Of a stretch of 28,887 nt of DNA, positions 1 through 28,887 are shown in pieces. Numbering within the stretch: position 1 is the first letter of the stretch; each line of letters begins with the position of its first letter. The notes beneath the pieces were generated by a model. It did not search any database. It was not told the origin of the DNA and was given only the letters and a program-made list of their open reading frames with translations. The stretch comes from Prasinococcaceae sp. CCMP 1430. Its lineage: Eukaryota > Plantae > Prasinodermophyta. The position numbers and the translations under genes were made by a program. The DNA is taken from positions 4,634-33,520 of the forward strand of contig RQSC01000013.1 in assembly GCA_013416795.1 (NCBI GenBank), written 5' to 3'.

Positions 1-489
1 GTCCATCGGGAAAGTGCGGCGCGCACGCGGCGCGCACGCGGCGCGCTGCGCGCGCGCGCGCGCGCGCGCCCGAGACAGGAGGCGAAGCAATCGGAGGTGC
101 TGAGGCGAACGCGGGGCTCGAGGGCGGAAGATGTGTGTGTGCGCGCGCGTGCGGAGAGGGGTGGAGGGGGGAGGCCACGCGGCGCGCAGCGCGCGCCGTG
201 TGGCCAGCGCTGCCTCGCTCGCGCCCAACACCCGGCCACCGGCGGGGCCGCCTTGATGCCTTTAGATAAACGGTAAAATCAAGACCCTGTCCGGCCTTTC
301 ACATGCGAATCGTTGCCGTAGTACTGCACGCACTCTAAAAAAACCCTAAATGCAGGCGCTTGCGGTGTGCGCGGCGCGAAGAGGCAACTGTTGCACGCGC
401 GGCCGTGTGTGTGGGGGGGGGGGGCTCGGGGTGGGTGGGTGTGCGCACTACGCAGTATTACTGTACAAAGGTTGATGCAGGGGGTGGTC

Positions 490-1864
490 TCATCTCGGTG
501 GCGGCGGCATGTGCCCGGCAGCAGGCGGCATGCCGGGCGGAACACCCACGGGCGCAGCCCCCCACGGGCCGGCTGGCGGCGGCGGCATGCCCGGCGGCGG
601 CCCCTGCATTGGCGGCAGTTGTCCGCCAGGTGGTCGCATGCCCAAGGGCGGCGCGCCCCACGCACCAGGCGGCGGTGGCATACCGGGCGGCAGGCCTCGG
701 CCTGCAGACCCCGCTGCCATAGGCGGCGGAGGCATCCATCCTGGTGGCTGCTGCTGCGGTGGGGGCTGCATGGGCATGCCGGCAGGCGGCTGCATCTGTG
801 CGGGCATCTGCGGCGGAGGTGGCATGCCAGCCGGCGGCACCACCGCCGCCGGCGCAGATGGCGGCGGGAGTCCCAAACTCACCGGCTGCGCCGGACCTGC
901 CGCAAAGTGCATATTAGGCCGCGAGTCCCTCTTCCCCTGCTTGCGCGCGGCGGCAAGCATGCGTTCCGCAGGCGTGCCGTGGCGTTCGCCCCGCGAGTCC
1001 TTCTTGAACGCGTAGGTGACGTTGATTGCCCTCCCCGCCAGGAACTGGCCATCCATTGCCTCGATGGCCGCGTCACTGGCCTCAAAGCTGTCAAAAGAAA
1101 CGAAGCCGAAACCACGTGGGTTGCCCGTCTCCGCGTCGCGCGCCACCTTGGGCGCACCAACGACGACGCCGAACGCTCCGAACGTGTCATAGAGTAGCTT
1201 CTCGTCCACTTCGTCGCCAATGTTGCCCACGAAGATGTTCGCACCAACACCTAGCTCCTGGCCCCGATCCTGTGCCGAATGCGTCACGCGGATGGGCTTG
1301 TCGAATAGCTTGACCATGTTGAGAACCTTGGTCGCCTGCATGGCGCAGCGGCGGCGCGCAGGCGCGCAGAGCACGGCAACGCGTCCGACCAGCAACCGAG
1401 CGCCCAGCCGGCACCGGCCGGCGGTCACAGGGGCGCAGTGCGCACACACGCTGTCAGCACGCATCAAAGGGCGCGATGGACCCGCGAAGGGCGCACCACG
1501 TCGGGACTGCCCCGCGCTGCCAGGCGGGCAGCCGTACGGCCACATCTCGCGGACGCCTCACTGCTGGGTGGCAACCCTAAGGGTGTGAGCGCTGCGCGCC
1601 CGGCGGTGCGCGGCAACGCACGTAGTCAGCATCCTCCTCCGTGCGGAACTCGACGAACCCATAGCCCTGGTGAGTCCCCGTCACGCGGTCCTTCGGCAGG
1701 TACACGCTCGTGACTGGCCCGACCTGCAGGAAGAGCTCCCACAGCATCTCCTCGCTCACGCGCTCGTCGAGGTTGCCCGTCCAGCACGTCGCCTCCTGGT
1801 TGCGCGCGCCGTCCCCCAGCGAGACGCCGCTGGACGCCGTCACGCGCCCCCCAGCGGCCGACAT
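490..1864 (-). CDS. SF3B4: Splicing factor 3B subunit 4 (SAP49); exons 1864-1622 and 1335-490, intron 1336-1621
   Basis: RRM1 ([31 protein letters not shown]...HQGYGFVEF...DADY) splices across GTGCG...CAG to [17 protein letters not shown]. It continues through RRM2 (GANIFVGNI...[21 protein letters not shown]), the [10 protein letters not shown] motif and a Pro-rich tail. Confidence 0.96.
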
Positions 1865-2267
1865 CGCGCGGCCAGCCGGGACGCGGGGCCCGCGGAGGGC
1901 GGGGGAGGGTCGGGACGCGGCCTGCGCTGGGCGCGCGCCAGGCGGCCAAGCGCGCGCTGCGCGCTATGTGGCGAGCAGCGCCGCGATGTGCGAGGAGCTG
2001 CGCATTTTCGCCCACACCCCCAAAAATGCGTTGGCGGAAAAAAGCGCCACCTACTGGGTATCTACGCGTGCGTGCGTGCGGAGGGGGTTGTGGGCGCCCA
2101 GGCGGCGCACGGCCGCGCCGGGCGCGTTCCCCTCCCCTTCCTCCCCCCGCTGGACGCGGCAGCAGCCTGCGCGGCGGTGCTCGGGGGTCGAGGCGCCTCG
2201 CAGCAACACGAATGTAATGATACTCGTACAGGAAGCGCAGGCGCGCGAGTGGTGCCGCGCGCGTCTG

Positions 2268-3739
2268 CTACACAAGGAATTTGCGCTCCGGCCACTGGGC
2301 GAAGGGCACTGACAGCGGGTCGGCCTCTCCGACGCCAGACATGATGTCGATGAGGCCCTTCGGATTGTCGATGTGCACCCAGTGCCCCGCATCGGGCAGC
2401 GTGTGCACGAAGATGCCCGCAGCCTGACCGGCAGCGCGGCCAGCGCAATGTGTCATGCGCTCGTACTCGCCTGGGCCCCACGCGTGCAGCGAGCGCTCGG
2501 CCTTGACGAAGTTCAGCAGGGCACCTGTGGACGCAGCGACGCGTGCCGGAGTCAGCGCCAGCGCGAGCAGGCAGCGCGCGCCGCGGGCGTCGCGGGCGCG
2601 TGCGCACCTTCGGGCAAGTTGTCCAGCGTCGGCCACAGGTCAGTCTCGGCGTAGGAGTAGTACATGTCCGCCACGCCGTCCAAGTTAAACAGCCAGTCCA
2701 CCCCCTCCCCGTCTTCCGTCTCGCACAGGTTCGTGGCCGCCCACGCCGCGACGGCCTGCGAGAACCCACCGCTCATGAGCGCGTTGGTGAGGTACTCCTT
2801 GGTGGGCAGCGGCATGTCCAGCGACTGCAGGTACGGGATGAGGTCCGCGGGGGAGTCGTTGTTGTCGAGGTACTGCGAGGGCGCAACGGGCCCCGGCGCG
2901 GTGTCAAGTGCCCACACCTGCACGGGCAGTGGCAGCGGGCGCGCGAGCTCCACCATCTCCAGTGCGACCTTCGCTCCGAACGAGTGGCCGATGAGCGCTC
3001 GCGGGAAGATGCGCAGGTGCCTGAGCAGCGCGTGCACGTCCTGCGCGGCCGTCATCACGCAGTGCGGCGCCGGGTGAAACTGGGGCGCGAGGGCGGCGCT
3101 CGCGCCGTGGTTTCGAAGGTCGACCAGCAAGAACTGCCAGTCCGGCGCCGCGCGTGCGAGCTGTCTTGCAAAGCCTGTGAGGTTGCGGCGCGCGCCCAGC
3201 ACGCCGTGCAGCATCACCGCGGTTGGGGGCGGCGCGCGCCGGACGCCGTCCTCCGGCGGTTTGACATTGGCGCCACGGACGATCTCGTACGCAAGCGGGG
3301 AATCACCCGCGGTCGACGAAAACGGCGTCGTTGATTCCGCCGCGGTGGCCGACGCGCACGTGCGCAGCCGCTCCGCGTGCCGCCCGCACCGGCCTCTTTG
3401 CCGCCCACCAGCCGGCGCCGCCGGCGCGGCCAGCCAAAATCCCCCAAATCTAAAATCCGGCGTCGCCAATTGGCAATCCCGCACCCGGATCAGGCTCGAA
3501 CGCCGGCGCCTCCCGCCTCCGGCGCCAATCGCACGCGAGGCCGCAGAGCCGCCCAGTCCCACCTCCGCACCTCCCCACCGCCACCGCCACACGCGCACAC
3601 GTGCGCGCGCGCACGCGCCCACCTCCCACCCCCACACCGCCCCGCCCCCTTGGCGCCAACACCCCCGCGGGCGCGCCCTCTGGCGCCGCCGACGGAGGAG
3701 ACGAAACCCCCATCCAACCGCGCGCATGCATGCATGCAT
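2268..3739 (-). CDS. Alpha/beta-hydrolase, ABHD11-like; intron 2525-2607; 5' end uncertain (recognisable only downstream of ~3350)
   Basis: MLHGVLG, VDLRNHG, GHSFG nucleophile elbow and the C-terminal AGHWVHIDNP catalytic His. The GTGCG...GCTGAC...CAG intron joins the two ORFs in phase. The only in-frame upstream ATGs (3739, 3727) lie beyond ~100 low-complexity codons. Confidence 0.88.
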
Positions 3740-4261
3740 GCCCTATCCTGAAACCTCCACGAATCAACCCCAAAACACCCCAGGCTGTGCGAGCTCAACT
3801 CCGGGTGCCCCGGGGACAGCGATCCCTACTGTTTTCTTTCTCCCGGTTCCACCGGTTTCTTTCCCAGGTCATCCATTTTTTAGCTCGACATCCTCGTACA
3901 TCCCAGAAATACTTGGGCCGGCCTATCCCCATTCCTATTCCCCATCCCAAAACCCAGCCATCGCCTCTTTGCAGGCGAAGTGGCGGTGCCCGCCCGGGCG
4001 CCCGGGGCCACGCCCGTGCGATCGATGGGCACGCGCCGCCACGCGAGGCCTGATCACACGAGGCCTGATCACCGCGGATGGATGACGGAATCCAGTACAT
4101 CTTCGGTACAATGGAACCCATAAATTGCCCCGCATTCGGGTGCATTTGAATAGTACTTTTGGCCTCGGGACTCCGAGTGGGATTCGGTATGGTTTCATGG
4201 GTTCCGCATGGGACGGATCCGCGGCGGCTGCTGCGCGCGCGCCGCGCGCGCAGGGATTGGG

Positions 4262-4296
4262 TTAGGGTTTAGCCCCAGCGAAGGGTGGATTTAGGG
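4262..4296. promoter_or_regulatory. Telo-box-like motifs upstream of GlyRS
   Basis: TTAGGGTTTAG at 4262-4272 and TTTAGGG at 4290-4296, about 170-200 bp upstream of the ATG. Confidence 0.5.
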
Positions 4297-4458
4297 TGGG
4301 ATGGGCTTTTTGAATGCGTTTTGAGGTGTGTGTGTTGCAGACCCTAGTTTGACCAAGCGCGCGCGCGCGCGCGCGGTGTGCGCGCAGGGCGCGCGGGGCC
4401 GCCACAGGCGCCGCGCGGCCGCGCGTGGGGGTTCACCGCCCCACCCCGCACCGAGGCG

Positions 4459-6715
4459 ATGGCGGACGCAGCGATGGAGCAGGAGGCGCTGGAGGACCTC
4501 ATCGCGTCGCAGCAGGCCGCCGTCAACCAGAAGGGCGACGAAGTGCGCGCGCTCAAGGCCGCGGTGAAGACGGGCGACGCCGTCAAAGAGGATGTCGACG
4601 CCGCCATCCAGCAGCTCAAGGTGCGCGGCGCTGGCGCCAGCGCGGCTGCCCGCGAAGGGCGCGCGCGCCGGCGCGTGCGTGGCCCCACCGCAAGCCGCCG
4701 GCGGCGCTGCGCGCCCATGCCCTCTCATCTGACTCCGCCCGCGACCGCGTGACGGCCCGCACCCACCCGCCTGCCCTGCTCGCTTCGTGCTCGCCGCCGC
4801 GCAGGAGCTCAAGCTGGAGCTCGATGCGTCCATGTCGCAGTACACCTCCAAGAAGGGCGCCGGCGTGGACAAGGCGGCCTTCCGCGAGGCTTGCGCGAGC
4901 GCGCTCGAGCGTCGTCTGTTCTACGTGCCGTCGTACAAGATTTACGGCGGTGTGGCGGGCCTGTACGACTTTGGCCCGCCGGGCTGCGCGGTGAAGTCCA
5001 ACCTGCTGCAGCAGTGGCGCCAGCACTTCGTGCTTGAGGAGAACATGCTCGAGATCGAGTGCCCCGCGGTGACCCCCGAGTGCGTGCTGCGGGCGTCGGG
5101 TCACGTCGAGAAGTTCACAGACCTGATGGTGAGGGATGTCAAGACGCACCAGTGCTACCGCGCGGACCACCTGCTCGAGGGCCACCTGGAGCCGATGCTG
5201 GAGGATCCCACCGTGCCGCGCGACCAGCGCAAGGCCATGGAGCTCGACTTGAACCGCACGGACGAGATGTCGCCCGAGGAGCTCGGCGGCAAGCTCGAGT
5301 CGTACGGCGTCAAGGCGCCCGACACTGGCAACGACCTCACCGCCCCCTTCCCATTCAACCTCATGTTCGCGACGCAGATCGGTCCCATGGGGAACAACCA
5401 GGGCTTCTTCCGGCCCGAGACCGCGCAGGGCATCTTCGTCAACTTCCGCGACCTCCTCTACTACAACGGCGGCAGGCTGCCGTTCGCGGGCGCGCAGGTT
5501 GGCCGCGGCTACCGCAACGAGATCGCGCCGCGCCAGGGCCTGCTGCGCGTGCGCGAATTCGAGATGGCTGAGATTGAGCACTTCGTCAATCCGGACAAGA
5601 AAGACCATCCTCGCTTCTCCAGCGTGGCCGACCTGGAGCCGCTGCTCTTCGCGCGCGCGCAGCAGGCCGCCGTCGAGAAGCCTGTGGCTATGAAGCTTGG
5701 CGACGCCGTGCGCGATGGCATCATCGCCAACGAGACGCTTGGCTACTTCATCGGCCGCACGTACCTCTTCCTCAAGAAGGTGGGCATTGACCCGACGCGC
5801 CTGCGGTTCCGCCAGCACCTGCAGCACGAGATGGCGCACTACGCGTGCGACTGCTGGGACGCCGAGATCGAGTGCTCGTACGGCTGGGTGGAGTGTGTGG
5901 GGCTGGCGGACCGCTCTGCCTACGACCTTACGGCGCACTCCGCAGCCACCAAGGTGGACCTGAGCGCACACGAGACCTTCGCAGAGCCGGTCATGGAGGA
6001 GGTGCTCGAGATCAAGCCCAACAAGAAGGACGTTGCCAAGGCGTTCAAGCGCGACACCAAGCTGGTCACCGAGACGCTCGAGGCCATGGACGAGGCGGAG
6101 GCGATGGCAATGGCCGAGGCGCATGCTAGCGGCGCCGACGTGAGCATCAAGTCGGTCACCACCGGGCAGGAGTTCACCATCACCCCGGGCATGGTCGCCA
6201 TCGCCAAGAAGACGAAGAAGGTGACGGGCAGGTCGTTCGTGCCCAGCGTGATCGAGCCTTCCTTTGGCATCGGGCGCGTGCTGTACATGGTCTTCGAGCA
6301 CTCATTCTACGTGCGCGAGGACGACGACCAGAAGACCGTCTTCAAGTTCCCGGCGGTGATGGCGCCCACCAAGTGCGCGCTCTTCCCGCTGCAGGTCAAG
6401 AAGGACTTCGAGCCCATGCTCGAGCGCATCTCGCGCTCGCTGGTGAGCGCGGGCGTCTCCAACAAGATCGACGATTCGAGCGCCTCCATCGGCAAGCGCT
6501 ACGCGCGCTTCGACGAGCTGGGTGTTCCCTTTGCGGTCACCGTCGACTTCGACTCGCTCACGGACGACACCGTCACGTTGCGTGAGCGTGACTCGACGAC
6601 CCAGCTACGCCTGCCCGCGGACGACGTCGCCGACCTGCTCATGCGCCTCTCCAACGGCAGCGCCACGTGGGAGGAGGCTGCGGCCAAGTACCCCGCCGTC
6701 ACGGCCAAGGAATAA
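4459..6715 (+). CDS. GARS1: Glycyl-tRNA synthetase (homodimeric eukaryotic type, N-terminal WHEP domain); exons 4459-4620 and 4805-6715
   Basis: WHEP helix pair (KGDEVRALK...VDAAIQQLKELK), IYGGVAGLYDFGPPG, RPETAQGIFVNF, RNEIAPRQGLLRVREFEMAEIEHF, VIEPSFGIGR and the anticodon-binding domain. Intron 4621-4804 reads GTGCG...CTGAC...CAG, phase 0. Confidence 0.97.
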
Positions 6716-6892
6716 ACACGCCGCGCGCGCTGCCATGTACGAGTAACACAATGTCACACAACTGCAGCTTTGGCGCGCGCGCAGGCGCCCGCGCGCGAGC
6801 GCCAGGGAGGCGAGGGCGCGGGCGCGTAGCGAGCGCACGGCCCGCTGTGCGCCATCGCAAACTACGCTACGCTGCAATTATTACAGACAGAC

Positions 6893-7955
6893 TCACTGCC
6901 AGATCCTCACGAGCCCGTCGGCGCCAGCCGTTACCATGCACGGCTGCGTCGGATGGTGTGCGACGCCCGTGACCGCCGCAGCATGCGCACGGTCAAAGCG
7001 CCTCACCGCCTCGCCCTCGACCTGGGTGTGCGCGGAGAGGGTAGTGATCGGCAGGGAGGGCGCGTCAGAGAGCCGCTGTGGCGCACGCGGCGCACGCGCG
7101 CAGGTGGTGAGGCCGCGCGCACCGCACTCAGCATGAGCGGGAACACGCACGCGCGGGGAGCGCGCGCGTGCGCACCAGGTCCCAGATGGTGACCCCGCCG
7201 CCTTCGTCGCCCGCCACGACGTGCGCGTCGTCGTGCGAGAAGCAGCAACCTACGCGCGCCGAGCGGTTGGCGTGACCGTGCCCGCGGTAGGTCTGCAGCT
7301 TGCCGCCGTCGGCGCGGTCGATCAGCGCGAGTGAGTCGTCGAGCGTGGCCGCGAGGAGGCAATTGCCATCACCGCTCACGGCGACATTGCCGACGGGCGA
7401 GCCGAGCGAGTCGCGGACGGCCTCGGCGTTGCGCAAGTCGAAGGTGCGCACAGACCCATCGACCGACGCAGCCACAAGCGCCTCCTTCTCGACGACGACC
7501 GCCATGACCGCGTCAGTGAAGTGCTTGAGCGTCTGGATGGGCTCGTGCGAGCCCGAGCGCGCATCCCACAGCCTCACGGTCGCGTCGTACGAGCCCGACG
7601 CGACGACGCTCGCCTGCGCATTCATCCCGATGGCGAAGACCTTGCCGGCATGTCCGCGCCAGCGCCGCACGACGGAGCCACTGGTGACATCCACGAGTGC
7701 AGCGGTGGCGTCGGCGCCGCCGCTCGCGAAGCGCGCATTGTCGGGCGACACCGCTAGGTCGTGCACCTCCTTGCCGTGCACCTCATACTCCTTCACCGCC
7801 GTGCCCGTTCGCGGATTCCATAGCCGCACCGTGCGATCCGCGCCCGCGCTCAGCGCGTAGTTGCCCTTGGCGGTGAAGACGCACTGCAGCACGGCGCCAC
7901 GGTGCCCACTGAGCTCGAAGGCCACGCCCGAGGGCAGGTCGCGGGGCACCTCCAT
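6893..7955 (-). CDS. WDR83: WD40-repeat protein WDR83/MORG1-like; exons 7955-7176 and 7021-6893
   Basis: WD repeats (GNYALSAGADRTVRLWNP, VVASGSYDATVRLWDARS..EPIQ, SVDGSVRTFDLR, LQTYRGH) typical of WDR83. Intron 7022-7175 reads GTGCG...CTGAC...CAG. Confidence 0.9.
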
Positions 7956-8382
7956 CGTTGCAGTCCACCCGCCCACCCGTCGGGCCGCGCGCGCGCGCCT
8001 GCGGCGGAGCTGGCCGGGCGCTCTACTGATTTAGCAGCCGGACGTCGCACGAATCGCACGAACTCTCAGCTGTCGGTGTTGAGCATGAGCTCCCCCCAGC
8101 GCTCGTGCTCGCCGCCCGCGTGCCTCGCCGAGCGCCCGCCCGCGCCGCTGGCGCCGCCCGCGCCTNNNNNNNNNNNNNNNNNNNNNNNNNCCGCTGCCCC
8201 GCCCCCCCTCGGCCCGCCCTCGCCCTCGCGCTCGCCACGGCTTTGAAACGAGTGCTCCCGTCACTACAGTACAATGTACTCATCATCAGTACAGTGTACT
8301 GCCCAAGTGGCAAGTGCCCTCCCTCGTCAATGTTTACAGTACTGTACTGTACAGTAGGTTCACATCATTTACGGTTTTACGG

Positions 8383-8660
8383 TCATAGCAAATAGGGTTC
8401 ACATGGGCAGCGTCGACCGTCGACCGTCGACCGTCGGCGTCGAGCGGCGGCGAGCCCACGGGAGACGCAGGTCCGTCGTCGAGGTTTGGGTTGAAAGTTT
8501 AAAGGTTTTTGGTAGGGTCCGTAATACAGGTGTTCGAGGTGCTCCGCGGCGCGCTCGCGGGCGTCGCGCTCGCCTGCTCTGCGCGCCTGTCGGTGGGTGG
8601 CTGCGTCAAGGTCTGCCTGAGCTCTGGCACAGTTTCCGGCGAAGTAGCTTTCGAGCCGCG
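8383..8660 (-). other. Orphan coding-like fragment (possible 3' end of an unrelated gene) abutting the SDR
   Basis: Reads ARLESYFAGNCARAQADLDAATHRQ...ERAAEHLEHLYYGPY with coding-like composition and no credible start. It occupies the place of the missing SDR N-terminus. Confidence 0.3.
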
Positions 8661-9494
8661 CGCGCGGCCGCGGGATCCGCCGCCGGAGGACGCGCACGCG
8701 CCGCCGTCGAGCCGCTGGACCTCGCGGACGCCGCGTCGGTGCGCGCTTTCGCCGCCGCAGAGGTTGGCAAGCCGCTCGACGTGCTGCTTTGGAACGCCGG
8801 AATCGGCTTCGCGCCCGGCGCCGCGCGGGACACGACCGCCTCTGGTGCGGACACGCGGCTGGCGGCGAACCACCTCGGGCACGTGCTCCTGGTCGACATG
8901 CTGCTGCCCAGCATGATCATGGCCGCGGAGGAACCCGCCGCCGGACGCAGCGCCCCGCCGCGCGTGGTGGTCGTCTCTTCGTCGCTGGCGCAGGACGCCG
9001 ACGTGGAGGCGTGGCGCACAGACCCGCACCAGGCGGCCGCCGCGACGTACGACTCGCGGCTCGCGTACCGCGTGTCTAAGCTCCTTGGCGCGCTGTACGC
9101 GACGGAGGCGCAGCGGCGCTGGGCGGCGCGCGGCCTGGGCGTCGACGCGGTCGCCGTGTGCCCCGGATTCATCCCCAACACGGGCCTCGCCCGGGGACTG
9201 CCCTGGCCGGCCAGGGTGGCGTTCCAGGGCCTCCTCGGTGGGAGGTTTGGCCGCGCGGTGCTCGGCGTGCCCTCGCGCACGCCAGCGGAAGGCGGCGACG
9301 CGCTCTTCCGCGCCGCAACCGAGCCGCTGGCGAGATCGGACAGCGGCCGCCTGCTGCGCGCTCCCGCGGGGGGAGCGCCGCTCGAGACCTACGCTGGCAA
9401 GATGGGCGCGTCGCTGGGCGACGCGGCGCTCGCGGCGGAGGCGTGGGAGTGGAGCGAGCGCGAGGCTGGCGTCGAGCCTGCCGACCGCGCGTGA
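8655..9494 (+). CDS. Short-chain dehydrogenase/reductase (RDH/WWOX/POR-like), 5'-truncated
   Basis: LDLAD..SVRAF, LDVLLWNAG, NHLGH, RVVVVSS, catalytic YRVSK and PGFIPNTGLAR are present. The TGxxxGxG Rossmann motif is absent from the upstream ORF. Confidence 0.85.
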   Translation, partial: AARAAAGSAAGGRARAAVEPLDLADAASVRAFAAAEVGKPLDVLLWNAGIGFAPGAARDTTASGADTRLAANHLGHVLLVDMLLPSMIMAAEEPAAGRSAPPRVVVVSSSLAQDADVEAWRTDPHQAAAATYDSRLAYRVSKLLGALYATEAQRRWAARGLGVDAVAVCPGFIPNTGLARGLPWPARVAFQGLLGGRFGRAVLGVPSRTPAEGGDALFRAATEPLARSDSGRLLRAPAGGAPLETYAGKMGASLGDAALAAEAWEWSEREAGVEPADRA

Positions 9495-10242
9495 GGCCAT
9501 GCTCGCTCGCCCACCGCGCGTGCCCTCGTATTGAGCTTGTAAGATGTGTAGAGTATCCTCGAGCGCGCCGCGACCGCGATGGACTGGAGCCCGCTGGCTG
9601 GTGAGGTGGTGCGCTGCCGGGATGGAGGACCGCGATGTGTGGCCGCCATCAAGAGACAGCGTGGCCCGCGCTCGTCGCTGGGCGCGGGCGGCAGCAGAGC
9701 GATGCGCCCTCGCAGCCCGCGCCGCCGGTCGCTGCACACAGCAGCGCATGTGGCGCGCAGCACGAGCGTGCGCACGGCTCAGCACAGCACACCATGGGCG
9801 CAGCACGCCAGGCCACAGCCAACGCGCGCCGCACGGCACGGCAAGCCCGACCACTGTGCTGCATGCAGTCGCGCTCGCGCCGCGCGTTGCACCTCTCATA
9901 GGAATCTCCCGTGGCTACATCACATTCGTTTTCATTTCATACATACTGTGTACATACATTCTGATGGTACGCTCGCATCGCAGCCAGCGCTTGCTGCGGC
10001 GCCCCTCTGCAGAATGCCGTGGATTGCGCAGCCTCGCGAGAGCTCGAGAGCTCGAGAGCTGCGCCACACAGAGGTATGGATGCACGGGGTCATTCGCTCG
10101 GCCGCGCCGGTGCGAGCGCACGTGTACGCCGCAGCACGCGCGGAAAGGAGTCCCTGCCGCGGCGCCTTTGAGTCTAATTTAGCGGCTATTACTACCCGTG
10201 TCGAGGACTCCGCGCGCGCTTTGATTGCCTGTACAGAGTCGA

Positions 10243-11946
10243 CTACCGCGTTGACGTGTCTGGGGCGTCCCCGCCTGGAGCGCTTGCGCCAGCAACCTTC
10301 TCTCTGCCTTGCCGAGCGGGGCCTGCGGGATCAATGTCGACGAACATGATGGTGATGTCGTCTCGCGGGTGGCCCGAATAGACGCGCTTCTCAACGGCGG
10401 TGCCAATGAGACTGGCCGACACGCGCTCAGGCTTTCCGTGGTTGATGCGCGCGCCGAGCTTGGCCGCCGGCGCCTTCGAGCCGTCGACGCCGCCCAGTGC
10501 TAGTCTAGAAGACACGCAGTCCCAGAGGCCGTCACTTGCAAGCACGATGCGCGCCATTTCTCCTACGTGCACTTTCGCTTGGGAGAACTCCGGGTCGGCG
10601 ATGACGCCGCAGCCCCACCCACGGTCACCGATAGTGCGGCTCACGCCCATTGACGCTCCGTCCGGACGAATGAAGCGCGGCGCCGATGTGTACCCGTTCT
10701 GAGTGGACATCTTGGCCACGAACGGCACCGCCGGCACCGATACGTCACTTGCGGACTCCTCTTCCAGCGAGTTGGCCGAGCTGCGCCGCGCGTGTAGCAG
10801 CGCCATAGCACCGGCCATACCACCTCGGATGGAACCCTCACTCGCCTGCATGCGCAGCGCGCGCGAGTAGGCGTCCGTGTCATTGATTTCGCCTCTGGAC
10901 TCAATCTCAGCCGCATCGCCACCTTGAAGCATTGTAGAGATCCGGCTGAGCTTGTCGACATCCTGGCGTGGCACCACAAGCACACCATCGTGGCCTGGCG
11001 AGGGACGGGGCAACGCACGATCGAAGGAGGACGAGATGCCATAGCGCTCCTTGACGCTGTCGCGCAGGCGCTTCTGCTCGGCAGGGGTGCCTGGTTTGTG
11101 GTCTGTTGTGAGGTCGCGGACTCGCGCAGCCTCGGTTGCGCCTCCCGTCTCTGGCCCACCCCAGGTGAGCATTGCCGCGCGAGAGTCGCCTACCCAGGCG
11201 CTCAGCACGTCAACAGTCTTGCCGGCAGGGCAGTACTTGAGAAAGATGAGCGTCGCCGTGGTTCCTCCATGCATTGTCGAACAGACGTGCTTGTCGAGCT
11301 CAACGAACGCCGTCGACACGCACTCGAGCAGCAGCGGGCTCCATGCTTCTTGCGTGTCCAGCGTCGTCTCGACTGCGTAGGTGTCTGATGTCTTGGACGC
11401 TCCGGGGGGAGGAGTCTGCAGCTCCGCCTCCTTGCGATCGATCGCGGCCGAGATGCGGTGCAGCAATTCTTTCGCGGCCAGTGTCGCAGCAGAGGATCCG
11501 TTGTGCCCGTCATACACAGCGTAGGCTGCATGGGCATGCCGCGCGAGGCCCTCCAAGCCCGGCACGCCCGCGAGGACCTCGGCAGCCGCCCATCGATCCT
11601 CGTCCTTGTGTGCAGGCTGCTGGGTGACGCCGAAACACCATGGCATACCTGCTGCTGCGCCCGGCGATGCTGGTCCCTGCCCCTCCGCGCAGGCTTGCGT
11701 CGAGCCGGCTGTGGTTCGCAGTGCCTTGTCGTACCCGTTGCCAGTTGTCTTCCCCATCCTGCGGCCGCCCTCGAGGGGGCCCATCATCACGCGCCCCGAT
11801 CCCGGCGCGGTCTGACGTCCGTTGGCATTCCCGCTCAGGACCGCGGCCGCTCCTGATTTGTTCGCGTGCCCACCGCCGTGGGGCGACAGGCCTTCGCCCA
11901 CGACGATCGCGGCCATCGAGAGGACGTTGTTGGCGCCCTTGCCCAT
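10243..11946 (-). CDS. Protein phosphatase 2C (PPM family) with a long internal insertion
   Basis: EDR, AVYDGHNG, GTTA, AWVGDSRA, LTTDHKP, SRTIGD, LASDGLWD and DDITI motifs occur in order. Likely start MGKGANN at 11946. Confidence 0.92.
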   Translation of the reverse strand: MGKGANNVLSMAAIVVGEGLSPHGGGHANKSGAAAVLSGNANGRQTAPGSGRVMMGPLEGGRRMGKTTGNGYDKALRTTAGSTQACAEGQGPASPGAAAGMPWCFGVTQQPAHKDEDRWAAAEVLAGVPGLEGLARHAHAAYAVYDGHNGSSAATLAAKELLHRISAAIDRKEAELQTPPPGASKTSDTYAVETTLDTQEAWSPLLLECVSTAFVELDKHVCSTMHGGTTATLIFLKYCPAGKTVDVLSAWVGDSRAAMLTWGGPETGGATEAARVRDLTTDHKPGTPAEQKRLRDSVKERYGISSSFDRALPRPSPGHDGVLVVPRQDVDKLSRISTMLQGGDAAEIESRGEINDTDAYSRALRMQASEGSIRGGMAGAMALLHARRSSANSLEEESASDVSVPAVPFVAKMSTQNGYTSAPRFIRPDGASMGVSRTIGDRGWGCGVIADPEFSQAKVHVGEMARIVLASDGLWDCVSSRLALGGVDGSKAPAAKLGARINHGKPERVSASLIGTAVEKRVYSGHPRDDITIMFVDIDPAGPARQGREKVAGASAPGGDAPDTSTR

Positions 11947-12441
11947 GGCACCCCAAGCACCCCCACCCACCCACCCGCCCGCGCGCCGCGCGGACGGACA
12001 CGAGCTCGCGCTGTGGCGGTCGCCGCGCCGCGTGCGCTCCGAGCCGTCCCGAGCCAATCCTCCGCAGCTGCAGTCGCCTGGCGAGTGGCGCGCGCGCGCC
12101 GCGTCCCCCCCCTTTTGCCTCCTCCCTCCCGCGCAGCCCGTGCTCGCGCGCCCGCCGCGGCGGCCCCCGTGCTCCAGTACGCGCGACGTGCGCGCGCGGG
12201 CGAGCGAGCGCGCGCATCCGATGCCATCCGTTGCGTCATCCGTTTCGATGCGCTCGTCGGCCTGCCCCACCTTTTACGGCAGTGGACGATCTGATTTGTA
12301 CTGAGTACAGCTGCAACACGTACAGTGTACCGTTCGTCGTCGAACGTGGGCGCCCAATTGCGCCCACGGTTGACGCCCAATTGCGCCCACTCGGAAGTAA
12401 CCTAGGGGCGCGCGAGTTCGCTTTTCCTCATAACTGCGGCC

Positions 12442-12528
12442 GCGCGTTCCCCGAACGCGCGCCCGCGAATTGGCGCGAGCCTCCGGGGCGGGCGGCGCCG
12501 ACGGCGGCGCGCGCGTTCGGGGAACGCG
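12442..12528. repeat. Inverted pair of GCGCGTTCCCCGAACGCG hairpin motifs
   Basis: Motif at 12442-12460 and its reverse complement at 12511-12528; the same core recurs at 27864 and 27924. Confidence 0.7.
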
Positions 12529-12658
12529 GCCGGCGCGCCGGTGCGTGCGGGTGAGGAGGACATGAGATCTTGTATATGGTCACGCGCGCCCACGGGAGGG
12601 CTGCTGCCCGGCCGCGGAGCGCCTGGCGCCGCGGGGCGGCCGCGGGAATTCTATGGCN

Positions 12659-13359
12659 ATGCGCGCGCCGAGCTTGGCCGCCGGCGCCTTCGAGCCGTCG
12701 ACGCCGCCCAGTGCTAGTCTAGAAGACACGCAGTCCCAGAGGCCGTCACTTGCAAGCACGATGCGCGCCATTTCTCCTACGTGCACTTTCGCTTGGGAGA
12801 ACTCCGGGTCGGCGATGACGCCGCAGGCCCATCCACGGTCACCGATAGTGCGGCTCACGCCCATGGACGCTCCGTCCGGACGAATGAAGCGCGGCGCCGA
12901 CGTGTACCCGCAATGAGTGGACATCTTGGCCACGAACGGCACCGCCGGCAGTTCCGATACGTCACTTGCGGACTCCTCTTCCAGCGAGTTGGCCGAGCTG
13001 CGCCGCGCGTGTAGCAGCGCCATAGCACCGGCCATACCACCTCGGATGGAACCCTCACTCGCCTGCATGCGCAGCGCGCGCGAGTAGGCGTCCGTGTCAT
13101 TGATTCCACCTCTGGACTCAATCTCAGCCGCATCGCCACCTTGGAGCGTTGAAGAGATCTGGCTGAGCTTGTCGACATCCTGGCGTGGCACCACAAGCAC
13201 GCCATCGTGGCCTGGCGAGCGACGGGGCGACGCACGATCGAAGGAGGGCGTGATGCCATAGCGCTCCTTGACGCTGTTCCGCAGGCGCGTCTGCTCGGCG
13301 GGGGTGCCTGGTTTGTGGTCTGTTGTGAGGTCGCGGACTCGCGCAGCCTCGGTTGCGCC
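12659..13359 (-). CDS. Partial second copy of the PP2C (corresponds to 10445-11142), bounded by N at both ends
   Basis: Manual alignment gives about 22 substitutions plus one 3-bp insertion over ~700 bp, with the frame intact. Confidence 0.85.
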
Positions 13360-13459
13360 NNNNNNNNNNNNNNNNNNNNNNNNNNNNNNNNNNNNNNNNN
13401 NNNNNNNNNNNNNNNNNNNNNNNNNNNNNNNNNNNNNNNNNNNNNNNNNNNNNNNNNNN

Positions 13460-14763
13460 CCGAGGACGGCGCCGAGGGGCCCCACGGCGGCGTCCGCGCC
13501 GAGGTCCATGCCCGCGCCGTCGGCGCCCGCGCCGTGCTCGCCCGGCAGCGCGCGCACGTTGAGCGACCTGAGCACCTTGCGGTGGTACTCGGCCGCCTCG
13601 CCTTCGTCGCCCATCGCCTGGTGCAGCTTGGCCAGCTTGGCCAGCGCGATCCCCTCGCCCTCGTTGTTGTCCAGCGCGCGGCGGTAGCAGCGCACCGCGT
13701 GCTCGCGCAGCCCCAGCTGCTCGCTCTCGTAGCACTGCCCCATCGCGCACCACATGCGCGCGTCCTGCGGGCGCAGCTGCGTGGCGCGCCGGTAGTAGTA
13801 CAGCGAGTAGTACGGCATGTGCAGGATCTCGTACGTCTGGCCCAGGCCGTACCACGCGCGGTAGTCGCGCGGGTTGATGTCCACCGCGCGCCGGTACGCG
13901 TCGATGGCCGCCGGGGTGTTCTTCATCTCCACGTACTCGTGCCCCATGAGCGTCCACGCGCTGAGGTACTTGCGGTCGAGCTTGAGCGCGCGCCGGAAGT
14001 ACACCACCGCCTTCTCGTGCTCCGCGCGCAGCGAGTAGTAGTTGCCCACCACGCAGCACGTCTCGGGGCGGTACTTGTCGGTGCGCACCGCGCGGTGCGC
14101 GAGGTGCGAGAGCGTCGCCCACTGCTCGGTGACGTACAGGATGTTGGAGTAGGTGTCCGTGCCCTCCACCATGTGCGGGTCCTTGGCCTGCAGGTCGGCG
14201 AAGCGCACCTGCGCCTCGTCGAACGCGCGCAGGTTGTAGTAGGCGGTGGCCACCGCGCACGCGACGGTCGACGAGCGCGGGAAGAGCGCGCCCAGCGACT
14301 CGTACAGCGCGAGGCCGCGCTCGTTGCGCTGGCCCTCGAGGCACGCGGCGGCCTCGAACGCCTGCCGCGCGAAGTGCGGCGGCAGCGCGAGCGCCTCGAT
14401 CTGCTCGGCCTCCCCCGCCAGCGGCACGAGCTCGCGCCACGCGAGCCAGTTGCACGGAAAGGCGCGCACGCTGTCGGCGAGCGCGCGCGCGGCCTCGTCG
14501 GCGCGCTCGAGCGCGCGCAGCACCACGCCGTGCAGGTACGCGAGGAAGGGGTCCGCCCCGTTCTCGCCGCCGCCCGCGCGCAGCCGCGCGAGCTCGGCGT
14601 CGAGCGCGGGCAGCTCCTCGTTGGCAACCTCGGCCTTGCCCAGCGGCCCGGCGAGCTCGACGAGCTCCTCCTCGGCGCGCCGCTCGCCCGCCAGGTAGCG
14701 CGCGCGCAGCCCCACGAAGAGCGGCGCGCCCGACGCCGCGCCGCGCAGCGCGTGCGCCGCGCG
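13460..14763 (-). CDS. CDC23: Anaphase-promoting complex subunit 8 (CDC23), internal part between gaps
   Basis: DTYSNILYV, DKYRPETCCVVGNYYSLRAEHEKAVVYFRRALKL and AWTLMGHEYVEMKNTPAAIDAYRRAVDINPRDYRAWYGLGQTYE TPR block. Confidence 0.96.
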
Positions 14764-15691
14764 NNNNNNNNNNNNNNNNNNNNNNNNNNNNNNNNNNNNN
14801 NNNNNNNNNNNNNNNNNNNNNNNNNNNNNNNNNNNNNNNNNNNNNNNNNNNNNNNNNNNNNNNNNNNNNNNNNNNNNNNNNNNNNNNNNNNNNNNNNNNN
14901 NNNNNNNNNNNNNNNNNNNNNNNNNNNNNNNNNNNNNNNNNNNNNNNNNNNNNNNNNNNNNNNNNNNNNNNNNNNNNNNNNNNNNNNNNNNNNNNNNNNN
15001 NNNNNNNNNNNNNNNNNNNNNNNNNNNNNNNNNNNNNNNNNNNNNNNNNNNNNNNNNNNNNNNNNNNNNNNNNNNNNNNNNNNNNNNNNNNNNNNNNNNN
15101 NNNNNNNNNNNNNNNNNNNNNNNNNNNNNNNNNNNNNNNNNNNNNNNNNNNNNNNNNNNNNNNNNNNNNNNNNNNNNNNNCCGCCGTGGCGCCGCCGCAG
15201 GCGCGCGCGCCGGCGCCGCCGGCGCAAATCCCGCCCCAAATGTACTCCCGTCGTTTAAAATAATGTAGATAAACATACACACGCGGAATAAGCACCTTTC
15301 AAATTGTCGGTCTTCCGCGATTCGCAGCGCCGGCGCGCGCGCGCGCGCGCGCGCGGGCTGCCCCCTTTTTGCGCGTGCGGCCTCGCCGCCTCCCCGCCGC
15401 GAAACGCCCCCGAAATTCTCTCCGCGACGCCCCGCGGCGCGGCCGCGACCGCGCGCCCGCGCGCGTCGAAATAGATCCCGCGTTTTTCGTTTCAAAAGCG
15501 CGTTGGAATGACGCCCTGCGGCTTCCCGGTTCTGCCCCGCGCGGAGGACCGCGCGGGACCCCGCGGACCGCGCTCGCGCGAAATGGCCGCACCGCCGCGA
15601 AATCCCCTTTCAGGGGCGAAGGCGACGCGTCGGAGTGTGCCCCCACGTGCGATCGAAGGGAAGGCCATTGCGAGCCTCAAACGCGGCGTAA

Positions 15692-15719
15692 TTAGGGTTT
15701 ATTTATATTAGGGTTTAGG
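15692..15719. promoter_or_regulatory. Double telo-box / interstitial telomere-like motif
   Basis: TTAGGGTTT-ATTTATA-TTAGGGTTTAGG. Confidence 0.45.
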
Positions 15720-17423
15720 TACGGCGACGGCCGCACTGCCGCGACCGGCGCTCGGCAGAGGGGGCACTGCGCGCGGACCTTGAGCCACTCGTCCATGCAG
15801 CGGAGGTGGCACGCGTGTCCGCACGCGGGCAGCCTGCGCAGCTGCTGGCGGGGCTCGAGCTCCGCCAAACAGATGGCGCAGGCGTCCGCCTGCGCGCCGG
15901 ACGTGGCGAAGCCATCGTCCGCCCCGGCCGATGATGCTCCGGTCGTGGTGGGAGCGCGGGCCGACACCAGCTCCAGGGGAAGTGTTGCGATGGCCTCTTC
16001 GGAGAGGCCAGCTGGGGCCGCATCCTTCGCGGCCTCCGCAGTGCCAGCCTCGTCGACTGGTCGGAGAGTGGAGAGGAGTGAGCGCGCGAGCGCCGCCACG
16101 TCGCTGGCGTTGCTCTCGAGCGTCGCGGCACCCGCAGACGTTGCTGCGGGTTGAGGCATTGCTCCAGAGCGTCCTCAAGCAATGTGACCACGCTTTGGGG
16201 GCCACGGGGGAGCGGCAGGGCGGCGCGTCAGCGTCCATGATCATGTCCTCGCTCCCGGAAAGACGTAAGCGCACGCGCGCACGCGCACACCCGAGCGTAC
16301 GAGACCAGCCCGCGGCGCACCTGTCGATGAGCGCGAGCTGCCGTGATCGCTGGTGCTGAACCTGCGGGTCCACGCCAGTGTCTCCGGTGACCGTGGCAGC
16401 AGAAGTGATGGCGGCGCGATGCTCAGCGCGCTCCGCGTTGAGCAGCACTGCAAGGGCCGAGAGCTGCCGTCGGCGCAGGCCGAGCTGCTCTGCGCGCAGC
16501 GCGCGCAATTCGTGCATCGACGACTCCTGCGCGGCGCGCAGCCGGCGCAGGCGAGTCTGCAGCGCGGCGCTTCCTTCGACGCTCGCAGCGGACTCGCCTC
16601 GAGGCGCGTGGTGCTGCGGCTGCCGCACCCCAGGCGGGCGCATCACGCGCAAGTTTGAGCGCTCGTCCTCATCCACCGAGGTGGCCCAGAAGAGCGATCG
16701 CCGCGCACCCCGCGGGTTGCTGCGCTCCATGTTTTGCGGTGGGGCCGGTCGCAGACGCAGACGCTGTTCGGCAGTCTGCTCCCGCTGGCGCTGCGATGTG
16801 CGCACGAGCTCTCTCAGGACTGACGTGGCGTCGTCCGTCGGAGACCTCGACAGGAGCGCGTGCACGTGCGAGCCCGAGCGCGGCGGCTGCGTTGGATGGC
16901 GCTGCAACGCGGCGACCGCCAGCCCCGGCGGGGACTGGTGCAGGGGTGCCGGCCTCGCTCGCCGCAGCACCCCCCCTCGCGCGCGCCCCTCGCTCGAGAG
17001 CGCGGGCCATCTCCGCGCCGCCGTTCCCGAAGGACTCCCGCTGCTTGGCGAGCCGCGCTGTGGGGAGATGCGGGGCACGGCGCCAGCTGCGTCATCTGTC
17101 CCGGCGGAGAAGAGTCCCCGAGGCTGCACCCGCGCGCGCGAATGAGACTGCGGCGGTGGCTGAGTATGATTCTCCGCGCGCGCGCCCTGCCATCTCGGGC
17201 GTAGCTCCCTGGCTGACAGGGCATACGGCGGCGACGGGGGCAGCCTCACGCTAACGGGGGCGCCCTCAGACGCCACGGCGCTGCGCATCGTCGCGGAGGG
17301 CGCCCTGGCGCCCTCAATCTCGCGCCCGCCCACTGCGGTGCCCGGCAGACTGAGCAGCGAAGCGACCGTTCCTTGCCTTGCGCGCTCGAGAGCTCGCTCG
17401 GCGCGCTGCTGCGTGGAGTCCAT
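15692..17423 (-). CDS. RING-H2 E3 ligase-like protein with long low-complexity N-terminus; intron donor at 16320, acceptor uncertain
   Basis: C-terminal CAICLAEL...LRRLPACGHACHLRCMDEWL...CPLCR (C3H2C3). Upstream ORF starts MDSTQQRAER at 17423. GTGCG donor at 16320 and GCTGAC at 16227-16232. Confidence 0.72.
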
Positions 17424-18188
17424 CGCCCCCCACCCCCCACCCCCCACCCCGGCTGCTTTCCCGCGCCGTGCCGCTCCGAGGCGCTCCGCGGCACGGCGCT
17501 CCGAGTCGCGGAACGCGCCGCGCTGCACCCCCCAGCGCAAACACCCTTTCCCCGCTTCTGCGCGCACCTCTCTTCCCCCTCCGTCCCAACGAGCGGCTCG
17601 TGCCCCGCCGCAGGGCCGCGCGGCCGCGCCGCGCGCGCCGTGTGCAGCCCGGGGCGCCGCCCCGGGCGCCAGGGCGGCGGTTGGCGCCCAGGGGGAACGC
17701 CTGCCCGGGACCGAGGAGCGCAAATACGCTGTTTTGGGTTTGATATATATAGGGTTTGTTGTAATATCAAAATGTAATTCATGTGAAATACACTTCGCAA
17801 CAACCCCAACCGCCGCGCACACGCACCCCTTTGTTGTCTTTGCGAACGCACGCATGCAGCGCGGGGCAGCAGCGCGGCGGGCGCGGCACGGGCGCGGGGG
17901 CGGGGGCGGCCGCGGTGCAGCAGGCTCCGGGGCACGGGGAGCGTGCGCGCGCGCAGCCACGCGCGAGCGACGTGTCCGGAGGGGGGGAGGGGTAGGGAGG
18001 TCGCGAACGGGGCCGGCGCGTATGTATGGTACTGTCCAGTTACGTCTGCGTGGAACGCGCTCGCCAGACAAGCCACAGGCGCGCGTGGCGGCGAGGAGCA
18101 GCCGCCCGCTCGCCGGCGGGGCGCTCCCGCTCGCGCGAAACGACGTCCCGCGTGTGTGGTGGCCATCGCCGCGTCCCGCGCCGACGAC

Positions 18189-18420
18189 CTAGTGGAAGAG
18201 GTAGCCGCTCATGAAGAGCAGGAAGAAGACCGCGAAGGAGCTCCAGATAAGGAGGTTCTTCTGCCCGCCGTCGAGCGAGTTGCCACCGAAGCCGTACTGC
18301 TGGTTCTGTGAGAAGCCGGCGATGACCTTGCCCTTGCTCGAGAACTGAAGCTTGCCCGCGCCGCACGTCGGGCAGCAGTAGTCCTCCGGCAGGTCCTGGA
18401 ACTTGACGCCCACCGCAATG
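18189..18420 (-). CDS. RBD1: Thylakoid rubredoxin RBD1/RubA (PSII assembly), C-terminal part only
   Basis: GVKFQDLPEDYCCPTCGA...IAGFSQNQQYGFGGNSL..GQK followed by a C-terminal TM helix ending SGYL. The first CxxC and the transit peptide are not readable upstream. Confidence 0.88.
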
Positions 18421-19302
18421 CCCGCGCCCGCGCTCTGGCGCCCCCTCCTACGCACCCTGTGCGCCCCCCACCACTCCCCCCCCTGCCTGCTCTGCGCCCC
18501 TCCGCCGCGCCACCAGGCGGGGCGCGCACCGCACCAGCAGCGCTCGCGCGCGCGCGCGAACCCAAACGCGCACACCACAAACGCACGTGAATTCTGATGT
18601 ACGTTCACGGACGAATACAAACCCTAACCCCAAATACACACGCAGACGAGATGCGGGCGCGCGCGCACATGAAAACGCACTTGCAAACGCGCATGCATAC
18701 GAATTCGCATGCGGACGGGTCGGCCGATCGGCGGCCGACACGCCCGCGTTCGAACGCGCGCGCCGCGCGTTCGTACCCACGGGCGATCGCCTTCTTTCTG
18801 TCGTACTAGTTCAAAACGAGAGCGATGCGCTCCCGAGCGCGCGCGCGGGGCACGACGCGAACGCGCGACCACCTGTCAGAAAAGGATGCGTTTCCGTTTC
18901 GATTCCGCCCATCAGATCGCATGGCGCCTTCGAACCGCGCAAGCATTCGCCCCTTGCTGGCGTTTGTGCAAACGTGCTGCGGCTGTTCGGTGCGGCGCGC
19001 GACCAAACACACCATCAAATGGAACTGTACCTACGTTCCATGATGGTACTCGTACTAGCCAACTGACACCGTACTTTGTAGTGTACCCTGCCTTGATGCC
19101 TGAAAGTCACTTTTACGGTATGTAGTGCTAGCGCGCTGGGCCGCTTGGCGGGTCGACGACCCTGGCAGCCGGTACAGTGACAGCGCGCCAATCGTGAGGG
19201 TGCTGCCGCACGGCGGGTCGGTGTGTATGCAGAAGGCTTGCATATCCCATGTACTTTTTGGGTTGGCGGTGCGCGAAAAGGCACAACGGCAGAATATGCC
19301 TG

Positions 19303-19593
19303 ATGGCGGCCGCGTTCGTTGGCGCACCCGATCCGTTCGGAGGGGGGGGGGAGGGGGAGGCCGCGCGCGCGCGAGAGCGCGAGAGTGCGAGAGCGCGAGC
19401 GCGCGCGGAGGAGGAGGAGGAGGAGGAGGAGGAGGAGGAAGGGGGCGATGCACGCGCGCTGTAGCATGCGATTGCGTTCGGGCGCTCAGTCGTGCGCATA
19501 TCGTCATGAGCGGAGTGCGCGAGTGCTGACTGTTCGCGACCCCTGTCCGATCCGGCCACAGTGTTCCTCACGAGCGACACGGGCGAGCGCATG
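19303..19593 (+). CDS. Possible 5' end of an unknown gene running into the 936-N gap (exon 19303-19384, intron 19385-19561)
   Basis: GTGCG donor at 19385, GCTGAC at 19525-19530 and CAG at 19559-19561 are phase-compatible. The spliced product reads MAAAFVGAPDPF...ERE-M-FLTSDTGERM. No recognisable homology. Confidence 0.3.
19407..19439. repeat. (GGA)11 microsatellite
   Basis: Directly visible. Confidence 0.9.
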
Positions 19594-20694
19594 NNNNNNN
19601 NNNNNNNNNNNNNNNNNNNNNNNNNNNNNNNNNNNNNNNNNNNNNNNNNNNNNNNNNNNNNNNNNNNNNNNNNNNNNNNNNNNNNNNNNNNNNNNNNNNN
19701 NNNNNNNNNNNNNNNNNNNNNNNNNNNNNNNNNNNNNNNNNNNNNNNNNNNNNNNNNNNNNNNNNNNNNNNNNNNNNNNNNNNNNNNNNNNNNNNNNNNN
19801 NNNNNNNNNNNNNNNNNNNNNNNNNNNNNNNNNNNNNNNNNNNNNNNNNNNNNNNNNNNNNNNNNNNNNNNNNNNNNNNNNNNNNNNNNNNNNNNNNNNN
19901 NNNNNNNNNNNNNNNNNNNNNNNNNNNNNNNNNNNNNNNNNNNNNNNNNNNNNNNNNNNNNNNNNNNNNNNNNNNNNNNNNNNNNNNNNNNNNNNNNNNN
20001 NNNNNNNNNNNNNNNNNNNNNNNNNNNNNNNNNNNNNNNNNNNNNNNNNNNNNNNNNNNNNNNNNNNNNNNNNNNNNNNNNNNNNNNNNNNNNNNNNNNN
20101 NNNNNNNNNNNNNNNNNNNNNNNNNNNNNNNNNNNNNNNNNNNNNNNNNNNNNNNNNNNNNNNNNNNNNNNNNNNNNNNNNNNNNNNNNNNNNNNNNNNN
20201 NNNNNNNNNNNNNNNNNNNNNNNNNNNNNNNNNNNNNNNNNNNNNNNNNNNNNNNNNNNNNNNNNNNNNNNNNNNNNNNNNNNNNNNNNNNNNNNNNNNN
20301 NNNNNNNNNNNNNNNNNNNNNNNNNNNNNNNNNNNNNNNNNNNNNNNNNNNNNNNNNNNNNNNNNNNNNNNNNNNNNNNNNNNNNNNNNNNNNNNNNNNN
20401 NNNNNNNNNNNNNNNNNNNNNNNNNNNNNNNNNNNNNNNNNNNNNNNNNNNNNNNNNNNNNNNNNNNNNNNNNNNNNNNNNNNNNNNNNNNNNNNNNNNN
20501 NNNNNNNNNNNNNNNNNNNNNNNNNNNNNCCCCCCCCCCCCCCCCCCCCCCCCTTTCCCGTGGACCCGCGCGTCGCTCAGGAGCCGGATCCACGGTGCCT
20601 TCCCCCATCGCAAACACCCCCATACCTGTCACAATAATACCCCGCGGCATTCTTACCCGGCGAGCGCGCTCCCTCTCTCTCTCTCTGGGGTCGC

Positions 20695-21358
20695 TCACTG
20701 CCCGCCGCTGCCCTTGGACAAGGCGATGAGCGCCACCGATCCGCACTGTAGCCACGCGCTGACGCCCAGCCAGCAGTAGTTGCGCGCGCCGCGGATCTCG
20801 CCGAAGACGAGCACGCCCCATGCCGCGCCCACGAGTCCGGGCAGAGTGGCGATGATGGGAAAGGTGATCTCAAAGGACAGCGCCTCGTTCGCCACGAACC
20901 AGGCCACCTGCGATGCAGAGCCGAGGCGCGACGAGGGAAATCGTCAGCACGGCGCGTGCACAAGCCCCTCCCCATACCCCGCTTGCGCGCATTGCCCACC
21001 GCGCGCCCAAACCAGGCCCCGTCGGCTGCGACGCGCGCGGACCGCACCTGTGCGATCCCCCAGATGACCCCCGACGCGACCGCCTCGGGCGCGCACGGCG
21101 GCGCCTTCTCGCGCTTTCCCCTGGCGCGCATGACCACGCAGTACAGCAGCCAGTAGCACACCGTGCTCGCCATGATGCCCGTGAAGTGGGAGAAGACGTA
21201 GTCCAGCGCGTGGGGCGAGTGCGAGCCGGGATGGTCCTTGGCAGCGTCCATGAGGTGCTGCGCGCCATCGAAGGTGGTTCCTACACGGCGCGCGGGGGTC
21301 GGCGGCGCGCGCGGCGCGCGCGGTGCGCGCAGAGTCAGCGCGGAGGCATGCGAAGACG

Positions 21359-21409
<51 letters not shown>

Positions 21410-22181
21410 TGCGCCGCGCGCGGCGCGCGCTCGCACCGTAGAGCAGCCCGATGAGGAGCGACAGCGCGAAGCCCAGCGCCTGCCGCCGCCGCCGCGGCAT
21501 TGCGGCAAAGGGGTCGTCCTCCTCCTCCTCCGCGCGCACGCCGTAGCCCGCCAGCAGCTCGGCGGCCCCGCTGTCGCTGCTGAAGCTCGGCGCGAGCGGC
21601 AAGAGGCCGCCCTCCTCGATGGACGCGACCTCCGACGACCCGCGATTCCAGCTGCGGCTGCCGGACCCGCGCGACAGGCGGCGCGCCTCGGCGCGCCCCG
21701 CCGCGGCCGCGGCGAAGCTCTCCTCCTTGGCGCTCACGCTGCTCCCCACGCGCGAGAACGCCGCCAGCGAGAGCAGCGCGGACAACACCCCGGCGTAGTT
21801 GAGCGCCGGCGACGCCAGCGGGGGGTCGGCCGCCGTTCCCAGCAGGCCGAAGCGGCCCGTCGCCCAGCCCGTGAGCATGTTGGCCGTGCCCCAAACCAGC
21901 AGCCCCAGCGACAGGCCGTAGAGCTTGATGATGGGCACGACGCACACGTTACCCAGCGCCCAAGCGGCGCCGCCCAGCGCGGCGAGCGGCTCGAAGCGTG
22001 CGGCTGCGCCGCCGCGCGCCAGCACGAGCGCCATGCCCACCAGGAAGATGCCAAAGACGTTGTTCAGCGCGAAGAACACGCCGTCGGCCGTGCGCACCCA
22101 CTTGGCGGGCGCCAGGTTGGAGCCGAAGCCGACCACCGACACCACGCACGCCGCGTACCCCGTCGCCGCGCTGTACCCCAT
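20695..22181 (-). CDS. TMEM144: TMEM144-like multi-pass transporter (DMT/CEO family); exons 22181-21437, 21280-21048 and 20907-20695
   Basis: GFGSNLAPAK, DGVFF, GGAAWALGN..VPIIK..GL.LG.LVWG..NML.GW.TGRFG, LDYVFSHFTGI, SGVIWGIAQ.AWFVAN..LS..ITFPII...PG and WGVLVFGEIRG.RN. Two GTGCG...GCTGAC...YAG introns. Confidence 0.9.
21359..21409. repeat. 51-nt poly-C homopolymer (poly-G on the sense strand) in the first TMEM144 intron
   Basis: Directly visible; true length unreliable. Confidence 0.7.
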
Positions 22182-22228
22182 CGCGAGCAGCGGAGCGGCC
22201 GCCGCGAAGGCGCCCGGGGAAGCGGCGG

Positions 22229-22395
22229 CGAGCGCGGCGGCTGCGTTGCATGGCGCTGCAACGCGGCGACCGCCAGCCCCGGCGGGGACTGGTGCAGGGG
22301 TGCCGGCCTCGCTCGCCGCAGCACCCCCCCTCGCGCGCGCCCCTCGCTCGAGAGCGCGGGCCATCTCCGCGCCGCCGTTCCCGAAGGACTCCCGC
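22229..22395. repeat. 167-bp near-identical copy of 16875-17041 (inside the RING gene), ending at a single N
   Basis: One mismatch by eye (ttgGat vs ttgCat); terminates at N22396. Confidence 0.9.
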
Positions 22396-22541
22396 NGCGG
22401 GCGCGCGCGCCTGCGCGCGCACCGCGCGGCCGTTGAAGCTGCTGGCCGCGGCGCCGGCCTGTGCAAGCGCAGGGGAAGCAACATCGCGGGGGCGGCGTGG
22501 GGATCATGCGGGAGATTGGCATGGAAGCGATCGGCTGGGTG

Positions 22542-23793
22542 TCAGCGGGGCGGACGGGGGCCGTCGCGCGCGCGCAGCCTCCATAGCGCGCGCGCGGCGG
22601 CCAGCGAGGGCGCCTCGCCCGTGCCGGCGTTGCCCAGGTAGCGCTCGCTGTACGCCATCGCCGCGGGCATGACGCCGAACAGCGTGAGCACACCGAAGGT
22701 GCCCGCCACGTCGAGGGCGTCCAGGAAGACGTCCGGCTGCAGCGCGGCGAAGACCACCGGCGGGACCAGCGTCAGCGCGTACGGCAGCGGCTGCCGCCCA
22801 GTGGGGAGGCCCAGGCCGTCCGCGAGGAAGTCGCTCAGCCCCAGGACGAAGCCGACGAAGGAGGTGGTCACGGCCAGCAGCGAGAAGGTCTCGACGAAGC
22901 CGCCGAGGCCCGCCTCCGACAGCGAGCGCAGCGGGTCCACGGCGGACCCCGGCGGCGCGGCGCCCAGCGCGGCCGCCTCCCACAGGAGGAACATCACGAG
23001 CGGGACGGCCGTGCCGCCCAGGAGCGCCGTGCGAATCTTGGCGACGTCGCCCTCGAGGCTGGTGACCACCGTCGGCACGATGTTCTGGTACACGAAGGAG
23101 AGCGCGATGACGGGCAGCGCGCCGGTGACGGCCCCCCAGTCGGCGTGCGCCAGGTTCTCCGCGCTGGCCTGGCCGCCGGCGGCCACCAGGCACACGCCGA
23201 AGGAGCCCACGACGCCCGCGAAGAGCGCGCCGTTGAGGCCGTCCAGCACCTTGGGCTGGAGGAAGTAGCACGCGCCGCCGACCGCCGCGGCGAACGCCGC
23301 GCCGCCCACGGCCGGGCTGAGGCCCGTGGCGACCTCGATGGCCTGGCCGCCCCTGGAGATGTACGCCACGAGCAGGCAGTAGTGCAGGAAGACGTACGCG
23401 CCCCACGCGAACCGCGTGCCCGGCGCGCCCAGCGTGCGCCGCGCCATCGACACGATGCCCGTGCCGCCGCCCTCGCTCACCGAGCACAGCGTCGCGATGT
23501 TCACCTCGACGATGAGCAGGCCCGTGGCCGCCATGTACGCCCAGCAGCCGACGAGCGCGGCGGTGCTCGGCACGAAGCCCGCGGGCGCCGTCACCGCCGG
23601 CAGCGCCAGCACGCCCGCGCCCACCGCCGTGCCGGAGACGAGCACCGTCGCGCCCCACACGCTGCCCGGCTCGTGCCGCAGCGCCCCGCCGCCGCCCGCG
23701 CCGCTCAGGTTGCTCCACAGCCGCGTGGGCGCCGGCGCCGCGCTCGCCAGGAAGACCTTGCCCGCCTGCCGCGCCCCGCCCGCCGCCCTCCCC
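22542..23793 (-). CDS. Tryptophan/tyrosine permease (TyrP/HAAAP family); 5' end lost at N23794, extreme C-terminus doubtful
   Basis: PGSVWGATVLVSGTAVGAGVLALP...PAGFVPS, YVFLHYCLLVAY, LPVIALSFVYQNIVP, TSFVGFVLGLSDFLAD and ALDVAGTFGVLTLFG. Confidence 0.9.
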
Positions 23794-23794
23794 N

Positions 23795-24474
23795 CGTCAT
23801 CCGACCCAGCCCATCCGATCCACGCCCGCCGCACCCCGCCGCAGATGGGAGGAGGGGGAGGACGCAAACACAAACGCCCCACCCCGCGCCACGCGCGCGC
23901 GGGGAAGCAAGCGCGAGACCAACCAACCAACCAAGCAACCACCCAAGACTTGCAAAAGAGCCTGTTAGTGAGGCAGGACGCCGCCGAGCGCGCGCGCGTT
24001 CGCGAGGGAAGAACCCCGGAACGGATGGGCGAATCCGAACGAACCGACGCAAACTGACTGACTCACTGAGCTTTGCTGTTGACCGAAAGAAAGATCTACC
24101 AACCAATCCGAGACCGTATTAGGGTTACGTATTACGGTTTTTAAACTTGAGGGTTTGGGTTTGTTTGTTTGTGGCGTTCGCCGCGTGGCGGCCGAAACGG
24201 CATCGGTCGGCCCGGGCGAGGCGTCACACGGGCGAGGGGGCGCGGGCGGGGGCGGGGGGGCGGCGGCGCCGCTCCTCCTCAGCCTCGCTCCCTACACACG
24301 CACGCACCGCCAACACCAGCAGCAGCCCCGCGACCTCGTCCGTCTCCTTTCCTCGCGACTGACCGCCGCGCGACCCGCCGGAAGGACGGGCGGACCGCGC
24401 GGCATGCAGAAGGTCTTCGGGTGGGGCGGCGGCGCAGATGGCGGCGGCGCCGATGGCGGCGGCGGGGGCGCGCC
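23795..24474. repeat. Copy 1 of an apparently identical block of at least 680 bp (divergent promoter plus CHORD gene start); copy 2 at 28208-28887
   Basis: Constant offset of 4413 bp with no differences seen. Contains (CCAA)n, (ACTG)n and (GTTT)n mini-repeats. Confidence 0.92.
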
Positions 24475-25684
24475 CGCCGCGCCGGCGCCCGCGCCCGTCG
24501 TGACGGTGCCGGCGAACGGCTACCGCGGCAAGCACGACGCCGTGCTGGGTCACATGCTCGAGAAGGTGGAAGGCAAGCCCGAGCTGATGATCGACACTGT
24601 GCTCGACTTCGTCAGGCGCTCCACGGACTTCTTCGCAGACGGCCGACGAGCCGCGCTCGCGCTCGCGGCGGTGTGCAATCGCTTCGCAGACGTCAGCAGG
24701 ACGGCCGCCGCCGACATGGGAGCGGGCGGAGGTGCGGGCGCGGGTGCACGCATGGGGGTGGGCGGGGGAGCGGCGGCGGTGGCTGACATCGACGACGACG
24801 ACGACGACGACGACGAGAAGGTCTCGCCGGCCGCCCGTGCGTCCGCCGCCGCCGCACCGGCCTCCGCCCCCGCTGCGGAGGCCGGGGTGGACGTCCCCAT
24901 CACGCTCAAGAAGGCGCCCGCTGTGGCGCTGCCCGTGAGCGTCTCCAAGTCCGCGCGGGCGGCGCTCGAGAGGTTCAGGGCGGCGGGCGGGGGAAAGGGC
25001 GCGGGCGGCGGCGGCGCGGGAGGAGCCGCCTCCGGGGGCTCGGACGAGATCGCGCCGGGCACCAAGTGCCTGCACCGAGGCTGCGACGCGGCCTACCGCT
25101 CCGAGGCGACGCTGCGCGAGGTCTGCGTGTACCACCCCGGCAACCCGGTCTTCCACGAGGGCTTCAAGTTCTGGAGCTGCTGCGAGCGCACCAAGGTGAC
25201 GGACTTCTCCGAGTTCCTGTCCATCCGCGGCTGCACCGAGGGCAGGCACTGCTTCCGCGACGAGGCCGCCGAGGCCAAGGCGCTCGAGTGCCGCACGGAC
25301 TTCTTCCAGGTGGGCTCCGGCGTGATGTACAACATCTACGCCAAGAAGGTCGACCCCGAGCAGTGCACGTTCGAGGCCACGCGCGGCAGGCTGAGGTTCA
25401 AGGTGAGCTTCGACGGCGGCAGCGTCTTCGAGAGGACCATCCGCCTCGCGGGCGCAGTCGACCCCAGCAGGTCAAAGGTGAGGCGCGAGGCGCGGGGCGC
25501 GGGGCGCGAGGCGCGAGGCGCGAGGCGCGCGGAGCCTGACCATCCGACCCTCCTTCGCTCCCACCCTTCCCCTCGCCGTGCGCGCGCCGCGCCCTCTCAG
25601 GTGGAGATCCTCGAGCCGAAGATCGAGATCTCGCTCCACAAGGCGGACGGCTCTTCTTGGAAGAGCATCGGCACAGCCGTGTGA
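24404..25684 (+). CDS. CHORD- and CS-domain protein (putative Hsp90 co-chaperone) with NudC-like N-terminal domain; intron 25478-25600
   Basis: Complete CHORD (CLHRGC...CVYHPGNPVFHEGFKFWSCC...FLSIRGCTEGRH) and CS domain (CRTDFFQ...IYAKK...LAGAVDPSRSK/VEILEPKIEISLHKADGSSW). The N-terminus carries DAVLGHM...IDTVLDFVRRSTDFF. Confidence 0.92.
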   Translation: MQKVFGWGGGADGGGADGGGGGAPAAPAPAPVVTVPANGYRGKHDAVLGHMLEKVEGKPELMIDTVLDFVRRSTDFFADGRRAALALAAVCNRFADVSRTAAADMGAGGGAGAGARMGVGGGAAAVADIDDDDDDDDEKVSPAARASAAAAPASAPAAEAGVDVPITLKKAPAVALPVSVSKSARAALERFRAAGGGKGAGGGGAGGAASGGSDEIAPGTKCLHRGCDAAYRSEATLREVCVYHPGNPVFHEGFKFWSCCERTKVTDFSEFLSIRGCTEGRHCFRDEAAEAKALECRTDFFQVGSGVMYNIYAKKVDPEQCTFEATRGRLRFKVSFDGGSVFERTIRLAGAVDPSRSKVRREARGAGREARGARRAEPDHPTLLRSHPSPRRARAAPSQVEILEPKIEISLHKADGSSWKSIGTAV

Positions 25685-25961
25685 GCCGCGGGCGCTGCCG
25701 CCGCCAGCGGCGGCGACTGGCGGCGGCGCCGCTCGCGCGCAAGTAATATGACAACCAAATTCCCTCGCTCGCACGGGCCATTGCGCGCGGGGCGAGCTGC
25801 AGGGCCGCGGGCGCGTCTCCGCCCACGCCCCGCCGTGCGCGCGCCTGACACGTTGAGCTCACCCAGCGCCGGTCGGAAATCCGAATTTTCGGCTGGTTAG
25901 GGCGGGCCCGCGGCCGCCCGTGCCCCGGGGGCGCGGGACGCGCGCCACAACGCGCTCGCTG

Positions 25962-26060
25962 GGCCAGGAGGTGGAGGGGGACGACGACAGCGGCTCCGGG
26001 AGCGGCAGCGCGTACGTGTTCTTTCGCGATGGGACGTCGTGGTCGCAGCAGGCCAAGCTG
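25962..26060 (+). other. Isolated FG-GAP (integrin-alpha-like beta-propeller) repeat fragment
   Basis: GDDDSGSGSGSAYVFFRDGTSWSQQAKL matches the FG-GAP repeat pattern; ends at N26061. Confidence 0.65.
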
Positions 26061-26061
26061 N

Positions 26062-26790
26062 TTTCACGCGATGTGCGTGGATCTCCAGGAGCTGAGTGGC
26101 CGTGACAGCCACCACGTCGTCGGCGCTGCTCTTGTGCTCAGCAGTCACAGCATTGTCCGCATCGCCGTCGCTGCCACCATGGGTCGCAGCAGTGCCAGAG
26201 CCTTCGGCGGCATCAGTGTTTGCACCTTGCATCTCGTTGTCCATGCCGTCGTCTTGGCCGCCTAAGGCGCTTCCTTCGGCGGCTGCTGCCCCCGGTATCG
26301 TTTCTGACTGCACGGAGCGCGCGTCAAACGTCCAATACGGCGTCGACAGCTCGACCTTTGGCACAAATTGTCCCCCATTCGGTGGATCGACATCCCAGTC
26401 GTCTGTGACAGTCCTAGTTGAGAGCGCGGCAGCCAGAGCGGCGCCAGAGAAGCCACCCGAGAAGTCGGCGTTGGCGAACTGGTGCGACCCAGTATGGGGC
26501 GAGCCAGATGGCGACTGCACGTCACCGGCAGCACCACCGGCGCCGCTCAGGCGTGTGTCCTCCAGAAGCGCAAACCGCAAGCTGAACGCCTCGATTGGCA
26601 CACTGAGCGACAGGCTGATGGCCCAGACGACGTTTTGGTCGTCGGTTGGAGCGGTCAAGTTGGCCTCTCCATTCGCACCCTCCACACCGATTTCCTCTAG
26701 CAACGGCGGCGCATCGTCGGCGCTGTCGTTTGTGCCCTGCCGAGGCGGAATCTGGTGCACTGAAATGCACACCGGCAGCACGGGGCCTTC
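26062..26790 (-). CDS. Fragment of an unknown acidic low-complexity protein
   Basis: Open for ~240 codons with lower GC3 than its neighbours and no start or stop of its own. It begins inside the CPO terminal intron and ends at N. Confidence 0.45.
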
Positions 26791-26818
26791 CCGGCGCGCA
26801 GCGCGCGGCTCGGCTCAC

Positions 26819-27860
26819 CTCGCGCGGGTTCCTGAAGGCGTCCATGATGTCGGCCTCGCGGCTGCCCTCCTCGGGCTCGTGGCAGTACTCGAAGCGGCAG
26901 GTGAGCGGCAGCGACATGAGCACGCTCTCGATCCTGCCGCCGGTCTTGAGGCCGAAGGTGGTGCCGCGGTCGTACACGAGGTTGAACTCCACGTAGCGGC
27001 CGCGGCGCAGCTGCTGCCACTCCTTCTCGGCGGCGGTGTAGGGGTCGTCCTTGTGCTTGGCCACCAGCGGCACGTACGACTCCACGACGGCGTTGGCGCA
27101 GTCGGTGGAGAAGGCGAAGTGCTCGTCCTTGCTCTTGTTGTTCTGGTCGTCGAAGAAGATGCCGCCCAGGCCGCGCGTCTCGCCGCGGTGCTTGATCTGG
27201 AAGTACTCGTCGCACCACTTCTTGAACTCGGGGTAGTACTCGGGGTCGTGCTTGTCGCACACCGCCTTGTACGTGCCGTGGAAGTGCTTCATGTCCTCCT
27301 CGAAGAGGTACGAGGGCGTGATGTCCGTGCCGCCGCCGAACCACCAGGCGCGCGGCGCGTCGCGCTCGTCCATGCCGGCGGGCGGCTGCGTCTCGAAGTA
27401 GCGGTAGTTGAAGTGCATGGTGGGCGCCATGGGGTTCCACGGGTGCATCACCGAGCTGATGCCCGCCGCGAAGAAGGGCACGGCCTCGGTGACCTTGTTC
27501 CCCGAGCCGCCGGTGGCCGCACGGTAGGCGTCGGGCGGCATGGAGCCGTAGACGACGCTGACGTTGACCCCCGCCTTCTCCCACACGTTGCCGCCCTGCA
27601 GCACGCGGCTGATGCCGCCGCCGCCGCCGGGGCGCGTCCAGCTGTCCTCGTGGAACTTGCCGCCGTCGACCTCCTCGACGGCCGCGCAGATGTCGTTCTG
27701 CGCCTTGCGGATCATCTCCTCGAAGCGCTCGCGCATGCCGTCGCCCGTGCCGATCTCCTCCTCGCGCACGAGCGTCTCCGGCGCCTGGTCGACGGCCGTC
27801 TCCTTCTCGATGGCCGTGCGCGCCGCCGCGGGGGCGCGACGGGGCGCCGCCGCGCGCCGC
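26819..27860 (-). CDS. hemF: Oxygen-dependent coproporphyrinogen III oxidase (plastid type); start and last micro-exon missing
   Basis: [79 protein letters not shown] and [20 protein letters not shown]. Ends NPRE followed by a GTGAG donor at 26818. Confidence 0.95.
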
Positions 27861-28207
27861 GGGCGTTCGGGGAACGGCTCGAGTGCGAAACGCCATCAAA
27901 AAGTTTCGCCGCCGCGCGGCGCGCGTTCGGGGAACGCTCGCATGCATAACGCCATCAAAAAATGCGGGGCGACCGCGCCGTCGGCGGGCCATCAAACCGC
28001 AGGCGTTTTCGAAATGGCGCGGCCGGCGTGCGCGCGGCAGCCCCGGCGGCGCGGCAAGCGAGGGGTGGGGGAGGTGGGGGTGGCGAGGTGCGCGTGTGAG
28101 CACGGGCGTGACGCGTCGCCACGCCGCACCTCCGCCGAGCGGCGCGCGCCGTCCGCTCGATCGCGATCCGTTCCGGCTGAGGCCGCGGCGGACCCACGCC
28201 GCTCGAT

Positions 28208-28887
28208 CGTCATCCGACCCAGCCCATCCGATCCACGCCCGCCGCACCCCGCCGCAGATGGGAGGAGGGGGAGGACGCAAACACAAACGCCCCACCCCGC
28301 GCCACGCGCGCGCGGGGAAGCAAGCGCGAGACCAACCAACCAACCAAGCAACCACCCAAGACTTGCAAAAGAGCCTGTTAGTGAGGCAGGACGCCGCCGA
28401 GCGCGCGCGCGTTCGCGAGGGAAGAACCCCGGAACGGATGGGCGAATCCGAACGAACCGACGCAAACTGACTGACTCACTGAGCTTTGCTGTTGACCGAA
28501 AGAAAGATCTACCAACCAATCCGAGACCGTATTAGGGTTACGTATTACGGTTTTTAAACTTGAGGGTTTGGGTTTGTTTGTTTGTGGCGTTCGCCGCGTG
28601 GCGGCCGAAACGGCATCGGTCGGCCCGGGCGAGGCGTCACACGGGCGAGGGGGCGCGGGCGGGGGCGGGGGGGCGGCGGCGCCGCTCCTCCTCAGCCTCG
28701 CTCCCTACACACGCACGCACCGCCAACACCAGCAGCAGCCCCGCGACCTCGTCCGTCTCCTTTCCTCGCGACTGACCGCCGCGCGACCCGCCGGAAGGAC
28801 GGGCGGACCGCGCGGCATGCAGAAGGTCTTCGGGTGGGGCGGCGGCGCAGATGGCGGCGGCGCCGATGGCGGCGGCGGGGGCGCGCC
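28208..28887. repeat. Copy 2 of the duplicated block, including the start of a second CHORD gene copy (ATG 28817) running off the window
   Basis: Identical to 23795-24474. Confidence 0.9.

What the first reader, a model, noticed from the sequence alone, without database searches (positions are those of the whole stretch)
24404..25684. Putative new Hsp90 co-chaperone architecture: NudC-N domain + single CHORD + CS
Seen: after a Gly/Pro leader the protein has KHDAVLGHMLEKVEGKPELMIDTVLDFVRRSTDFF plus a following helix (~24530-24690). An acidic/Ala-rich linker follows, then exactly one CHORD zinc domain (~25067-25249) and a CS domain. Established: NudC-family N-termini carry D-x-x-L...F-L-R-R-K-T-D-F-F and mediate dimerisation. 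Animal CHP-1/melusin are CHORD-I + CHORD-II + CS, and land-plant RAR1 has two CHORDs with no CS. Here the CHORD (EVCVYH.G.P.FHEG.K.WSCC) and the CS resemble the CHP-1 CHORD-II-CS module. Inference: CHORD-I has been replaced by a NudC-type N-domain, so dimerisation could restore a two-CHORD unit or link the NudC and CHORD/Sgt1 arms of the Hsp90 system. The domains lie in one N-free ORF, so a scaffold join does not explain it. I know of no description of this architecture but cannot search.
Basis: partly seen in the sequence, partly recalled or inferred. Interest (0 to 1): 0.8.

Follow-up and report, generated by a model that had tools for sequence, protein, structure and literature searches.

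The report
NudC-capped single-CHORD Hsp90 helper protein
A marine green alga, Picozoa and cryptophytes share a chaperone-helper gene in which one of the usual two Hsp90-binding zinc (CHORD) domains is replaced by the N-terminal module of another helper, NudC, probably so that two copies pair up and act as the normal two-domain protein; I found no description of it.

Summary
The window is Prasinoderma coloniale. The CHORD is certain (Pfam 2e-23) and of CHORD-II type. The CS domain is confirmed through orthologues. The N-domain is a real NudC-N homologue: alone it is below Pfam's cut-off (21.7 against 31 bits), but a family profile retrieves plant, algal and animal NudC proteins, and the ESM Atlas's top three clusters are Nudc_N. 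The architecture is a family, not a quirk. It recurs in a second Prasinoderma-like species, in Picozoa, and in cryptophytes (Guillardia, Rhodomonas), which add an N-terminal TPR. Trees built without the N-domain join these lineages (98/98 and 95/96), so one ancient replacement of CHORD-I in a CHP-1 gene is likely. Hsp90/ADP-contact residues are kept; plant-type Sgt1-contact residues are not. Best model: a homodimer through NudC-N presents two CHORDs to the Hsp90 dimer (about 55%, untested).

The parts
24404..25477 (+). Exon 1 (358 codons): leader, NudC-N-like domain, linker, CHORD, first two thirds of CS
   Evidence: the start MQK.FG recurs in the second species, locus L008
24404..24526 (+). 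Gly/Ala/Pro-rich leader (aa 1-41); no TPR here or upstream
24527..24712 (+). NudC-N-like three-helix domain (aa 42-103; helices about 45-54, 59-73, 80-103)
   Evidence: Pfam Nudc_N E=2e-4; reciprocal profile search; hhalign 99.3%; Atlas; AlphaFold pLDDT 90
24713..24928 (+). Disordered Gly/Ala/acidic linker; the short motif before the Asp run is shared with the second species, so it is probably coding
   Evidence: pLDDT under 50
24929..24982 (+). Conserved linker helix, homologous to the helix between CHORD-I and CHORD-II of CHP-1 proteins
   Evidence: alignment A5; HMM match extends over it in CHP-1 proteins; helix in the model
25061..25249 (+). Single CHORD zinc domain, CHORD-II type; ligands C222, C227, C241, H244, C259, C260, C277, H282; ADP-contact pair H251-E252
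   Evidence: PMC2935968
25289..25477 (+). CS (p23-like) domain, part in exon 1; F301 and Y312 match Sgt1 Y157 and F168
   Evidence: PMC2935968 section 7
25478..25600 (+). In-frame 123-nt GT-AG intron (inferred; not shown by reads)
25601..25684 (+). Exon 2: last strands of CS with the Lys and Glu matching Sgt1 K221 and E223; stop codon

Best explanation
This is a cytosolic Hsp90 co-chaperone of CHP-1/Morgana descent in which CHORD-I was replaced, once and long ago, by the N-terminal three-helix module of a NudC protein. Shown here: the domain homologies, the single origin of the CHORD-CS part, and retention of the Hsp90- and ADP-contact residues. Inferred: the CHORD binds the ADP-loaded N-domain of open Hsp90 through F250, H251, E252, W257, F268 and F271, and the CS domain binds a second site on Hsp90-N. 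Inferred and least certain: the NudC-N module homodimerises, so two chains on flexible linkers of about 115 residues put one CHORD-CS arm on each N-domain of the Hsp90 dimer. That would be a symmetric, two-chain version of what one two-CHORD RAR1 molecule does. In cryptophytes an extra TPR would add a client or partner site.
For: CHORD and its interface residues: with PMC2935968 sections 9 and 10 (one Rar1 bridges both Hsp90 N-domains; isolated CHORD-II binds more weakly than CHORD-I, so avidity matters) and PMC5776081 (Sgt1(2)-Hsp90(2)-Rar1(1)). CS Hsp90-face residues compatible. NudC-N homology: 6 of 7 members hit Nudc_N. The family profile against 1.84 billion proteins returns the family first, then NudC proteins, some above the Nudc_N and NuDC cut-offs. 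A NudC-only HMM scores the window domain 53 bits against at most 7 for reversed controls. D, L, T and R positions are invariant or nearly so across 29 rows. A review states that NudC dimerises through its N-terminal region (PMC10780334). The modelled domain's weak fold neighbours include several homodimer modules (PKA D/D, 2jr2; Z 4.0, not significant). Single origin.
Against: No dimer was modelled or measured. No structure of any NudC N-domain is in the PDB. [quoted passage not shown] Fold matches at Z 4 mean little for helices. Human CHORD-I is reported to be dispensable for Hsp90 binding (Wu 2005 as cited in PMC9538636), so one CHORD may be enough. The NudC rows used for the NudC-only HMM were found with the family profile, which is partly circular; the Pfam and Atlas results are independent of that.
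Confidence: 0.55

Rival explanations
1. Adaptor model: the NudC-N module heterodimerises with the cell's own NudC/BOBBER protein and tethers a CHORD-CS arm to the NudC route that hands Hsp40-bound clients to Hsp90.
For: The dimer-type surface residues look like those of plant and algal NudC (47-54 bits on a NudC-only HMM for the Prasinoderma and cryptophyte rows). NudC recruits Hsp40-bound clients to Hsp90 (PMC10780334, PMC11687934). The protein has no match to the NudC segment PF16273, so it would need NudC in trans for that job.
Against: A NudC gene in Prasinoderma was not located with these tools. The picozoan copies have drifted far from NudC (24-29 bits), which fits self-pairing better than pairing with a conserved partner. 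Not exclusive with the homodimer model.
Confidence: 0.18
2. Monomer model: one CHORD plus CS suffices for Hsp90 binding, and the N-domain is a monomeric client- or partner-binding module.
For: CHORD-I is dispensable in human CHP-1 (cited in PMC9538636). A separate clade of marine single-CHORD+CS proteins with an unrelated short N-terminal region exists (L018, L019, L024, L027, L029). The isolated domain models confidently as a single chain (pLDDT 90).
Against: The NudC N-terminal region is described as a dimerisation module. The unrelated N-terminal region of that other clade could itself be an oligomerisation module.
Confidence: 0.2
3. RAR1-like link to Sgt1: the CHORD recruits Sgt1 as plant CHORD-II does, and the cryptophyte TPR form is in effect a CHORD-Sgt1 hybrid.
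For: Cryptophyte orthologues carry three TPRs that align end to end with human Sgt1 TPR (9uib_A, residues 8-114 to 8-114, E=7e-11). I216 matches Rar1 I153.
Against: Rar1 E170 and W217 are S233 and R281 here, and Sgt1-CS G182 and I185 are Thr and Arg. Many other TPRs score higher than Sgt1, and the capping region alone did not pick out Sgt1. No SGS domain. The CS groups with CHP-1-type sequences.
Confidence: 0.05
4. Artefact or one-off: an assembly chimaera, a pseudogene, or a chance helical resemblance.
For: The scaffold has many N joins, and 23795-24474 is duplicated exactly at 28208-28887. The Nudc_N score is below cut-off.
Against: The same domain order occurs in independent assemblies of this species, in a second species, in Picozoa and in cryptophytes, including a complete MMETSP transcript. 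Synonymous changes are in excess.
Confidence: 0.02

Closest known systems
CHP-1 / CHORDC1 / Morgana and melusin (animals, fungi, ichthyosporeans)
   Same: Linker helix + CHORD-II + C-terminal CS, 31-40% identical over that part; Hsp90-contact residues kept.
   Different: CHORD-I is absent and replaced by a NudC-N-like domain. The family forms its own supported clade.
Plant RAR1
   Same: CHORD fold (2xcm, Z 8.6, rmsd 3.2 over 73 residues); His-acidic ADP-contact pair.
   Different: RAR1 has two CHORDs and no CS, and binds Sgt1 through residues not kept here.
NudC / NudCL / plant BOBBER1
   Same: N-terminal three-helix domain followed, after a linker, by a CS domain: the same outer frame.
   Different: A CHORD lies between them. 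The CS is CHP-1-type. There is no PF16273 segment and no C-terminal NudC helices.
SGT1
   Same: CS domain; the cryptophyte form has an N-terminal three-TPR unit.
   Different: No SGS domain; Prasinoderma and Picozoa lack the TPR; Sgt1 origin of the TPR not shown.
Rex3/REXO1 exonucleases (PMC12129344)
   Same: Known proteins with a three-helix domain plus a single CHORD.
   Different: Their helical domain is KIX and the C-terminal domain is a DEDDh nuclease; unrelated function.

Membership tests
CHP-1/Morgana (CHORD-I + CHORD-II + CS) | Two tandem CHORD domains | tested here: not met
   One CHORD only, in the window and in all orthologues
CHP-1/Morgana (CHORD-I + CHORD-II + CS) | CHORD with six Cys, two zinc His and the invariant loop His | tested here: met
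   C222, C227, C241, H244, H251, C259, C260, C277, H282
CHP-1/Morgana (CHORD-I + CHORD-II + CS) | C-terminal CS domain directly after CHORD-II | tested here: met
   Orthologues above Pfam cut-off; Sgt1-CS match for P0012; beta-sandwich in the model. The window's two exons were not joined for a search.
CHP-1/Morgana (CHORD-I + CHORD-II + CS) | ADP-dependent Hsp90 binding | not testable with these tools
   Contact residues are kept
RAR1 | Two CHORDs and no CS | tested here: not met
RAR1 | Sgt1-binding residues I153, E170, W217 on CHORD-II | tested here: not met
   I216 kept; S233 and R281 replace E170 and W217
NudC family | N-terminal Nudc_N domain (homology) | tested here: met
   Below Pfam cut-off alone, but reciprocal profile, hhalign 99.3% and Atlas agree
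NudC family | PF16273 segment, NudC-type CS and C-terminal helices | tested here: not met
   No PF16273 hit; the CS aligns with CHP-1 and the protein ends with the CS
NudC family | Dimerisation through the N-terminal region | not testable with these tools
   Only single chains can be folded here; no NudC-N structure in the PDB
SGT1 | TPR + CS + SGS | tested here: not met
   No TPR in the window or upstream; no SGS hit in any orthologue scanned
SGT1 | Cryptophyte TPR is of Sgt1 type | tested here: inconclusive
   End-to-end match to 9uib_A, but other TPRs score higher

The most novel reading that the evidence does not exclude
An undescribed branch of Hsp90 co-chaperones arose once in the common ancestor of Archaeplastida and Cryptista, when a NudC dimerisation module replaced CHORD-I. 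It rebuilds the two-CHORD clamp as a symmetric dimer or couples directly to NudC, and the fusion is a rare genomic change supporting the debated CAM clade.
Probability: 0.3. Interest if true: 0.75.

Novelty: new variant of a known kind. Interest (0 to 1): 0.58.

Why it matters
[quoted passage not shown] A natural single-CHORD protein with a borrowed N-terminal module is a ready test of whether two CHORDs are needed and whether they can be supplied in trans. It is also a handle on the NudC N-domain, which has no solved structure. Its spread over the earliest-branching green algae, Picozoa (relatives of red algae, PMC8599508) and cryptophytes matches the proposed Archaeplastida + Pancryptista clade (PMC9006020). 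A proper genome survey could turn it into a rare-genomic-change marker, or into a case of gene transfer from the red endosymbiont. The parts themselves are all known, and no function is shown.

Tried and rejected
The spliced model was searched exon by exon; the joined step was left out, so Pfam CS was never scored on the joined window protein, and picozoan exons were kept in separate trees. An upstream TPR exon in Prasinoderma or Picozoa: not found. Loci first taken for Mamiellophyceae (labelled 'Mam') are Malassezia-type fungal genes; that reading was dropped, so no named green-algal two-CHORD protein was sampled. [quoted passage not shown] The N-domain tree does not resolve the NudC donor; one origin is not rejected (p-AU 0.20). 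The order among Prasinoderma, Picozoa and cryptophytes is unresolved (all p-AU above 0.05). The CHORD-only tree is too short to group Prasinoderma with the others. Fold searches on the N-domain gave nothing above Z 4.4. The EukProt model's two extra in-frame introns (24758-24880, and from 25403) were rejected: the second removes CS strands and the first removes a motif that the sister species keeps. Zheng 2011 and Biebl 2022 were not held. Earlier scan notes had nothing on CHORD.

Full report
Observation. The + strand ORF 24404-25684 is open and has no N. Pfam finds one CHORD at aa 220-282 (E=2e-23) and Nudc_N at aa 43-78 (E=2e-4, 21.7 bits, cut-off 31). The genome is Prasinoderma coloniale: EukProt PRCOL_00002330 is a model of this gene. 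Every orthologue lacks those 41 codons, EukProt resumes at the same acceptor, and some independent assemblies shift frame inside it. The product is about 385 aa, with the CS domain split over two exons. CS is shown by orthologues and by the AlphaFold model of exon 1.

Is the N-domain NudC-N? Four lines of evidence say yes. (i) Six of seven family members hit Nudc_N, best E=6e-6, all below cut-off. (ii) A 59-position family profile searched against 1.84 billion proteins gave 53 hits. Family members come first, then plant BOBBER-type proteins (one with CS and the NudC C-terminal motif), algal NudC-like fragments, and animal NudC proteins that pass both Nudc_N and NuDC cut-offs; four hits are unrelated repeats or long proteins. 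(iii) An HMM built only from those NudC rows scores the window domain 53 bits, against at most 7 for reversed sequences, and hhalign gives 99.3% over 60 columns (partly circular). (iv) The ESM Atlas's three best clusters for the isolated domain are Nudc_N (0.90-0.91, 189-198 shared features; recognition 2142 is below the tool's threshold, so this is supporting only). The domain models as three helices at pLDDT 90. No NudC N-domain is in the PDB, and fold neighbours reach only Z 4.4.

What replaced what? After the disordered linker comes a short conserved helix that aligns with the helix between CHORD-I and CHORD-II of CHP-1 proteins. The CHORD falls on the CHORD-II side of a domain tree (96/87). 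So everything from that helix onward is CHP-1, and the NudC-N module sits where CHORD-I was.

It is a family. A second Prasinoderma-like species from ocean metagenomes has the same start and order, without TPR (L006-L011). Cryptophytes have TPR + N-domain + CHORD + CS: Guillardia theta GUITHDRAFT_165757, a Rhodomonas salina cluster that includes a complete MMETSP transcript, and at least four environmental relatives placed there by the tree. A third lineage has N-domain + CHORD + CS with no TPR seen upstream (L012-L015, L025, L033, L034, L057-L060). One of its ORFs clusters at 90% with EukProt Picozoa sp. COSAG04; the others join it at 99/99 or better. Trees that leave the N-domain out unite the lineages: helix+CHORD+CS gives Prasinoderma + cryptophytes 98/98 (Picozoa left out because of introns), and CS alone gives all three 95/96. 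The outgroup is mostly animal, fungal and ichthyosporean CHP-1 plus unnamed marine sequences, so the limits of the family are not established. The three named lineages all fall in the proposed Archaeplastida + Pancryptista clade (PMC9006020; Picozoa placement PMC8599508). Vertical inheritance with wide loss is the simplest reading (about 55%, inference). Transfer to cryptophytes from their red endosymbiont is the main rival (about 25%): Picozoa nest with cryptophytes in the CHORD tree and share a His-to-Cys change at the last zinc ligand, but AU tests reject no order. Lateral transfer or a wider, unsampled range takes the rest.

How it probably works. Reading the alignment to Rar1 CHORD-II against PMC2935968: the Hsp90 contacts F187, H188, D189, W194, F204 and F207 are F250, H251, E252, W257, F268 and F271 here, so ADP-dependent binding to Hsp90-N is expected (inference from conserved residues). 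On the CS domain the Hsp90-face residues Y157, F168, K221 and E223 of Sgt1 are F301, Y312 and a Lys and Glu in exon 2, compatible as in Chp-1. The Sgt1-binding residues E170 and W217 are lost, and the CS residues that bind Rar1 (G182, I185) are Thr and Arg, so the plant RAR1-SGT1 interface is unlikely. That paper reports that CHORD-II alone binds Hsp90 more weakly than CHORD-I and that one Rar1 occupies both N-domains of the dimer. A protein left with CHORD-II only would gain most from dimerising, and the module it acquired comes from the region said to dimerise NudC (PMC10780334). I put the homodimer model at 0.55, a monomeric partner-binding role at 0.2, a heterodimer with NudC at 0.18, an Sgt1 link at 0.05 and artefact at 0.02. 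From memory, not checked here: NudC's Hsp40-binding helix is residues 100-141 (the 42-residue chain 7ndx_B matches the PF16273 region). The algal protein has no PF16273 match, so it should not relay Hsp40 clients by itself.

Membership. It is not a CHP-1 (one CHORD), a RAR1, a NudC or an SGT1 by their defining architectures. It works most like CHP-1/RAR1.

Novelty. Nine literature searches on these proteins returned no description of NudC-N + CHORD + CS or of the TPR form. A 2026 survey of RAR1/SGT1 covers only streptophytes. The library lacks most subscription papers. Automatic annotation hides the architecture because the N-domain is below the Pfam cut-off: the Guillardia protein is listed as hypothetical or 'CS domain-containing'. 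The scan's earlier notes hold nothing on CHORD. Verdict: real, a new variant of a known kind, interest 0.58.

Noticed in passing
window 23795-24474 and 28208-28887: Exact 680-nt duplicate (100%) holding the promoter and the first 71 nt of this gene; the second copy runs to the window's end. Single Ns at 23794 and 26061 flank the gene-bearing segment. Probably an assembly overlap, but a second gene copy beyond the window is possible.
   Followed up: partly
window 10445-11142 / 12659-13359 and 16875-17058 / 22229-22410: Near-identical repeats (96-97%) next to N joins. The first fuses part of a PP2C-like gene to the end of an APC8/CDC23-like TPR ORF (12580-15495), probably a gap-filling artefact.
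   Followed up: no
L018, L019, L024, L027, L029: A separate clade (100/100) of marine proteins with one CHORD-II + CS and a different short N-terminal region that is not NudC-N; organisms unidentified. An apparent independent loss of CHORD-I.
   Followed up: partly
P0023, P0017, P0021, P0022; L015, L025, L034: In cryptophyte and picozoan members the last zinc ligand of the CHORD is Cys instead of His; Prasinoderma keeps His.
   Followed up: partly
window 24758-24880 and 25403-25600: The EukProt model PRCOL_00002330 starts at Met51 and calls in-frame introns that delete conserved coding sequence, including CS strands; it looks mis-modelled.
   Followed up: yes
L014:416-610: Short metagenome contig with an N-domain like this family's (33 bits on the NudC HMM), cut off before any CHORD; possibly a fourth lineage.
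   Followed up: partly
window 24404-24427 and L008:1761-1787: The first residues (MQK.FG..G) are conserved between the two Prasinoderma-like species although the rest of the leader is not; role unknown.
   Followed up: no
window 490-1545 (-), 4787-6715 (+), 7128-7976 (-), 22542-23942 (-), 26522-27769 (-): Neighbours, recognised by eye from the ORF list only: SF3B4-like RRM protein, glycyl-tRNA synthetase, WD40 protein, aromatic amino-acid transporter, coproporphyrinogen oxidase. No chaperone cluster; synteny with the second species is not kept.
   Followed up: no
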